This document shows positions 1 through 64,000 of a DNA stretch of 64,000 nucleotides, one piece after another. The notes beneath the pieces are model-generated. The model did not search any database. It saw nothing but the letters and a program-made list of their open reading frames with translations, and had not been told where the DNA came from. The position numbers were made by a program, and so were the translations under genes. Location: sequence record ON529858.1; one strand, 5' to 3'. How positions within the stretch are numbered: position 1 is the stretch's first letter; each line of letters begins with the position of its first letter.

Positions 1-903
1 GGCACGGGCGGCACGTTCCTGGGCCTGATCCCGATCGTCCTGTTCGACGGTCAGGAGCCGGCGCCGCTGCGCTACACCCAGAACGAAGAAGAGATGCAGA
101 AGGCGTTGCTGGCCTCGGTTCTTGAAACCAGAAGCCACCTCTTTTTCGATGACGTGGTCGACTTCAACAACCGCGTGTTGCTCATGGCGATCACCTCGCG
201 TCACATCGGCGGCCGTCAACTCGGCTCGACGAAGACCATCGAGCGCCCGAACAACTTCGGCTGGATCGCCACCGGCAACAACCCCGCCATCATGAGCGAG
301 ATGGGGCGCCGGATCGTCGACATTCGCATGAACGCCAAGACCGAGGACATCCAGAACCGGACCTTCCGTCACCCGGACTTCATGCAGTGGCTGAAGGGCA
401 ATCGCGGCGAGATCGTTCACGCGATCCTGACGCTGATCGCCTTCTGGCTGGACAACGGCGCGCCGAAGTTCACCGAGCGCAAGCGGGCGTCGTTCGAGGA
501 CTGGTCCGAGAAGGTCGGCGGCGTGCTTCAGCTTGCCGGCATCGAAGGCTTCCTGGACAACCGCCGCTCGACCGCCGCCGACATGGACGAAGCCGCCAAG
601 AAGGTGTTCGTCCGCGAGTGGAACCGTCGCTTCGGCATCGGCAAGCAGGTCGCCCCGATCGAACTCTGGTCCTTCGCCTTCGACGCCGAACTCGACATCG
701 TCACCGGCAACAACGACGACATCAAGAAGGCGAAGTTCGCCAAGACCCTGCCGACGCTCGACGGCCGGACGTGGCTCATCAAGGACACGAAGGGCGTGGA
801 TCAGCGCATCATGGTCCGCCAGGGCATGGATGACGACATGAACGTCGTCTACTACCTGGAGCGGCTGGAGATCGAAGACCAGCCGGTCGCCCAGGCCGCA
901 TAA
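1..903 (+). CDS. Primase/helicase-associated P-loop ATPase-like protein, C-terminal part (5' truncated)
   Basis: Frame 1 is open from base 1 to TAA at 903. It carries EEEMQK..FFDDV..R.LG..WIATGNN..MGRR..HPDF..SFEDW..VGGVL, which I recognise from phage primase-helicase C-terminal domains. Confidence 0.6.
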   Translation, partial: GTGGTFLGLIPIVLFDGQEPAPLRYTQNEEEMQKALLASVLETRSHLFFDDVVDFNNRVLLMAITSRHIGGRQLGSTKTIERPNNFGWIATGNNPAIMSEMGRRIVDIRMNAKTEDIQNRTFRHPDFMQWLKGNRGEIVHAILTLIAFWLDNGAPKFTERKRASFEDWSEKVGGVLQLAGIEGFLDNRRSTAADMDEAAKKVFVREWNRRFGIGKQVAPIELWSFAFDAELDIVTGNNDDIKKAKFAKTLPTLDGRTWLIKDTKGVDQRIMVRQGMDDDMNVVYYLERLEIEDQPVAQAA

Positions 904-907
904 GAGA

Positions 908-935
908 AGGCCCGCCGGAGCGATCCGGCGGGCCT
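908..935. terminator. Bidirectional intrinsic terminator
   Basis: 12-bp stem AGGCCCGCCGGA/TCCGGCGGGCCT with GCGA loop, between convergent genes. Confidence 0.8.
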
Positions 936-962
936 CTTCATTTTGGGTTCAGGTTGAAGGCT

Positions 963-1193
963 TTAGAGCCAGACGATCAGTGGAGGCTTGCCCTTGCGAC
1001 GCTCGATGCGGACCTCGCCAGACTTGATCAGTGCGGCATAAAGGTGTTCGGGCGTCTTCTGGGCCTTGGGACCCTTGCGCTTCTTGCGGCGGGCGGCCTT
1101 GGGATCGAGCGCCGAGTTGAACTCGGCGGCGGTCAGGACGGCGCCTTCGGTGCGCGGCGTCGCGGTTGGGCGGTTGGGGTTTTCGGGGTTCAT
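963..1193 (-). CDS. Small basic hypothetical protein
   Basis: 76-aa ORF ending at the terminator; AGGAG-like RBS upstream. Confidence 0.5.
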   Translation of the reverse strand: MNPENPNRPTATPRTEGAVLTAAEFNSALDPKAARRKKRKGPKAQKTPEHLYAALIKSGEVRIERRKGKPPLIVWL

Positions 1194-1267
1194 AGGGGCT
1201 CCTGGATGGCAGATGCCACATCATGACAGGCCCCGGATGATGTGCAAGAACTCCATGACCGGGTGTG

Positions 1268-1296
1268 TTGACAAAACGTATCCGATGGCCTATCGG
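1268..1296 (+). promoter_or_regulatory. Phage sigma70-type promoter
   Basis: GTGTTGACA, 17 nt, then TATCGG, directly before the 1299 ORF. Confidence 0.55.
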
Positions 1297-1298
1297 TC

Positions 1299-1940
1299 AT
1301 GATCGACAACGAACACTGGAGACGCATGAGCGACCTGGACGACATCATCGACGACGGCGCAACGGAGGTCGTAGACCTGCGCCCGGCTCGCCGTGTCCCG
1401 TCGCCCGGCTCCGTCGCTGACGCCATGCAGGCTCCGGCCGGCGGGAAGATGGCGCTGATGCGCGCCAAGGGCGAGAACCATTCCCGCGAGTTCGTCATCC
1501 ACCGCTCTCCGCTCGACACCCTCAAGATCGCCCTGGCGCACCAGCCCTTCTTCGCCGCGATCTGGCGTGTCTGGTCGGCCAAGCGCATCGCCGCCACCGA
1601 GGACCCCGGCGCCACGATCGCCGAGATCGCGTCCGAGATGGACCTGGAGCCCGACGCCATCCGCCCGGCGATCGCCTCCCTGCTCAAGAACCACATCATC
1701 CGCTCGGTCGTCGTCTACGTCGGCCGGCGTGGCGCCCGCGCGCGCTACTACCCATCTGAGGCCGGTATCCAGACCTTCGCGCTTGCGGAAGTCCTGGGTT
1801 ACGGCTCAGCCGTCCAGATTGGACGCACGACCTCCGCCTGGAACGGCCGCAACAAAAGCGAGCCTTCCGACCTTTTCCAACACGCCCGCTTGCTGCGTGG
1901 CGGGGCCGAACCGACGGCTCTTGACATGGAGTTTGCATGA
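1299..1940 (+). CDS. Winged-helix (MarR-like) DNA-binding protein
   Basis: ATIAEIASEMDLEPDAIRPAIASLLKNHIIRS...RARYYPSEAG is a wHTH pattern. Confidence 0.55.
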   Translation: MIDNEHWRRMSDLDDIIDDGATEVVDLRPARRVPSPGSVADAMQAPAGGKMALMRAKGENHSREFVIHRSPLDTLKIALAHQPFFAAIWRVWSAKRIAATEDPGATIAEIASEMDLEPDAIRPAIASLLKNHIIRSVVVYVGRRGARARYYPSEAGIQTFALAEVLGYGSAVQIGRTTSAWNGRNKSEPSDLFQHARLLRGGAEPTALDMEFA

Positions 1941-1941
1941 C

Positions 1942-2370
1942 ATGGCAGAAACCCCCGAAACGACCACGGAAGCCGAAGACGCCGCCATCGCCCTCGCAGG
2001 GACTGCGGGAGCAAAGAATGGCGGAGACGCTGGCGGCGAGACCGCAGGGCGTCCGCGTCTTCTGAGCCCCGAAGAGGTGCGTCTGATCGGTGAAACGGTC
2101 GGCGGGCACACCCACTGGCAGGCTGATCTCGCACGGACGCTGAAGTGCTCCAAGAGCCAGATCACCCGCTACCTGAACGGCTCCCGCGACACCAACACGC
2201 TTCTGGCGGCCGACCTCCAGGAACTGGTGCTGAAGCAGATCGCGAGCCTCGCGGCCCTGCTGTCGATCGAGGGCCTTCCGGGCTCCGACACGATGTCCGT
2301 CTTCAAGGCCCAGCAACTGATCGAAGAGGGCCTGGACCTCGCCCGCGTGGCGGCCGATCCGCGCCGCTGA
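1942..2370 (+). CDS. XRE-family HTH protein
   Basis: QADLARTLKCSKSQITRYLNG helix-turn-helix; ATG at 1942 is in frame with the 1567..2370 ORF. Confidence 0.65.
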   Translation: MAETPETTTEAEDAAIALAGTAGAKNGGDAGGETAGRPRLLSPEEVRLIGETVGGHTHWQADLARTLKCSKSQITRYLNGSRDTNTLLAADLQELVLKQIASLAALLSIEGLPGSDTMSVFKAQQLIEEGLDLARVAADPRR

Positions 2371-2390
2371 TCCCGAACACCAGACAAAAG

Positions 2391-2424
2391 AAGGCCCGCC
2401 TGGATCGCTCCAGGCGGGCCTTTT
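2391..2424. terminator. Bidirectional intrinsic terminator
   Basis: 14-bp stem AAGGCCCGCCTGGA/TCCAGGCGGGCCTT, with an A-run upstream and a T-run downstream, between convergent genes. Confidence 0.85.
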
Positions 2425-2442
2425 CGTTTGCGGCGCCGGCGG

Positions 2443-3048
2443 CTAGGCCGACAGCGACTTGATCACGCCGGCCAGGACCTTGCCGTCGACCCGGCCGGGA
2501 TACTTGGCCTGGAGCGCGGTCTTGATGACGCCGGTCTGGCGCTGCTCGATCGGAACGCCGGCCTCGGCCGCAGCCGCCTTCACGGCCTCGACCAGGGCGG
2601 CTTCGTCCAGCATGTCAGGCAGGAAGGCGGCGTAGAGCGCGACTTCCGAGTTCAGGAGCGTGATGAGGTCGGGATCGGCGCCGCGCTCGGTCTGGACCTT
2701 GACGGTTTCCTCGACGCCGGCCTTGAAGCGGTTGATGACCTTGACGCACTCATCGTCCGTCGGGTCCCGCTGCTCGCGCTTGCCGACGGCCTCGCACTCG
2801 GCCTTCAGCGTGATCAGCTTGCCGGCGACGGGCGATCGGGCCTTGCGTTCCTCCAGCGCCTGGGCGCCGATCTGTTCGAACAGGGTCATGGTCTCAGCTT
2901 CTTCCTTGGTGTCGTATGGGCCTTTGAGATCGTAGGGTCCTGGCCCGGTTCGCCGGTGCCAGCCTTCGAAGATGAACTCCTTCATCCCTGATCCGAGGAA
3001 CAGGGATTCGGCTTCATCTTCGTCCAGATACACGACGTCCACGGTCAA
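2443..3048 (-). CDS. GatB/YqeY-domain protein
   Basis: LITLKAE..K...TDDECVKVINRFK...E...EVALYAAFLPDML.E..L...V...........G..K.......G.VDGK.L...IK fits YqeY. Confidence 0.75.
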   Translation of the reverse strand: MTVDVVYLDEDEAESLFLGSGMKEFIFEGWHRRTGPGPYDLKGPYDTKEEAETMTLFEQIGAQALEERKARSPVAGKLITLKAECEAVGKREQRDPTDDECVKVINRFKAGVEETVKVQTERGADPDLITLLNSEVALYAAFLPDMLDEAALVEAVKAAAAEAGVPIEQRQTGVIKTALQAKYPGRVDGKVLAGVIKSLSA

Positions 3049-3320
3049 GGCAACAATCGCAGGACAAAGCCGCCGAGCGCCGTCGGGATCGCGACGAAGA
3101 CGATGGCGCCGACGACCAGGGCGACCACGAGCCAGAAGATGATCTGGATCAACTGCCAGCCCAGGGTGCAGAAGGCGACGACGCCTTTACAGAACTCGGC
3201 GAAGAGGGAACCGACGTAGCCGCCCCACCCCAACTCTCGGCAGCGGATGACGCAGTAGATGGTCAGGCCGACCGCCAGGAGGACGCCGACGCCGACCGCC
3301 CAGGAGAGGAACCCCATCAC
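3045..3320 (-). CDS. Small membrane protein
   Basis: Hydrophobic segments; overlaps both neighbours. Confidence 0.6.
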   Translation of the reverse strand: MMGFLSWAVGVGVLLAVGLTIYCVIRCRELGWGGYVGSLFAEFCKGVVAFCTLGWQLIQIIFWLVVALVVGAIVFVAIPTALGGFVLRLLP

Positions 3321-4339
3321 GACAGGTCTCTCGGGTCTCGGAGGCCCTTGAAGGAGGTGTTGCGGGGCACATCGTAGCCGCCGGCGACGACGTATTCGAT
3401 CGTGGCAAGCTGGCCGAGCGGCGGGTTCAGCCAGTATTCCTTCTTCGTTTTGGCGTCGAAGCCCGAGCCGACGCGGATGATCTTGCCAGGGAAGTCCGGA
3501 TGGGTGCCGAGCAGGACGCCCATGACGCCCTTGCCGACCTTGTTCTCCTTGTGGGTCGAGCGCTTGGCGAGCCCGCGTTCGTCCAACTTCTTCTCGTTGG
3601 TGTTCTCGAACTCTTCCTCGACGCCGGTGACGGTGATCTCGATCGACGCCTTCTCCTTGCCCTTCAACATCCAGCCTTCCTTAAAGGTGGATCGGTTGGG
3701 CTTGTAGGGGCCTTCGATCGAGCAGAAGATCACGCCCTCTTCGCCGGCCTCGACCGCCTTGAAGTAGTAGGCGCGGGCTTCGTCGGCGTTCGTGAGCAAG
3801 ACCTGCTCGACGATGACCACCCAGGACGGCAGGTAGGCGCGCATCGCGCATAGGGCCTGATAGCGCTTCAGCTTGCCGCCGGGCGCCAGGAAGTTGTCGA
3901 AGACGAAGAAGCGGATGTCCGGCTCGCCATCCTGCGTCATGATTGCCGACGTCGAGGCGCGGAAGTTCAAGACGCCGTCGATCATCACGCCGATCTCGCC
4001 GTCGGTGCCCGGCGGCAGGGTCTCCAGCAGGGCGCGGGCGTGGCGGTTCGCGACCGGCAGGATCGCACGGGTGATGGCGTGGTGGGCGCCGTTCTCATCC
4101 AGGTAGGCGCGGTCTATCTTCCAGCCGGTCTCGGTGTGGACCAGCCCCTTGTCGATGTCGGCCGGCGGGATCGGCGAGACGGCGGCGCGAATGCCGTCCT
4201 TCTTCAGCGACCCCAGCAGCGGGTAGGTCAGCTTGTCGAAATCCGCTGGCTTGATCGCGTCGGTGTCGGCGAGCATGATCCTGAAGCGGCCGAACGGCTT
4301 GAAGGGCTTCGGCGGCTTCGGAGTCTTGGGCTTCGGCAT
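3317..4339 (-). CDS. lig: ATP-dependent DNA ligase
   Basis: Motif I KKDGIR, DGEI, FFVFD, EGVIF, LKGK and a C-terminal OB fold (VGSGF..YDVPRNTSFKGLRD). Confidence 0.9.
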   Translation of the reverse strand: MPKPKTPKPPKPFKPFGRFRIMLADTDAIKPADFDKLTYPLLGSLKKDGIRAAVSPIPPADIDKGLVHTETGWKIDRAYLDENGAHHAITRAILPVANRHARALLETLPPGTDGEIGVMIDGVLNFRASTSAIMTQDGEPDIRFFVFDNFLAPGGKLKRYQALCAMRAYLPSWVVIVEQVLLTNADEARAYYFKAVEAGEEGVIFCSIEGPYKPNRSTFKEGWMLKGKEKASIEITVTGVEEEFENTNEKKLDERGLAKRSTHKENKVGKGVMGVLLGTHPDFPGKIIRVGSGFDAKTKKEYWLNPPLGQLATIEYVVAGGYDVPRNTSFKGLRDPRDLS

Positions 4340-4797
4340 CAGTATTGTCCTTCGATGATGAGGCCGCTGGCGCCCCCGCGCTGCGGCTGTCCTTTGATTC
4401 GGATCGCCCACTCCCAGACCTGGAAGCGGCCGGGACCGTTGAAGTCGACGTCCCAGACGGGCACGCCATGGGCGTAGCAGTGGTCCATCATGTGCCGGGT
4501 GCCCGGTCCGCCAGGGAAGCCCAGGCAGTGGGTCGGTCGGAACTCGTTGAACATGCGGATGTTGCGCTGCTTGGGCGCGTCATCCCGGTAGCCGTCCAGG
4601 AGCGGGTCGACGCGGAAGACGTCGAGGTGATGGCGGTTCTTGCGCGCCCAGGCCCCTATGACGCGATCGTAGCCGGGGGCATGACCCTCGGCGACCGCGA
4701 GGTCGGGATGGAAGACTTTGCGCCCCAGGGCCTCCAGAACGGCCCAGGCGCCTATGTCGTTGATGCCGACACGCCCGCCACAACCGACGACCCGCAT
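4339..4797 (-). CDS. SLOG/YspA-like (DUF2493) protein
   Basis: MRVVGCGGR, EGHAPGYD, RN..M and FPGGPGT..M motifs. Confidence 0.75.
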   Translation of the reverse strand: MRVVGCGGRVGINDIGAWAVLEALGRKVFHPDLAVAEGHAPGYDRVIGAWARKNRHHLDVFRVDPLLDGYRDDAPKQRNIRMFNEFRPTHCLGFPGGPGTRHMMDHCYAHGVPVWDVDFNGPGRFQVWEWAIRIKGQPQRGGASGLIIEGQY

Positions 4798-5360
4798 CAG
4801 ATTCCTCGCCGTCCCAACATGATCTCGCGCAGCGGGCGCACGGCGTCGAGGGAGTCGTAGTATTGCCGCTCGCCGATCATGCGCTCGCGGTAGCCGCCAC
4901 GGCTATGCGCCTCCTGGAGGTCCCGCTTGTATTCGCGCTCGCGTGATCGCCATTCGCTGTCGCAGCGCTCGATCAACCGGGCGAGGTCCGCCATGTTCAG
5001 GGCGCCGTCGGCCGCCTCCGCCAGGGCGGCGGTGAACGCCTCCAGCCGAGCCTCGCTGGCGGAGGTCCCGCAGCCGAGCCACTTCCCGACCAGCTTCGCC
5101 GGCGGGAACATGCAGTCGCCGCCGTCCGCGACCTTGTAGGCGCCCTCGTCGTCGTCCCACTCCCACTCGGCCATGTTCAGGTTCGCCAGGGCGCCGGCCG
5201 GATCATAGGTGTCGTCGCCGTCGCGCAGCAGCCCGACGCCCAGCTTGACCTTGCCCGAGCGCAGATAGGCGATCCATTCCTGGACCTGCTCTTCGGCGGG
5301 CTTGATCATCTCCATGGCGCGGCCGAGATTGGCGGCGGGGTCCTGAGCGATCTCTACCAT
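4797..5360 (-). CDS. Hypothetical protein
   Basis: 187-aa ORF with phage-like codon usage, coupled to neighbours. Confidence 0.6.
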   Translation of the reverse strand: MVEIAQDPAANLGRAMEMIKPAEEQVQEWIAYLRSGKVKLGVGLLRDGDDTYDPAGALANLNMAEWEWDDDEGAYKVADGGDCMFPPAKLVGKWLGCGTSASEARLEAFTAALAEAADGALNMADLARLIERCDSEWRSREREYKRDLQEAHSRGGYRERMIGERQYYDSLDAVRPLREIMLGRRGI

Positions 5361-6493
5361 GAGTTATATCCTCGGTCGTGAATGTTGGCGTGCCATTCTT
5401 CCCAGCCGCGCCGGTCGTAGAAGCAGAGGGCGGTCCTGGGATCGTGGCGGTCATCGGGGTAGATGTCGCGGCGGCCGATAATACGCTGCACCGACCGAGC
5501 CGATGGAGCACGGATGTCTCGGTCGTATTGGTGCAACATATCGTGCGCGTAGTGCGCCGGCATCGACGGATCGACCTGCTGCAACAGTCCGTCTTTGGTG
5601 ACCAAGAAGACCTTCAGCGCAATGCCGGGGGAGGCGCCCCGCGTGAAGTCGCGCAGGTCGATCGTGTCGTTGTGGCGGCCTCGGCCTCCGCGAGGGTCGA
5701 AGGGGCTGCGCAGGCACGCCGGTCGGATCAGCCCGGTCCACTCCCCTTGCGGCCCCCAGAGGAAGGCCTGGGCGACGTCCGGATGCACGGCCTCTTCGCG
5801 GGAGGCGGCTTTCCCGAACTGGAGGCGAGGCATTTCGCGGGGGAGTTCACGCGACAGGTCGCCCAGGATTTGCCCGCGACGCGCGTGTTGCTCTTCAGCA
5901 ATCGTCTCATAGCGGCGGGGGCGGTTGATGTCGACCATCTTTCGGCGGGCCTCGTCTAGGAGTTCAAGGGTCAGGGGGCGGTCGAACATTGGGTTCGGCA
6001 TCTGGTGCGACATGCGTCCGGAGACGACGCCCCGGTAGGGGTCTTTGATCATGGCGGCGATGCTGCGCTTCATCGCCGCCGTCATGATCGGATGTCGAAG
6101 CATTGGCTCGACGCTCGGAGACGCATTGCTCTTCATCGGTAGCATTCTCGGAAGGAAGTCGCCGTTGGGGCGGACAGTCGAGACGTGCATCCCGATCCCG
6201 CCGCCGAACTTGTCCATCAAGGCCTTCTCGGCGGTGTCGGCCGCGTCCTTGACCGTCTTCAGGTGCTTGGCGGGGATGTTCGTCGGCGCCGAGATGGCGA
6301 AGCCGACGCTGTCCCCCGGACCCGCCGGGTCGATGCCGACGATGAGCGGCGCCAGGGACGCCGTTCGCATCAGATTGTCGATCGCGGCGCGCTGGATGTC
6401 GAGGTCCACCATGTGCGCCAGCATCCGCGCTTCGAGCCCGGCGTAGTCGGCCTCGGGCAGCTTCACTTCCAGGCAGAGATTGTCCTTAGCCAC
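5354..6493 (-). CDS. Hypothetical protein carrying short PolA-, RNase H- and RNR-like motifs
   Basis: 379-aa ORF; see findings. Confidence 0.6.
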   Translation of the reverse strand: MAKDNLCLEVKLPEADYAGLEARMLAHMVDLDIQRAAIDNLMRTASLAPLIVGIDPAGPGDSVGFAISAPTNIPAKHLKTVKDAADTAEKALMDKFGGGIGMHVSTVRPNGDFLPRMLPMKSNASPSVEPMLRHPIMTAAMKRSIAAMIKDPYRGVVSGRMSHQMPNPMFDRPLTLELLDEARRKMVDINRPRRYETIAEEQHARRGQILGDLSRELPREMPRLQFGKAASREEAVHPDVAQAFLWGPQGEWTGLIRPACLRSPFDPRGGRGRHNDTIDLRDFTRGASPGIALKVFLVTKDGLLQQVDPSMPAHYAHDMLHQYDRDIRAPSARSVQRIIGRRDIYPDDRHDPRTALCFYDRRGWEEWHANIHDRGYNSW

Positions 6494-7052
6494 GACGCAC
6501 CTTCACGAAAGGCGTGCCGTCCTTGATGTAGAGCGGGTGCTTGGGACAGCCAGCGTTGGTGTGCCCCAGGCACACGGGGTCCAGGCCGATGACCTCGGCG
6601 AGTTGGACCACCGCATAGTCGCGGTCGAACATCGTGCCGTGGGCGCCCCAGCCGCAGATCACCGTGGCGCCGTGCGAGACGGCGTATTCGAAGGCGTGCT
6701 GGAGGTAGTTGTCGTTGGCGGGTCCGACCGGATCGGCGGCGGCCTTCATGTCGGCCGGCTGCGTAGCGCGGAAGGCGAAAAGGTTGAGGACCAGGATGCC
6801 GCCGAAGTCGTTCTGACGGGCGAAGGACATGCAGCGGCGGATGGTCGGGTCGTCCAGGTCGGCGTCGGCGGTGGACGGGTTCAGCATGATCCAGATCAGG
6901 ATCGGCTTAGTCGGGTCCCAGAGCCGCGTCAGGTAGTAGCGGTATTGTCCGCACTCGCTGATCAGGGCGTCCTTGGCGATCTCATGCCCGAAGGCGAGCC
7001 CCGCTCCGGTGCGTGCGGTGAGGCCGTGGGGGATGAACGGGGACGTCGTCAT
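6486..7052 (-). CDS. DUF1643-domain protein
   Basis: YRYYLTRLWD..IMLNPSTAD..DDPTIRRC..NLFAFRAT.P..KHPLY. Confidence 0.85.
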   Translation of the reverse strand: MTTSPFIPHGLTARTGAGLAFGHEIAKDALISECGQYRYYLTRLWDPTKPILIWIMLNPSTADADLDDPTIRRCMSFARQNDFGGILVLNLFAFRATQPADMKAAADPVGPANDNYLQHAFEYAVSHGATVICGWGAHGTMFDRDYAVVQLAEVIGLDPVCLGHTNAGCPKHPLYIKDGTPFVKVRRG

Positions 7053-7295
7053 TCCTGACGTTTCTCACTTCAAATCGGTGGTGTCAACGCTTTCGTCTCG
7101 GCTTCAACAGCTTCTTGCTCCAGGCGGGCATTGCGTTCCAGCGCCTTGCGGAGCCGGTCGCGGTCGGTGATCCCGACCAGCGCCGCGCAGTCCACCACCG
7201 CCGAAAGATCGAACTCATGCACGAGAGCCCGAACGTCCGGCGGCAGCTTATCCAGAAGGTCCATCTCCGCCTTGACGACGTGAGGCGGCCGGTCG

Positions 7296-7799
7296 TCAGG
7301 CACGGCGAAGAGCGTTCACGCGCGACGACGGACCGCCGGTCGCCTTGCGGGGAATCGGGGCCTTGGAGACTTCCGACACACCCGGACCGGTGACCTTCAG
7401 GCGCTTGTAGTCGAAGACCAGCGCGTCGGGCAGCTTGCCGTCCTTGTCGACCTTCGACTGGATCACGACGGTGACGCAGCCGTTGATGTGGGTCGTCTCG
7501 GAGACCGCCGAGCCCTTCACGCCGGAAACGATGTCCTTGACCTCGGAGCCCAAGGGGATGTCGCTCTTGTCGGCCGGCTTGACGCGATCGGAGATGCCGG
7601 CGTCGACGATGTCGACCATCTCGACGTCGAGGAAGTTCGGGTCGGGCAGCTTGTCGGCGCCTTCAGCGCAGGGCGGCGCGATACCGATCTGGACGTTGCC
7701 GGAAAGCTGGCGGTGGACACAGATCGCGCGTCCAGCGAAGCCGGTGACGGCGTCCTTGACGTTTTTACCCAGGTATTCCTTGTTGTAGTTGTCGCTCAT
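7296..7799 (-). CDS. Hypothetical protein with two tandem copies of a phage beta-domain
   Basis: GKNVKDAVTGFAG..LSGN and GSEVKDIVSGVKG..INGC. Confidence 0.65.
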   Translation of the reverse strand: MSDNYNKEYLGKNVKDAVTGFAGRAICVHRQLSGNVQIGIAPPCAEGADKLPDPNFLDVEMVDIVDAGISDRVKPADKSDIPLGSEVKDIVSGVKGSAVSETTHINGCVTVVIQSKVDKDGKLPDALVFDYKRLKVTGPGVSEVSKAPIPRKATGGPSSRVNALRRA

Positions 7800-9285
7800 C
7801 GGTTCTCATTCCTCTCGTCGGTTGCGACCGCAATGACGGTGTTGCCTCTGCGGTAGTTGTTCCATTCGTCCAGGCTGGCGAAGCGGGCTCCGATCCGCCG
7901 CTGGACGATCAGCCCGTCGGGCACGGGCATCTTGTGGATGTCATCGGCCTCCGCCAGGAGGTCCACCAGACGCTGTTGCCAGGGCGGCGGCATCTCCTGG
8001 AGGGCGACGCGGGGCAGGCAGAGCCACGAGGCGTAGGACAGGCTGAAGAAGGCGTGGATCGGCCCCTGATCCATGATCGCCCCACCCTTGGTGTAGTGGA
8101 CGACGAAGCCCGTTTCGGTCCGCTCCGAATGCGAATACTCGTTGACGTAGTGGTTCCACTCCTGGATTTCCGTCGCCCGCTGGGCGATGAGGATTTCCTG
8201 GACGTCTTGCGGATAGTCGGCCAGTTCGGCGGCCGTGTAGGGCTGGGGACCAAGCGGGGCGATCTGGAGGTTGCTCATCCGACACCTCTCCTTGCAGGGT
8301 CCGGCTGTCCACGCTTCCACAGGCGCCACGAGCCGTCCTTCATGTTGCGCACGCGCGACCATCCCGCACCCCCAATCCCGTTACAGAAGCCGGTGACGGC
8401 GTTCATGTAGCGAAGCTGATCGCAGCCCTCGGGGAAGGGCAGGCCCATGCTGTCCCGCTCGATCTCGGCCAGGGTCATGAACTCGCGGACCTTGGCGCGA
8501 TGGTCCTCATCCAAGGCGATGCCGGTTCGCTTTGCACGCGGACGCTTCGGCGGTTTGACGTCGCGGTCGTATTTCGGCTTGTTGGGGATGTCGGTCATCG
8601 GTTGGCGCACACGAGTTTGAGGACGAGGCTGGCGAGGTCCATGGAGTCAGGGACCCGGCCGGGCAGGAAGTCGTCACGCTGCTGGAAGGCGCCGGGACGT
8701 TGGTCGATCAGGCCGACCCACTGGTAGGAGAAGGCCGCGAAGTGTCCCGGCTCATCGCTGAGCCGGAACGCAATGCGGAACTCCCGGATGCCGGCGTTCA
8801 GGGCCTCGGTCTTGGTGACCTTGAACCCGTCGATCGGCATGTCCATCCCGTCCTTGAACGGGTGGTGGCGCCGAACGAACGTCTCGACCTCTTCCAGCAG
8901 CATCAGATCAGAACGGGTCTTTGCCGGCGGCGGCGACGCGCTCCTGGGCCTCGGCTTCCTCGATCTCGCCCAGGAGTTCCGGGTGGGTCTTGGACAGCGA
9001 GGACCGGACGGTGGCTTCGAACTTCTGCTGGGCCTCCAGCAGGCTCTCGGCCGACTTGAGCGAGGTCGTCAGCTTGACGCCCTTGTCGGCGTCTTCCTTG
9101 TCGGCCAGTTCGAAGACGCCATGGAACTTCTGCGTCTCGGGGTGACGGGAGATCACCGCCGTGCCGCCGAACAGGGCGGCCGTGGAGGTCTTCGCCTTGG
9201 CGTCGACGATCCATTCCGCCTTCGCGGCGGGCAGGCGGGGAGCGAGCGGGGTGACGGAGGCCGAAGCCTGGATGGGAGAGGTCAT
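7796..9285 (-). CDS. Cluster of four short hypothetical genes (7796-8278, 8275-8610, 8595-8903, 8908-9285)
   Basis: Overlapping or abutting start/stop codons on the - strand. Confidence 0.55.
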
Positions 9286-9298
9286 ATCGTGAGGGTCC

Positions 9299-10726
9299 TT
9301 ACAGTTGCGCGTCGATGCGTTCACGGATTTGGTCGATGGTGGTCTCGTCGAAGGTCGTGCCGTTCTCGAACACGATGCCGAGCATGTCATGGGCGACGAA
9401 CTCGTCGGGGCCGATGTTGACGGTCTCGAAAGACCCGTCGTCATGGCGGACGACGGCGAACCGGCCGGCCTTCGACGACTTGCCCGGATCGGTGATCGGG
9501 TCCTTGCGGATTTCCACGATCTGGTTGTTGATGAACATCTGCGCCGCCTTCATCGCCCACTTGGCGGTGTCACGGTCCATGTCCGCCATGGCGATGCCGC
9601 CGCCCGAGCCGACCATGATGCTGTCAGCCGCGATCCCGAGGTCTTCGGCGACGCGGAACGGCAGGTCACAGGTCGTCTCGTTGATGCCGTCGCCCCACAG
9701 GACTTTGACGCTGTCGAGCACCATGAAGCCCTTGGAGTTCAGCGTGCCGCCGAAGGCCGCCTTGATCTTCGGCAAGATGGCGCGCAGCACCTGCTCCATG
9801 TCGCCGCTGTCGGGGCGGATAACCAGGGTGATGCCGGCCGCCTTGATGTCGTCGGCGAGCGAGCACCACATATCGACGGCGTTGAAGATGTCCCAGGTGT
9901 CGGACACGATCGACAGGGGGTTGTCCCGGCGCCCCATGGCGCTGAGCAGGTGCTGGAACGTCTCGATCTTGTCGCCCTTGGCGTCGCGGCCGTAGGCGCA
10001 CATGATCGAGTGCTCGGTCGCCGAGATCGAGAAGCCCGACATCTTGGAGAAGTAGTGGGCGTTGCAGTCGCGCACGCCAGCCATCGAGTCCGAGCCCATG
10101 AAGGACGTCAGGTAGGCGGAGGCGGCGATCAGGTTGGCGTCGTAGCCGGCCACGCCCCGCGCCATGAAGTCGAGCAGCGCGAACGGGCTGACCGGGTTGT
10201 CCGAGGTGCGGTCGAACACGGCCTTGATGCGCTTCTTCATGCCGAAGACGCGCGTCGCCACGGTCGAGCCATACCAGATGTCGCGCAGCAGCATCGTCTC
10301 CAGGTAGGAGGTCAGCCAGGGGAACTCGGGGTCGGTGTTCTCCAGCGTCACCAGCGGCGTGCGGACGGTGACCAGCAGGCCTTCGTCGATCGCCTTGATG
10401 CGAACCGGGACCTGCCCGTTGTATTTGGCGAACATCGAGCGCCAGCCCTCGCCGTTGAAGACGACGCCGTGCTCGGCGCAGAAGGCCTCGGCTTCGTCGA
10501 CGTCAGCTAGGGTGAAGCCTTGTTGCAGCTTGTGGAGCACGCGCTGTAGGGCGAACAGCATCACCTCGGGGTAGATGCCGCCCCGGCTCTCGATGTAGCT
10601 GTAGACGTATTGGGTGCCGGGCGGGTAGCCCAGGAAGTGGCTGGCCTTGTAGCTGTCGCTGTCAAGGATGAGATTGTAGGTCGGCATCGTGAACGCCGTC
10701 CGGGTCGTCTCGGTCAGTGCAGGCAT
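9299..10726 (-). CDS. nadV: Nicotinamide phosphoribosyltransferase (alternative start 10687)
   Basis: DSDSYKASH, ATEHSIMC, SIVSDTWD, VIRPDSGD and DPITDPGKSSKAGR motifs. Confidence 0.92.
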   Translation of the reverse strand: MPALTETTRTAFTMPTYNLILDSDSYKASHFLGYPPGTQYVYSYIESRGGIYPEVMLFALQRVLHKLQQGFTLADVDEAEAFCAEHGVVFNGEGWRSMFAKYNGQVPVRIKAIDEGLLVTVRTPLVTLENTDPEFPWLTSYLETMLLRDIWYGSTVATRVFGMKKRIKAVFDRTSDNPVSPFALLDFMARGVAGYDANLIAASAYLTSFMGSDSMAGVRDCNAHYFSKMSGFSISATEHSIMCAYGRDAKGDKIETFQHLLSAMGRRDNPLSIVSDTWDIFNAVDMWCSLADDIKAAGITLVIRPDSGDMEQVLRAILPKIKAAFGGTLNSKGFMVLDSVKVLWGDGINETTCDLPFRVAEDLGIAADSIMVGSGGGIAMADMDRDTAKWAMKAAQMFINNQIVEIRKDPITDPGKSSKAGRFAVVRHDDGSFETVNIGPDEFVAHDMLGIVFENGTTFDETTIDQIRERIDAQL

Positions 10727-10737
10727 CGGTGGTCCCC

Positions 10738-11850
10738 TCAGAGGCAGGTGCGGATGAGGCGTTCAATCACGAACGCATGATCTTCAAAGAACTCGTCGGC
10801 CTTGACCTCGGAGATGGGAAGCCAGAAGGCTTCGGCGGCGTCGTCGTTGGCCTTGACTTCCGGCAAGCGGTAGTCGTCGGGCAGTTTGAACAGGAAGGCG
10901 TGGGTGATCACGCGGCCCCGGCGAGAGCGGTTCGGATCGCCGAAGACGTCTCGGCCGCGCATGTGGGTGTGGAGCATCCGGCGCCGTTCGTCGGTGATGT
11001 AGTTGTCCCGCACGAGGTGGGAGAACAGCATCGTCTCTTCGAAGCACTCGCGCACCGCGCCGTCCAGCAGCGTCTCATGCGGCTCCAGGTGTCCGCCGGG
11101 GATGGCGAGCATCCCGGTCCCGTATCGGCCGCCGCGCCGGATCACCAGGACGTGCCCGGACTGGATGACGACGGCGTCGACGGTGGTGTGCGGCTCCTTG
11201 TGGCCCCACTCCGCCCGGTAGTCGATCTCGGCCTTGCGGTCGTCCATCAGGCGGCCATAGAACGACGTGCCCCGGAACTTGTCGAGGAAGGCGATCGTCT
11301 CGGGCGGCACGACCTGGGGCCAGACCGGGCCAGAGTCTTTCCAGGCGTTGTCGTGGAAGTTGACCCCGCCGGCGAAGTAGGCTTCGCGCAGACCGGTCGA
11401 GGCGATGTCGCCGGCCAGGGCGCCGGTCGGCTCATAGGTCCATTGCGGGAACAGCTTGAGATAGTAGGACGTCGCGTCCCGGTCGTTGCCCGTCAGGCAG
11501 ACGCGCGGACGCAGCATCGGGGCGGCGTGCAGCTTGACCAGCGTCTGGACCTGTTCGATCCACTCCTGAAGGTCGTAGGGACTGTCGGGCAGCGGCGCGA
11601 TCGTGATGCGCTGGCCGGCGGTGGTGTCGAAGCCGTCTCGGAAGAAGGCGGCGCCGTCGAGGGCATCGCGGATCATGCCGCGCCGCTCTTCATAGGTGAA
11701 GGGGTTGCGGGTGTCGCGGGCGAGGTTGGCGGAGCCGACCAGGATCAGCACCTTGTCGGCGCGCTCCAGGGCCTTCTCGATGACGGCGAGGTGGCCGTTG
11801 TGGAACGGCTGGAAGCGACCGATGAGGACCGCCATGTCGTAGCGGGTCAT
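10738..11850 (-). CDS. nadM: Bifunctional NMN adenylyltransferase / ADP-ribose pyrophosphatase (NadM-Nudix)
   Basis: [10 protein letters not shown] (HxGH), RNPFTYEER and Nudix box [22 protein letters not shown]; adjacent to NAMPT. Confidence 0.92.
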
Positions 11851-14026
11851 TGGTGTCTCCGGTTCTTTGGTCTGCAACGCTTGATCCCCTCTTCTTGATA
11901 GCAGTCGTTTCGGCCGTTGTAGCCGAAGTGGTCCGCGTGAGCCCAAGGAATGATCGTCCCCAGGCGGATGTCGAACACCTCCTGACCGATGCGGCCCTTG
12001 GGGGTGTTAAAGTCGATGACCAGTTCGATGAAGTCGCCTGAGACTTCACCCAGGAACAGCCGGCGCCGCGCCCAGACGATCGCCGCGCCCAGGTGCTTGA
12101 ACTGGCGCTCGATCAGGTGGTCCTTGTAGTGGGCGCCGGGCGTCCGATCGAACTCGGGGTCCATGAAGCGCAGGGTGTAGGTCTCTTCCCCCGGCTCGAT
12201 CTTCATCAGCACCGGCGGCAGGATTTCCCCATTCAGTCCGGTGGTCTCGATGTCCATCACCAGCCGCGCCTTTCGAGGGCGCAGGCGGTGCGCTCCTGGG
12301 GTCTTCAAACTGTAGCTGGTCATCGTCATTGATCATGACGTCTAGGGGTCGAATCGGCCCCTGTCAACACATAGCCTCACTCACAGGACGATGAGTTTGG
12401 ACCTCTTCGTAGTAGGCCTCGCAGAGCAGCGCCGCGTCGAAGCAGGCGTCGACGATCTCGCTCGCCAGGATGACCTCGTAAGACTTCGCGGCGATCTTGA
12501 GCGTGGGGATGCGGGGCATGTAGGTCTTCAGCTTCTCGGTCAGACCCTTCAGCCGATCAACGTGATCCTTGAAGCGCCGGATCAGCCGCCGATGGGATGT
12601 GGGGCCGCTCAGGTGCGCCTCATCCAGCATGGTCAGTTCGGTGGCGAGCGCCTTCTTCTTGCGGATGTTGAAGTCGGTGGCGAAGTTCTCGACGACCTCG
12701 ATCTCCCAGGCGAGCGACTGAGCGTCCCGCATGAGGTTGCGCAGTTCCGCCTCGGGGAGACCCCGAGGCGGACAGCGGCACACGTCGATCGCGCCATTCA
12801 GAGCCGCGCGGGCGCGGCCGATGACGACGTCAAAAGAGATGAGCGCCAAGGCTAGGTCAGCGGCGGTGCTTGGGTGGCGGCCTCGGCGTTGACTTCAGCA
12901 GCCGTGGCTTCGGCGATCGCCTCCAGGGCGTCGGGCTCTTCGATCTGCTCGTAGCCCTGTTCGAAGTCCTTGCCGGCGACGACGAAGACCTTGCCGGGCT
13001 GATCGTCATGGGCCGGCTGGTGGACCAGATAGTCGCCCCAGCGGCAGGTCGTGGTGCCTTCGGACGTCGGGACCAGAAGCTGGCCGACCGCGTCACGAGC
13101 GATGACTTGCTCGCCCATGGGGCCGGTAGCGGAGTGCTGCTGCGCCCAGGCAGGCAGGGTGTCGACGCGCTCGCCGTTGAAGCGGATGGCGTCGACTTCG
13201 GCGGCGCGGAGGCGGTATCGGGGCATGGGAATCCTTTTCTATGCCGGGGTGGATTTGCGGAACAGGGTGTTGGCGAGGACGCGGGTCTCCTGGACGATCT
13301 GGCTGATCTTCTTCAGGACCAGGGCGTCGTCGAAGTCGTCTTCGTTCAACATCTTGGCGAGGTTGTTCGCCATCAGTAAGACGGCGTCGACCTCGGCCAG
13401 CTTGCCGACGGCCGTGAAGCCGAGAGCGAGTTCGTGAGCGACCAGCTTGGCGGACATCTGGCGCTGGGTTTCGATCGACCAGATCGTCTCGGCCGACATC
13501 TTCTTCAAGATCGCGAAGGTCGGGTCGCACAGGACCTGGAGCATCGGCTGGATGGTGAGATCGTCGGGATCGTTCAGGCGATCACCCCACTTGACCTGAA
13601 CAAACTCGCTCAGAAGGACATAGGCCCGGTCGGCAGCGGCGCGGCGGCGCACATGGACGGCGGCGCGCATCTTGGCGACGGTGGTGATCGAGCCGACCGT
13701 CAGGGTGAAGGCGCCGGCGACGACCGCGAACATGAAGCCCGCACCGATCCCGGCGGGCGTATAGGGCATCCCGGTCAGGACATTGAAGAGCAGGCCGCAG
13801 ACCACGGCGCCCAGGAAGCCAACGGCGAAGAAGCCGGCGATCGCGCGGATCGGCATCAGGCGGCGCGCTTCTTGTCGGGCGAGACGGCGATCACGGCCAG
13901 CAGGACGGAGATGCCCGCCATGATGTAGGTGCCGGGGAAGATGCCGACCGTCGAGGCGCGGAAGATCACGGCTCCAATGATCGCCAGGGCGGCGCCAAGA
14001 AGGGCCGCACGGTAGTGGTTGCTCAA
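11847..14026 (-). CDS. Hypothetical genes (11847-12329, 12364-12849, 12852-13226, 13239-13856, 13856-14026)
   Basis: Consecutive - strand ORFs. 13856-14026 is a 56-aa hydrophobic ORF missing from the track (TTG start, AAGGAG RBS). Confidence 0.55.
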
Positions 14027-14099
14027 GGGGTGTCTCCTTTACCGGGTGTCGTCATCCGCGACTTAGACCGGTGAAACACCCCCTGTCAACACAAAGGGT

Positions 14100-14684
14100 C
14101 TAGTCTTTTGCCTGCACGGCTTCAGCGCGCAGGGTGGGCTCGGGCACGACTTCGCTCCCTGCGGCGACCAGGGCGGCCTCGGCCGCCTCGTAGGCCCGTT
14201 CCAGGCGGTCCCAGAGTGGCTTGATGACATGGTTGCGGCAGACCTCGCGGAAGCGGGCGCGCTCCTTCAGATACATCTTCGCCATGCCGATGTTGACCTG
14301 CCCGGTGCCAGGGTCCTTGACGGACGCCTCGACGTTGGCGATGCGGTCGGCGACCTTCAGGGTGCAGGCGCGGGGATACTCCGCCAGCTTGGCGTAGATC
14401 GACTCGTTGCGCGCCTTACGGTTGGGGCCGATGCCGGAGACGGCCCAGACCAGGAGGGTCACGTCGGCGCCGAACTTCTTGCGCACGATCTCCCGGCGCT
14501 CTTCCGGCGTCAGGTCCTTCATGGTGTCTTCGATCACGTCGTGCAGGCGCGCCGCCGCGATCCAGTCTTCACCGGTGAAGCCGAACTCCTTCAGGATGCC
14601 TTCGACCTTCTCCAGATGGTAGCTATAGGGCAGGCCAGCGTATTGCTGGTCACCGTGGGCCTCGGCGGCGAACTTGGCGGGCAT
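14100..14684 (-). CDS. HD-domain hydrolase, SpoT/Mesh1-like
   Basis: AAEAHGDQ.Y..LPY..H...V, AAARLHDVIEDT and KVADRIANV. Confidence 0.85.
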   Translation of the reverse strand: MPAKFAAEAHGDQQYAGLPYSYHLEKVEGILKEFGFTGEDWIAAARLHDVIEDTMKDLTPEERREIVRKKFGADVTLLVWAVSGIGPNRKARNESIYAKLAEYPRACTLKVADRIANVEASVKDPGTGQVNIGMAKMYLKERARFREVCRNHVIKPLWDRLERAYEAAEAALVAAGSEVVPEPTLRAEAVQAKD

Positions 14685-14685
14685 G

Positions 14686-15682
14686 TCAGTTCCTAGACTT
14701 GGGGTTGAGACTATGGACGCGCCGACCGAGCGACGCAAGTTGATCGGGGACGCCGCGCGTCGCCCACATCAGGAGCATCACCAGATAGGCGAGAAAGGTG
14801 ATCGGCCAGCACCATGCGAGGGACGCGCCCCGCCCCAGCCAGCGCTTGACCGAGACGCGGTTCTTGACCCAGCCGTTCCACATTCCCCAGAGCGTGTGAA
14901 CGCACAGGAAGGCCAGACCGATCCCGATGTAGGCGAGGAAGAAGGCGACCGGTCCCATCATCGACTTCCTGGTCCGGACCAGTCGTCGGTCTTGTTGTCC
15001 TTGTAGATTTCGGCCTGGACCTCACGCAGCACGGCGAGCGCCCGGTCCGCGCCGACCAGGGCGACGATGCCGTAGGCGGCGGCCTTGATCTGGGCCTTGA
15101 AAACGGTCTCGCTCATGCTGGCCCCGCCAGTTGGGTGATGGTCTCGCCCCGCTTCTCGTCGGTGACGTCCTTGACCGCGCCCAGGTCGATCACAAGAGGC
15201 TCGAACACCTCGTAGCCGTCGATCACCCGCATGATGTGGGTCGGCGGGAAGTTCGGGTTGTAGCGGTGGTAGCCGGCGCCGCCTCCGTCCAGCATAGCCC
15301 CGCACGGATGGGTGACGTAGTCGTGTCGGCCGCGAGAGACCAGGAACTCGCCGGCCGTGATCTCGATCGCCGGGAACTCGATGTCCCGCAGCTTGGCGGC
15401 CGACGTGATGTAAGGGAGGCCGGGCTCGCCGTCCAAGCCGTGGCGGATGAACAGGCCGAAGTAGTTGTCGTGGCCCAGGCTGCGATCCGGGTTGTCCGTC
15501 CAGAAGACGGCGATGCTCTGCCCGGAAGCGTTGGGGTCATAGACGCCGACGTAGCGCGCGTTGTATTTTTCCTCGACCACGGCGACCTTGAAGCCCAGGA
15601 CGACCTCGGGCTTCTTCAACGGCGGCTGATAGGTCCCCTCGACGGCCTGGGTGTTCGAGGTGGCGGGCTGTTGATCGGTCAT
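14686..15682 (-). CDS. Hypothetical genes (14686-14961 membrane, 14958-15116, 15113-15682)
   Basis: Coupled ORFs. Confidence 0.55.
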
Positions 15683-16185
15683 GCGACTCTCAGGAACTCG
15701 CCATGGTGCGGCAAGGCGGCGGACAGGTAGGCGGCGTGGGCTTCCTCGGCCGTCGCGTGACAGCCCAGATAACGGTAGACCCCGTCGATGGTGACCTGGG
15801 CCTGGAAGGGCTTGGTCTTCGACCGGGAGGCGGTGACGCCCTTCGGCAGCGGGCCGGTGTTGGGGCGGTTCGCCAGATTGTTCGAGCGGGTGGCGTGCCG
15901 CAGGTTCTTGAGCCGGTTGTTCGACCGGTTCAGGTCCTTGTGGTCCACCTCCAGCGTGGGGTGATGGCCGTGATGGAGAGCCCAGGCCAGACGATGCGCG
16001 CCGAACTGGATGCGCCTTCCGTTGAACGTGACCTTGAGGACGCGGTAGCCCTTGTCGTCGATGTAGCCGGCCTCTCGGCCGATCAGCTTCGACGGCCCCT
16101 GACGGTAGGTGATCGCCCCCGTCAGGGGATGGTAGGCGTAGCGCTCGCGCAGCCAGTCAACGGGGATAAGCCCGCAGTCCGACAT
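15679..16185 (-). CDS. Free-standing HNH endonuclease with C-terminal AP2 domain
   Basis: AHRLAW..VDHKDLNRSNNRLKNLR.AT..N and KGV......FQAQV......YLG....EEA..AY. Confidence 0.9.
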   Translation of the reverse strand: MSDCGLIPVDWLRERYAYHPLTGAITYRQGPSKLIGREAGYIDDKGYRVLKVTFNGRRIQFGAHRLAWALHHGHHPTLEVDHKDLNRSNNRLKNLRHATRSNNLANRPNTGPLPKGVTASRSKTKPFQAQVTIDGVYRYLGCHATAEEAHAAYLSAALPHHGEFLRVA

Positions 16186-16188
16186 GGT

Positions 16189-17258
16189 CTATGCAGCAGC
16201 CTTGGCGTCGATCCGGGCCTTGATCTTCTTGGCGATCCAGACGGCGCCCAGGGTCAGGAAGAACAGCGGCCAGACGAACAGGGCGCATAGGGAGAAGGCG
16301 ACCAGCCGGACGATCCAGCCCTCGTGATTGGTTACGGTCTCCTTCGACCCATAGCGGGTGATCTCCTTGGGCTCCGGCTTCATGAAGACGAAGATGTAGG
16401 CGAAGGTGCAGAGCGCCAGGACGACGCCGATGAGGAAGTAGAACATCAGGTGGACTTTTTCTTGAACGTGAGGCGGGTGAGAAGGATGGCGCCGGCGATG
16501 GCGGCGAGGGGGACGACAACGCCCCAGGCGAGGATCAGAATGATGAAGACCATGATCGTCACGGCGAAAATCGTGCCCGGTCCGTCGTTCTTGAAGGTCT
16601 TGTCAGCGAAGCCGAGCAGGCATCCATTGACGATCAGCGCCATGACGAAACCGGTGAAGAGATACGCGCCCATGGTCAGTCCTTCTTGTCGGGGTCGTAG
16701 ATGCCGGCGATCGAGCCGTCGGCGTTGCGGAACTCCATCAGCGGGAGGCCCGAGATGTAGATGGGAACGAAGCGGTCATAGACGCGCTGCTGGACCCAGA
16801 TGTCGCCCGTCTCGGCGACCTGCTTGCGCTCGATCTCGGTCAGCTTCCAGCGCGAGATCATGCCCTCGGGGCCGGCGAAGGCCTTAAGCTGGCCGACCTT
16901 GTGCTCATCGCCCTGCGCGGGGTTCAGCGTGACGTTGGAGCCGTTGAAGTCTTCAGGAATCGCCACGGGCGAACCTCCGGTGGATGTATTGCAACGAAAA
17001 GACGAGGCTGGCCCCCACCGCAAGAGCGGCGGCGAGCAAGGCGAACAGGGGCAGGGCGCCCCAGAACATGCCGCCGGCGGCGATCCCCGCCACGGTGAAG
17101 ATCAGCACCCCGACATAGCCCATGGCCTCCCTGGGGTCCGGCTCGTATTCCCGCCAGCCCAGCCAAGCGCCGAGTCCGCCTCCGCCGAGCATGAACAGGG
17201 CGCAGGCCCAGACGTAGAGACCGTCAAAGGGCATCATCAGATCAGCCCCGCCGCGCAC
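16189..17258 (-). CDS. Small, mostly membrane, hypothetical genes (16189-16446, 16446-16673, 16676-~16966, 16953-17258)
   Basis: Hydrophobic coupled ORFs. Confidence 0.55.
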
Positions 17259-17632
17259 TTCGCGTCGTCTTTGGCGAGCGCCTTGGACTCGTCGCGGCCC
17301 CGGAAACGCAGCAGCGCATTGGTGTGGCAGCTATCGACCGACAGGCCCAGGTTCTCCGCCAGCACGTCGAGGCAGAAGGTGACGTCGCCGATCTCGACCT
17401 TGGTGTCGCCGACGGGACGGCTGGCGACGTAGGCGCCGACCATGTTGAAGTCCTCCAGCGACAGGCCCTGGGTCTGAGCCAGTTCCATCGCTTCCTCCAG
17501 GAAGCGCAGCGCCTGATAGCGCGTGCCCTTGACGCGAGGGCCATAGATTTTCTCGACCCACGCCATGGCGGAGGCCTGACGCTTGTTCAGGCGATCGTGG
17601 GTGATCTCGACGACGTTGCAGTCAGCGGTCAT
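17237..17632 (-). CDS. MazG-like nucleotide pyrophosphohydrolase
   Basis: RFLEEAMEL...EIGDV..CL..LA acidic helices. Confidence 0.65.
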   Translation of the reverse strand: MTADCNVVEITHDRLNKRQASAMAWVEKIYGPRVKGTRYQALRFLEEAMELAQTQGLSLEDFNMVGAYVASRPVGDTKVEIGDVTFCLDVLAENLGLSVDSCHTNALLRFRGRDESKALAKDDAKCAAGLI

Positions 17633-17687
17633 TGGCGGGCTCGGGCTCCGGGGGGTTCCAGTTGATCCAGTCGACGACGTCCACGGC

Positions 17688-17882
17688 TTACCACCAGCCG
17701 AAGAGCAGGCCCCAGCCGTGGATGACGCCGAGCGGGGCTGCGATCGCGCCGGCGATCAGCAAGAGCCATTCCTGGGTCTTGATGCAGTGGACGACGTGCG
17801 TGATCCAGCCGGCGAAGCTGGCGACGATCACGGCGAGCCAGATCAGGCAACCGATGGCGCCGGGGTTCGAGCGAGAGGTCAT
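17688..17882 (-). CDS. Small membrane protein
   Basis: 64-aa ORF with two hydrophobic segments. Confidence 0.55.
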   Translation of the reverse strand: MTSRSNPGAIGCLIWLAVIVASFAGWITHVVHCIKTQEWLLLIAGAIAAPLGVIHGWGLLFGWW

Positions 17883-17922
17883 GCGAAGGTCTTTCGGGTT
17901 GGTGGCGTGGACGCCAAGGGGG

Positions 17923-19161
17923 TTAGCCCTTGACGCACACGATCTGCTTGAGGATGGCGACGACTTCGATCTGGCCGCTGGCGACCTGGATGTCGATGAC
18001 GTCGTCGATGGACTTGTAGGCGTTCGGGATTTCGTCGATCACCCCGGCGTCCTTGCGGCATTCCACGCCCTTCGTCGCTTCAGCCAGATCGGCTTCCGAG
18101 AACTGAGCCTTGGCCTGGGTGCGCGACATCGTCCGGCCGGCCCCGTGGGAGCACGAGCAGAAACTGTCGGCGTTGCCCTTGCCGCGAACGATGAAGGACT
18201 TGGCGCCCATCGAGCCGGGGATGATCCCGAGTTCATCCACGCCGGCGCGCACGGCGCCCTTGCGGGTGACCCACAGGTCCTCACCGAAGTGGCGCTCCTT
18301 CTCGACGTAGTTGTGGTGGCAGTTGACGGCCTGGGTGTCGGTCTGGAACGGCGGCAGGATCGACCGCATGACGCGCAAGACGTTGTGCATCATCATCTCG
18401 CGATTCACGCGCGCGAAGTCCTGGCCCCAGCCGACCGCCTCGACATAATCGTCGAACTCTTGCTCGCCTTCGCTGAACCACGCGAGGTCCTTGTCGAGCG
18501 GCTTTTGCCCGTCGCGCTTCAGCATCATCTCCTTCGCCTTGGCGATGAAGGTGCGACCGATCACGTTGCCGACGCCGCGCGAGCCAGAGTGCAGCATGAC
18601 CCAGACGCGGTCTTCCCGGTCCAGGCAGACTTCGATGAAGTGGTTGCCGCCGCCCAGGGTCCCGAGTTGCGTCACCGACGCCGCCTTCTCGAACTCCGGA
18701 TACTTCTCGCAGAGCAGCTTGAAGCGCGCCTCCAGACCCTTTTCGGTCCAGGCCTTCATGACGGGATTCGGGATGCCGTAGCGGCCGGGCTCCTGCCACG
18801 AGCCATGAACGCCCGGTCCGCCATGCGGAACCGCGCCTTCGATCAGGGACCGCAGCTTCTCCAGGTTGTCAGGCAGGTCGAGCGAGGTCAGCGTCGTGCG
18901 GATCGCCATCATGCCGCAGCCGATGTCGACGCCGACGGCGGACGGAATGATGGCGCCACGGGTCGGGATCACCGAGCCCACGGTCGCGCCGTATCCCATG
19001 TGGACGTCCGGCATCAGGGCGATGTGAGGGCCGACGATCTTCAAGGCGGCGACGTTGTGCGCCTGCACCTGGGCCGCGTGTTCGAAGCCGACCTCAATGC
19101 CGCCGGGGGCGTCGAGGAAGGCCTTGATCAGACCGCCGTGCCAACCATTGATCTCTTGCAC
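17923..19161 (-). CDS. rtcB: RNA ligase RtcB
   Basis: MPDVHMGYG, VGVDIGCGM, LGTLGGGNHFIE, HSGSRG, HNYVE, RKGA, SHGAGR and DEIPNAYK. Confidence 0.95.
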   Translation of the reverse strand: MQEINGWHGGLIKAFLDAPGGIEVGFEHAAQVQAHNVAALKIVGPHIALMPDVHMGYGATVGSVIPTRGAIIPSAVGVDIGCGMMAIRTTLTSLDLPDNLEKLRSLIEGAVPHGGPGVHGSWQEPGRYGIPNPVMKAWTEKGLEARFKLLCEKYPEFEKAASVTQLGTLGGGNHFIEVCLDREDRVWVMLHSGSRGVGNVIGRTFIAKAKEMMLKRDGQKPLDKDLAWFSEGEQEFDDYVEAVGWGQDFARVNREMMMHNVLRVMRSILPPFQTDTQAVNCHHNYVEKERHFGEDLWVTRKGAVRAGVDELGIIPGSMGAKSFIVRGKGNADSFCSCSHGAGRTMSRTQAKAQFSEADLAEATKGVECRKDAGVIDEIPNAYKSIDDVIDIQVASGQIEVVAILKQIVCVKG

Positions 19162-19195
19162 GACAGCCTCCTTGGTCTACGTCGTTGATCCTGAC

Positions 19196-19223
19196 GTTCT
19201 AGGGCATTCATCACGCTTGTCAA
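19196..19223 (-). promoter_or_regulatory. Phage promoter for rtcB
   Basis: Minus strand reads GCGTTGACA, spacer, TAGAAC, then ACGAC and AAGGAGG. Confidence 0.65.
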
Positions 19224-19236
19224 CGCTTCGACAAAG

Positions 19237-19266
19237 AAAAAGGCCCGCCGGTTTCCCGGCGGGCCT
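19237..19266 (-). terminator. Intrinsic terminator after the SPFH gene
   Basis: 11-bp stem AGGCCCGCCGG with GAAA loop (minus strand), then a U-run. Confidence 0.85.
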
Positions 19267-19289
19267 CGTCTCAGTCCGACGGCTGCGTC

Positions 19290-20123
19290 TTAGCGGCCGG
19301 CGGGGATGTTGATGAACGGCGTGGCGCCCGAACCGGTGACGGTCGGCAGCTTGCCGTCCCACTTCGCGATCGCCTGCTGTTGCAGGATCGCCGGAGACAG
19401 TTCACGGCTGCGGAGGCGATAGGCCTCGGCGTCGCCGGTAGCGATGGCGATCTTCTCGCGGGCCTGGGCCTCGGCGACGGCAACGCGGGCGTTGGCGGCG
19501 TTGACCTGTTGGTCGGCCTGGGTGCGCAGGGTGATCGCCTCGGTGATGACCGGCGGGAAGCGGATGGCGCCGATCCAGTCCAGTTGCGAGATCACGATGC
19601 CGTCCGCCGCCCACTTGCGTTGAACGCGGGCGAAGGCGCGACGAATGATCTCCTGGCGACCACCGGCCAGCAGTTGATCGACGCCGACCTGCTCGGTCTC
19701 CGCCGCGATCGCGGTGCGGATGTCGTTGCGGATCGGGCCGTCCAGCAGTTGATCGAAGGTCAGCCGATACTTCGTGTAGAGTTTCGGCAGGGTCGCCAGT
19801 TGCGGGGCGAGCACGATCTGGACGTCGGCCGTCATGGCGAGGCCGGTGCGGTCGGTGAACGAGATTTCCTCGTTCTCGGCGCCGCGCTCGTCCGGCTCAC
19901 GGGTGTAGGTGTAGGTCCGCTGGATCGTCGGATATTGCTCGATCCGTTCGACCATCGGCATCGCGCCGTGCCAGCCCGAGCCCAGGGCGCGTTCTTGGAC
20001 GCCGCCGGCGAGGTTGTTGATCTTGACGCCGCCGTTACCGGCTTCGACAGTCTTGCCGCACGCGGCGGTGGTCAGGGCGATGGCGGCAAGTGCCCCGATC
20101 GCCAGGAAACGCTTGATGTTCAA
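19290..20123 (-). CDS. SPFH/band 7 (prohibitin-like) lipoprotein
   Basis: Lipobox LTTAAC, VEAGNGGVK and a C-terminal coiled coil ending AIAKWDGKLP. Confidence 0.85.
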   Translation of the reverse strand: MNIKRFLAIGALAAIALTTAACGKTVEAGNGGVKINNLAGGVQERALGSGWHGAMPMVERIEQYPTIQRTYTYTREPDERGAENEEISFTDRTGLAMTADVQIVLAPQLATLPKLYTKYRLTFDQLLDGPIRNDIRTAIAAETEQVGVDQLLAGGRQEIIRRAFARVQRKWAADGIVISQLDWIGAIRFPPVITEAITLRTQADQQVNAANARVAVAEAQAREKIAIATGDAEAYRLRSRELSPAILQQQAIAKWDGKLPTVTGSGATPFINIPAGR

Positions 20124-20126
20124 GGG

Positions 20127-21126
20127 TCAGTTCTCCTTCAGGATTTCGATAGCGGGGCGGTTGTTGAGGACCTTGCGGACGGAGCCCACCATTCCGAGAG
20201 CAAGGGAGATCAGCCCGATCGCCAGCATCAGGCCGCCGGGGAAGATCACGAAGATCGCCCAGACGAACCCGAAGTCGATGAACCACGACACCAGGGCGAA
20301 AGCGCCGAAGGTGAGGCTCATCAGGACGGCCGGGAAAAGAAGCACACGCCACATCAGCGGCTTGAAGCGCGGGTCGCGCCAGGGCGTCGGCGTGTGCAGG
20401 GAAAGGAACACCACCGCCGCGAAGAGCAGGACGTAGGTGAGGATCAGGGGTGCGAAGACGCGCATGTCGTCAGGGGACCTTGTTGAGGACGGAGATGATG
20501 TGGCCGGCGTCGCCTTCCAGCGACATGACCATCTTGCTCGCCCGTTCACGGACGCCGACCGGCACGGCGTCGCCCATCTCGGCGATCTCGGCGGCGCGCT
20601 TGGACAGCGCTGCGACTTCGGCGGCGAACGCCGTGACGTCCTCCTTGGCGAGGGCGCGGGCCTGGGCGTTCAGCGCGGCGACGCGCTGGGCGGTGGTCTG
20701 GGGCTTGAACGAGATCGGCGTGACCGAGGTCGTAGCGGGCTTAGCGGCGCGGGTGGCGGGCTTCGAAGTGGTCTTTGCGGGCGCAGTCATGTGTCCTCCT
20801 TTGTTCTGTCGTCGTTCGTGTCATTAGGGGCCAAAATCGACCGTGTCAACACACCGCTTCTTCTATCCACAGGGACCGCCCCGTGGTGGGCGAGCAGCAC
20901 CGCACGGGCGCTACAGGCCAGCAGCGTGCCGCCGTCCTCACCGGAGATGAACCGGGCGACCTCGTTGCCTTGAGCGTCCAGGATCGCCACCGCCTCGGCC
21001 ATGGTCGCTTTGCCGCTCTTGCCTCGCTGGATGCGAAACACGGGCTCGTTGGCCTGCGCCTTGGTGTTGCGGGAGATGACGTGACGGTTGACGTTGACGA
21101 CGACCGTCTTGGGCGTGATGTCCATC
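20127..21126 (-). CDS. Hypothetical genes (20127-~20465 membrane, 20470-20790, 20787-21126)
   Basis: Coupled ORFs. Confidence 0.5.
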
Positions 21127-21204
21127 AGGACCCCTACCAAAAGATGAACAGGAAAGCGCAGGCGGCGATGAATCCGACCGTCTTGAACAGCAGGTCGAGC
21201 GCCT

Positions 21205-22542
21205 TCATACCAGCGTCGCCGGCTTGTAGGTCGCCCGCGTGATCACGGTCTCGGGCTTGCCGTCGCGGCGGTTGGCGCCGTGGCGCTTGACCGTGCCGCG
21301 CACCAGGAAGCGGTCATCCTTCACAGGCTTGAAGGCGCCCGTCGAGAAGTGGACGCAGCGCGTGCCGTCGTCACCGCGCAGGGTGATGATCAGAGTGGTG
21401 CCGAAGTCCGACTGCGTCGCGAAGGTGCGTTCGACCGTGGCGACGAAGTCGACCCGCTGGCCGACCGCCGCCTCCAGGCATTTCGGCTCGGGGCGCGCGG
21501 CCTCGACCACGGCGTCCTCGGCGCGCTTCAGGGCGCGACCGACATACAGGCCCACGCCGGCCACGATGATCGCGGTGCGCTTGGCCTTGGCGTATTCGCA
21601 CGACAGGGCGATGCGCAGGTTGTCGCCGAAGTCGCCGGTGGCGGTCTCGACATAGTCCGACAGGGCGAACAGGTCGATCGGCTCGCACGGGTTGGCGGCG
21701 TGCCAAGCGCGGGCCTCTTCATACTTGCGGCAGACCTTCGAGTCCCAATCCCTGGCGCCTTGCAGCGCAGCGATGTCGTCGAAGATTTTGCCCCGGATGT
21801 CGCGCGAATAGCCGCCGTAGCGCTTGGCCGCGATGTAGGCGACCTTCACCAGCGACTCGACGTGGATGTAAGGCGAGCCGCCCGAGAAGAAGCCTTCCTC
21901 ATCGTCGCCCTGGGACAGCAGCTTGCGGATGGCGTCGCGCGCCAGGATTTCGGACGAGTCCAGGCCCAGGTAGTCGCGCGAGCACTGGCGGCCGATCACG
22001 ACCCGCTGGCCTTCGGCGGTCTCGCACAGGAAGGAGGCGCGGCGGGCGCGGTTCAGGTTGCAGTGGTCGCAGTCCTGCCAGCGGTGGACGAAGGGCTCCA
22101 GTTCCTCGGGCGTGAAGCCGTTCAGGGCGTGGCGGTAGACGGACGTGTTGTCCTCCGCCAGTTCGAACGAACCGATCAGCTTGGCGCCGGTGCCGGCGAC
22201 GGCCGGGGCCTCGATCGTGACCAGGGTCTGGAAGATGATGCGCAGCTTGCCGTCGCGGTCGCGCAGGAACGGGTGCTCCTTGGAGATGCGCTCTTCCGAT
22301 ACGATCACGACCTCGCCACCCCAGCGCTTCAGGCGCTTGGACAGCTTGGCGACGCCCTTGCGCACGTCGACTTCCTTGCCGTCGTCGCAGGTGAGGGTGA
22401 ACCGCTGGCGGCCGTTATCCAGGTCCTCGACCTCGGACACGCGGCCGTAGTTGCGGGTGGGCTCGACTTCATGTCCGTCGGCGCCGGCGGCCTCAAAGGC
22501 TTCGTCGGCAATCTCGTCGGCACGGTGATCAAGATCGAACAT
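21205..22542 (-). CDS. Hypothetical protein with CxxC..C..C..C motif and C-terminal OB-like fold
   Basis: CDHC..C..GRQC and VGQRVDFVATV..GTVKRH; has its own promoter at 22595-22600. Confidence 0.65.
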   Translation of the reverse strand: MFDLDHRADEIADEAFEAAGADGHEVEPTRNYGRVSEVEDLDNGRQRFTLTCDDGKEVDVRKGVAKLSKRLKRWGGEVVIVSEERISKEHPFLRDRDGKLRIIFQTLVTIEAPAVAGTGAKLIGSFELAEDNTSVYRHALNGFTPEELEPFVHRWQDCDHCNLNRARRASFLCETAEGQRVVIGRQCSRDYLGLDSSEILARDAIRKLLSQGDDEEGFFSGGSPYIHVESLVKVAYIAAKRYGGYSRDIRGKIFDDIAALQGARDWDSKVCRKYEEARAWHAANPCEPIDLFALSDYVETATGDFGDNLRIALSCEYAKAKRTAIIVAGVGLYVGRALKRAEDAVVEAARPEPKCLEAAVGQRVDFVATVERTFATQSDFGTTLIITLRGDDGTRCVHFSTGAFKPVKDDRFLVRGTVKRHGANRRDGKPETVITRATYKPATLV

Positions 22543-22574
22543 GGTCGGCTCCTTCGTTGTCGTCGAAGGGTGGT

Positions 22575-22916
22575 TTAGGCGGCTGCTTCGGCCTTGTCAA
22601 CACTCTCGTGACAAGAAAAGTTGGCGACCTCCCGCAGCCAGTCGCCGTGACACCGGCGCGTCGCCCGCTGGCGGTCTCCGGTCCGGCAGTGACAGCAGAG
22701 GTTGAAGCCCCGCAGTTCGCGCCGGACCAGGGCGATGAACTCGATGTCGTCCTTCTTCTCGGCGATGTAGGCTTCGATCACCTCTTCGCGCGTGCCGTCG
22801 ACCCCGATCCTGAACCGGTTGCCATAGGGCGTGCCCCGGCCGATGTATTTGGTCATCGGCGGGAGCCGGCCGGGGAAGTCCGACCGGCTCAGGATTTGAG
22901 GTTCGTCAGCCGGCAT
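22575..22916 (-). CDS. DUF4326-domain protein
   Basis: YIGRGTPYGNRF..TREEVIEAY..LRG.NLCCHC..CHGD.L. Confidence 0.85.
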   Translation of the reverse strand: MPADEPQILSRSDFPGRLPPMTKYIGRGTPYGNRFRIGVDGTREEVIEAYIAEKKDDIEFIALVRRELRGFNLCCHCRTGDRQRATRRCHGDWLREVANFSCHESVDKAEAAA

Positions 22917-23940
22917 CGACCGGTTGACCGTTCTCGACGCCGGCCTTGAACTGGCGCGTCAGGGTGCGGAACAGCTTCGCCATCTCGAACCCCAGGACGG
23001 CGAGACACTGCTTGCCGGCCCAGGCCTGCACCTCCCTGACAAGGGTGCCGGGCTCAGCCTTCTCGTCGGTGGTCGCACGGTCATAGGCGATCAGGCCCAG
23101 CCCCGAGACCGAGCGGCGGTAGGTCCCGTGCGGCGGGAAGAGCCCGCCGGGGGGATGGGCTTCAATGTCGTCGATGAACTTGCAGAAGACATCGGCCTGA
23201 GACTCGGTCATCATGGCGTAGATCGTCGCCGCGCCCTCGCTGACCAACTGCCGGCCCTCGCCGTAGTTCGACACGGGGACGTGCGTCATGTGGATTTGAC
23301 GCTCGGTGGCGTAGTCGTCGCCCGGCGCCGGACGCACCGAGTAGACGGCGTATTTCAGCCCCTGGGCGAGCATCTTGCCATGCAGGCGAACGATGTCGGC
23401 CTTGTCATAGGTGTTGACGACCTCGGTGGTCTCTTCGACAATCTCTGGCATCTTGTGGCCCTTCCGGTTGTTGCAGGGCGAGCACATCGTCTGCAAGTTG
23501 GTGATGTCTTCCGATCCGCCGCGAGCGCGGGGGATGATGTGGTCCTGGGTGAACATGACCTCGGCGCCGTCCTCTCGCGTGCCGTAGAGGTTCATGTGCC
23601 AGAGTTGTTCATCGCATACACGGAACTGCCTGGAGGCCTTGTCGAAGGCCGCCGAGCGCTCCAAGGCGAGGTAGGTCCCCTTCAGACCGCAGGACACGCA
23701 CGCCGGGTTGTCGCGGAAGATGCGGTAGCGGAAGATGCCGGCCTCGATCAGCGGAAAGTCCCAGGCCGCGACGAAGGACGGCTTGTCGGCGAGTTCGTTG
23801 AGCACGGTCGCGAACTCGTCGCCGGCGTAGACCTGGGCGCGCTCATAGATGCCGCCGCGCTTGCCGTTGCGCACGAAGGTGTGGTTGGACGGGTCGGGCG
23901 ACGGAGTCGCGTGCAGGCGGGCGAGTGGGTGGATCGTCAC
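22906..23940 (-). CDS. Protein with internal HNH endonuclease domain
   Basis: CVSCG...TQDHIIPRARGGSEDITNLQTMCSPCNNRKG. Confidence 0.8.
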   Translation of the reverse strand: MTIHPLARLHATPSPDPSNHTFVRNGKRGGIYERAQVYAGDEFATVLNELADKPSFVAAWDFPLIEAGIFRYRIFRDNPACVSCGLKGTYLALERSAAFDKASRQFRVCDEQLWHMNLYGTREDGAEVMFTQDHIIPRARGGSEDITNLQTMCSPCNNRKGHKMPEIVEETTEVVNTYDKADIVRLHGKMLAQGLKYAVYSVRPAPGDDYATERQIHMTHVPVSNYGEGRQLVSEGAATIYAMMTESQADVFCKFIDDIEAHPPGGLFPPHGTYRRSVSGLGLIAYDRATTDEKAEPGTLVREVQAWAGKQCLAVLGFEMAKLFRTLTRQFKAGVENGQPVDAG

Positions 23941-25293
23941 GCGCGGTCGTCCAGCACCACGGCGTCGCCGCCGGCGCGGAGTTCGGCCAGCATGTGGACG
24001 TTGAAGTGGCGGTCGAAGATCGGCTGGTCCTTGAAGCGGAACAGTTCGGCGGCCTCGTGCATCAGGGCGCGCTCGACGGCGGCCCAGGCCGTTTGCACGA
24101 TCTCAGTGTCCGTCATCCAGCGGCTCATCTGCCACTTGCGGCCCTTCCAGTCCATCGGCGCGCCGGTCATGGTGTCAGTGCCTTCGGGACACCTGATCTG
24201 AAGGAAGGCGGTGTCGTCCTCGGGCTTGGCGGCGCCGACGTTGACCAGCAGGAACTCGAATCCCGGATAGGTCACCTTGGCGAGGGTGTCGTAAATCTCT
24301 TCCCAGGAGCGCTTCGTTGGGTTGCGGTCAGGGGCGGCGATGGTGATCTGGTTCATGCTTCGACCAAGTTGTAGGAGGCCACGAGCAGCATGGCGAACAC
24401 ACCTGCCTTGACCTCATCTTCTTCAAAGGCGTCCGAGGCCACTCGGGCGACGATCTTGTCGCCCCGGTAAATCGGGATGTAGAAACGGCCGTCGTCGCGA
24501 TTGACGCGCAGGCCGGCACGCAGCCGCTCGGGCGGCGCGGGCAGACGACGTTGCAGCGCGAGGGCTTGGCTGATGCCGACCTCGGAGCCGCCTGAGACGA
24601 TCGCCTTGTATTCCTGCGGCGTAAGGAGGGGGTCGCCCAGGACCCGGCGGAGGTCGTCGATGTATTCGCCAACCCAGGCCCGGCCCTTGCGCCGCATCTT
24701 GTCGCTGTCGATGTTGCCTCGGGAGAAGACGACGCTCATGCCGCGCGCGTCCGGTCGGCGACCCAGGTCCGGCCCTCGGGCGTCAGGGTCTCCAACTGCT
24801 CTTCGGTCAGCGGCAGGGGCACGCCATCGTTCCCCATGCCGAACCACGACTGGAAGGGCACGGCCGTCATCTCGTTCAGCTTCTCGGCGCCCCAGGTCCC
24901 CAGGATGTGGCAGTCGGTGCGCGAGGTGCCGTATGTGGCGACCTCCGCCGTGCCGTCCTTGTGGACCCCATAGATCAGCACGCCGGTCCGCTCCAGGACC
25001 TCGCCGGGCGCGGCCTTCAGGATGTGGGCGAAATAGTCGGTCGCGATCTCGCGGCTGCGGGGAGATTCGGCCCAGCCCTCGACGCTGCGGGTGGCATCCG
25101 TCTCGTTGAGGTGGAGCGACACCAGGAACTGGAACTTCAGCTTCTTCGCCAGCTTCTGAAGGGCGGCGGCGCGCGTGCGCGGTCCGCTGACCCAGAGCGC
25201 TTTCGCGTCGGCGGCCTTGATGCGGGTGATGGGGCTGTCTTTGACGGTCATGTCAGTCCTCTTGGTCGAACAGGGCGCGTTGCTCGCGGACAT
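23937..25293 (-). CDS. Three hypothetical genes (23937-24356, 24353-~24739, 24736-~25250)
   Basis: Coupled ORFs. Confidence 0.55.
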
Positions 25294-25687
25294 AGGCTCG
25301 GTCGATCTCCAGCATGTCCTCGCCCGTCAGACGATACTTCGGCATCGGGGCGGGCTCGATCGTGCCGACCGGGATGGCGTGGGTGCGGGCGAAGGCGATC
25401 TCGCCCAGGACGCCCTTCGACGTCTGCCAGCCGTCCAGGGTGATGATCCAGAGTTGGTCGCACCGGATCAGCAGGTTCTCGGAGTAGGTCTGCCAGAAGG
25501 CCCAATCGCCCTTGATGGTGTGGCGCCCGACGATGTCGTGGTTCAGCAGCGGGGAGACGGTGATGTCGCCCCGCGCGATCAGCATGGCGTGGGTGGCGCT
25601 GAAGCGCTCCATCCGGTCCTTCACGACTTCGGGGTCGGGGTCGGAATAGGGGGCGCCTAGGTAGATGAGCGGCTTGCGATTGATCAC
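25253..25687 (-). CDS. DUF1937 / nucleoside deoxyribosyltransferase-like protein
   Basis: IYLGAPYS..SPL..H..W..RCD.LW..GW..SKGV..EI.FA. Confidence 0.7.
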   Translation of the reverse strand: MINRKPLIYLGAPYSDPDPEVVKDRMERFSATHAMLIARGDITVSPLLNHDIVGRHTIKGDWAFWQTYSENLLIRCDQLWIITLDGWQTSKGVLGEIAFARTHAIPVGTIEPAPMPKYRLTGEDMLEIDRAYVREQRALFDQED

Positions 25688-25754
25688 GTCTGGTCTCCCT
25701 TGCGTCGTCAGGTCTGTCCTAGACGACGCCGGGAGGTCCTGTCAACACACTAGG

Positions 25755-26990
25755 TCAGGCGATGATGCCAATATCTTCGGCCAGGAGACGGTTCTGGAGC
25801 GTCGCCGGAGACAGCGGCAGTTCGTGAGCGATCTGCGCCAGGAACGGCGCGGGGTCTTGGTCCGGGTGGAAGCGGCGGAACATCTGCTCGGCTTCGCAGG
25901 CGCCGGCGAGGTCGAGGAAGGCGCGCTTGTCGACGCGACCGGGACGCATCAGCGCGGGGTCCAGGGCGTCGGCGTGGTTCGAGGTGATGAAGAGCAGGCG
26001 GCCGTCGCGCGAGGCGATGCCGTCGATCGCATTCAGCAGGCCCGAAAGGGTGATCCCGCCGAACGCCTCTTCCATGGCCTCGCCGGCGCCCTTCTTCTCC
26101 TTGGGCTTCTGGTGCTTGTCAGGATCGCGGGCTTCTGAGGCCTTGATGGCGTCGATGTCTTCGATCACGACGACGCCCGAACCGGCCTCGTTGATCGCGG
26201 CCTGGAGCCCGTTGTCGCCCGAGACGGCGGAGGGGTTGATGATGTAGATGGCCCGGCCGATGTGCGAGGCGATGGCGAAGATGAAGGTCGTCTTGCCCGT
26301 GCCGGGAGGCCCCTCAAAGGAGTAGCCGCGACGGTAGGGCACGCCGCGCGCGGCATACCACTGCTTGCGCGCCAGGAACCGCTCGACGTCGGCGATGACG
26401 CCCGCCTTCAGCGCCTTGTTCAGGTAGACGGTGTCGAGGCTGCGCTTGGGCCGGCGCTCGACCAGGGTGTAGCTGTTGCCGGTCCACAGGAAGACGGGGA
26501 TGGAGTTCTCATCTTCGTTGACGTTGCGGCTCTTGGCGATCAGGTCGTGGAGCGGCTGCTGCGAGCGGCCGAACGTCATGATCGTCAGGGTCTGCTTGCG
26601 CTTGTTGGTGAAGCCGTCCGACTTGCCCTCTTCGATCGAGCGGCGCACGAAGAACCAGCGCTTGTCGCTGCGGAAGACGTGCAGGCCCGAGCCCGGCGTC
26701 AGTTCGATCTTGGAGCGCTCGGTCTCGTGATCCCACCATTCGGCGACGCCCAGGCGACGCGCCCGCTTGGAGTCGGCGTGCCGGCCGAACCAGATCGAGA
26801 GGTAGTCGTAGGCGCGGTCGCTGTCGTAGACCGTGAGGGTGACGACGCACTGGCTCATGAACAACCGGGCGAGGTGCTGGGGGACCGACTTGGCGTAGGT
26901 CAGCAGCGTGGCGACCAGCGCGGTCGCGATCCCGGCGCCGGCCAGGGCGGAGAAGGCTTGATTGCTGGCAATGAAAGCCTGGAAGTCCAT
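25755..26990 (-). CDS. BCS1-like AAA+ ATPase
   Basis: N-terminal TM segment, BCS1_N-like region (LTPGSGLHVF), RRGYSFEGPPGTGKT, VIEDID, ITLSGLLNAIDG and LDPALMRPGRVD. Confidence 0.85.
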   Translation of the reverse strand: MDFQAFIASNQAFSALAGAGIATALVATLLTYAKSVPQHLARLFMSQCVVTLTVYDSDRAYDYLSIWFGRHADSKRARRLGVAEWWDHETERSKIELTPGSGLHVFRSDKRWFFVRRSIEEGKSDGFTNKRKQTLTIMTFGRSQQPLHDLIAKSRNVNEDENSIPVFLWTGNSYTLVERRPKRSLDTVYLNKALKAGVIADVERFLARKQWYAARGVPYRRGYSFEGPPGTGKTTFIFAIASHIGRAIYIINPSAVSGDNGLQAAINEAGSGVVVIEDIDAIKASEARDPDKHQKPKEKKGAGEAMEEAFGGITLSGLLNAIDGIASRDGRLLFITSNHADALDPALMRPGRVDKRAFLDLAGACEAEQMFRRFHPDQDPAPFLAQIAHELPLSPATLQNRLLAEDIGIIA

Positions 26991-27007
26991 GGGCGGGGTC
27001 CGGACGC

Positions 27008-27042
27008 AAAAAGGGGTCCGCACGTTAACCACGCCGGACCCC
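27008..27042 (-). terminator. Intrinsic terminator overlapping a promoter
   Basis: Stem GGGGTCCG/CGGACCCC followed by TTTTT on the minus strand; TTGACA at 27052-27047. Confidence 0.7.
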
Positions 27043-27082
27043 TCAGTGTCAATATCCGCGACGTATTAGGTCGCGGGACCCG

Positions 27083-28621
27083 TCAGACGTTGGTGGTCCA
27101 GCGGTCCAGGCCGTCACCGGTGGCCTCGACCTGTTCGACGTAGTTGCCAGCGGCCAGCTTCTTCAGCGCCTTGGCGGTCTGGGTTTCGGTCAGCCCGGCG
27201 GCGGCGGCGACCTCGATCACGGTGAAGCCCGAATCATTGGCTTCGACCCCGACGCGGGTCATCAGGGCCTGGAATCCCTTCAGCACCTGACCACGGGGCG
27301 ACAGACGGAACTCGTCGTCTTCCTCCTTGACCACGCCGTCATTGACGAAGTGGGCGAGGACGTCAGCGAACTGCTCGGGCGCCAAAGGCACGCCGAAGGC
27401 CCGCATCAGGGTCTGGGCGTCCTGGCTCTCGGGCGAGAGGTGCTTGAGCAGGAGATTGAAGCCCAGGCTCATGACGCCGACGTAGGCGCTGCTCTTGACT
27501 TCCGCCTTGGACGGGGGAGGCGTGAAGTTCTCCAGCGCCACCATGGCGTCGAGGAAGGCTTCAGCGTCCAGGTCGTCGAACGTCTGGCACATGCGCTCGC
27601 GGTCCTCGCCCTTGAGGCGAGCCGCGCAGCCGTTGGCGATCGCCGCGTGCTGGGCGTGGTTGTCGCCCGACCAGACGTCGGCCAGCAGTTCGAACAGGGC
27701 CAGCGGCCCTTGGTGGACGTGGAAGCCGAACGTATGGTCCGGATCATTCGCCACTGCGACCTTCACCGCCTCGCGCACTTCGGCGAGGTTCTGGCCCGGC
27801 TTGAACACGCCGGGGATCAGGGGCTCTTCGCCGCCGACGCCATGGGGGAAGGCCTCGCCGAACATCTCGCGCAGCACGTCCTCAAACGACTGCGGTTGCT
27901 GCGCCCGCTGGCGGGGAGAGAGCCGGCCGCCGAACAGGTGTTCGAAGATGGCGTCCAGGCCCAGGCCCGAATCACCCTCGACTTCATCCTCGGCGACCTC
28001 GCCCGCCGAGACGTAGCCCGTCTCCGCCATGACCAGCTTCAGGGTCTCATCGCTCTTGATGATCTTCAGCGTGCCGATATGGGCGGTGTCCAGGCCGTCC
28101 AACGCCGCCTTGATGACGCGGTCGTAGAGGATCGTGCCGCCGTGCGTCAGATGGGCGGGGACCTCGGCCAGCAGGACGTAGCCGTCCAGCGAATCATCGG
28201 CGACCTCGGCATCCAGGTCCACGACGGCGTCGGCGCCGCGCACGGTCTCGACGGCTTCGGCTTCCTGCTCGGCCGACAGGGTCGGGGCGGGCTCGGGCTG
28301 ATCCGGAGAGAAGGTCAGGGGTTCGCGGTCGTTGAGCGCGTCGGTCGGGGCGGTCAGGTCGCCGTCCAGGGTCGTGTCGGTCATGATGTATTCCTCGTGG
28401 CGGTAGGTGTGAATGAAGTGGGTGGTGGTCTCGTCGTCTTTCTGAACCGTCACCGTGGCGGTGGTCCAGGTTTTCCTCGTGTCCCAGGCTCCGGGAGCAG
28501 GAGAATAGGCGCCCATGCCGGCGAGGTTCGCGGGCGGCGTGGGACTGTCGCTTCGCACCGAGTAGCTGAAGCGCAGGAAGTGGGCGATGGTGCCGTCGGC
28601 GGTCGGGGTCTTGACGAACAT
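27083..28621 (-). CDS. Hypothetical protein with C-terminal wHTH-like segments; second in-frame start at 28384
   Basis: Long ORF; GAGGAA RBS before the internal MTDTT. Confidence 0.6.
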   Translation of the reverse strand: MFVKTPTADGTIAHFLRFSYSVRSDSPTPPANLAGMGAYSPAPGAWDTRKTWTTATVTVQKDDETTTHFIHTYRHEEYIMTDTTLDGDLTAPTDALNDREPLTFSPDQPEPAPTLSAEQEAEAVETVRGADAVVDLDAEVADDSLDGYVLLAEVPAHLTHGGTILYDRVIKAALDGLDTAHIGTLKIIKSDETLKLVMAETGYVSAGEVAEDEVEGDSGLGLDAIFEHLFGGRLSPRQRAQQPQSFEDVLREMFGEAFPHGVGGEEPLIPGVFKPGQNLAEVREAVKVAVANDPDHTFGFHVHQGPLALFELLADVWSGDNHAQHAAIANGCAARLKGEDRERMCQTFDDLDAEAFLDAMVALENFTPPPSKAEVKSSAYVGVMSLGFNLLLKHLSPESQDAQTLMRAFGVPLAPEQFADVLAHFVNDGVVKEEDDEFRLSPRGQVLKGFQALMTRVGVEANDSGFTVIEVAAAAGLTETQTAKALKKLAAGNYVEQVEATGDGLDRWTTNV

Positions 28622-29091
28622 CAGGGACGAATGCCTCTCATGAGGGCCGTCGCGCGGCCGAGTTGGGTGAGGGTGTAGAAGGTGAAGCCGGTCGGGCTCT
28701 TCTCGATGGCGCCGCGACGCAGCAAGCCGGCCGCGTGCAGCCGGTTCGCCGGCTGATAGAGGTCGTCCTGGAAGCGGACCTTGAACTCGCCGTCCCGGAG
28801 GCAGACGGCCAGGATCGTCCGTTCCTCACGGGTGTCGCCTTCCGTCACATCCACCCGGCTCAACTGCTGGATGTCGATGTCGAAGACGTGCCGATCTTCG
28901 CCCGGCCCGTTCTCAGGCAGGTCGACGATCGCCAGGGAGTTGTAGGTCCCGTTGATCACGGCGAGGCAGACGCCATAGCGGACCTCATCGCCCGGCTTGT
29001 AGTGGAAGAAGGGGCTGACGCGGGTCGCGACCACGCGGCCCTTCCATTCGTCATGCCAGCGCAGTTGCGCCTCGTGAGTCAGCATCGGCAT
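28621..29091 (-). CDS. Hypothetical protein
   Basis: 156-aa coupled ORF. Confidence 0.55.
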   Translation of the reverse strand: MPMLTHEAQLRWHDEWKGRVVATRVSPFFHYKPGDEVRYGVCLAVINGTYNSLAIVDLPENGPGEDRHVFDIDIQQLSRVDVTEGDTREERTILAVCLRDGEFKVRFQDDLYQPANRLHAAGLLRRGAIEKSPTGFTFYTLTQLGRATALMRGIRP

Positions 29092-30521
29092 CAGACGGTC
29101 ACCTGGATTTCATCGTGGACGACGCCGGTGACGACGCCGCGCAGCATCTCGGTCATGAAGGCGCCCACCGCGTCGGTGGTGGCGGCGAGATGGACGCGGC
29201 GGTGCATGGCCTCGGTCGCGTCATACGCCGCCATCATCTCTTCCGATGCGACCATCTGGCGAATGAAGTTGCCGGCCTCGACCGGGGTGACGTAGCTGTC
29301 GGCAGGATCATAGGCGGGCACGGTCACGCCCTTGAAGTGGACGTATTTGTCGTCCTCCTTCGCCTCGACCTTCTCCAGGCGGTAGGGTGCGTCTTCGTTC
29401 TCGTCGTGCAGCTTCGCCATGGCGGCGATGTCGTCCAGGATGACCACCTCGGCGCGACGTCCCTTCGGTCGGTTCAGCCGCGAGACCGCCTGCATCTTGT
29501 CCAGGCTTGTTTTGAAATCGTCTAGGCTGTTTTGCACCGACAGCTTCAGGTCCTTGATCACAACCTCATTGGCCTTCACCTCGGACATGATCGCTCTGGG
29601 GTAGCGCAGGGCGTTGACCTTCTTGGCCTTGGCGGACTCGTCGTGGTTGCCCGTCAGGCCGGCGGAGTAGGTCACGGTGGTTTCGCCCGTCACGCCTCTG
29701 ACGACAAGCTGGGACTTGTGGGCGGTCACCTTCACGCCGGTGGTCTTCGCCTTGTGCTGGGCGCGCAGCTTGGCGACCAGTTCGCTCTTGTCCTGCTTCA
29801 CCGCGTTCATCTGCTTGAGGCGCTGCTGGTCGAAGTCCTTGGACCCGATCTTGGCGCGCGGCGCGTCCTTGTCGCGGGGCGTGAACCCCGACATGAAGTG
29901 ATCCATGGCGTCGCGCTGATAGCCGTAGAGCATCCCTTGGAGCGTGTTGGGCGCGCTCTTCGGGCGTCGCTTCTTGACCAGTTCCTCCAGGGTCTTGCTG
30001 AATCCCTTCGATGTGATGTCGAAGAAGCTGGGGAGGTCGTAACCCCTGAAGCCGGGGGCGTAACGAACCGAGGTGTCTTCGCCGGCCCAGCACTTGTGCA
30101 GGCCTGGGACCAGCATCTCGAACGCCTCCAGGCGCTCCATCAGCGCGATCTTGCCGTTGTCGAAGATGCCGAACGGTTGTCCGTTGATCTCCTTGGAGTG
30201 CATGGCGTGCGCCATCTCGTGGATCATGCCGCGATCGTTCAGCAGGTCCCATGGGTCGATGATGCCGGCCTTCGACGCGATCATCGCCGCCCAGATCAGC
30301 GCATGGTTCGCGGCGGCGAGTTGGTTCTTCGCCAGCAGGGTCGAGGCCAGGACCGGAGCCTTGAAGAAGGCGGAGTAGCCGTAGGGGTGCGGGTCGTCGC
30401 GGGTCTCGCCCATCCCGCGCAGCGTCAACACCTCGATCAGATGATCGTCGTCGCAGGCGTAGCACTGCGTCGCCAGTGTCTCGCCGTTCGGAATCTTGTA
30501 GCTGGTGCGATACAGGGGCAA
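29091..30521 (-). CDS. Hypothetical protein carrying helicase-, terminase- and PolA-like motif snippets
   Basis: TTG start at 30521 with GGAGG RBS; ends VVHDEIQVTV. Confidence 0.6.
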   Translation of the reverse strand: MPLYRTSYKIPNGETLATQCYACDDDHLIEVLTLRGMGETRDDPHPYGYSAFFKAPVLASTLLAKNQLAAANHALIWAAMIASKAGIIDPWDLLNDRGMIHEMAHAMHSKEINGQPFGIFDNGKIALMERLEAFEMLVPGLHKCWAGEDTSVRYAPGFRGYDLPSFFDITSKGFSKTLEELVKKRRPKSAPNTLQGMLYGYQRDAMDHFMSGFTPRDKDAPRAKIGSKDFDQQRLKQMNAVKQDKSELVAKLRAQHKAKTTGVKVTAHKSQLVVRGVTGETTVTYSAGLTGNHDESAKAKKVNALRYPRAIMSEVKANEVVIKDLKLSVQNSLDDFKTSLDKMQAVSRLNRPKGRRAEVVILDDIAAMAKLHDENEDAPYRLEKVEAKEDDKYVHFKGVTVPAYDPADSYVTPVEAGNFIRQMVASEEMMAAYDATEAMHRRVHLAATTDAVGAFMTEMLRGVVTGVVHDEIQVTV

Positions 30522-30522
30522 G

Positions 30523-31230
30523 TCAGACCCTCCTATTCTGAGCGTAGAGCGTGGAGCGGGCAGGGACGGGCGTGAACGCCATTCGGCGGTGCGCGGCGCA
30601 GTAGGGCGGGCGACGGTCGGTCGTCGGGCGACCACAGAAGCTGAAGGCGCCGTCCTGGGGATCGCCGATCGGCCACGCACACGCGCCCTGCTTGAGGTCC
30701 AGCTTTCCTAGGGTCCCCGTCAACGACCCTTCGACCAGCATAAGGCGAGGCGCCGGCCTGGGCGGCGTGGGGAGCGAGCCCGCCTTCTCGGCGGCGGCCC
30801 GGATGTTGGCGCCAATACTGCGCGGCGCCACCTTCAGGCCCCGCTTCTTCTTGGCTCCGGGGTTGGCGTCGGCGCGCGGCTTGAAGCCCAGACCCAGGGC
30901 GTGCGCCTGCCGGCCTACGGCGCGGTGCGTGCGGCCCGGAATGAGGTTGGCGATGGCCTTGAGCGACGCCCCTGTCTGCCACTGTTGGCGCAGAATGGTG
31001 CGCTCCGCCTCGGTCCAGTCGCTGGCGCTATGAGGCGCAGATGATTCCGGCTTGAGGCCCAGCCCCAGACGGCGGGCCTGCCCGATGACAGCCGCGCGGC
31101 TGCGGCCGGGAATCAAGGCGGCGATGGCCTCGGCCGACAGTTCGGTCTTCCAGTGCTTGCGCAGCGTCCCTTGCTCCGCTTCGCTCCAGCCGGGATTGCG
31201 GGGCTGGTAGTCCGGTCCCTTCCTGGTCAT
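30523..31230 (-). CDS. gcrA: GcrA cell-cycle regulator homologue with duplicated N-terminal domain
   Basis: W..E....L...W....S...IA..I.G.SR.AVIG...RLGL occurs twice; C-terminus L.DL....C.WPIGDP....F.FCG.......PYC..H...AF. Confidence 0.88.
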   Translation of the reverse strand: MTRKGPDYQPRNPGWSEAEQGTLRKHWKTELSAEAIAALIPGRSRAAVIGQARRLGLGLKPESSAPHSASDWTEAERTILRQQWQTGASLKAIANLIPGRTHRAVGRQAHALGLGFKPRADANPGAKKKRGLKVAPRSIGANIRAAAEKAGSLPTPPRPAPRLMLVEGSLTGTLGKLDLKQGACAWPIGDPQDGAFSFCGRPTTDRRPPYCAAHRRMAFTPVPARSTLYAQNRRV

Positions 31231-31857
31231 GCGGCCTCGTCGGCGGGATGGAAGCGGCCGGGCATGGTCACGTCGCGAGCACCGTCGGTGATGGCGGCGG
31301 TGACCGCGTCGCGCATGTCCGACAGGGCCTTCTCCATCCGCTGCAAGATCGGCTGCGTCGTCAGCATGGCGTTGATCGCCAGTGCCCTCGCGACCTGGGC
31401 GTCGACGCGGCAGGCGTAGACCCCGATCACCTGGGACGGCAGGACGTATCGGGTCCTCGGCTCAATGGGCGGGCGGCCCGGAAGGGTCCGCACGTCCTCA
31501 TAGATGGTGGTCCGGTTGGTCCCGTGCTGATCCTCGACCGCTTCGATCTTGCCAAGTTCCCAGGCACGGGGCTGGCCCTGGGTCGTGCCGGTGCAAGCCA
31601 GAATCCAGTCGTTGAGTTGGGGCACGGGCGGCAAGATGTGGCGGTCAGGCATTGTAGCGTTCTTCTCCTTCTGGCTGGGCGTCGGCCCGTTCATCGGTGG
31701 TGACGTGCATGGGCGTGTCCGGCACGAAACACATCGCAGGGGATGAGCCGCCGGTGTAAACGGTGCGGGTCCTATAGACCCACCCGCCCTCGACCTTCAG
31801 CCGGTCCGTCTTTTCCGCTGCCTCTTCGGTCAGCAGTTCCCACTTGTTTCGTGCCAT
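31227..31857 (-). CDS. Two hypothetical genes (31227-31694, 31645-31857)
   Basis: First genes of the leftward arm. Confidence 0.5.
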
Positions 31858-31859
31858 GT

Positions 31860-32005
31860 CGTCTCTCGTCGTCGTTGTGTTGGTCGTAGCCCGGCTGCTG
31901 AGCGTTGACAAGCGCAAACTTGACGCCGGCTTGTCTTTTATGTGTTGACAGCATCGGCGTCGGCCCCCTATAGCCGGTTTAGACGACGAAACGAAAGGAG
32001 ACTGC
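31860..32005. promoter_or_regulatory. Divergent promoter region between the two transcription arms
   Basis: Rightward TTGACA(31945-50)-17-TATAGC, then GACGAC and AAGGAG. Leftward TTGTCA-17-TACGAC, then ACGACGAC. Confidence 0.7.
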
Positions 32006-32616
32006 ATGTTCCGCCTGAAGTGTGAGGTCAACGGCTATCTGGGGTTCGAGGTGTTCGGCGCCTCGATCCAGGACTGCATCGACAAGTTCAAGGCTCAGGC
32101 CAAGGTCGAAGAGAAGCGCCGGAGCGCTGACTGGACCGCCGAGATCGAGAAGATCGTCGACGCCGCGACCTACAAGCCCGAGACCTGCATCGACGACCTG
32201 ACCTTCGGCGGCGTGTTCGTCGACTTTGAGCGCGTCGCCTGATGGCCGTGCCTAAGCACCCCTGGGGCCTGATCGCTGACCCGAATGACCCCGAGGGTCG
32301 GATCGGCGTGGTCGGCCTGACCGACCACCTGCCGCCCTATCTGGTGACCCAGGCGGACGACCGAGCGATCCTGGATGACCTGAAGGTCAGGTTCGATGCG
32401 GTGTGGTCCGGGTCAAGCCAGACCATCACTGAAGCCCGGACCAAGCTGGTCACCGACTTCAGGGCGCTCGGCGCGGACTCGCTCATCGACATCGAGGCGA
32501 CAGTCAACGCCGCCATCGCCCGCTACACCGCACAACGACAAGCCCGCTGGCGTCATCTGCTCGCCGGCGTCGCCTCTTGCCCCATCCCCCTCAAGCCTAG
32601 GAGTCCCCAGCCATGA
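32006..32616 (+). CDS. Two hypothetical genes (32006-32242, 32242-32616)
   Basis: RBS and translational coupling. Confidence 0.55.
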
Positions 32617-32984
32617 TGCTCTTCACCCAGGAACAACGCACGAAGATGCTGGCGAACGGCGCCAAGTCGGCCGCCAGCGCCGACGGCTCCTTCGATGCCG
32701 CGCCGGTGGTCAAGCTGTTCACGCCCGACGGCGGCGCGACGTGGTTGCTGTCCGAACTGGACCCCGACCGCCCCGACATCGCCTTCGGCCTCTGCGACAT
32801 GGGAACTGGCTTCCCCGAGTTGGGCTCGGTCTCGATCTCCGAACTGGAGAGCGTCAGAGGCAAGATGGGGCTCCCGGTCGAGCGCGAGCAATACACCACC
32901 TTCCCGGCGGACGTCCCGATGTCGCGCTACGCCGACGAGGCGCGCAAGGCCGGCGGCATCACCCTGGACTTCCTGCGTGGCTGA
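32613..32984 (+). CDS. DUF2958-domain protein
   Basis: PVVKLFTPDGGATWLLSELDP..FGLCD.G.GFPELG.VS..EL..GLPVER. Confidence 0.85.
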   Translation: MMLFTQEQRTKMLANGAKSAASADGSFDAAPVVKLFTPDGGATWLLSELDPDRPDIAFGLCDMGTGFPELGSVSISELESVRGKMGLPVEREQYTTFPADVPMSRYADEARKAGGITLDFLRG

Positions 32985-33149
32985 GCCGCACCTGAAGCAG
33001 GTCGCCGACGCCCTGGATCGCCTGATCAAATACGCGGACGGCGCCCACCGCTACAAGGCGTGGCGGGGCAAGGCGCCCCAGGGCGAGCCGACCCTGGTGC
33101 GGGACATGCAACTGGTCCTGCCCTACGCCAGCTACGCCCTGAAACGGGG

Positions 33150-33217
33150 CTGATCTTTCTTGGCGCGAGAGTGTTGACAAGCACTCTCGCCTGCCCTACA
33201 TCACGTTCAACGACGCA
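33150..33217 (+). repeat. Promoter cassette copy A (61/68 identical to 44406-44473)
   Basis: Direct alignment. Confidence 0.85.
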
Positions 33218-33232
33218 GATGAAGGAGCCCAG

Positions 33233-34216
33233 ATGACCGACGCCACTTTCGACTTCCTGATCACCGGCCTGAGCGAAAAGCGCGCCCTGCGCTTCTCCGC
33301 TGCGCTCGACACCCTGACCGCCTACGAGGCCGACCCGGTCATCACGAAGACGGAGTTCAAGGACCTCTGCGACCAGTTCTACAAGGCCTTCGACGAGGCC
33401 AACAAGAAGCTGCTGGGCGAGGTTCACGTCTACGCCGGCAAGTGGGAGAACCTGACCGAGGCCGAGCACAAGCTGGATCAGGCGCTGTTCATGCCCTACG
33501 TCCACGTCGTCGGCTCCTACCTGAAGAAGATCAACGCCTTCAAAGGCGGCGACACGGCCTACGTCGTCGACGCCCGCCGCCTCTACACCGAGATCGCCCC
33601 GCTGGCCGAGCGCGTCCTGGCGCTGAAGGTCAAGATCGGCAAGCGCGCCCCCAAGGCGACGAAGACCTCCATCGAACGCGATGAGCGCGACGCCAAGGCA
33701 ATGACCTGCCAGTGCTGCGCCCGCAAAATCCTGGCCGAGACCGGGCAGATCGCCCACCACGGCTATGAGCGTCCCGGCGACGGCTACCAGACCGCCTCCT
33801 GCCCCGGCGCCCTGCACCTGCCGTTCGAGGTGGAACGCGGCGCCCTGGAACTGCACATCCGCAGCGTCAGCAACGCATTGGTCCAATACAACATCCACAC
33901 CGTCAAGATCAGGGACGAAGAGGTCGGCTTCGGTTGGTCCTACACTGCCAGGGGCGCAGTGGCCTGGACGCCAATCAAGAAGACGGTCACGATCACCCGC
34001 GAGACCTTCGACGAAGCGGTCAAAACCTGGGCGGCAGAGCGCCAATATCAGGAGCAGCAGCCGACCTTCGACGACTTGAAGGCCAGGACCCTTGCGATGC
34101 GCGAAGGCCAACGTAAGCGCGAACTCGACTACATCCACGGCCAGCAGCACCGCTACGACCACTGGACGCAGACCCACGAGCGCCGCGACGGCGCCTGGGT
34201 GGCGCTGGCCGCCTGA
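33233..34216 (+). CDS. Hypothetical protein with CQCC..H.Y..C motif
   Basis: 327-aa ORF after a promoter and RBS. Confidence 0.7.
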   Translation: MTDATFDFLITGLSEKRALRFSAALDTLTAYEADPVITKTEFKDLCDQFYKAFDEANKKLLGEVHVYAGKWENLTEAEHKLDQALFMPYVHVVGSYLKKINAFKGGDTAYVVDARRLYTEIAPLAERVLALKVKIGKRAPKATKTSIERDERDAKAMTCQCCARKILAETGQIAHHGYERPGDGYQTASCPGALHLPFEVERGALELHIRSVSNALVQYNIHTVKIRDEEVGFGWSYTARGAVAWTPIKKTVTITRETFDEAVKTWAAERQYQEQQPTFDDLKARTLAMREGQRKRELDYIHGQQHRYDHWTQTHERRDGAWVALAA

Positions 34217-36004
34217 TGGGGTGGTTCAAGGGCCAGCAACCGTTCTGCCGCAACTGCGGCAAGCCGATCAAGAAGAAGACCCATTCGATCTTCTTCGGGC
34301 AGTCGGCCCGGTCCGACGAGTTCTCGACCTGCCGGCCCGAGAAGCCCAAGTCGAAAGACGAGGTCAAGCGGCTGGTCAACGAGCAGGTGATCTCGGTCTC
34401 CTGGTTCCGCCACGGCTCTGACCCGTATATCGTCGGCGCCAACACCTGGGACGGCGAGACCTACGTCGACGACCTGTTCTGCACCGTCCGCTGCGGCGAG
34501 GCCTTCGGGCGCGTCTGCGCCAGCCAACAAAATCTCGCCATGCCGGCCTATCACGCCGCCATCGCCCAGAAGGAGACTCCATGACCGACGTGACCTCGCC
34601 CCGCCCGGTGGATCGCCGCTCCTACAGCGTGCGGTTCATGCACCCGAACCTGCCCGGCACCGGGCGGCAGACGACGGTCGCGGTCTACACCACCTCGCAG
34701 AAGCAGGCCGCCGAGTTGATGACGGTCGCCGTCAAGGAACTCCAGACCTACGGCGGCTCGGGCGGCTCGATCGTCGGCCCGCTGCTGCGCAAGTATCCCG
34801 ACACGGCCTTCGTCTCGCTGGACCAACATGACCTGACCTGGATCACGCTGGACAAACTGATCGCCGGCGCCTGGGAGCCGTCGGACGTGTTCGACATCTC
34901 CGAAGAGCGCGCCAAGCACTTCGATGAGATGATGGGCGACAAGATCGAGAGCCCCGCGTTCGGCACCGTCTCGATCAACCGAATCAGCGGGTCCAGAAAC
35001 TTGTTCATGGTCGACTATCCCGTGGATTCCTTTATCAGAATCACCTTCAAGACGGCCGAACTGCGCCAGCGGTCCGGGCACGACACGGTCTTCTCGGACC
35101 GCGAGGTCGCCTCGGTCGACCTGAGCGAAGTTCAGTTCGCCCGCCTGATCGCTTCACCGAACACGATGGGGACGCCCTGCACCTACCATAACTACCGGGA
35201 CCCGCTGTCCGGCGAGTTCCTGTCGCCGATCATTCCGGACCGCCACGTCGCCGACGGCGAGACCTTCCGCAAGGCCATCGAAGACAAGGCGCGCACGGCC
35301 ATGGCGAAGGTGACGGAGGCTCACGCCATCCTGTCCGAGGCCATGAAGGGCGGGTCGATCCGCAAGGGCGACATCCAGAAGGCCCTCGACACCCTGGCCG
35401 GCGCCCAGCGCGAAGGCGTGGCGAACCTCGCCTACGTCGTCCACTCGGCGCACGAGACGATCGACACCGCGATCGAGCACGGCAAGGCGAACTTCGACGC
35501 CCACGTCGACTTCTCCCTGACCCGCCTCGGCCGCGAAGCCCTGGGCGAGCGCATCCAGGCCGCGATCGAGTCCGGAACCGATTTCCGGGACGTTGGCCGT
35601 CATGTGTTGACAGTGATGGCGCCGACCGATACACCCTCCCTCGACGACAACCAGAAGGAGACCTGATCTTGGCCGAACGCACCGTAAGTATGGAATACCA
35701 AATCCGCGTCGTCGGGCTCGCCTGGGGCGGCTTCAAGGGTGGCTATTCCAAGTCGATCGTAGCGCCCGAGACGCCGGACAAGGACGGGGCGCAGGAACTG
35801 TCGCGGCTCCTGATGCGCAACACGCTTGAGGGCCGGGCCATGTTCCCAGACTTCCAGACGCTGGAAGACTGCGAGATCATCGGCGTCACCTATCGCGTCA
35901 TCATCGACGAAGCCCGACTGACCACCTCCACTACGACCGAAACTGTCGTCCTGCGAGCGTGGGATAACGAGACCAACGCCGAGATGTTCGCCCATGACTA
36001 CTGA
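34216..36004 (+). CDS. Three hypothetical genes (34216-34584 Cys-rich, 34581-35666, 35669-36004)
   Basis: Coupled ORFs. Confidence 0.6.
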
Positions 36005-36575
36005 GCCTGTCACCTACGTCCCCGACTTCCTGTCGCCGGCCTTCGCCGCCACGACGTTCAATCGCCTGCGCGATGAACTCGACTGGCTTCGACTGCGCCG
36101 CCGCTCGGAGTATTGGGCCACCACGCTCGGCAAGCCCTACACCTACGGCGGCGGCGAGGACGGCAACGGCCCCGGCGCCGTCACTTACGAGCCCCAGCCG
36201 ACCCACGAACTGATCGACCAGATCAGGGACACGATGTTCGGCGGCCAGGACATCGCCCCGCTGGAGGGCTGTTTCCTGAACCGCTACCTGAACGGCCTGG
36301 ATGCCCTGGGCTGGCACGCGGACGACGATCGCGGCATCGACCACACCCGCCCGATCGCGGTGGTCACGCTCGGCACCGGCCGCATCCTGCGCTACAAGGC
36401 CCAGGTCCCCGGCACCAAGCCGACCGAGGTCTTCCTGGAGCCGGGCTCGCTCCTGCTGATGCACCCAGGGATGCAGCAGACCCACTTCCACGCGATCCCG
36501 CCGGTCCCCAAGCAGGACAACCCCGAGACCTACGGCGAGCGCATCTCTATGACCTACCGGGGGCTTGTGTCTTGA
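35994..36575 (+). CDS. AlkB-family 2OG-Fe(II) dioxygenase
   Basis: CFLNRY..GWHADD..IAVVTLG..LEPGSLLLM..HAIP..RISMTYR (HxD...H...R). Confidence 0.88.
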   Translation: MTTEPVTYVPDFLSPAFAATTFNRLRDELDWLRLRRRSEYWATTLGKPYTYGGGEDGNGPGAVTYEPQPTHELIDQIRDTMFGGQDIAPLEGCFLNRYLNGLDALGWHADDDRGIDHTRPIAVVTLGTGRILRYKAQVPGTKPTEVFLEPGSLLLMHPGMQQTHFHAIPPVPKQDNPETYGERISMTYRGLVS

Positions 36576-38255
36576 GCCCGAGCACTGTCAAGGTCCAGCA
36601 CGAGAAGAAGGCCTATTCGGTGGTCTTCCACGACGACAAGCCCTGGTCGATTCAGGTGTCGTGGAAGAACGTCGCCGACGGCCGCACGCTCAGCCGCACG
36701 ATCTTCAAGGCCCACGACACCGACCCCGAGCGGGGGCTGACCCCGCGCGTCCGGACGATCCTGGAGCAGGCCAACAAGAAGCGCGGGGTCAAGTCCTCCC
36801 CGGCGGCCGAGCCGGATGAACGGTTCCGCTGCTCCTGGCAGACGGCCGGCGTCGAGCAGGATCGGACCTACCAGTCGAAGGGGCTGGCGTTCGCCTTCGC
36901 CCAGCGTGAGGCCCTGCCCGTCAAGGTCGAGAACCAGCACCGCATCGCCGGCCGCTGGAGCACGACCGAGGCCTGGGAGTTCGACGCCGACAATCAGGCC
37001 CGCAGGCTCCCGGTATGAGCAACGGCGCCCTGACCCAGAACCTGGAGCACCAGCTTTACGAGGCCCCGCTGATCCTGCACGCGCTGCTCATCGCCGGCAA
37101 CACGGCGATGATGTGCCAGCAGCCCGAGGCCAAACGGATGATCGACGCCCTGAAGGCGAAGCTGCGCGCGACCATCCCCGTCGAGGCCTTCCACTTCGAC
37201 GAGGAAGACTTCGCCACGTTCGGCAAGGCTCTCCAGGAGCCGGTGACCTATCACGTCTTCTACCACCGCTCCAATCGCTTCTCGCGGATCGGCTACATCC
37301 ACGTCCGCATCGGCGACCGGGAGTGGAAGTCCCGGTCCTACAACACCCACGAGAAAGACGCCGAGACGGTCGAGAAGGTCGGGCTGATGCTCGAAAAGAT
37401 CGCCCACATGGACGCCGTGCGCCTGGGCGTGCCGGACGACAAGCTGGAGGAACAGAAGTCATGGTAGACGCTCAGTGGAAGACCCTGCGCGAGGCCTCGG
37501 GACCCAGCGGCTGCAATCACTCGTCGTCGGTGCTGGTAGTTCCCGGCGGGCGCATCTACCGCACCATCGTCGCCAGCTACAGCGGCGGCGCGCACGTTTC
37601 CCAGACCTTTGTCCCGGACCCGCCGAAATGAAACTGACCGAGAGAGCCGCGATAGAGACGCTGGCCGTCAGCCTCTATGAAAGCCACGCGCGCTTCGGGA
37701 TGCAGGGTCGCAGCCCGCATTCGGTCTACGCCACCAACTACCCGAGTTGGGTTCATCTGACCCCCGAAGACCGCCTCAAATGGCGCGCCCGCGCCATCGA
37801 AAACCTCAAGGAGCCCTTGCGATGAGACTGACCAAAGCGATTCCCCTGCTCTGCATGGGCGTGCTGGCCGTGGGCTTCTGACCATGGGCCTGCGCCGCAT
37901 CGCCGCAAAGCACCGCTGGTGGCCTGCCAAACCGCAGCCCCAGGTCCCGACCTCGCTCCGGCGGGGGCGGCTACTGGTTCGTATCGCGAACGCGGCGAAG
38001 GCCTATCAGAGCGGCGGCTGTCAGGTCGATGTGTCCAACCCGGACGTCGCCTTCCTGATCGAGCGCGGCTTCATCACCGTCCGGCGGGAGGCGGTCGGCA
38101 CCGCGTGGCCGGGTCCCCACCAACTGCGGCGGACACGCGCCAAGATCACCGACGCCGGATGGGAAGCCGTCTGGGCGGAAGACCTGGGAGGGGATCGTCC
38201 CCTCGCTAAATCGGAGAGGGTCGAACGATCCTCCCACCAAGCAAGGAGGGCATGA
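36572..38255 (+). CDS. Hypothetical gene cluster (36572-37018, 37015-37467, small ORFs, 37884-38255)
   Basis: Coupled ORFs. Confidence 0.5.
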
Positions 38256-38653
38256 TGCCTCGCAACGCAACAGAGTCCGGTCCCCATCCGGTGGACATCC
38301 ACGTCGGCAAACGGCTCGCCGCGCGCCGCATCGGCCTGGGCTTCAATCAGTCCGACCTCGGGCGCGCCCTGGGCCTGACATTCCAGCAGGTCCAGAAGTA
38401 TGAGAAGGGCGCCAACCGCATGTCGGCGTCCAAGATGCACGACGCGGCGAACTTCCTGGGCGTCACCGAGGGCTACTTCTTCGAAGGCCTGCGGGCGCCG
38501 GCCGACCCGAACGTCGAGTCGCCGGTTGACTTGATGATCCTGCCCCACGGCGCGGCCCTGACCAAGGCGTATCGCAGCCTGTCGGACGTCAATCAGCGTG
38601 CGGTGGTGGCGGTGGCGCGGACCCTGGCGTCCGAAAACACTTCTCTGTCCTGA
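38252..38653 (+). CDS. XRE-family transcriptional regulator (alphaproteobacterial type)
   Basis: HPVDIHVGKRL..RR..LG..Q..LG.ALGLTFQQVQKYEKGANR.SAS. Confidence 0.9.
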   Translation: MMPRNATESGPHPVDIHVGKRLAARRIGLGFNQSDLGRALGLTFQQVQKYEKGANRMSASKMHDAANFLGVTEGYFFEGLRAPADPNVESPVDLMILPHGAALTKAYRSLSDVNQRAVVAVARTLASENTSLS

Positions 38654-38717
38654 GTGTGTTGACAAGCGGTTGTCGGGGGTCTACATGACCCTCGACGACA
38701 ACCGCAAAGGAGCCCCC

Positions 38718-39473
38718 ATGACCGAGACCCGCGACTATCTGAAGACCGGCCGCGTCGCCGCCCCGATCGCCCAGGCGATGGAGAAGGCCGTGACCGACCT
38801 GACCGCAGTCATCAACGGCTTCGACGACGTCAAGGGTCATGGCGGCGAGGGCAAGGTCGAGCCCGCCCTGGCGGACCACGCCGACGGCTTCTGGTCCTGG
38901 AACAACGGCGGCTTCATCTCCGACCCGGTCGGCTGCATCCGCATCGCCAGCCAATACGAGAGCGGCGTCCCCGCCGCCGCGCGCTGGCTGGTCGACCAAT
39001 ACGACGCCGGACACCTGGAAGGCGAGCAGCCGATCGGTCACGACGGCGAGCGTCTGGAAGGCATCGTGGATGTCGACTTCGACGACGACGACATCTCGCG
39101 CGACTGGCTGGACGGCACCTACCGCTACGAGGTCCGCGCCTTCGTTCGCGGCGCCGGCGAGTTCAGCAATGAGACCGGCGAAGACGAACTGATCCTGACG
39201 GTCGGCGTCTGCCCCTACGAGCCCGGCGAGCAAGGCGCGTGGACCTATCAACTGATCGACCGGGTCGAGAAGCTGAGCGAGGTCACGCCCCTGAAGCTGG
39301 ACGCCTTCTACGCCGAGGCCAAGGTCGCCCTGATGGTCGACCGCAGCCGGGCCGGCGTCGCCGCCTTCGACGTGGTCAACAACAAGCGCAAGGCCGACAA
39401 GCTGGCGGAGCGTCAAGCGTCGCAGGCCTACTACGCGGCCCAGGCCGCCAGCCGGGCGGAGGCGGCGGTTTGA
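38718..39473 (+). CDS. Hypothetical protein
   Basis: Promoter at 38659 and AAGGAG RBS. Confidence 0.65.
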   Translation: MTETRDYLKTGRVAAPIAQAMEKAVTDLTAVINGFDDVKGHGGEGKVEPALADHADGFWSWNNGGFISDPVGCIRIASQYESGVPAAARWLVDQYDAGHLEGEQPIGHDGERLEGIVDVDFDDDDISRDWLDGTYRYEVRAFVRGAGEFSNETGEDELILTVGVCPYEPGEQGAWTYQLIDRVEKLSEVTPLKLDAFYAEAKVALMVDRSRAGVAAFDVVNNKRKADKLAERQASQAYYAAQAASRAEAAV

Positions 39474-39614
39474 TCGACCGCCGCCTATCCTTCCTGCGCG
39501 AGGTCTACTTCACGGACCCCGACCCGCAGCGCTCGCGTCGCGCCTTCGAACTGGTCACCAAGATCATCGACCGGGCGATCCAGCGCAAGGGGCGCTACGC
39601 CTGGAAGCGCTGGC

Positions 39615-40544
39615 GTGACGGTGGTCGCGTCGGCCCCAACCCCGGCGCCGTCATGCCTTTCCACCCCTACCCCTCCGGGGCGTTCTAACGTGCCTTCTCA
39701 TTCACATCCTTCAGAAGGGTCCCACACCTTGCCTATCAATCTGGTCACCGAAATCATCGACGTCTCCCCTGAACTGGCTCGCCAGTATCTGGAGAAGAAC
39801 ACCGGCAACCGCCGCATCCGACCGCGCCACGTCGACATGCTCAAGCGCGAGATCGCCGAAGACCGCTGGACCCCGAACGGCCAGGGCATCGTCTTCGCCG
39901 ACACCGGCCGTCTGCTGGACGGGCAACACCGGCTGGAGGCGATCGCGTCAGGCGACAAGACCGTGCCGCTGATGGTCACCCACGGCGCCAAGGAAAGCGC
40001 CTACGGGACCCTGGACCAGGGCATCAAGCGCACCGCCGCCGATGACCTGCGCTCCATGGGGATCGCCAACGCCACCAAGGCGGCGTCGGCCGCCCGCCTG
40101 ATCCTGCTCTGGACCAAGGGCCTGACGCCCAAGTCGTCGGTCCTGGCGAAGTCGGAGATCACCGACTTCCTGATCGCCCATCCCGAGATCGCCGACATCA
40201 TCGCCACGGTCCACCCGGCGCGCAAGTCGGTCCCGACCTCGGGTCTTGCGGCCGTCTACTTCATGGCGTCTCAGTCGAAGGACCCTTCGCTGCGCCACCG
40301 GCTTGACACTTTCCTGAAGGGCCTGGAGACGGGCGCCAACCTGAACGCCGGCTCGCCCATCCTGACGCTGCGCAACACCGGGCAGACGCTCCGCAAGGGC
40401 GCCTCCATGTCGGTTGACGGCTGGTTCGGCCTGACGATGCAGGCCTGGAACGCCTTCAGCGCCGGCGAGAACCGGCAGGTGTTCAAGAACACGAACTGGC
40501 CGGAGCGGGTCGCAGGCTTCGACAAGAAGCGCATCCCGGTCTAG
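39615..40544 (+). CDS. ParB/Srx-like (DGQHR) domain protein (likely start ~39729)
   Basis: NRRIRP..W..NG..I.F...G.LLDGQHRLEAI. Confidence 0.75.
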   Translation: MTVVASAPTPAPSCLSTPTPPGRSNVPSHSHPSEGSHTLPINLVTEIIDVSPELARQYLEKNTGNRRIRPRHVDMLKREIAEDRWTPNGQGIVFADTGRLLDGQHRLEAIASGDKTVPLMVTHGAKESAYGTLDQGIKRTAADDLRSMGIANATKAASAARLILLWTKGLTPKSSVLAKSEITDFLIAHPEIADIIATVHPARKSVPTSGLAAVYFMASQSKDPSLRHRLDTFLKGLETGANLNAGSPILTLRNTGQTLRKGASMSVDGWFGLTMQAWNAFSAGENRQVFKNTNWPERVAGFDKKRIPV

Positions 40545-40671
40545 TGTGTTGACAGGGGTCTTCTAATCCGTCTATGTCTGGATCGACGACGACGGATCGG
40601 AGACCCCTTATGCCCTCCGTCCGCGCCTACGCCTTGCCCGTTCCATCCCTCTTGCCGGACCACGCACCCGC

Positions 40672-41334
40672 ATGAAACGCATCCTCGTTGGCATCGACCT
40701 GCCTGACGTCCTGGCGCCGCGCGCCGGGCATCTCGTCGAACGCATCGGCCGCATCATGGCGGCGGACGCCAACCTCACCGAGGGCGTGGTCACGATCCCC
40801 GTGGGGATCGACAGCCCCATCGTCGGTCTGGTCGCGCCCGAGGCGCGTGAGCACCGCAAGATCGGCACATGGAGGGTCGATGAAGTCGACATCGAGCGCT
40901 TCCGCCACCTGGGGCGCGACACGACCTACGACACGGCCGGCACCTTGCAGGTTCAGACGGACACGCCGATCGTCGACGGCGCGGTCCTGACCATCTACGT
41001 CGCCAACGAGGACGGCAAGGTCTACGGGCGCCCGCCGACGGAGTTCTATCACCCGGATCGGTTCGTTCCCGAGGACATCGAAGAGCCTCGCGTCCACCCG
41101 TTCGCCTCGACGAACGGTCGTGCGCCATCCGATCCCTTGCCGGAGCCCGCCGCGCCCTCAAAGGCCAAGCCGGGTCCGAAGGGCAAGTTCGAAATCTACG
41201 AGGACAAGGCCGGCGAGTTCCGCGTCCGCTTCAAGGTGGGCCGCGAGATCGTCTTCGCCACCGAGGGCTACTCCACCCGCGCCAACGCCAAGCGATCCCG
41301 TGATCGCCTCAAGAGCCTGATGAAGGACGCCTGA
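40672..41334 (+). CDS. Protein with C-terminal YegP/DUF1508 domain
   Basis: KFEIYEDKAGEFRVRFK..EIVFATEGY.TRANA. Confidence 0.7.
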   Translation: MKRILVGIDLPDVLAPRAGHLVERIGRIMAADANLTEGVVTIPVGIDSPIVGLVAPEAREHRKIGTWRVDEVDIERFRHLGRDTTYDTAGTLQVQTDTPIVDGAVLTIYVANEDGKVYGRPPTEFYHPDRFVPEDIEEPRVHPFASTNGRAPSDPLPEPAAPSKAKPGPKGKFEIYEDKAGEFRVRFKVGREIVFATEGYSTRANAKRSRDRLKSLMKDA

Positions 41335-43194
41335 TGCTTGACTTCCTCGCCGCCGCCTGGGCGGATCACCCCTTCTGGTTCTGCATCGCCCTGTGGTGGG
41401 CGCTGTTCTTCGCCTACGCGATCGCCAACATCCCGTTCAAGATCGTCAACCGCATCGTGCGTGGCGCCAGCATCCGCAAGAACGGCTGGCCCCCCGCCCA
41501 CTGTGACGCCGACGGCGACATCAAGAGCGTCACCTGATGTCGGAGCGTGACACCCGCGTCTTCACCCCGTTCTTCCTGGACGACCAGAACCTCGTCGACC
41601 TCTACCAGTCGCTGGAGGCCGGCGCCGTCGCCCTGCGCGAGCGTTCCCGGTCGCTGATGAACATCAGCATGGGTCTGACCGGCCGCTGGCCGGCGGACAC
41701 CGAGCGTCCGAAGGACCTGGGCGTGCTCAACGGCGTGCAGTTGACGGGCGATGAGGTCATGAAGATCGCCCAGGCCGTCGGCGCCCGCGCCACGGCGGCG
41801 GAGGACCTGCTGGCGGCATTCAAGGGGCGCAAGCTGAAGCTGCCGGCCCATCTGGACTTCACCACCTGGGACACCGAAACCCACACCTGCACCGTCGACG
41901 AGAAGACGCCCGAATGACCGCCCATCCCCTGACCGCCGCGATCGACCAGACCGTTTTGGTCTCCGCCGCCAACGCCTGCCGCCGGCACTATGAAGCGCTG
42001 GCGGAGAAGGAGGACATGGAGCAGCTTCAGAAGATCGCCGCGCAGCCGCGTGGATGGCTCGACAAGCGTCCGAAGGGGCTGAAGCGCGCCGAGGCCGCCG
42101 TCGGCTCCCTTGGGGGTTACTGGCCCGCCGGCTACAAGTCCAGGCGCTGGGCGGAGCGCGCCGGAGAGATCGAGCGCGCCGCCTCCGCCGCTCAGATCAC
42201 CGACATCCGTCTGGCGGAGGGCGACATCCGCCTCCTGCGCCGCTGGCTGGGAGAAGTGGAGACCGCCGGTGAATAAGCAGGAGCGCGGCCTGATGGCGGC
42301 GGTCCTGCACGAGCCTTTCGGCCGGCTGGTGATCTTCACGCCGGCGCTCTGCGATAGCTTCACCGACCTCCAGCACTTGGGCCTGTTCGAGAAAACCGAG
42401 GACTCCAAGGCCCGTCCGGGGTATCATGCCGACTGGACACTGACCAACGACGGTCACATCGCCCACCTGATCGCCAACAACATGAACCCGCGCCGGGCTT
42501 TCGAGCGCACGGTTCCGGTCATGGCGTCTCGGTTGCAGCACCGGCTCAACTTTGAGTTCCACGCCCCCGACGAGAAGGAGGGGGCGGCCGAGAAGGCGGT
42601 CCGCTCCGCCCTGGCGCGCCTGATGCGCAACGGGATCGTCGGCCGCGACGGCGTCTACGTCCGAGACGAGGCATGGCGCCTCATCCTCGAATAATCCATC
42701 CACCCGAAAGGACCACCATGCTCAAGAAAATGCCTGACGACCTGCCTCGCGAAATCTCGGCGCTGCTCCGCCTGCCTGAGTCGGACAACCCCCAGAACCG
42801 CGCCACGGCCGCCAACATCACGATCCCGGAACTGCCGGCCTACTTCGGCAAGCTGAAGACCCTGGGCTTCCTGGACGCCAACCAGCGCATCACCCGCCTG
42901 GGCGCGATCTACCGCGTCGTCGCTGAGTTCGGCGCCGAGCAGGGCGCGACCTTCAAGCACATCGCCCGTGAAGTCGGCGGCGATCGCGAATCGCTGGACG
43001 CCAACCTCGCCAAGCTGGTCGAGATGGGCCTGATCCAGGCGGGCGAGGTCAGCACCAAGCCCTTCATCGCCCCGCAGACGCAAGAGGCCTGGGACGAAGC
43101 CGAGCGCAAGCACGGCATCAAACCCCCGGAGGTCGGCCCGACCCCGGCGGAGCCCGGCTACATCGCCCTGGCGTTCGAACTTCCCGAAGCCTGA
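41334..43194 (+). CDS. Hypothetical genes (41334-41537, 41537-41917, 41914-42276, 42269-42694, 42719-43194 wHTH-like)
   Basis: Coupled ORFs. Confidence 0.55.
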
Positions 43195-43273
43195 ACGATT
43201 GTGTTGACATGCGCGCCACCCGGTGCGTATGTCAACGCTCACGACGTCCACATAAACCCGCAGGAGAGCCACC

Positions 43274-43507
43274 ATGGCTGATATTTACGACCGCGTCCGG
43301 ACCATCACCGTCGACCAACTCGACTGTGACCCGGATCGCGTCTCGCCCGAGGCCACCTTCGACGACCTGGGTGCCGACTCGCTCGATCAAGTCGAACTGG
43401 TCATGGCGTTCGAAGAAGAGTTCGACGTCGAGATCAGCGACGACGAGGCGGAAAACGCCAGGACCGTTCAGGACGTCGTCAACCTCGTGACGAAGGCCTT
43501 GGGATAA
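43274..43507 (+). CDS. acpP: Acyl carrier protein
   Basis: Acidic 77-aa protein with DLGADSLDQVELVMAFEEEFDVEISDDEA; has its own promoter. Confidence 0.93.
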   Translation: MADIYDRVRTITVDQLDCDPDRVSPEATFDDLGADSLDQVELVMAFEEEFDVEISDDEAENARTVQDVVNLVTKALG

Positions 43508-43510
43508 CCC

Positions 43511-43977
43511 ATGGCCGCCGAGATTCCGTATCGAGTCACCTGCGATGACCCGCAGTGCGACACCGACATCAAGATCAAGGCGCCGGATGGCTCAGCGGTC
43601 GGGTCCTATGACCTGCCGCTGAAGCGTCTGCTGAACGCCATGGGCTGGGATACGGACCACGCGGGCATGACTATCTGCCCGAACCATCCGCGTCCCTACC
43701 GCCCGCCGGAGTTCCCGGTCGAGGCGCCCTGATGGCGATCGGTGAGGCCCGGTGGTCCGTCACCTGCGACGGCCGGTGCGGCGAAACCTTCGACGACTAC
43801 GAGGGCACGGCACTGGCCGGCGGCGGCTACGACGCCCGGTTTATCCCTGCCACGCTACGCCGCGAAGGTTGGCTCGTCGACCTCCCGGTGACCATCTGCC
43901 CCGACTGCAAGGAAGAGGCAGAGACCGCAATCATAGAGGCCGAACAATCGGCCCTGGAAACGCAACCCCAGGAATAG
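43511..43977 (+). CDS. Two small paralogous Cys-containing proteins (43511-43732, 43732-43977)
   Basis: Both have VTCD..C ... L...GW ... TICP. Confidence 0.65.
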
Positions 43978-44405
43978 GAGTTCATCGTTGGGAACCGCAC
44001 TGTATTGGGCTCACGTCAGCTTCGTTTGGATGACCGCGCCGATCCGCTGGCTCAACGCACGCCGCCCGGAGATGAAGTGAGCGACATCACGAGCATCATG
44101 CTTGGCTGCTTCTGTCACGTCCGTCAGAAGGATTCGCCTACCGTCCTGCGAGGGTTCATCACCCACGTTGATCCCGCCTGGATGAACGTCGCCGAGTTCA
44201 CGCCGCTGCTGGCGGACCGCCGCAAGGCTGGCCTGGGGCCGCTCTGTTTCGCGGGGCTCGCCAAGGACGGACCCCGTATCGCTTTCGAGCCCCAGGATGC
44301 GGTCTACGACGCCCTCCTGGGCGGCTACATCCTCGACTTCGCCAAGGTCATCGCCTTCACCAGCGATGCGGTTCTGATCATCCAACGGGGACAGCACGGC
44401 AGGCG

Positions 44406-44473
44406 CTGATCTTTCTTGGCGCGAGAGTGTTGACAAGCCCTCTCCCATCCCATACATCACCTCCAACGACGCA
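44406..44473 (+). repeat. Promoter cassette copy B
   Basis: 61/68 identical to 33150-33217. Confidence 0.85.
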
Positions 44474-44486
44474 ACTGGAGACCCTG

Positions 44487-45743
44487 ATGTTCACGCCCCT
44501 GCCGATCCCCGCCGACCTCGCCATCTGGAAGCAGAGAGAAGTCGAGCGCCTGCGCGAGAGGTTCGAGACCTCGACCTACACCGCCAACGGCGTGCTGTTC
44601 TGGCAGTCGAATGACGCGCCCGTGCCGGTCGACTGCTTCCGCGACGCCTTCTGCACGGCGCCCGAGGCCCAGGCCGACGCCTGCAAGGCCCACACCAGCG
44701 CGGCGATCGCCCGCTACGTTGAAGCCCGCAAGACCGTCTCGGCTGACCAGTTGGCCGAAGAGCGCTTCGCCGCCCGCGCCGCCCACGGCCCCGGCGTCGT
44801 CCTGGTCGACCTCTTCTCCGGTGAAAGGATCGTCACCTAATGGCACACCCCCGTTTCCGCGTCCTCGCCCGCGTCGCCGGTGTCGAGCACACCCTGCGCA
44901 CGCTCAAGTTCGTCAAGGCGGCCCGCACCTTCGCTGAAGAGCAGGTCCTGTATGTCGCCGAGTTCGAAGAACGCGCGGCTGACGATCCCGAGGTGGTCGC
45001 CGCCATCCAGCGCATTCGGGTCTTCACCCCCACCGATTTCGTGACCGTGATCATCGGGTCGTCGACGGTGCGGCTGGAGGCGGTGGATTGAACATCCCCG
45101 TCGCCCGCATCTACGAGATCGAGCACGAAGGCATCACCTATCTGGTGACCCAGCGCACGATCACCCAGCGGATCGCCCGCATCACCAAGCAGGTGAAGAC
45201 CATCGACGGCGCCCGGACCTACAAGGTGCTCGACCCCGAGCGGGGCGCTGAGCGCAACGCCCTCACCCTCGCCCGCCCCGTCATTCAAGCCCTCATCGCC
45301 CGGATCAACGCCGGCGAAGGCGTCGTCAAGGAGGATCGCTACACATGAACGCCACCCAGAAATCCAAGGTCGTCCTCGCCGCCTGCCTGGGAGGCATGGC
45401 CCTCATCGTCGGCGGCATCGGCACGTTGGCCGTCAAGTCCCACGAGGACTACAATCTTCAGACCGAACGCATGATCGTCAGCATCCGCACCGGTGGGGAC
45501 ATCCTGGTCACGCAAGAGCCCGTCCGCACCGTGAAGGACGGCGAGGCCTGCTACCAGTATCGCGGCGTGCTGATCGAAGAGCAATCGTCTCAGGTCCCGA
45601 TCGGGTCGCCTGTGGTCGGCTACGTCTGCATGAAGAATCGCGAACTCACCCGCGAGGGGCGTGGTCTCGGCACCGAAATGATGGAGGTGTCCCATGACGG
45701 CCCGATGAGGCGCTGGATCGACACCGGGCGCTTCAAGCAGTAG
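44487..45743 (+). CDS. Four hypothetical genes (44487-44840, 44840-45091, 45088-45348, 45345-45743)
   Basis: Promoter, RBS and coupling. Confidence 0.55.
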
Positions 45744-45833
45744 CGAATACACGGCAAACTTTTCTTGTCCTGAGAGTGTTGACAGGCTTCGCGCGCGCCT
45801 CTAAGAGATCGTTCAACGACGCAACGCAAGGAG

Positions 45834-46871
45834 ATGATCTTGACCAAGACCGCCGCCAAGACGAAGAAGCCCGCCGCCAAGAAGGCCTACAAGGCTGACG
45901 GCCCCAAGGTCGACCTCTACGCGGTCGTCACCGACAAGATCGTCGCCGCGCTGGAAGCCGGCGTCCGCCCCTGGATGAAGCCCTGGAACGCGCCGGCCGG
46001 CGGTAGCTTCGGCGGGCAACTGCCGCGCCGCGTCACCGGTCAGGCCTACACCGGCATCAACGTCGTCCTGCTCTGGGCCGAGGCCTCGGATCGCGGCTAC
46101 GCGAACCCGACCTGGATGACCTTCAAGCAGGCGATCGAACTGAAGGGCGGCGTCCGCAAGGGCGAGAAGGGCACGACCATCGTCTATGCGTCGAAGTTCA
46201 AGAAGGACGTCGACGACGGCAAGGGCGGCACGAAGGAAGCCTGGATTCCCTTCCTGAAGTCCTACACCGTGTTCAACGTCGAGCAGATCGACGGCCTGCC
46301 CGAGAAGTTCTACCTGAAGGCCGAAGAGCCCGTCACGGTCGACGAGGCTGTCAAGGCCAAGCTGGAGCGCATCGAGCACGCCGACGCCTTCTTCCTGGCG
46401 ACCGGCGGCGTCGTCAAGCACGGCGGTGGTCGCGCCTTCTTCACCCAGGGCGGCGACTATATCCAGATGCCCGAGTTCGACTCCTTCAAGGAGGCCGAGG
46501 GCTACTACGCCACGCTGGGCCACGAGTTTGTCCACTGGACGGGTTCGGACAAGCGCCTGAACCGCGTCTTCGGCGCCAAGTTCGGCGACGAGGCCTACGC
46601 CGCCGAGGAACTGGTTGCCGAGTTGGGCTCCGCCTTCCTGTGCGCCACCCTGGGGATCACTCCGGAGGTCCGCGAGGATCACGCCGCCTACATCCAGTCC
46701 TGGCTCAAGGTCCTGAAGGGCGACAAGCGCTTCATCTTCACGGCCGCCTCGCTGGCGACCAAGGCCGTCGAGCACCTGTCGGCCTACTCGGAAGAGGACG
46801 CCGACCTGGGCGAGCCCGACACCATCATCGAAGCGGTCGAAGAGGACGCTGCGCTGGCGATGGCCGCATGA
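45834..46871 (+). CDS. ardC: ArdC-like antirestriction ssDNA-binding protein with zincin domain
   Basis: VTDKIVAALEAGVRPW.KPW, YTGIN..LW, W.TFKQA..GG.VRKGEKG, YTVFNVEQ, HEFVHWTG and EELVAELGSAFL. Confidence 0.88.
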   Translation: MILTKTAAKTKKPAAKKAYKADGPKVDLYAVVTDKIVAALEAGVRPWMKPWNAPAGGSFGGQLPRRVTGQAYTGINVVLLWAEASDRGYANPTWMTFKQAIELKGGVRKGEKGTTIVYASKFKKDVDDGKGGTKEAWIPFLKSYTVFNVEQIDGLPEKFYLKAEEPVTVDEAVKAKLERIEHADAFFLATGGVVKHGGGRAFFTQGGDYIQMPEFDSFKEAEGYYATLGHEFVHWTGSDKRLNRVFGAKFGDEAYAAEELVAELGSAFLCATLGITPEVREDHAAYIQSWLKVLKGDKRFIFTAASLATKAVEHLSAYSEEDADLGEPDTIIEAVEEDAALAMAA

Positions 46872-47937
46872 GCGAGGCCAAGCCCGTCCTGCCGATCGCT
46901 CAGGGCGATTGGGTCGCCGAGAACCGGGACGGGCTGGGCCAGCTTCGCGTCGGTCGGGTCAAATATGCGTGGTTCGACAAGGGTGAAATCCTCATGAACG
47001 TCGTGCTGTTCAGCATGGACGGCGACAAGGTCGGCCGCGACAGTCCGGCGATGGGCGGGCCGCGCACGTTCGAGCCCTGCGTCCCCTTCGATGAACGATG
47101 GACCCGGATCGAGCCGCCGGACTTCCCGCTGATCGCCGAGCCCGTGCAGCGCCCCGTGCCGGACAAGCCGGGCACGGTGGTCCTCGACTACAGCTATCGC
47201 GGCGCCAGCGGCTGGAAGCCCAAGCCCGCCCGCACCCGCGCCGTCAAGCAGTCTGGGGATCGTGCGCGCACGCCACGCCGCTACACGATCGTCGAGGTCG
47301 AGAAGCCGTCGAACGGCCTGGACCTGGAGATCGCCGGCCTGCGCCGCTCCGCCCAGGAGATGCGCGACCTCGCACGCACCGTGGCGCCCGACGCCAGGGC
47401 GGCTATGATCGAGCGCGCGGATGCGCTAGACAAGGAAGCGGCGACCCTCTCGGCGTCGTGACATTTCGAGCACAAAAGTCCCGCGACGTAAAATGTCGTG
47501 GAACCTGACGGTGGTTGGAGTGTTTAGCAGACCTCCAGTTCATCCATCAAGGACACCAAACCATGGACCTCCATCACGTCGACGCCGCTGAGCGCGTCAA
47601 TGGTCAAATCACCTGGACCCGCGAGCCCACGAAGATGTCGCCCGAGAACGGCGGCGTCCTGGACTCGGGTCAAGCCGATTGGGGCGACTTCGAACTGTCG
47701 AAGCCCAACAACGGCGCCGTGGTGGTGAAGTTCACCGCCAAGGGCCAGGAGTTCCAGGCCACCCTCGACACCGGCGGTGAGACCGACATCTCCACGGTCC
47801 GTCCCCTGGTCGGCCCGGCCCTGCTGACGTGGCTCCGCGCCAACCGTCCCGACCACACCCTTCTGAAGGACATGGAGTCGTCCGGCGGTCAATACGTCAC
47901 CGTCGCCGACTACCAAGGCACCCACCAGGAACGCTAA
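46868..47937 (+). CDS. Two hypothetical genes (46868-47461, 47563-47937)
   Basis: ORFs with RBS. Confidence 0.55.
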
Positions 47938-47959
47938 GCCCCCAGCGCTCTCGGTCAAG

Positions 47960-47992
47960 ACGGCGGTCCCTCACGGGGCCGCCGTTTTTCTT
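47960..47992 (+). terminator. Intrinsic terminator
   Basis: Stem ACGGCGGTCCC/GGGGCCGCCGT followed by a T-run. Confidence 0.8.
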
Positions 47993-48063
47993 TGTCCGTC
48001 GTGTGTTGACTGCACGCATTCGGCCGGCTACAGCTTCGATCGACGACAGATCGAAAGGAGCCC

Positions 48064-51000
48064 ATGCCGGAACTCAAGCACAAGAAGCCCTGCAAGGTCT
48101 GCCCGTGGCGCCGCGAGAGCGCGCCGGGCTGGCTGGGCTCATCGACCCCTGAAGAGTTCCTGGCCCAGGCCAAGATGGAACTCCACATGCCCTGCCACGC
48201 CGCGATCGACTACGAGCGCGAGGATTGGCGCGCCCAGGCGGAAGCAGGGCCGCACTGCGCCGGGTCCCTGATCTTCCTGGCGAACCACTGCATCCTTCCG
48301 CGAGACCCCGTCCTGGCCGCCAAGCGCGCCCAGGTCGAGACGGACCGCGAGACCGTGTTCGCCCATTCGGCGCAGTTCCTCGCCCACCATCAACAGTTCC
48401 AGGAGACCCCCTGATGCGTCGCAACGGCTTCAACGAACTCTACCTCCAGCCGGACGATGATCTGATCATCTCCCTGGACCAGCAGGGCAAGGACACCGAC
48501 CTGTTCGCCCGGCTCCTGGAGGACGTGCCCGAGGGCGACGGGCCGACGCCGGGCTGGGGCTGCGAGTTGGTCAGCAACGAGACGGACGAGACGGTCGCCT
48601 ATGTCGAAGGCTTCGACAGCGAGGAAGACCTGCGCGTCTATCTGGTCGAAGCCGAGATCGAGATCACCTGATGGGCTGGACCCTGCTGATCGCCGTCGTC
48701 TACTTCGTCTACGGAGCCATCTTCGCCGTGGGCTTCGGCAGGGTCTCGACCCGTCCCTGGCTGGCCCGGTGGTCGATCGCTCTGGCGATCTTCTTCCTGT
48801 GGCCTGCTGCGGTGGTGCTGATGGGATTCGTCGTGGCCGGCGCCTGCGGTCGGATTGTCGGAGACTACTTCTCCCGCTTCTGATTTTCTTGGCGCGAGAG
48901 TGTTGACAGGGTCGATCGACGCGCCTAGTAAGACCGGGACGACAACGAAGGAGACCTCATGACCGACCAAGCCGAACTTCAGACCACCCGCATCGACCTG
49001 CTGCAAGGTCTGCGCGTCGCCCTCAAGCCGCTGAACGAACGCGAGACGCTGGCCGGCAAGGGTCTGGCGATCGCCGTCTTCCGGGGGCTGCACGCCGCCC
49101 AGAGCGCCGTGACCCAGGAGCGCCGGGTCGAGGAAGCCCAGGGCATCTTCGCCGGCCTGAAGCTGGCGCTGGAGTTCACGCCGATCCGCCCCGGCGAGAC
49201 CGAGAAGATGACCCTGCTGCTGGAAGTCGCGGCGCTGGTTCATGACGTGCTGGTCACGGGGAGCCCGAAATACGTCACGGCGCAGAAGGCCCGCTACGTC
49301 GGTCTGGTCCTGCGCCTGCAAGCGATCGCCGCATGAAGACGCGCATCATCCTGGAGATCGAGGTCGACGCTGACGCCCTGGAAGTCGAGGCCTATGCAGG
49401 TCTCGGCCTCCGCGAGATCAAGTCCGATCTCTACCGCGTGCTGGCTGAGCCGTTCGGCTCGGAGGACGTGTCCAAAGTCACCCTCAAGATGGAGCCGATC
49501 TGATGAACGGCGCCGTCACCTACGCGGTCACGCCCTACGCCTACAAGGTCCAGGTCTGGCGCAACACGCCGACCGGGGCTGAACTGGTCGAGGAATACAC
49601 CGGCGGCAACTCGACCCTGGACTCCCAGGCCTTCGTGCCCCTGACCGCCCTCACCTGCGAGACCCCCGAGGCGATGGGACGCTACGCCCTGTCGACCGCC
49701 CAGGAGATGGCGACCAAGCACGGCATCGACCACTACGACATCGGGCGCGATGAAGATGAAGAGGCCGCCCTGCTGGAGGCCTACGGACCCAAGGAGGCTG
49801 CATGACAGACGTGACCCCGGCCTATGTGCCGGACCCCGAGATGGACCACATTCACGGCGACAGCGACGAGATCACGATGCTGCGCCGGCTGGTGGAACTG
49901 TATCAGGCCGGCGCCGTGATCGAATATCACGACATGCCCGACGAGAAGGCCAAGCGCTTCCACGTCGGCTTCCGCTACAACTGCATGTCGGACGACGACT
50001 ATTTCGAGTCGCAGGAACTGGAGCGGCGGCTGGGCGTGAAGGACAACGCGAACCATCGCGGCGATCCGGTGCTGCGCCGATGAGACGCAAGGGTTCCCTC
50101 GTAAACGCGACCGCTGCGCAACTCTATTTGAAGGGCCTGATCCGCTTTTCGGAGATGATCGCCGTCCCCCTGCAAAAGCCCTCACGCGAGGTGCGGCCGT
50201 GAAGCTGGGTCCCCTCAAGACCGCCATCCGCAACTTCAACGGCACCGTCACCGCCAACTGGAACTCCAGCCTGTTCACGGTTCAGAGCCCGGTGGTCGTC
50301 GGCTTCGGCAAGACCATGCTGATCGCCGCGCTCGACACCGCCTATGGCAAGGACAACAAGGTCGAGACCGGCTTGCAGTTTGATGAAACGACCGGGATGC
50401 TGGCGCGGGACACCGCCGAGGGCAACCGCTCGGACCTGGGGATGTGATGAGACAGCGCCTCTCCGACGCATGGTGGTGGCTCCGCTACGCCTTCACGATC
50501 CTGCTCTGCACCTCCCAGCATGTCGAGGTGCGGCTGAAGGCCTACCAGCGGCTGGACGCCCTGGACAAAGAAAACCCGCGCCTCGCCGCGCTATCTAAGA
50601 AGGAACCCACCGATGTCGCGCTCTGAGATCAACTTCCCCAAGTTCCACGGCCTGTCGATCGGCAAGCGCGACGCGGACTGCTACGACGTCTACTACAGCG
50701 GGCCTCGCATCGGTCAGGAAGGTCACCCCGGCGGGCGCGTGGCGGCACTGCGATCGTCCTTCACTGAGGATGAGAAGGGCGAGCGCACCGCGACGCCCGG
50801 CACCTGGATCATCCGCTGGGAGCACCGTGACCCTGATACGAAATACGAGCGCTTCCAGAAGGACATCCCCGAGGCGATCGAGAGCCTGCGGTTCGAGTCG
50901 GTCCACGAGGCCTACGCCTTCTACTGCTCGCGCGTGCTCCTGTGACCATCACCGTTGATCAAATCCGCCTGGAGCCCGTGCCGGCCGAGGAACTGAAGAC

Positions 51001-53488
51001 CGTCAAGACCGGGCGCCGGCGGACGCGGACCGTCACGCTGAAGCGCTACCGCGCCTTCGTCGGCAATGAGCGCGTCGGCGAGATCGGCCAGCGGATGGCG
51101 ACGTTCGAGACGCGAGGCAAGGGCAACCGCTACGTCAGCGACCGGTGGGAGAGCCCGCGCTGGTATGCCGAGATCAAGGGCCAGGGCTGGCAGAAGCCGG
51201 TGTTCGAGACCCGCACCCAGGCCCTGGATGTGCTCGCCTACGTCCTGAACGACACGGCGCTCGGACAGGGGTTGACAGCCGATCTGTTTCCGATCTAAAT
51301 CCGATCGACATCAACAAGGAGGCCCACATGGATCAGCTTAAAGACTGGAATGCGCGGCGCGCGGGCGGTCGGATCACCATCGTCCACGCGACCGGCAAGG
51401 TCGTCGGCGTCGACGTCATCAAGCCCGTCGGCGGACGCACCGTCGCGGTCGACCTGAACGAACGCGAGTTCGATCTGGCGAACCCCGCCCTGGACGAACT
51501 GCTCGCTGCCGCTGCTGAGTTCGCGGCGCCCAACGACACCCCCGCGTCGCAGCGGCTGAAGGAAGCACTGGAGGCGTTCGCTTGAGCGACACTGTCCTGG
51601 TCGACGCCGCCAAGGCGTGGGAAATCCGCCGCCTGATGAACAGCATCAACAGTCGCCGGTCGGGCATGACGCCCGAGCGCGCTGTTGGGGACGCCATGCA
51701 ACCGGCCTGGGATCGCTGCCGGGGCAACCTGACCATCTCGCTCAACAAGGCCCAGGGCCTGTTGACCGGCACGGCCACCGCGCTTGAAGCGTTCGACGAC
51801 CCCGTCATCCCTTCTCTCGTCGCCGCGCTTCACCACGTCGGCCGGGTGCTGGAGGTCCAGTATCTGCCTGAGATGGATCAGCTACGCCACCGGGGCGACG
51901 AGGTGCATCTGCAAGTCCAGATCGCGTCCTTCATCCAGGAGCACGGCTTCGCTCACCCCGTCGACTACATCGGCGCGCCTTTCATCCTGGGCGAGACCTA
52001 CGAGACCTTCGACGGCCGCTCGGTCAAGATCGTCGAGTTGAAGCACGACCTGAAGGGCTACGAGACCGTGCTGGGCGACGATGACAAGCACCGTTACGAC
52101 CGCTCCGGCCTCCAAGAGCGCGGGCGCTGCACCGGGTCCAAGGCGACCTCCCCCCACAACCTCTATCCCCGGAGACTGTATGCCTGAGCCCCTGGACCAC
52201 GCCGCCGTCATGGCGGACCCAAGGTCGTTCGAGGTCACGGTCACCCGCACCACGCACGTCACCGTCCAGGTGACCGCGACGACCGAAGAAGACGCCCGCC
52301 AGAAGGCGGAGCGCGCCGCCGATCCGCTGCTGAAGACCATGCCGTCGACCTTCGACGCGGTCATCAATGCGTCCTGGCCGGCGCATCAGCAGGCGACGGG
52401 CGACATCGAGATCATCCAGGGCCTGGAGGTCCTGCGCGGCTGGTGGATCGTCACGTCCCTGGACTTCCAGGCGCGGGCCTACACCCCCAACGAGTTCTTC
52501 ACCGAGGACGTGGACTTCCAGGACAAGAAGACCATGTCCAAGCGCGCCCGCGAACTGCTGAACTCTCACGACCCCGGCAACCAGACGGTCTTCGGCGTCT
52601 ACCGCTACCACGGCTACGGCGCCCGCAAGCCGGGCGAGCCTTTCTGGACCTACGACGTCAAGAAGGAAAACGCCATGAAGGCCGTCCGCCGCCGCCTGAA
52701 CAAGGCGCAGGAGGAAGAGCGTCAGCGGATGGCTGCGCTGAAGCGCACCGTCGGCCTCGCCCAGACCGAGGCTGACATGGTCCGGGCGATCCTGGAGATG
52801 ACGAACAGCCCAGGCTACGGCCTGACCCGCTGCGCGAAAGGCCGCTGGACGACCCATGCGGCACTCGGCGATCGCGACCCCGCCACGACCGTCCTGGACG
52901 GCGAGTGGTCGGTCGACGTCGACGTCGTGCGTCACCTGCTCGATCGCGGGCTCGCCACGGTGTTCGACAAGTTCGCCGTCTCCGGTCAGCCCCGTCAAAT
53001 CACCCTGTCGCCCGCCGGCGTCGCCTACAAACCGAAGGTCCGATACGGATGAACAAGTCCCGAATCCGCGCGATGAGTTTCCTGGGCGGCTGCGTCGCAG
53101 CCGTCGGGATCACGGCCATGGTCAGCATCGCCGTCGTCGCCTGTTCGCCCAGGCCCGCCCAGGCCGGCGGCGAGATCGCGGCGGTCAAGATCAGTGAGAC
53201 CCCCGGCGGCTGCGCCGTCTACTGGATCAAGGACCCGAACACCAACAACGACGTCTACATCACCACGGTCTACGGCGAGCGCACCTGCTCGGTGGCGGTC
53301 CAGTGAGCGCGCCGTCCGAACCGACCCAGCCGCCCGCCTGGGCCTGGGCCTGCCTGATCGCGGCGATCGTCTTCGCGGGGCTTTCGTCCGGAGCCGGCGA
53401 GTTCTGGGGCCGCCAGTTGGTCGCCCTGTCGGGCCTTCTCATGGGCTTCGGCCTGCGCGAAATGCTGCTGCATAGGAGGCAGAAATAA
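48064..53488 (+). CDS. Array of ~17 small hypothetical genes (e.g. 48064-48414 Cys/His-rich, 48959-49336, 50613-50945, 51582-52187, 52180-53052, 53049-53306)
   Basis: Tightly coupled + strand ORFs with promoters at 48006, 48903 and 51272. Confidence 0.55.
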
Positions 53489-53514
53489 AATCTGACGTCA
53501 TCGAAAATAACTGA

Positions 53515-53543
53515 TTGACGTCGGCGGGTGGCCTCTCTACATA
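53515..53543 (+). promoter_or_regulatory. Promoter for the tRNA-like RNAs
   Basis: TTGACG-17-TACATA; the predicted start (~53550) coincides with a 9-bp hairpin. Confidence 0.65.
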
Positions 53544-53550
53544 GGTCATC

Positions 53551-53575
53551 AGCGGCGACGGACTAAGTCGCCGCT
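53551..53575 (+). other. Perfect 9-bp leader hairpin
   Basis: AGCGGCGAC/GTCGCCGCT with a 7-nt loop. Confidence 0.7.
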
Positions 53576-53585
53576 CGCGAACAGG

Positions 53586-53859
53586 CCGAGGTTAGCTCAG
53601 TTGGTAGAGCGCCGGAGGTCACAGTAGCGGAGGTTGGATTTAGCGAGGCATCGCGAACGCTGGTTCTTCACCGGCCGCCGCCATCCCGAGCGAAAGTCGG
53701 ACTGCCCCTTCGAAGGGCAGGACTTGAGGCGCCTGAGTAGGGCGGAGTGGATAGGGTTTTCGCGAGCCCCTGAAGCCTCTCCCCAAAGGTCGCCGAGACA
53801 ATCTTCGTGGTGAATAGAAGACCCGGAGGTCGGTGGTTCGAACCCATCACCTCGGACCA
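53586..53859 (+). ncRNA. tRNA-like RNA 1, with a 205-nt segment in place of the 7-nt anticodon loop
   Basis: Acceptor CCGAGGT/ACCTCGG (7 bp), D arm GCTC-AGTTGGTA-GAGC, anticodon stem CCGG/CCGG, variable loop AGGTC, T arm GGTGG-TTCGAAC-CCATC, A73 and CCA. Confidence 0.85.
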
Positions 53860-53882
53860 TTCGCGAGACGTGCGTTGACTAT

Positions 53883-54142
53883 CCTCCCTTAGCTTAGTGG
53901 AAGAGCGACAGGACCGTGCAGTAGGGGCCGTTAGGTCCCGCCCGATGCGAACGCCGCTGATTGCAAGCGGCGGCCGAGCAGAAGGTGGGATGAACCGGAT
54001 CGGCAGACGGGAAGAAAGGACCTTGTGTAGGGCGGCCCACTTCAGCCGCGTGAAAAAGGACCTGGGAGACCGGCGGAGCGAAACCCGAAACGCATGGATG
54101 AAGACCTGTAGACCCCGGTTCGAATCCGGCGAGGGAGGACCA
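53883..54142 (+). ncRNA. tRNA-like RNA 2, with a 192-nt segment in place of the anticodon loop
   Basis: Acceptor CCTCCCT/AGGGAGG, D arm GCTT-AGTGGAA-GAGC, anticodon stem ACAGG/CCTGT, T loop TTCGAAT (stem with one bulge), A73 and CCA. Confidence 0.85.
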
Positions 54143-54185
54143 ACCTCATTCAAGAGCGAGATCACGAACAGCATAGGAGGACACG

Positions 54186-54701
54186 ATGACCGACCAGCGC
54201 ACGAACCTGGAAGCCACCGACACCCCTCTGTTCCTCGCCGTCCAGATGATCGCCCGCGCCGGACTGGCTCATGGGTCGACCATGCTGGAACCCAGCGCCG
54301 GCACCGGCGCCATCGCCTCCGTCGCCAAGGCCACCGGCGTCGACGTCTGCATGGTCGAGTTGAACGCCCAGCGCGCGACAGACCTCCACAACCGCGACCT
54401 CGGGCCTGTCTGGTGCGGCGACTTCCTGTCGCTGCAACCGGGCCATTTCGCTCTCTTCGGCAAGCCGGCTCCGCTGTCCTTTGACGCGGTGGTCATGAAC
54501 CCGCCGATCAACGCTCATCCCCACGTCACCCGCGCCATCCAGTTCGTCCGCCCTGGCGGCCGGCTGGTCGCCCTGCTGCACCGCCACATCGCCCAGGGGT
54601 TCTATGACGCCCTGGGCGGCGAGTTCGAAGCCCTGCCCGACGACACCTTCGTCTTCAAGGGCAAGCCCATCCCGGCGGCGATCTGGTCGGTGACCCTGTG
54701 A
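54186..54701 (+). CDS. SAM-dependent amino-methyltransferase-like protein
   Basis: Motif I LEPSAGTGAIA; motif IV FDAVVMNPP(I); PGGRLVALL. Confidence 0.8.
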   Translation: MTDQRTNLEATDTPLFLAVQMIARAGLAHGSTMLEPSAGTGAIASVAKATGVDVCMVELNAQRATDLHNRDLGPVWCGDFLSLQPGHFALFGKPAPLSFDAVVMNPPINAHPHVTRAIQFVRPGGRLVALLHRHIAQGFYDALGGEFEALPDDTFVFKGKPIPAAIWSVTL

Positions 54702-55138
54702 AGTTCGCATGGCGCAAGCCCGGCGGCCTGCCGGAGTGTCCCTATTTCCGCCTGAGCCTGATCGGCCTGTTCGGCTACTCGATCCGCGTCCACGAATGGC
54801 TCGGCGACGATGACCGCGAGGCCCTGCACGACCACCCCCACGACTTCGCCACCCTGGTTCTGAAGGGCGGCTACACCGACGTCACCGACGCCGGCCGAGA
54901 GGTCGTGCGCGCCGGGTCCTTCCGGTTCCGTGCGGCCGAGCACCGGCACGCCGTTCTGGAGGTTCTGCCCGGCACCGTGACCCTGCTGTTCGTCTGGCCG
55001 CCACGCCGGCGCTGGGGCTTCTGGGTTGACGGCAAGCTGATCAAGCGGGACAAGTTCTTCGTGACCAAGGGACACCATGGTTGCGCCCCTGACGGACCGC
55101 GTGTCCGCCGCCGCCCGGACGGGACCCGAGTCACATGA
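54698..55138 (+). CDS. Cupin-fold metal-binding protein
   Basis: ALHDHPHDF..LVLKGGY.D..HRHAV..TLLF..WGFW. Confidence 0.7.
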   Translation: MKFAWRKPGGLPECPYFRLSLIGLFGYSIRVHEWLGDDDREALHDHPHDFATLVLKGGYTDVTDAGREVVRAGSFRFRAAEHRHAVLEVLPGTVTLLFVWPPRRRWGFWVDGKLIKRDKFFVTKGHHGCAPDGPRVRRRPDGTRVT

Positions 55139-55973
55139 GCGACCGACCGAAGGGACCCTATTGGGTCAAGCGCGAGGGCGGCGTCTGGGAGATCGCCACC
55201 TGGGAAGGCTCCTGGTGGAGAACCTTTGAGGACTTCCGCCGCCAGGACGACGACATGACCGTGATCGGTCCCCGCATTCTGAACCCCGATGAGGCCCCAT
55301 GAGCAAGCCCCCGATGTCTCCGCCGCCATCCAGCTACCGGGCGAAGAAGCCCCAGGCGCCTAGCGCCACGTCCTGGAAGCCGTCGAAGGACTTCTGGTGG
55401 ACGTTCGCCTGTGGCTTCGCGGCCGGCGTCCTGGGTCAGATCATTTTCTGGACCGTCGTCAAAGGTCCTTGGCTTTAGAGTGTTGACAGGCTCTCAGGGA
55501 GCGCCTACAGAGGGTTCAACGACGACCTGAAGGAGACCTCCATGACCGTGCCGTTCACCGCCGAAGCCAGCACCGCCCAACTCGACACCCTGGTCGCCGC
55601 TCTGCGCACCTTCCGCGCCGCCGGCACCTCGGGTCGCTATCTGCTGCGCACGGCGGACGGTCGCGTTCTCTGCCACCAGCGCGTGAACAACAACGCCTTC
55701 GAACTCAACGCGCCGACCCTGGCGCTTGAAGGGATGCGCGTCTGGCAGGGGCTGACCCAGAAGGAGATCACGGCCCTGAAACTGCGCTACGAGCGCCAAG
55801 GCGACGGCACGCCGCTGTTCATCACCTGCACCCGCACGATCCTGGAAGCCCAGGAGGCCGCCGTCGAGGCCCTGCTGAACGCAGTGGGCTTTGATCAAGC
55901 CCCGGACCTCTACGACCACGTCGCGGCGGGCGAAGCGGCACAATCTGACCAGCACCTGGAGCACTGGCTGTGA
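55135..55973 (+). CDS. Hypothetical genes (55135-55302, 55299-55478, 55542-55973)
   Basis: Coupled small ORFs; promoter at 55483. Confidence 0.5.
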
Positions 55974-57622
55974 GCGCCGCCCAGGCGAAGACGGTCTGCT
56001 TCACCGTCACCGGCGAGTTCCTGACGGACTTCGCCCGCACCCGCGTGATCGAGGGTCGCTGGGATCACGGCCTGCGCACCCTGGTCGAGGGCCTGCACGG
56101 CATGACGACCGATCAAGCGATCGCGATCCTGAAGGGCGACCAGAAGCTGATCGGCGACTCCAACGTCGGCGTCGACATGGTCCCTGACGACGATGCCGAG
56201 CACAAGGCTGCGTTCGATCGCCTGTTCGCCGGCGTCTATCTCGACTCCGACGGCCGCGTGCTGCGCCCCTATGCGGTGGTCTCCACCTGGGGTCCGGAGG
56301 ACATGAACGCCGAAGAGAAGTTCAATACCAAGGGCTCGGACACGGTCTACCGGCGGTCCGTTGGTGGCAAGCGGCGTGGTGAAGACCTCGCCTATCGGTC
56401 GCTGTTCTACGCTCGCGATCGCCAGCGTGACGTCCTGCGGCAGGTCCGCATTCCGGTCGAGTTCAGCCGCGATCTGCCGCGCCCAGGCGATGTTCAGGAC
56501 GTGCTCTTCCAGGAGGTCCGCAACTACCCGACCATCCTGGCGCCGCACGCGCCGCTGGACGATCCGGACGCGGCGATCGCTGGCTACCTCGCCGCCGGGC
56601 GCCGGCTGGCGGAGGTCGGCTACGTCACCAGCTTCCCGCCCAGCGAGTATCGCTACACGGAGCCGGCGATGGACAAGGAGACCGAGCCCACGCTGAAGCG
56701 CACGATGATGGAACTGCGCACGCCCGAGGACATCGACACCCTGCGCGAGCACCAGATCGAAGTCGCCAAGAAGGGCCGCATCGAAGACGTCGAGGCGATC
56801 CGCGATCAGATCAACGAAGCGGTCGAAACGATCGGCGACACCGAGACAGACACGTCCCTGCGGGTCGAGGCGCTGAACAGCTTCATGGCGCTCAAGAACA
56901 AGGTCGACGTCGCCGCGCTGCGCACCATGATCAAGGCCCAGGCCGGCGACGACACGTTCGACATGGTCGTGGAGGGCAAGACCCACAAGGTCCCGCGCGC
57001 GCCGTTCGAGGGCTGGGCGCTGAACCGCACGGCGTGGTTCCACCTGAAGCCGGCGTGGCAGTGCATCGCCCCGTCGGGTCTGAAGATGGTCGGCGACGAT
57101 CCTTATCACAACGACTGGATGCTGGGCGGCGACTTCCAACTGGAGGACTATGGCTTCGGTGGCGGCACGCCTCTGGCCGAGGCCGCCGGCAAGCACGTCG
57201 AAGAGGTCCAGCGTCGCTACTTCAACGCCGAGGTCCCGGTCCTGTCCGGCGCCGGCACGGTCGAGGGCGTCATCGTCCACCTGAAGCCGGGCGACCGGCT
57301 GAAGGAGGGGCAGATCGGCGTGATCAAGAACGCCGGTCCCGACTACGTCCAGGCCGCCCAGGACGCGATCACCTACCGCTCCGCCCTGATCACCGAGGCT
57401 GGCGGCGCCGTGGCGCACCTCGTGACCGTCTTCCGCGACCAGGACCTGAAGATCGTCCGCGTCCCGAACGCTCGCAAGGTCTACCCCGAGGGCCGGACCG
57501 TCACCGTCTACCTGACGGCGGGCTGCATCCAGGTCAAGGACGACGCCTCGATCATGCGGCTGTCGAACGGGGCGATCATCAAGGACGGCGATGTCGTCGG
57601 CTACGACGAGGCAGGCCTGTGA
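55970..57622 (+). CDS. Protein with C-terminal PEP-utiliser (phosphohistidine swivel) domain
   Basis: G.VEG..VHL....LKEGQIGVI...ALITEAGGAVAHL.TV.R...L..V, with the His retained. Confidence 0.7.
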   Translation: MSAAQAKTVCFTVTGEFLTDFARTRVIEGRWDHGLRTLVEGLHGMTTDQAIAILKGDQKLIGDSNVGVDMVPDDDAEHKAAFDRLFAGVYLDSDGRVLRPYAVVSTWGPEDMNAEEKFNTKGSDTVYRRSVGGKRRGEDLAYRSLFYARDRQRDVLRQVRIPVEFSRDLPRPGDVQDVLFQEVRNYPTILAPHAPLDDPDAAIAGYLAAGRRLAEVGYVTSFPPSEYRYTEPAMDKETEPTLKRTMMELRTPEDIDTLREHQIEVAKKGRIEDVEAIRDQINEAVETIGDTETDTSLRVEALNSFMALKNKVDVAALRTMIKAQAGDDTFDMVVEGKTHKVPRAPFEGWALNRTAWFHLKPAWQCIAPSGLKMVGDDPYHNDWMLGGDFQLEDYGFGGGTPLAEAAGKHVEEVQRRYFNAEVPVLSGAGTVEGVIVHLKPGDRLKEGQIGVIKNAGPDYVQAAQDAITYRSALITEAGGAVAHLVTVFRDQDLKIVRVPNARKVYPEGRTVTVYLTAGCIQVKDDASIMRLSNGAIIKDGDVVGYDEAGL

Positions 57623-60600
57623 TCCAGTATCGCGAACACCGGGGCGGGCTCGCCGAGTCCATGGAGACCCTGAAGACCTTCGCCGACCGCGACGAACTGA
57701 TCCGTCACGTCCTGTCGGCCGTGCGTCCCTACAACCCACACGTCGAGCCGGCGGACGTCCGCGTCATCGCCTATCACCCGCGCCCCGACAGCCGCACCGG
57801 CTGGGAGCGCACGAACATGGTCCAAGTCGCCGGTCAGCCCTGGGGCTACACCGACCTCGAAATCGAAAAGGAGAGCACCGATGCTTAGCACTGGAGACTT
57901 GACGATCGCCATGGTCGCCGGCCCTGACGCCTACGAGCGCATCCAGCGGGACGGCCGGGAAATCCGCCGCCTGCCGATCCAGGAGGGCAAGGATTGGGTC
58001 TACCCGGCGTCCGTCCGCCAGGAGGCCGAGGCCTTGGGCTTCGTCTTCGGCGAGAAGCTGGACGACCTCTTCATCGAAGTGGTCAAGGCGCCCGACGGCT
58101 GGGTCTTCCAGTCGACCGACCACTCCCTCTACACCTCGATCGTGGACGACAAGGGCCGCATCCGGGGGCAGATGGGCGCCCGGACCCTCTACGACACCTT
58201 CGCCGACTACCACTGGCATAGCCGCTACGTCCTCCAGGACGTGCGCGAAGAAGGCTGGTTCGAGAAGTATCAGCCTACCCGCCTGACCAAGACGGTCAAG
58301 CGCAAGGTCCTGGTCGATGACGGCAGTCGCTTGGAACACCCTCAATACCGCGATTCTCACGACCCGTTCGGTGGCTACGTCTACCACCACAAGGAGGCTC
58401 CGGGGCGCTACGAGATGGTGGACGTCGAGGTCGCTCTGCCCGATGCCAAGCAGCCCAAGCCGCAGCCCTATTGGCAGGCCAAGGGCATCCTGGATCGCGA
58501 GACCGGCGAGCACATCTTCCTGTCCGAGAAGATGATCCAGCCGCCGCGAGACAGCCCCAGCTACATGAAGTTCGACGAACGCGAAGCGCGTGAGAAGGAA
58601 CTGTGGGCGGTGGCTGCGGCCGAACTGGATCGCCTGTTTCCGAACCACAAAGACATCACGGCGTATTGGTCATGAGCAAGCCTCGCGCGCTGAAGATGCG
58701 CTTCGTCGCGATCGTCCCGTTCGAGGGCTCCCAGGTCGGGATCGGCCCCGTCAACTCCATGAAGGAGGCGGAGGCGTATGCGAACCTCCACAACGGGTTC
58801 GTCATCCCGATCCTGCGGGTCGACCGTGTCGGCTCCGTCGAGCAGAGGGAAGACTTCAAGCACCCGTTCTGACTTTCTCGGCGCGAGAGTGTTGACAGGG
58901 TTCCGTGTATCCGCTACGTCGCCATGGACGACATAGAAGGAGACCGATTTTGATCCAGCAGTTGACCCGCCGAGAAGTCCGCAAGAGCGTCGGCGCCAAA
59001 TGCCGCGAACTGAAGGCGTCGGGGCGCTGCGTGGCGCTGGAGATCAGCGCGCGGGCGGTTGAGCCCGAGGAAGTCGATGCGGTCGTTGAGGCCTATCGGA
59101 AGATGCGGCTGCGCGAGGTCAACACCTACGCCCAGGTCCAGGTCGTCCCGGTCGGCAAGAAGTTCGGTCTGAACTACGACCGCGCCAACCCCGAGTCGAT
59201 CACCGGTCCCTTCCCGTCGGCGAAGCAGGCTCGCGAGTGGTTCATGCGCGGTGGCCGATGAGCGCCCGGTCCGGGTTCGAGCGCGTCACCCGTGAGGCGC
59301 GCCGCGACTGCCTCGCCATCGTCACGGCGGAGGTCAAGAAGAACCTCCCCGAGGGCTGGCGTGTGGTCCTGGCCGTGGGCTGGGGCATCAGCACCTTCGA
59401 CGCCTCGGGCACGATCACCGGTGAAGACGAGAAGCGGTTCCCGAAGCGGCTGAAGAAGGCGCTGGCCCTGGCGTCGGACTTCGTCGACATCTACGGCCCC
59501 GGCAACGAGCAGATCACGGGATGACCGAGCGCTTCGAACAGGTGGCGACGGAGTTCGCCCACGGGCAGGTCGTCAACGCCGACTACGGCTCCCAGGTTCG
59601 GGTGCTGCTGCGCTCGCCTGACGCGGTGCTGTTCACCGGCGTCGGCCTGAACCTGTGGTCGCCTCGCAAGGACTATTCGGGCGCCCTGAAATCCCTGACG
59701 TTCGCGCGAGTCACCAAGGCCGTGCTCGCCAACGAGAAGATCGTCGCCGCGATCGACGCGGCCTTCGGCGATGGCGCGGCGGCGTGGGCGATGAAGGCCT
59801 GGACCTCCAAGGGCGTCGGGACCATCCTCATCGACGGTGGTGGTGCGGCTCTGCCCCTGCCCCGGCCGGTGCAATCGAAGCTGATCCAGGCGCGACACGC
59901 GGCGGTGACGCCCGACTGGCGCGCAGACCTGACCGGCCAGATCAAGACCTGCCTCCAGTGCGGCGAGAACCTGTCGCCGGTGGTCTCGTGGCACCGCTTC
60001 GGCTACGACGAGAACCCGATCCGACCCAAGACCCTCGCCGACTGCCAGCGCCTGACCAACCATCAGGTCGTGTCGATCCACGGCTACGACACCCGCTATC
60101 CCGACCGGGAGCACGAGATCGAGGCCTTCACCACCTGGGACGGCGAGACGCTGCACGACCCCTACTTCTGCCACGGCGGACGCTGCGCCGCCGCCTACGG
60201 CCGCCGGTTCGCCCAGGCGGTGGTCGCCGGCGCCGTCCCTGCCCTTCCGGCGGACGGGTCTGCGGTCCCTGAGCATGACATCGCCGGCGTCCGATCGGAC
60301 GTCGATCACTACGAAAAGAAGCCCCGCTTCATTGATGGATTCAAAGTATGAGCCTACCCCAAACCCTCTTCCTGCTCGGCGTCGTGTTCGTTTGGTGCAT
60401 CGGCCTGCCCCTGCTGCTGCACTGGCGCAACAAGATCGTGGATCGCGACCGCGATGAACGGCGCCGGCGGGAGGCTCCTGAGCGGAAGTATCTCGTGATC
60501 CCCGGTCCGATGCAGTCGAAGACCGACGGCGACTGGCACGACATCACGGCCTCGCAACTGATCCGGCTCTACGGCGTGCGGTCCGAGGAATGCGTGATCT

Positions 60601-62746
60601 ACGACACCCAGGAGCACCGCACCCAAGAGATTCTTCAGCGTGGCCGGCCGCTCCTGCTCCTGGTCCTGGCACCGCGCTACGACGGCGAATACCGCAAGCC
60701 CGACGGCTCTCCTAACATCAGACCTGCACGCTAACACTGCTGGTGTTATCGAGCAGTTCGAGAGTTATTCGCAACTGACGCTATGCGTTGACAGGCCGTC
60801 AAGGAAGCTGCTACGTCAGTCTCGACGACGAAAGAGGGAGGACCAGATGACCGAAGTGACCAAGCCCAGGCAGACCTACACGGTGATCCTGCGGGATGCC
60901 TCCGACACCTACAAAATCTACTATGTCGAGGCGACGTCCCAGCTTGGCGCCGCGTCCTTCTGCGTGCGTGTCTGGGAGGCCCATGGCGGCACGTCCCCGT
61001 CGATCGAGTTCGTCTTCCTGGGTGAAGTCGAGCCCATGATCGGCGTCGGCGCCTTCTACAAGGGCGAGAAGGTCCTGCGCCTCTATGAGATGGACACCGA
61101 CTCGTGAAGCTGTTCGTCTGGACCGGCAAGAACGTCCTGACCGAGGTCGGCACCGGCCTCGTGGTCGTCGCTGCCGAGGATTTGTTCGGGGCCTGGGAGC
61201 GGCTGAAGCGCGAGGACTACCGGACCTGGGCGTCGCTCTGGCACGGCATCTCCTATGTCGACGATGCCGCCGAACTGGCGCGGCTCGACGAAGACGACTT
61301 CCCCGAGGGCTGGGTCATGCCGCTGCCGACCGAATACGACATCGCCGATCTGCCGGTGCTGGTGAAGCGAGGTTCGTCATGAGCGGCGCCTGGAAGATCA
61401 ACAAGACGGTCCGCTCCCTGCTGGACGACGAGGTCGTCTTCCACGTCGAGCACCTGAGCGACGGCGTCGGGCAGTCCTGGCGAGTCCGCGCGCCACGCGC
61501 CAAGGGCGTGACCAAGGTCGAGGGCGGCATCGACGAAGCCGCCACCGAGGCCATGGATCAACGCGACGCCTTCGACCGCGCCATCCTGTTCGGACGCGGC
61601 TGGTCGGCCGAGAAGACCTCCCTGTTCGATGAAGAGGGCGTCGACGGCTGGCAGTGGTCACACCCCGAGGTCATGCAGGACTACGGCTTCATCGGCGATT
61701 GGGAACAGCCTGCGCCGGTCGAGATGTCGCTGATCGAAGCGGAGGAAGAGCGGCTGAAGAAGGCTGATGCGCCCAAGCCGCCCCGCGCGCCGCTGTCCAA
61801 GTCGATCCCCTATCTGGACCCCGAACTGATCGACACGGCGCCCGGCCGCCGGCTGCTCGCCTGCCGCATGATGGGGACCTACGCCGCCCTGCTCGACAAC
61901 GTCGAAGGCGATGAGCGCGACCGGACCGAACTGAAGAACCTCGCTGTCCTGCTGCTGCGGATGACGCTGCGGCTGAACGACGACGCGACCCTTTCCACCT
62001 CCAGCCTGAACCCCTTCTGATGAGCGCCAAGTCTCCTGTGCATCACGCGGAACTGGCGGCGCTGCGTGACCTCCTGTTGGTGGTCAACGGTCCGTCCCGC
62101 GAACTGGACATCCGGATCGCCAACGTCCTGCTGGCCTGGGATCACCCCTGGGTCTACGTCGACGGAAGCTATCAGGCCGGTTGCCGCACCATCCCCGGCT
62201 CGCGCCGCGAGGTCGTGACGATCAGCGAATACACCCGCTCGCCGTCGGCCGCCTGCGACCTCGCCCTGGTGGTGAACCCGAAAGGCTTCTTCAAAGCCGT
62301 CGAGTGGGCGACGCGCTACGCCGGCGGCCTGAAACTCTACCTGCGCGACGACCATGAATATCCCGCGATCCTGTCGCGCTGCATCTGTCTCTTCCTCGTG
62401 AAGGACGCCCTGGAGAACCCTCGTGGCTGACGAAACCGAACCGACCGTGGTGACCGACGAGTTCCCCTCAACGCCCCTGCCTGAGACGCCGCTTCAGGAG
62501 GCCGCCCGCAAAGCGGGCTGGGAGGCCTCCGCCACGGCCGAGCCGCGTGCGACGGGTCTGCGCCCGCCCATGACCGCCGAAGAGCGTCACGAGGCCGCTC
62601 TGGCGGCTCTACAGATACTCGTCGACATGCACGCCGCCATCCCGCCCCGCGCGCCCGACGAATGCGTCGTCGAGGTCAGCATCACCGTCGGCGACGTGCG
62701 CGCCGCCTTCAACGCCGTTCACGGAATCCGCGCCCATGGCTCGTAA
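57619..62746 (+). CDS. Array of hypothetical genes (57619-57888, 57881-58675, 58950-59261, 59258-59524, 59521-60351, 60348-60734, 60847-61107, 61104-61382, 61379-62020, 62020-62430, 62423-62746)
   Basis: Coupled ORFs; promoters at 58892 and 60788. Confidence 0.55.
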
Positions 62747-63416
62747 ACAACTGCTCTGCTCCCTGGCGTCGATGACGCCCGTCGAGATCGGCGACTACCT
62801 CTACCCCGCCGGCGGGCTGGATGGAAAGCTGGTCGAACTGCGCGACGGCGTCGAGGCCGTGATCGAGATCGCGGACGGGCGCCGCTACTGGACGTCCTGG
62901 GCCGGCGTCGGCCTGTCCTGGGTCGACCAAGAATGGACGAAGCCCCGCTGGGCGTCGCCCGAGCCGTTCCATCACCGGCACTTCAAGAACCCGCTGATGG
63001 TCGCCGTCCTGCTGCTGCCGGTCTACCAAGGCCACGGGCAACCCGGCCTGCTGACGGTCCAGCGCGGCATCGCGCCCCACATCGGCGGCTGGGCTCTGCC
63101 CGGCGGCTACGTCGAACTGCACGAGTCGATCGAGGCGGCGGCCGTGCGCGAACTGCGCGAAGAGACCGGCATCTACCTGGAGCCGCATCAGGTCTCGCTC
63201 TACCATAGCGCCCCGACCAAGGGCGACACGACCCAGGTCTTCGTCCTGGCGAACACCGGCATCAAGATCAGCGAGGTCCGCGACGCCTTCATGGTCTGTG
63301 AGGAGTCCCTGGCGTTCGGCGACACCGTCAAGGTCGAGGACCGGAACCTCTGCTTTCCGACGCACTGCGACGCCGTCGCCCGCTGGCACGCCGTCCAGGA
63401 TGGATACCGCGCATGA
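62736..63416 (+). CDS. Nudix hydrolase
   Basis: GWALPGGYVELHESIEAAAVRELREETG. Confidence 0.88.
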   Translation: MARKQLLCSLASMTPVEIGDYLYPAGGLDGKLVELRDGVEAVIEIADGRRYWTSWAGVGLSWVDQEWTKPRWASPEPFHHRHFKNPLMVAVLLLPVYQGHGQPGLLTVQRGIAPHIGGWALPGGYVELHESIEAAAVRELREETGIYLEPHQVSLYHSAPTKGDTTQVFVLANTGIKISEVRDAFMVCEESLAFGDTVKVEDRNLCFPTHCDAVARWHAVQDGYRA

Positions 63417-64000
63417 TCGAGCCCGCCAACTTCGATCCGTCGCACCTCGTCGAAGCCATCGAGACGAACGCTTTCGACTATCACTGCACCCTCTGTGGCG
63501 CCACGGATGCGTCGGCCGACGTGCGGCTGGCGGCGCCGTGTGAGAAGGCCGCCCTGCACCCGGACAAGATGGACGACTTCTCCTTCCTGACCACGCTGGC
63601 GCGCACGCCGGCGATGACCAAGGCGACGAAGGCGCGGCTGCTGAAGGTCGCTGAGCGGATCGCCGGCGCCGACCACATGGTTCCTGGCACGGCCGAGGAC
63701 ATCCAGGCCCTGAAGCGAATCGCCAAGGCGCTCCGCAACGAGGACGCCTTCACGCTCCCGCAGAAGGACCCGGACCTGCTGGAACGGCTCGCCAAGGACA
63801 TCGACATGAACCGGACCTACGGGATGCCGTGGCTGGCGCGTCAGGTCTGGGATGAGCGGCTGGAGGACAAGGAGATCGTCTCGATCCTGCGGTTCCATCC
63901 GCTGATCCAGGACCTGCACATGGTCAACGGCGCCATCCCGCAGCCGACCCATGGCGATGACCTGAAGCTGGTCCAGCGGCTGCTCGTGACCGCCCAGGTC
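63413..64000 (+). CDS. Hypothetical protein (3' truncated)
   Basis: ATG at 63413, open to the window end. Confidence 0.55.
   Translation, partial: MIEPANFDPSHLVEAIETNAFDYHCTLCGATDASADVRLAAPCEKAALHPDKMDDFSFLTTLARTPAMTKATKARLLKVAERIAGADHMVPGTAEDIQALKRIAKALRNEDAFTLPQKDPDLLERLAKDIDMNRTYGMPWLARQVWDERLEDKEIVSILRFHPLIQDLHMVNGAIPQPTHGDDLKLVQRLLVTAQV

Follow-up and report, generated by a model that had tools for sequence, protein, structure and literature searches.

In the textbook view, transfer RNA genes of bacteria and their phages have no introns or else self-splicing ones of group I, and tRNA introns that are spliced by proteins are treated as a hallmark of Archaea and Eukarya. The bacterial tRNA group I introns, of the IC3 type, reside in tRNA-Leu(UAA), fMet, Ile(CAU) and Arg(CCU) genes and in 17 newer settings, and 98.5% of tRNA group I introns combine a U at position -1 with omega-G (Williams 2020, 10.1101/2020.01.27.920355). 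Among phages, a 2014 review placed all introns then known in protein-coding genes and none in tRNA genes (PMC3984707). Outside these systems, SOS splicing, a response to long inverted repeats, removes the hairpins of transposons from mRNAs of animals (PMC12779559).

Here we describe two tandem genes, G1 and G2, of Brevundimonas phage Bajun, found in a 64,000-nt stretch of sequence record ON529858.1 (the window), together with their homologues in other phages. As in the IC3 group I introns, a long structured RNA occupies the anticodon region while the exons still form the anticodon stem, and the inserts of Bajun and of Caulobacter phage CcrColossus are of similar size and usually end in G. The insertion lies 5′ of the whole anticodon loop, in contrast to the group I introns, and some members are much shorter. 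The likeness to SOS splicing is in logic only, in that an end-paired insert would be excised and its flanks joined by an RtcB-type ligase without recourse to classical intron signals; that process is eukaryotic and mRNA based. Our preferred reading, to which we give an even chance, is that G1 and G2 are precursors of spliced tRNA-Phe that carry an intron of an undescribed kind.

Two interrupted tRNA-Phe-like genes in phage Bajun

G1 and G2 lie inside a 697-nt gap (53489-54185) that is without annotation in GenBank record ON529858.1 (Table 1). Each has a 7-bp acceptor stem, U8 and A9, a canonical D arm and a five-position anticodon stem, followed by a variable loop and a UUCGAA-containing T arm, and ends in A73 and an encoded CCA. 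A preliminary description had proposed tandem tRNA-shaped genes at this site, and ARAGORN bears this out: at default settings it makes no call for G1 or G2, and once introns are allowed it calls both, G2 as tRNA-Phe(GAA) and G1, mis-modelled, as tRNA-Cys. The Rfam tRNA model stays below threshold throughout the window. That description also had the anticodon loops replaced by inserts of 205 and 192 nt, which needs correction. Each presumed insert ends, in its last 7 nt, with an intact Phe-type loop that contains GAA, so that the intervening RNAs are 198 nt in G1 and 185 nt in G2.

The G2 loop is canonical (A32 U33 G34 A35 A36 G37 A38). That of G1 has the GAA anticodon, G37 and A38, with A instead of U at position 33 (an alternative 8-nt loop is AUAGAAGA), and the G1 anticodon stem contains the mismatch A31.C39. 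The D-arm region of G1 shows a weak match to phage tRNA-Phe genes. In G2, the 3′ strand of the T stem has one bulged nucleotide, a feature in common with gene B of CcrColossus. Both genes appear to belong to a phage tRNA-Phe(GAA) lineage with C1-G72, A73 and encoded CCA, an assignment that forms part of the favored reading.

A dedicated promoter for the pair, as proposed before, is plausible: the hexamers are present, and TTGAC(G/A) with a 17-nt spacer recurs upstream of the homologues in five other loci (CcrColossus, L107, L108, L109, and L195), although a consensus promoter scan left the Bajun TTGACG/TACATA site unscored.

Table 1. Features of the interrupted tRNA locus of Brevundimonas phage Bajun (ON529858.1), with positions in the window; the promoter-like site and the leader hairpin were read from the sequence
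Feature	Position	Strand	Description
Promoter-like site	53515..53543	+	TTGACG-17 nt-TACATA, upstream of the G1/G2 pair
Leader hairpin	53552..53575	+	GCGGCGAC-GGACUAA-GUCGCCGC, between promoter-like site and G1
G1 gene	53586-53859	+	
G1 5′ exon	53586..53616	+	CCGAGGU acceptor strand, U8 A9, D arm, G26, anticodon-stem CCGGA
G1 intervening RNA	53617..53814	+	198 nt; closing helix UCAC/GUGA, AGUAG motifs, hairpin loop UUCUUCA
G1 3′ exon	53815..53859	+	Loop UAGAAGA, CCCGG, variable loop AGGUC, T arm, acceptor 3′ strand, A73, CCA
G2 gene	53883-54142	+	
G2 5′ exon	53883..53912	+	CCUCCCU, U8 A9, D arm, anticodon-stem 5′ strand ACAGG
G2 intervening RNA	53913..54097	+	185 nt; 1-nt spacer A, closing helix CCGUGC/GCAUGG, AGUA/GAAA internal loop
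G2 3′ exon	54098..54142	+	AUGAAGA, CCUGU, T arm with one bulged nt, AGGGAGG, A73, CCA
BAJUN_01070	54186..54701	+	Small class I SAM methyltransferase; LEPSAGxG and (N/C)PP(R/I) motifs
BAJUN_01080	54698..55138	+	Cupin after the methyltransferase; four invariant histidines
RtcB RNA ligase	17923..19161	-	Pfam RtcB, 414 bits

Homologous genes and covariation of the tRNA body

Homologues were discovered mainly by synteny, with the downstream methyltransferase leading to CcrColossus and CcrPW and the cupin to metagenomic loci. Searches by sequence returned less. A blastn search of the Bajun region against 50,697 phage records found Bajun alone, and IMG/VR scans with insert motifs (CAGTAG..GCGAACGC..GTAGGGCGG and GTAGGGCGG..GAAGA..GTTCGAA) gave nothing real. 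Exon patterns run against IMG/VR and a metagenome collection recovered CcrColossus, CcrPW, and one intronless homologue, the remaining matches being coding-sequence noise, and two additional patterns yielded one new member (L276) and a YrlA/Ro locus. In total, ten independent interrupted genes are spread across nine phage loci, the Caulobacter phages CcrColossus and CcrPW among them.

All ten genes have C1-G72 and A73. In their cloverleaf stems, 97.1% of cells are paired and 17 of the 21 pairs have changed on both sides, a level of pairing that is reached by none of 500 shuffles (slid controls, 33-48%). Compensatory changes are also seen between the acceptor stems of CcrColossus and CcrPW. A 7-nt segment, N-N-GAA-R-N, always precedes the 3′ stem strand, with a purine at position 37 in every gene (A37 in five members) and U33 in seven; the three exceptions are A33 in G1 and L108 and C33 in L111. 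The segment would become a closed loop only on removal of the insert. With introns allowed, ARAGORN calls tRNA-Phe(GAA) for eight of the ten and mis-models both A33 genes, L108 as tRNA-Ser.

An uninterrupted homologue, with C1-G72, A73, CCA, and an AUGAAGA loop, sits within a 22-tRNA cluster on a 250-kb phage contig and marks the empty insertion site exactly. Further interrupted tRNA genes were not found in the Bajun genome.

Structure of the intervening RNAs

Insertion occurs directly after nt 31. A closing helix of 4 to 6 bp, which starts 1 to 2 nt past the anticodon stem, pairs in 9 of the 10 genes although its sequence differs among them, and in the same proportion of genes the seven loop nucleotides are single-stranded and bridge to the 3′ stem strand. 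The junction is an internal loop between two helices, with 1 to 2 nt on the 5′ strand and 7 to 8 nt on the 3′ strand. At this junction, the nucleotide before the 5′ boundary is the same as the last nucleotide of the insert in all ten genes (G/G in eight, A/A in one, and U/U in one), a complete agreement given by 1 of the 90 arrangements of the observed last nucleotides.

Insert sizes are 172 to 200 nt in Bajun and CcrColossus, and five inserts are of 112 to 146 nt. Between CcrColossus and CcrPW, eight intron pairs show compensatory changes; folding together with this covariation supports nested, Y-shaped structures only, the tools used being blind to pseudoknots. In G2, the insert forms two branched arms. 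The inserts have little sequence in common, and RNAalifold on a global alignment of all of them returned no consensus structure, which together argue against one conserved ribozyme core. Minimum-free-energy z-scores are unremarkable (G1, -1.3; G2, -1.5).

Some local motifs recur. The hairpin loop of the G1 insert is also present in CcrColossus gene A, and an AGUA/GAAA internal loop beside the closing helix is seen in about 6 of the 10 genes, in both orientations. A kissing loop with the anticodon strand was considered as well: UUCUUCA (G1 and CcrColossus gene A), CCACUUCA (G2), and GUUUUUC (L108) are complementary to it, yet not significantly so when compared with random 7-mers and all possible local hairpin loops (Fisher p 0.42). 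By-eye resemblances to hairpin-ribozyme loops A and B, the hammerhead, K-turn, box C/D, sarcin-ricin (AGUA/GAA), and RNase P CR-I motifs were inconsistent across members and were set aside.

A methyltransferase and a cupin accompany the interrupted genes

In each of the nine loci, the gene immediately downstream of the interrupted tRNA encodes a methyltransferase homologous to BAJUN_01070. The nearest structures to the AF2 model of BAJUN_01070 (pLDDT 88) are those of PH1948, a putative RNA methyltransferase, and of the tRNA m2G enzymes Trm11 and TrmN, and we regard the protein as a putative RNA-type, amino-type methyltransferase. Its assignment as a G37-specific analogue of Trm5 is weakened because the five A37 members retain the enzyme. 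The cupin is 55% identical between Bajun and CcrColossus, and its cellular homologues (80 loci) are distant and without tRNA linkage. Since these two genes are the only conserved neighbors of the interrupted genes, the module offers no endonuclease candidate. The uninterrupted homologue is adjacent to neither of them, indicating that the enzymes track the insert and not tRNA-Phe as such.

The preliminary description had named the phage RtcB as a possible enzyme for closing the tRNA. This tie is weak, because RtcB also occurs in phiCbK and in numerous further phages of Caulobacter and Brevundimonas, while the interrupted-tRNA module was not found among sequenced phages beyond Bajun, CcrColossus, and CcrPW. 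RtcB is a candidate for the sealing enzyme but is not specific to the module; the gene that is actually linked is the methyltransferase, followed by the cupin, a linkage that the preliminary description had missed.

Alternatives to a spliced tRNA-Phe

The alternative that survives best, though we consider it unlikely, is an unspliced RNA in which a tRNA-like body, with its acceptor, D and T arms, CCA end, and an exposed GAA strand, is fused to a structured domain and does not decode. Such an RNA could be a substrate, cofactor, guide, or regulator for the methyltransferase and cupin, or could distract a tRNA-Phe-binding host factor as a decoy. This reading would account for large structured inserts whose helices are kept by selection, as in the eight compensatory pairs, and for a methyltransferase that accompanies the interrupted genes and not the intronless homologue. 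The missing U33 in 3 of 10 genes, the A31.C39 mismatch of G1, and the T-stem bulge kept in G2 and CcrColossus B could likewise point to a non-decoding role. There is, further, a second tRNA-like type adjoining the cupin in L112 and L196, which has no normal loop, and a precedent in phage Y-RNA-like tRNA mimicry (PMC12135203; L323). Against this, a mimic needs no 7-nt segment with U33, GAA, and R37 in the register of the intronless homologue, and the loop sequence is identical to that of a tRNA in a normal tRNA cluster. Bajun, moreover, is otherwise without tRNA-Phe, its 27 other tRNAs serving 17 amino acids. The intact Phe-type loop thus weakens the mimic or decoy role that had been suggested earlier for these RNAs.

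It is very unlikely that we are dealing with group I introns that have diverged strongly and still self-splice with guanosine, as the IC3 introns of bacterial tRNA genes do. Their position in the anticodon region and the terminal G in 8 of the 10 would fit, as would the size of the Azoarcus intron, which is near that of the Bajun and CcrColossus inserts; the five shorter inserts, in contrast, are too short for a P3-P9 core. No gene pairs U-1 with a terminal G (0 of 10), the sole gene with U-1 ending in U, and the described settings do not include one in which the intron follows nt 31 and position -1 is a purine. A covarying pseudoknot of the P3/P7 type was not found with the tools used, which predict no pseudoknots. 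The Rfam model, built without bacterial seeds, lacks sensitivity (10.1101/2020.01.27.920355), but Intron_gpI gave no match even at E≤10 in 800-nt stretches of Bajun and CcrColossus, nor at E≤5 in five further loci, while the published pipeline took matches at 18 to 20 bits.

Other intron classes fare no better. Group II introns and the small ribozymes (hammerhead, twister, pistol, hatchet, HDV, and hairpin) had no Rfam match at E≤10 in Bajun and CcrColossus or at E≤5 in the further loci. The initial reading that the inserts lack a group I P7 consensus, group II features, and a tmRNA tag accordingly stands, and the Rfam check adds no match to a known intron, tmRNA, or ribozyme family. The bulge-helix-bulge (BHB) introns of Archaea and Eukarya, which are processed by EndA/Sen and RtcB, are closer in some respects: they too lack a ribozyme signature, the phage likewise encodes an RtcB, the closing helix is stacked on the anticodon stem, and the junctions are symmetrical at the helix end. 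Here, however, the site is 31/32 and not 37/38, and the two 3-nt bulges around a 4-bp helix are absent at the junctions; neither BHB orientation would yield a product with a 7-nt loop. The phage inserts are also far larger and under structural selection, and no EndA-like gene is linked among the neighbors of the module that were compared. With no known family fitting and the tRNA halves covarying, the earlier suggestion of a new class of tRNA intron stays the best reading, shorn of the idea that the insert replaces the loop.

That an inserted element has killed what were once tRNA genes, or that the likeness to tRNA is due to chance, is highly improbable. In its favor, the interrupted genes are unannotated in three GenBank records, and G1 has its loop and stem defects. 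This reading is contradicted by the covariation of the stems, every one of which is kept through compensatory change in ten lineages; the halves in related phages are conserved and not decayed, and eight further independent genes of the same design put the pair far beyond chance. Gene B has the same exon sequences in CcrColossus and CcrPW but an insert that varies between them at 38 alignment columns, and the promoter-like hexamers and gene linkage are conserved.

YrlA-type Y RNAs, the partners of Ro60, and tmRNA-like devices are the hardest to credit: although a Ro60 homologue and a Y-like RNA are reported for CcrColossus (PMC12135203), YrlA shares D- and T-arm elements plus an extra structured part, and tmRNA likewise joins an acceptor and T-arm end of tRNA type to a large structured insert where a simple anticodon arm would be, the details disagree with both. 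The best YrlA (RF02553) match, in CcrColossus only and with none in Bajun, reaches 25.3 bits (E 0.0048) against a gathering score of 69, and it runs from the 3′ half of gene A into the 5′ half of gene B, two genes with acceptor strands that are not complementary to each other. The tRNA of YrlA is circularly permuted, T before D, with the anticodon end open and the acceptor end closed, whereas G1 and G2 have the normal arm order, a free CCA end, and an anticodon strand; their module has no linked Ro60, and the Ro (TROVE) domain is absent from the ten large window proteins scanned. Unlike tmRNA, both genes have full D and anticodon stems, and they have neither G3.U70 (the 3-70 pair being G-C in G1 but U-A in G2), nor a credible tag reading frame, nor a pseudoknot series. 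ARAGORN makes tmRNA calls only at an 80% threshold, spanning both genes and with an unidentified tag, and Bajun has a separate tmRNA elsewhere.

A possible route of processing

If G1 and G2 are spliced tRNA-Phe precursors, as we favor, a promoter belonging to the gene pair would drive its transcription along with that of the methyltransferase and cupin genes that follow. The tRNA body would fold as the cloverleaf that covariation shows, and the intervening RNA, to go by pairing in nine of the ten genes, would form a branched domain on its closing helix that leaves the seven future loop nucleotides single-stranded. Both strands would then be cut where the two helices meet and nt 31 joined to nt 32, giving a 76-nt tRNA-Phe. 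As the GAA loop is intact at the 3′ end of the insert, an ordinary spliced product is possible. A protein endonuclease might do the cutting, taking its measure from the tRNA body and leaving 2′,3′-cyclic-phosphate and 5′-OH ends for RtcB to seal; or else the intervening RNA might itself be the catalyst. Given their linkage, the methyltransferase and cupin probably act on the interrupted RNA, either to modify the product or with the insert as a handle.

The lack of fit to any known intron class, together with recurrence beside the same methyltransferase, suggests that phages may process tRNA by an undescribed route. More broadly, and at slightly less than an even chance, phages may carry an unrecognized tRNA-splicing system, in which structured introns of 110 to 200 nt lie 5′ of the whole tRNA-Phe anticodon loop, depend for their removal either on a new RNA that splices or cleaves itself or on RtcB and an endonuclease of phage or bacterial origin, and have a functional tie to a four-histidine cupin and an RNA methyltransferase dedicated to them.

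Were this true, no phage tRNA gene would have been seen with an intron before, and no tRNA intron outside group I would have been known from the bacterial world. The outcome could be a new ribozyme; a bacterial or phage tRNA endonuclease-ligase pathway, with a native substrate for the phage RtcB; or a new kind of tRNA-based RNA that works with the methyltransferase and cupin. Two cultivable systems, Bajun with Brevundimonas goettingensis and CcrColossus with Caulobacter crescentus, allow direct testing. Standard annotation (ARAGORN and tRNAscan defaults and Rfam) misses interrupted tRNA-Phe genes, so phage tRNA complements would be under-counted, and Bajun would seem to be without tRNA-Phe for this very reason.

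Two interrupted tRNA genes in phage Bajun

The source is Brevundimonas phage vB_BgoS-Bajun (Dolichocephalovirinae; ON529858.1, 207,261 bp), whose first 64 kb make up the window. A 697-nt stretch between BAJUN_01060 and BAJUN_01070 (53489-54185), unannotated in the GenBank record, holds genes G1 and G2, and direct sequence reading bears out the tandem pair of plus-strand tRNA-shaped genes reported in the preliminary description. The anticodon loops, said there to be replaced by inserts of 205 and 192 nt, are in fact present: as the final 7 nt of each supposed insert are a loop in normal register, adjoining the 3' stem strand, the inserts shorten to the lengths tabulated here, with boundaries inferred from tRNA register. 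ARAGORN calls no tRNA in the window at default settings. With introns allowed, it reports G2 as tRNA-Phe(GAA), placing an intron of 185 nt immediately 3' of the anticodon stem 5' strand, and makes G1 fit an implausible model of tRNA-Cys.

Interrupted tRNA-Phe-type genes and other features of the window
Feature	Coordinates	Strand	Details
G1	53586-53859	+	5' exon CCGAGGU-UA-GCUC-AGUUGGUA-GAGC-G-CCGGA (sequence reading)
G1 insert	53617-53814	+	198 nt
G1 3' exon			UAGAAGA-CCCGG-AGGUC-GGUGG-UUCGAAC-CCAUC-ACCUCGG-A-CCA (sequence reading)
G2	53883-54142	+	5' exon CCUCCCU-UA-GCUU-AGUGGAA-GAGC-G-ACAGG (sequence reading)
G2 insert	53913-54097	+	185 nt
G2 3' exon			AUGAAGA-CCUGU-AGAC-CCCGG-UUCGAAU-CCGG(C)G-AGGGAGG-A-CCA (sequence reading)
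L107			insert 157 nt
L108			insert 132 nt by our boundaries; 130 by ARAGORN, which positions it differently
L109			insert 145 nt
L111			insert 138 nt
L195	1152-1338		insert 112 nt
L276			insert 146 nt
RtcB	17923-19161		414 bits
NAD salvage, GTP pyrophosphokinase-like, SPFH/Band 7 and BCS1-type genes	collectively 9299-11850, 14100-14684, 19290-20123, 25755-26990

The G2 loop is A32-U33-GAA-G37-A38. That of G1 is either UAGAAGA, with A33, or the 8-nt AUAGAAGA, as the segment GUGA-AUAGAAGA-CCCGG (53806-53826) has one A more than AUGAAGA; an 8-nt loop, if used, would resemble those of frameshift-suppressor tRNAs. The G1 anticodon stem has an A31.C39 mismatch, and the G2 T stem one bulged nucleotide.

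Relatives and their conservation

Searches using the inserts recovered no relatives, which were reached through synteny. Homologues (41% identity) of the methyltransferase encoded downstream of G2 occur in Caulobacter phages CcrColossus and CcrPW; each has a ~675-nt unannotated gap directly upstream, and each gap contains two tandem tRNA-Phe(GAA) genes, A and B, interrupted after nt 31 by 200 and 172-173 nt. The cupin encoded by the following gene (146 aa; 55% identity between Bajun and CcrColossus) has 40 homologues in a large protein collection; six further interrupted tRNA-Phe-type genes came from the contigs of these homologues and from one pattern scan. Related phages carry the interruption with the tRNA halves kept. 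With metagenome and genome scans of one pattern or query each, the total is ten independent genes at nine loci, a small family present in both high-GC and low-GC phages.

The cloverleaf is conserved. C1-G72 and A73 occur in all ten genes and an encoded CCA in nine. In an alignment of nine of the ten genes without inserts, CcrPW gene A and an intronless homologue, 97.1% of stem cells are paired and 17 of 21 pairs show changes on both sides; none of 500 shuffles reached the observed pairing and compensation, and slid-partner controls pair at 33-48%. The T-stem bulge of G2 (54098-54142), in the 3' strand between pairs 49-65 and 50-64, is common to CcrColossus B (L014 5703-5951), which suggests from sequence that the two genes of a tandem pair are distinct, conserved types.

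Every insert starts after nt 31 and ends immediately 5' of N-N-GAA-R-N, leaving the loop strand intact. After a 1-2 nt spacer, a closing helix of 4-6 bp, variable in sequence, stacks beside the anticodon stem; it is clear in nine of the ten genes and, in L107, imperfect and set back 5 nt. The nucleotide preceding the 5' junction matches the last insert nucleotide in all ten (G/G in eight, A/A in G1, U/U in L107), an identity given by 1 of 90 arrangements on our own count. The junction can therefore slide by 1 nt, and the identity suggests that both junction sites are read in the same way.

Between CcrColossus B and CcrPW B the exons are identical, but the inserts differ in 38 alignment columns, with 8 compensatory pairs. 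The inserts of G1 and CcrColossus A have in common a 5-bp hairpin with loop (A)UUCUUCA. Within the L195 insert, the gene's anticodon stem (AUAGG...CCUAU) is present a second time, enclosing the 7-nt loop CAGAUCA; this copy was not seen in other members and is possibly an alternative pairing partner or a duplication relic. As for the dedicated promoter proposed earlier, promoter-like hexamers (TTGAC(G/A)-17 nt-TAnnnA/T) do lie upstream in Bajun and at five further loci, but a stricter promoter scan left the Bajun site unscored.

Linked proteins and neighboring tRNA-like genes

In each of the nine loci the next gene downstream encodes a methyltransferase homologue, often directly adjoining the CCA end, and the cupin gene comes after it; comparison of the module's neighbors revealed no further conserved one. 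The 171-aa methyltransferase has motifs LEPSAGxG and (N/C)PP(R/I), weak Pfam/NCBIfam matches of RsmD, MTS, KsgA/Erm and Trm14 types, and an AF2 model (pLDDT 88) nearest to a putative archaeal RNA methyltransferase and the tRNA m2G enzymes Trm11 and TrmN. We read it, from motifs and model, as a putative RNA amino-group methyltransferase. The cupin (predicted model, pLDDT 96.7) has four invariant histidines and is nearest to Mn-cupin TM1459. Its closer homologues also adjoin ordinary phage tRNA clusters (L198, L200) and a second odd tRNA-like type (L112, L196); distant cellular homologues show no tRNA linkage.

This second type, directly upstream of the cupin homologue (L112 2916-3094; L196 about 860-1020), combines normal acceptor, D and T arms with a lengthened anticodon-like stem of 6-7 bp, an insert of about 100 nt and a 3' strand AAUAAC without GAA. 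In L112 the insert is closed by CGGAAG/UUUCCG, and the gene reaches 38.4 bits against the Rfam tRNA model, with 111 nt treated as an insertion. Another tRNA-like gene upstream of a cupin homologue (L113, about 2760-3000) has a 3' part with normal anticodon arm (CACC-CUGAUAA-GGUG) and T arm, no canonical D arm, and about 150 nt separating the acceptor 5' strand from the anticodon stem. A tRNA-like family on IMG/VR contigs of 27-45 kb (L314-L327; form ...GTAGCTCAGNNGGTAGAGCACCGCRCCYGGAGGTATGCGCAGGTTCAAGTCCTGCC...CCA), aberrant in the anticodon-arm region, is uncalled by ARAGORN. At a distant cupin locus (L114 3809-5675), the genes after the cupin encode a DUF8385 protein and a weak radical-SAM protein, and 1.7 kb upstream there is an MTS-type methyltransferase, an arrangement that may hint at a larger RNA-modification set.

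RtcB, put forward earlier as the closing enzyme, is indeed encoded by Bajun, but also by phiCbK and many other related phages where the interrupted-tRNA module was not found; it is a possible sealing enzyme without specificity to the module. An SPFH/Band 7 protein adjoins it. Elsewhere in the window are genes for NAD salvage (nicotinamide phosphoribosyltransferase, NMN adenylyltransferase/Nudix), a GTP pyrophosphokinase-like protein and a BCS1-type AAA ATPase. Outside it, another ~1-kb stretch without an annotated gene (record 77746-78751; L011 15747-16752) gave only weak hairpin-type chance matches to Rfam at E<=1.

Probable tRNA-Phe identity

An uninterrupted gene with the same unusual combination of C1-G72, A73, CCA and loop AUGAAGA sits in a group of 22 tRNA genes on an IMG/VR contig of 250 kb and recurs on a metagenomic contig of 341 kb. 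Without their inserts, G2 and the CcrColossus genes have exactly the architecture of the uninterrupted gene. Bajun has 27 other tRNA genes for 17 amino acids, plus a tmRNA; Phe, Lys and Ala tRNAs are absent among these 27, and a genome-wide ARAGORN search that allowed introns turned up no further true interrupted tRNA. The G1 exons are weakly similar to phage tRNA-Phe genes. From the uninterrupted homologue, the tRNA complement and the exon similarity, we infer that the product would be tRNA-Phe. The ordinary tRNAs and tmRNA lie outside the window, 80-140 kb from G1 and G2 (L012 22322-27348; L013 31070-33223), and for several the called gene is unusually long (Trp 88, Cys 87, Asn 86 and Met 85 nt).

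Proposed excision or function without splicing

Excision of the inserts to give tRNA-Phe(GAA) is the most likely working, with about an even chance of being right. The genes would be co-transcribed from the upstream promoter, the transcript ends processed, the insert excised through cleavage of both strands where the two helices meet, and nt 31 joined to nt 32; the methyltransferase and cupin would act on the interrupted-tRNA RNA. The cutter could be a body-measuring protein endonuclease together with RtcB, or the insert's own catalysis. The inserts' poor sequence conservation and range from 112 to 200 nt speak for a protein; their selected and elaborate structure, with an A-rich internal loop recurring beside the closing helix, speaks for an active or enzyme-recruiting RNA. 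That the RNAs work unspliced is the main rival, a lesser possibility, which draws on the non-U33 members (G1, L108, L111), the T-stem bulge common to CcrColossus B and G2, and a methyltransferase that tracks the interrupted genes, not the intronless one.

Comparison with known RNA classes

Rfam 15 gave no match in the whole window at gathering thresholds, and at E<=10 the sole match in 53450-54250 is M23, by chance; the earlier failure to recognize a known intron or tmRNA family in Bajun holds. Five metagenomic loci likewise matched no intron or ribozyme family.

Group I introns are very unlikely, with no covariance-model match in Bajun, CcrColossus or the five metagenomic loci. A survey covering 5,292 group I introns of bacterial tRNAs took matches at 18-20 bits as valid and found U-1 plus a terminal G in 98.5%, always inside the loop (10.1101/2020.01.27.920355). 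Here, in contrast, position -1 is a purine in nine genes and U in one, whose insert ends in U; only the frequent terminal G is group-I-like. Five genes have inserts of 112-146 nt, too small for a group I P3-P9 core, and folding (without pseudoknots) and covariation support only nested, Y-shaped insert structures. A BHB intron is rejected since it would have two 3-nt bulges separated by 4 bp, whereas here the stacked helices are joined by an internal loop of 1-2 by 7-8 nt; nor does any BHB register give a 7-nt loop.

In the CcrColossus region, the only Rfam match was a sub-threshold YrlA (25.3 bits versus 69) that runs from the 3' half of one gene into the 5' half of its neighbor; the interrupted genes have their arms in normal tRNA order, whereas YrlA has T then D. 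L323 serves as comparison: with T-arm-then-D-arm tRNA-like elements (2990-3340), then an ORF with Ro60/TROVE-like motifs (NSAGGYTF, LGTDGGTYY), it is, judged by sequence, a genuine YrlA-type Y RNA locus, met by chance. A tmRNA is dismissed, as G3.U70 and a tag frame are absent and a full D stem is present.

Full-text literature searches found no published description of these genes, and the region is blank in all three GenBank records (Bajun, CcrColossus and CcrPW). The CcrColossus genome paper gives 28 tRNAs and no further functional RNA, and a review states that the phage introns known in 2014 were all in protein-coding genes (PMC3984707). We class the genes as tRNA genes with an intervening sequence, and there is a substantial chance that they represent a new splicing system.

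Follow-up and report, generated by a model that had tools for sequence, protein, structure and literature searches.

The genome of Brevundimonas phage vB_BgoS-Bajun (207 kb, Dolichocephalovirinae) contains a 700-bp gap, without GenBank annotation, between BAJUN_01060 and BAJUN_01070, and the question raised by this locus is what kind of RNA the gap encodes. According to the original prediction, two inserts lying in the gap are homologous, and six blocks shared in the same order define a conserved RNA motif, such as the folded core of a ribozyme, a protein-binding scaffold or a sensor. The DNA analysed in this study (64,000 nucleotides, hereafter the window) is, judging from blastn, positions 1-64000 of ON529858.1 (Bajun), since a 901-nt stretch around the finding matched that record at 100% with identical coordinates.

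Two interrupted tRNA-like genes in the Bajun genome

Neither ARAGORN at default settings nor the Rfam tRNA model at the gathering score called a gene in the gap, because the insert opens the loop. ARAGORN run with the intron option does call tRNAs there, and two tRNA-like genes were recognised in tandem (Table 1). Gene 2 was called as a tRNA-Phe(GAA) whose positions 31 and 32 are separated by an intron of 185 nt; the junctions read ACAGG / insert / ATGAAGA CCTGT. By homology, gene 1 is laid out as CCGGA / insert / ..TGAATAGAAGA CCCGG; its junction strand is longer than that of gene 2, reaching 11 nt if the preceding TGAA is counted, which is atypical within the family described below. ARAGORN offered an alternative for gene 1, namely tRNA-Cys(ACA) with a 24-nt variable arm and U(-1)/omega-G. 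This call was rejected, as it breaks the homology with the first gene of Caulobacter phage CcrColossus (Colossus A) and is without counterpart in gene 2.

Both genes possess an acceptor stem, a D arm, A73 and an encoded CCA, and have the T arm GGTTCGAA in common; in gene 1, the D arm is accompanied by the acceptor stem CCGAGGT/ACCTCGG and the T arm GGTGG-TTCGAAC-CCATC. Approximately 40 nt 5' of gene 1, we noticed a candidate promoter, which was left uncalled in a consensus scan because its -10 hexamer ends in A; GACGTC palindromes occur nearby at 53494 and 53517. Besides the two interrupted genes, the main tRNA cluster of Bajun includes an ordinary tRNA-Phe(GAA) (record position 137351-137422), found by Rfam only, and a permuted tmRNA of the phage is encoded elsewhere in the genome.

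Table 1. Features of the Bajun locus, with positions counted in the window; paired positions of shared blocks refer to insert 1/insert 2
Feature	Position	Strand	Remarks
Candidate promoter	53515..53543	+	TTGACG-17 nt-TACATA; picked out by eye
tRNA-like gene 1 (type A)	53586..53859	+	274 nt; without annotation in ON529858.1
Insert 1	53617..53814	+	198 nt; between anticodon-stem strands CCGGA (53612-53616) and CCCGG (53822-53826)
Insert 1 closing helix	53618-53622 / 53807-53811		(G)TCAC / GTGG(T); short
Insert 1 hairpin	53659-53675		GCTGGT-TCTTC-ACCGGC; loop UUCUUCA also in Colossus A
Gene 1 junction strand	53815..53821	+	TAGAAGA; anticodon-loop positions 32-38, GAA at 34-36
tRNA-like gene 2 (type B)	53883..54142	+	260 nt; ARAGORN intron option; without annotation
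Insert 2	53913..54097	+	185 nt; single unpaired A, then closing helix
Insert 2 closing helix	53914-53919 / 54092-54097		CCGTGC / GCATGG
Insert 2 motif	hairpin at 53952-53972		TGC-GAA-hairpin-CCGA-GCA; read by inspection as a short helix with tandem G.A pairs
Insert 2 hairpin	54032-54049		GCGGC-CCACTTCA-GCCGC
Gene 2 junction strand	54098..54104	+	ATGAAGA; 7-nt anticodon-loop equivalent
Gene 2 anticodon-stem 3' strand	54105-54109		CCTGT; directly after the junction strand
Shared block	53622/53919		CAGTAG
Shared block	53653/53947		GCGAACGC
Shared block	53686/53974		CCGAGC
Shared block	53737/54027		GTAGGGCGG
Shared block	53795/54066		GAGAC
Shared block	53817/54100		GAAGAC
BAJUN_01070	54186..54701	+	Small SAM-dependent methyltransferase
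BAJUN_01080	54698..55138	+	Cupin metalloprotein, 146 aa, PHROG 4786 ('cysteine dioxygenase' label)

A phage family of tRNA-like genes linked to a methyltransferase and a cupin

Exact-pattern scans of IMG/VR, metagenomes and genomes, based on the blocks, yielded only chance matches in GC-rich coding DNA, as judged by a screen of their flanks. The blastn search of the inserts against a phage collection returned the inserts themselves and tRNA arms only, and no close relatives of the Bajun neighbour proteins were found in IMG/VR or in a set of 5.8 billion proteins. Relatives were traced by synteny, via the downstream methyltransferase and then via the cupin. Homologues of BAJUN_01070 (40% identical) are present in the Caulobacter phages CcrColossus and CcrPW, each of which has an unannotated gap of ~675 bp directly upstream of the methyltransferase gene. 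Each gap carries two tandem tRNA-shaped genes with inserts of 200 and 172 nt at 31/32, and all four copies read CCAGG / insert / ATGAAGA CCTGG. The strand ATGAAGA of Bajun gene 2 thus recurs in both copies of Colossus and both copies of PW, and it is also found in locus L371; pairs of GAA paralogues are kept in three phages. The cupins of Bajun and Colossus are 55% identical, and no neighbour gene other than those for the cupin and the methyltransferase is common to the two phages. Rhizobium phage RHph_Y1_11 possesses one copy, with a 152-nt insert and the junction ACGAAAA; the region of this RNA is annotated as the N-terminus of the methyltransferase. A single copy was also found in Paraglaciecola GD virus 1, with a 50-nt insert and the loop TTGACAA; this interrupted tRNA is immediately preceded by genes for an RNA ligase and a phosphatase.

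In all 13 non-redundant IMG/VR loci, the cupin gene is preceded at 0.1-1 kb by a tRNA-like gene that begins with C and ends in ACCA, and the insert is at least 100 nt long in 10 of these loci. In metagenomes, nine of ten look-ups found a tRNA-like gene at most about 2 kb upstream of the cupin. As for controls, a set of 240 random GC-rich loci yielded no ARAGORN call in intron mode, and calls were nearly absent from 78 unrelated methyltransferase loci. Locus L341, considered as a positive-control group I tRNA intron, was dropped, its ARAGORN call being spurious. Of the partners of the tRNA-like genes, the cupin is the best conserved, and its family comprises 1,817 members (E <= 1e-15) in metagenomic large-phage contigs. 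In 11 of 15 further cupin loci, counted besides Bajun, Colossus and PW, the methyltransferase gene separates the RNA gene from that of the cupin.

These data place the Bajun genes in a family of tRNA-like RNAs that is widespread among phages. Its members have C1:G72 as the first pair, A73 and an encoded CCA, all of which are present in both Bajun genes, and are located upstream of, and on the same strand as, the methyltransferase and cupin genes. The same RNA-methyltransferase-cupin arrangement was seen in Colossus, PW, RHph_Y1_11, GD virus 1 and the IMG/VR and metagenome loci. The shortest inserts have 50 nt and the longest 200 nt; most occupy the site between 31 and 32, with other sites being the 3' side of the anticodon loop (L375) and the D-loop (L384 and L385). 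Some cupin neighbours are uninterrupted and have the abnormal loops UAGAUUA(A). Within the family, the inserts of Bajun gene 1 and Colossus A can be aligned collinearly and almost without gaps (z = 4.6), and both carry the hairpin loop UUCUUCA over covarying stems; gene 1 is thus the type A orthologue. Gene 2 corresponds to type B by its place in the tandem pair.

The family is apparently undescribed. The genome paper on phiCbK and Colossus lists Rfam tRNAs only and reports no introns (PMC3556154), and our literature search found no published description of a module of tRNA-like gene, methyltransferase and cupin. The only precedent that we found for unclassified phage tRNA introns is the 'enigmatic' introns of Lak megaphages (Devoto et al. 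2019, PMC6784885), which likewise interrupt phage tRNAs and were left unclassified by Rfam. As described, the Lak introns differ in having no reported linkage to a cupin or methyltransferase, and they belong to phages whose hosts (Prevotella) and genome composition are both unrelated to those of the phages studied here.

Structure of the RNAs and the six shared blocks

Covariation was assessed in 14 sequences, each collapsed to the tRNA parts plus 8 nt from either end of the insert. In the cloverleaf arms and the helix closing the insert, 94.6% of cells were standard pairs and compensatory change was seen in 19 of 25 pairs; none of 500 shuffles reached the observed values, and slid controls were only 32-51% paired. 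The C1:G72 pair was invariant (14/14 sequences). The ends of cognate inserts paired at -7.2 kcal/mol versus -4.3 kcal/mol for non-cognate ends, and no permutation out of 5000 was as good. The type B copies of Colossus and PW have exons that are 100% identical and inserts that differ at about 15% of positions, and these inserts display eight compensatory pairs over four helices, internal helices included. As the arms, the closing helix and the internal helices all covary, the RNAs are real and structured. The original prediction, which denied that the inserts were random insertions, was borne out in this respect, as they belong to a family of conserved, structured RNAs.

The junctions share one geometry, in which the 5' strand runs from the stem through one unpaired purine to a stalk, and the 3' strand from the stalk through 7 nt back to the stem. 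The insert was shown to be a domain that folds on its own atop a stalk helix, between tRNA positions 31 and 32. We also considered a tertiary pairing between a hairpin loop containing CUUC and the GAAG(A) of the junction strand. This pairing looks attractive in both Bajun genes, Colossus A and L371 and is plausible for phages of alphaproteobacteria; as a family-wide feature it was rejected (Fisher p = 0.21), and it is absent in L364.

If the locus were mere debris, the inserts would be decayed scars of mobile elements or recombination in tRNA pseudogenes, and the blocks would be shared by chance. Such an origin would agree with the block similarity of the two inserts, which is barely above chance (see below), with their predicted folds, which are no stabler than those of shuffled sequence (z of +0.14 and -1.23), and with the 9-bp direct repeat CCGGAGGTC flanking insert 1. 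It is contradicted by the covariation, as compensatory substitutions affect not only the tRNA arms but also the stalk and internal helices, and the exons of Colossus and PW remain 100% conserved while the insert changes with its structure kept. Furthermore, the locus, the tandem arrangement and the neighbour genes are conserved across very divergent phages. We therefore regard debris as highly improbable. A target-site duplication was considered from the sequence and rejected.

Direct reading of the sequence confirmed all six blocks, as well as the hairpins named in the original prediction. Nevertheless, when judged against dinucleotide-preserving shuffles, the similarity of the two inserts barely exceeded chance. 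Their global alignment scored z = 2.0 (22 of 500 shuffles were equal or better), and the chain of colinear blocks z = 1.7-2.0 (24/500 and 38/1000); z was 2.6 under another scoring scheme. A 9-mer common to both inserts within +-15 nt arose in 83 of 2000 shuffles, sensitive blastn of insert 1 against insert 2 found no match, and GTAGGGCGG has one further occurrence in the window, at 30601. The homology claimed for the two inserts is thus weakly supported by their sequences. A common origin is supported mainly by the context, as the two neighbouring tRNA-like genes are interrupted at the same site, and CcrColossus and CcrPW possess a corresponding tandem pair.

The claim that the blocks define a conserved RNA motif found no support once relatives were included. 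None of the full blocks was found in 11 related inserts from other phages, their 5-nt cores occurred at chance frequency, and the order AGUAG..GCGAA..CCGAG..GAGAC was kept only in RHph_Y1_11; GGAUAG was mildly enriched (3/11, p = 0.018). Most pairs of inserts in the family cannot be aligned (pairwise z about 0), and nhmmer profiles made from the inserts of other phages did not recover those of Bajun. The C of block CAGTAG ends the helix closing the insert, and block GAAGA(C) is the anticodon-loop strand (GAA and positions 37-38) plus the first base of the 3' strand of the anticodon stem. Comparison of four sequence types suggests that GCGAAC pairs with CCGAGC to form a helix of 2-4 bp followed by tandem G.A pairs. 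In our preferred reading, the six blocks represent residual similarity of paralogues for the most part, together with local structure (the closing helix, the tandem-G.A helix and the anticodon strand), rather than a catalytic core. The variable sequence, size and position of the inserts, including positions in the D-loop, argue against one conserved catalytic core, and a universal ribozyme core is unlikely. Consistent with this, the inserts matched no Rfam ribozyme or intron; models of small ribozymes (hammerhead, twister, HDV-like, pistol, hatchet, hairpin and VS) gave no match at E <= 10 in 53450-54250 or in the Colossus and PW loci. Hammerhead-like strings were considered from the sequence and rejected. 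Of the functions originally proposed, a protein-binding scaffold is still a live option.

Excised intron or retained domain

Interrupted tRNA genes in bacteria and phages have usually been taken to contain group I introns. The phage inserts could accordingly be strongly diverged, IC3-type group I introns that splice themselves with guanosine. They resemble the IC3 introns of bacterial tRNAs (Azoarcus tRNA-Ile, cyanobacterial tRNA-Leu and Agrobacterium tRNA-Arg) in being anticodon-region inserts of roughly 150-250 nt, in their final G and in restoring the cloverleaf by removal, and many would fit an intron of this kind by their location in the anticodon loop and their size (150-200 nt). Some strings in the inserts, which we take to resemble core elements of the Azoarcus and Anabaena tRNA introns, appear in the same order (GCGAA(A)C, CCGAGCCAAGC in Colossus A, GUGUAG, AGACUAG, and GGUGUCAAA in L365); we regarded this likeness as a lead only. 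The 3'-terminal G, albeit found on every insert, belongs to the closing C:G pair of the stalk and is thus undiagnostic.

The defining features of group I introns, however, are missing. Intron_gpI (RF00028) was scanned at the gathering score, E <= 10 and E <= 1 in Bajun, Colossus, PW and 12 IMG/VR loci, and found no match even at the two relaxed thresholds in these roughly 15 loci. With a cut-off of 18 bits, about 83% of the group I introns in bacterial tRNAs are recovered by this model, and U(-1)/omega-G is present in 98.5% of the mapped ones (10.1101/2020.01.27.920355). The last base of the 5' exon is G in most of the phage genes; U or C before the 5' junction is impossible, the last exon base being G/G/A even with junction sliding. 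No internal guide sequence was found near the 5' end of the insert. The 5' and 3' ends of the insert form a helix together, where a group I intron would have P1 and a docked omega-G, and in Colossus A the sequence 3' of AGACUAG is too short for P3', P8 and J8/7. Unlike the IC3 introns, the phage inserts precede the first loop nucleotide (31/32), lack a family-wide core and come with a constant linkage to two genes. The inserts are thus not recognisable as group I introns, and a group I origin is unlikely. Nonetheless, the RNAs are conserved and structured, and their linkage to two enzymes is tight.

The junction strand bears on what the RNA does. GAA at 34-36 and a purine at 37 were found in all 14 distinct GAA-type members, in which position 33 is U, C or A (other than U in 4/13) and position 32 is mostly a purine (A or G). 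Seen as a decoding tRNA, the RNA keeps the cloverleaf arms by covariation and lacks a closed 7-nt loop with U33 and a pyrimidine at 32. In bacterial tRNA-Phe, phenylalanyl-tRNA synthetase (PheRS) elements are GAA, A73, U20 and a variable loop of the GUGUC type. A73 is invariant in the phage family, and U20 and GUGUC variable loops are common. Because GAA is invariant while 32 and 33 vary, recognition of the PheRS type fits better than decoding; the junction pattern matches the reading of three anticodon bases, as by PheRS, and suits ribosomal decoding less. Members with GAC, AAC, GAU or CAC in place of GAA also exist.

One possibility, only slightly less likely in our assessment than a retained domain, is that the inserts are novel introns outside group I, cut at the base of the closing helix and leaving a functional tRNA-Phe(GAA). 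The excision would depend either on a self-splicing fold that has escaped recognition or on protein, i.e., a nuclease and a ligase of the host or the phage, possibly the linked proteins. In favour of excision, the cloverleaves rebuilt by ARAGORN are clean, their anticodon stems having 5 bp and their loops 7 nt with GAA and purine 37, the site 31/32 is identical in most members, and the junction geometry of one unpaired purine and a stalk ending in G is conserved. The high variability of the insert sequences would be expected if excision alone matters. The RNA ligase and phosphatase adjacent to the GD virus 1 gene and the 'enigmatic' introns reported in Lak megaphages (PMC6784885) point in the same direction. 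On the other hand, position 33 is not U in 4/13 and position 32 is mostly a purine, the 11-nt junction strand of Bajun gene 1 is incompatible with a normal loop, and an uninterrupted tRNA-Phe is already present in Bajun. D-loop insertions and uninterrupted members with odd loops occur in the same gene context, and no homologues of the GD virus 1 ligase and phosphatase were found in the Bajun genome or other cupin loci. The inserts are comparable to the bulge-helix-bulge introns of archaea and eukaryotes in their variable sequence, their several sites (31/32, 38/39 and D-loop) and the conserved structure of the junctions. However, an intron of this type was rejected, as the two 3-nt bulges separated by a 4-bp helix are absent at the junctions. 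No tRNA splicing endonuclease is known from bacteria, or from these hosts or phages.

We tentatively prefer the alternative that the insert is retained, in a non-decoding tRNA-like RNA that partners the methyltransferase and the cupin. The extra domain would then be a lineage-specific expansion kept in the mature RNA, holding it off the ribosome while the elements read by PheRS (GAA, A73, U20 and the GUGUC-type variable loop) stay exposed. Such an RNA might still be charged with phenylalanine, and it may serve the methyltransferase and cupin as a dedicated substrate, aminoacyl carrier or scaffold, with no role in decoding. It is attractive to speculate that the RNA takes part in phage-host conflict, be it as a carrier (modified or aminoacylated), as a decoy or as an RNP scaffold. 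A retained domain is consistent with the free variation at 33 and the purines at 32 beside an invariant GAA in the 14 GAA-type members, with the additional ordinary tRNA-Phe(GAA) of Bajun (137351-137422) and with the two GAA paralogues kept in three phages. The uninterrupted cupin neighbours with the loops UAGAUUA(A), and other members in which the insert lies in the D-loop or the 3' part of the anticodon loop, also agree with retention. Several observations, nevertheless, speak against it. Removal of the insert leaves a near-perfect cloverleaf with a 5-bp stem, and 12/13 members then have exactly 7 loop nucleotides and purine 37, as predicted for an excised intron. All inserts end in G, like the omega-G of group I introns, and their presence or absence as well as their variable size and sequence are typical of introns. 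The interrupted tRNA of GD virus 1 adjoins an RNA ligase and a phosphatase. Recognition by PheRS is putative, and some members carry GAC, AAC, GAU or CAC rather than GAA.

A retained domain would place the phage RNAs beside tmRNA, YrlA and tRNA scaffolds, with which they share an acceptor/T-arm module, an encoded CCA and a large non-tRNA domain at the end of the anticodon arm; engineered tRNA scaffolds carry cargo RNA where the anticodon arm would end. Differing from tmRNA, the phage RNAs have a complete D arm and anticodon stem, no G3:U70 (pair 3:70 in the Bajun copies is G:C or U:A) and no conserved tag frame. Short frames starting from GCGAAC are unconserved between the Bajun copies, and tmRNA-like tag frames were considered and rejected. 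The YrlA model gave sub-threshold matches only, which ran from the T arm of one gene to the D arm of the gene that follows.

We see an evenly balanced prospect that the family makes up a new class, either of phage non-decoding tRNA-like RNAs with an expansion domain, a methyltransferase and a cupin, or of non-group-I introns with protein-dependent removal. If the insert is retained, viruses possess a new kind of tRNA-derived functional RNA; if it is excised, bacterial systems possess a new splicing route. In either case, the annotation of phage tRNA repertoires changes, as default tRNA finders miss such genes, and Caulobacter and Brevundimonas provide an experimentally tractable system for interrupted tRNA-like RNAs.

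The linkage to the two protein genes favours such a partnership, but it could result from co-transcription alone, with no relationship between RNA and protein. The AlphaFold model of BAJUN_01080 (pLDDT 92) matched only generic Mn/Fe cupins; the protein is thus predicted to be a generic metal-binding cupin, the fold of which is functionally uninformative. The relatives of BAJUN_01070 in the PDB, albeit weak, were mostly RNA methyltransferases, in favour of an RNA partner.

Upstream signals and repeats at the Bajun pair

Two GACGTC palindromes and a promoter-like site are located just 5' of the first interrupted tRNA-like gene of phage Bajun (see the table). We found no terminator-like site between the RNA genes and the downstream methyltransferase gene, and its absence suggests that both tRNA-like genes and the methyltransferase are carried on one transcript. 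A 9-bp direct repeat, CCGGAGGTC, lies on either side of insert 1 (53613-53621 and 53822-53830), and a near-copy, CGGAGGTT, at 53629 represents its third occurrence. This repeat may permit an alternative pairing; no counterpart of it was found in gene 2. Besides the copies in the two inserts, where the original prediction had listed it among six common blocks, GTAGGGCGG occurs a third time at 30601-30609, in an unrelated part of the window. We regard this copy as a chance match, because three or more copies were obtained in 1 of 100 shuffles.

Features at the Bajun pair and at cupin-bearing loci of other phages or contigs
Feature	Locus	Positions	Remark
Two GACGTC palindromes	Bajun	within 53494-53543	just 5' of first tRNA-like gene
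Promoter-like site TTGACG-17-TACATA	Bajun	within 53494-53543	just 5' of first tRNA-like gene
tRNA-like gene beside cupin	L384	2458-2624	D-loop insert
tRNA-like gene beside cupin	L385	2487-2654	D-loop insert
tRNA-like gene beside cupin	L363	1938-2014	no insert
tRNA-like gene beside cupin	L382	1983-2060	no insert
tRNA-like gene beside cupin	L373	2375-2448	no insert
gp191	L360	within 435-2288	annotated RNA ligase
gp192	L360	within 435-2288	annotated phosphatase

Cupin-bearing loci of other phages

The D-loop inserts of L384 and L385 are ~75-90 nt in size, the anticodon stem-loop (UUCACAC) is uninterrupted, and gene callers prolonged the cupin ORF through both tRNA-like genes. The three genes without an insert possess the loops UAGAUUAA, UAGAUUA and UGUACUAA, which are abnormal in being 8 nt long or in carrying A at position 33. 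The cupin-adjacent tRNA gene of L372 bears a 30-nt insert; just 5' of this gene (2258-2325), we noticed a sub-threshold match to YrlA (Y RNA-like; 38 bits, E = 8e-5).

In Rhizobium phage RHph_Y1_11 (MN988558.1; L279 2270-2510), the annotated methyltransferase CDS EVC30_106 begins 10 nt 5' of the interrupted tRNA-like gene, and its frame stays open across the entire RNA gene (about 75 codons without a stop). The conserved N-terminus of the methyltransferase (RTNL..) overlaps the 3' acceptor strand of the tRNA. Either the start of EVC30_106 is mis-annotated or the coding sequence and the RNA gene overlap.

In Paraglaciecola Antarctic GD virus 1 (L360), gp191 and gp192 are directly 5' of the interrupted tRNA-like gene and cupin; neither the Bajun genome nor the other cupin loci contained homologues.

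Other Bajun tRNAs and the tmRNA

Outside the window, we identified an uninterrupted tRNA-Phe(GAA)-like gene at 137351-137422 of ON529858.1 (23351-23422 of L019, a part of this record; Rfam tRNA, 40.7 bits), which was neither called by ARAGORN nor annotated in GenBank. Counting this gene, only Lys and Ala are missing from the standard tRNA set of Bajun. ARAGORN also called a tRNA-Arg at 136349-136432, within the gene for peptide deformylase; this call is probably false. At 133-138 kb and 191-193 kb, long variable arms are present in several tRNAs (Trp, Asn, Cys and one Arg), and C is the first nucleotide of many tRNAs. The Bajun tmRNA is of the permuted (two-piece) type.
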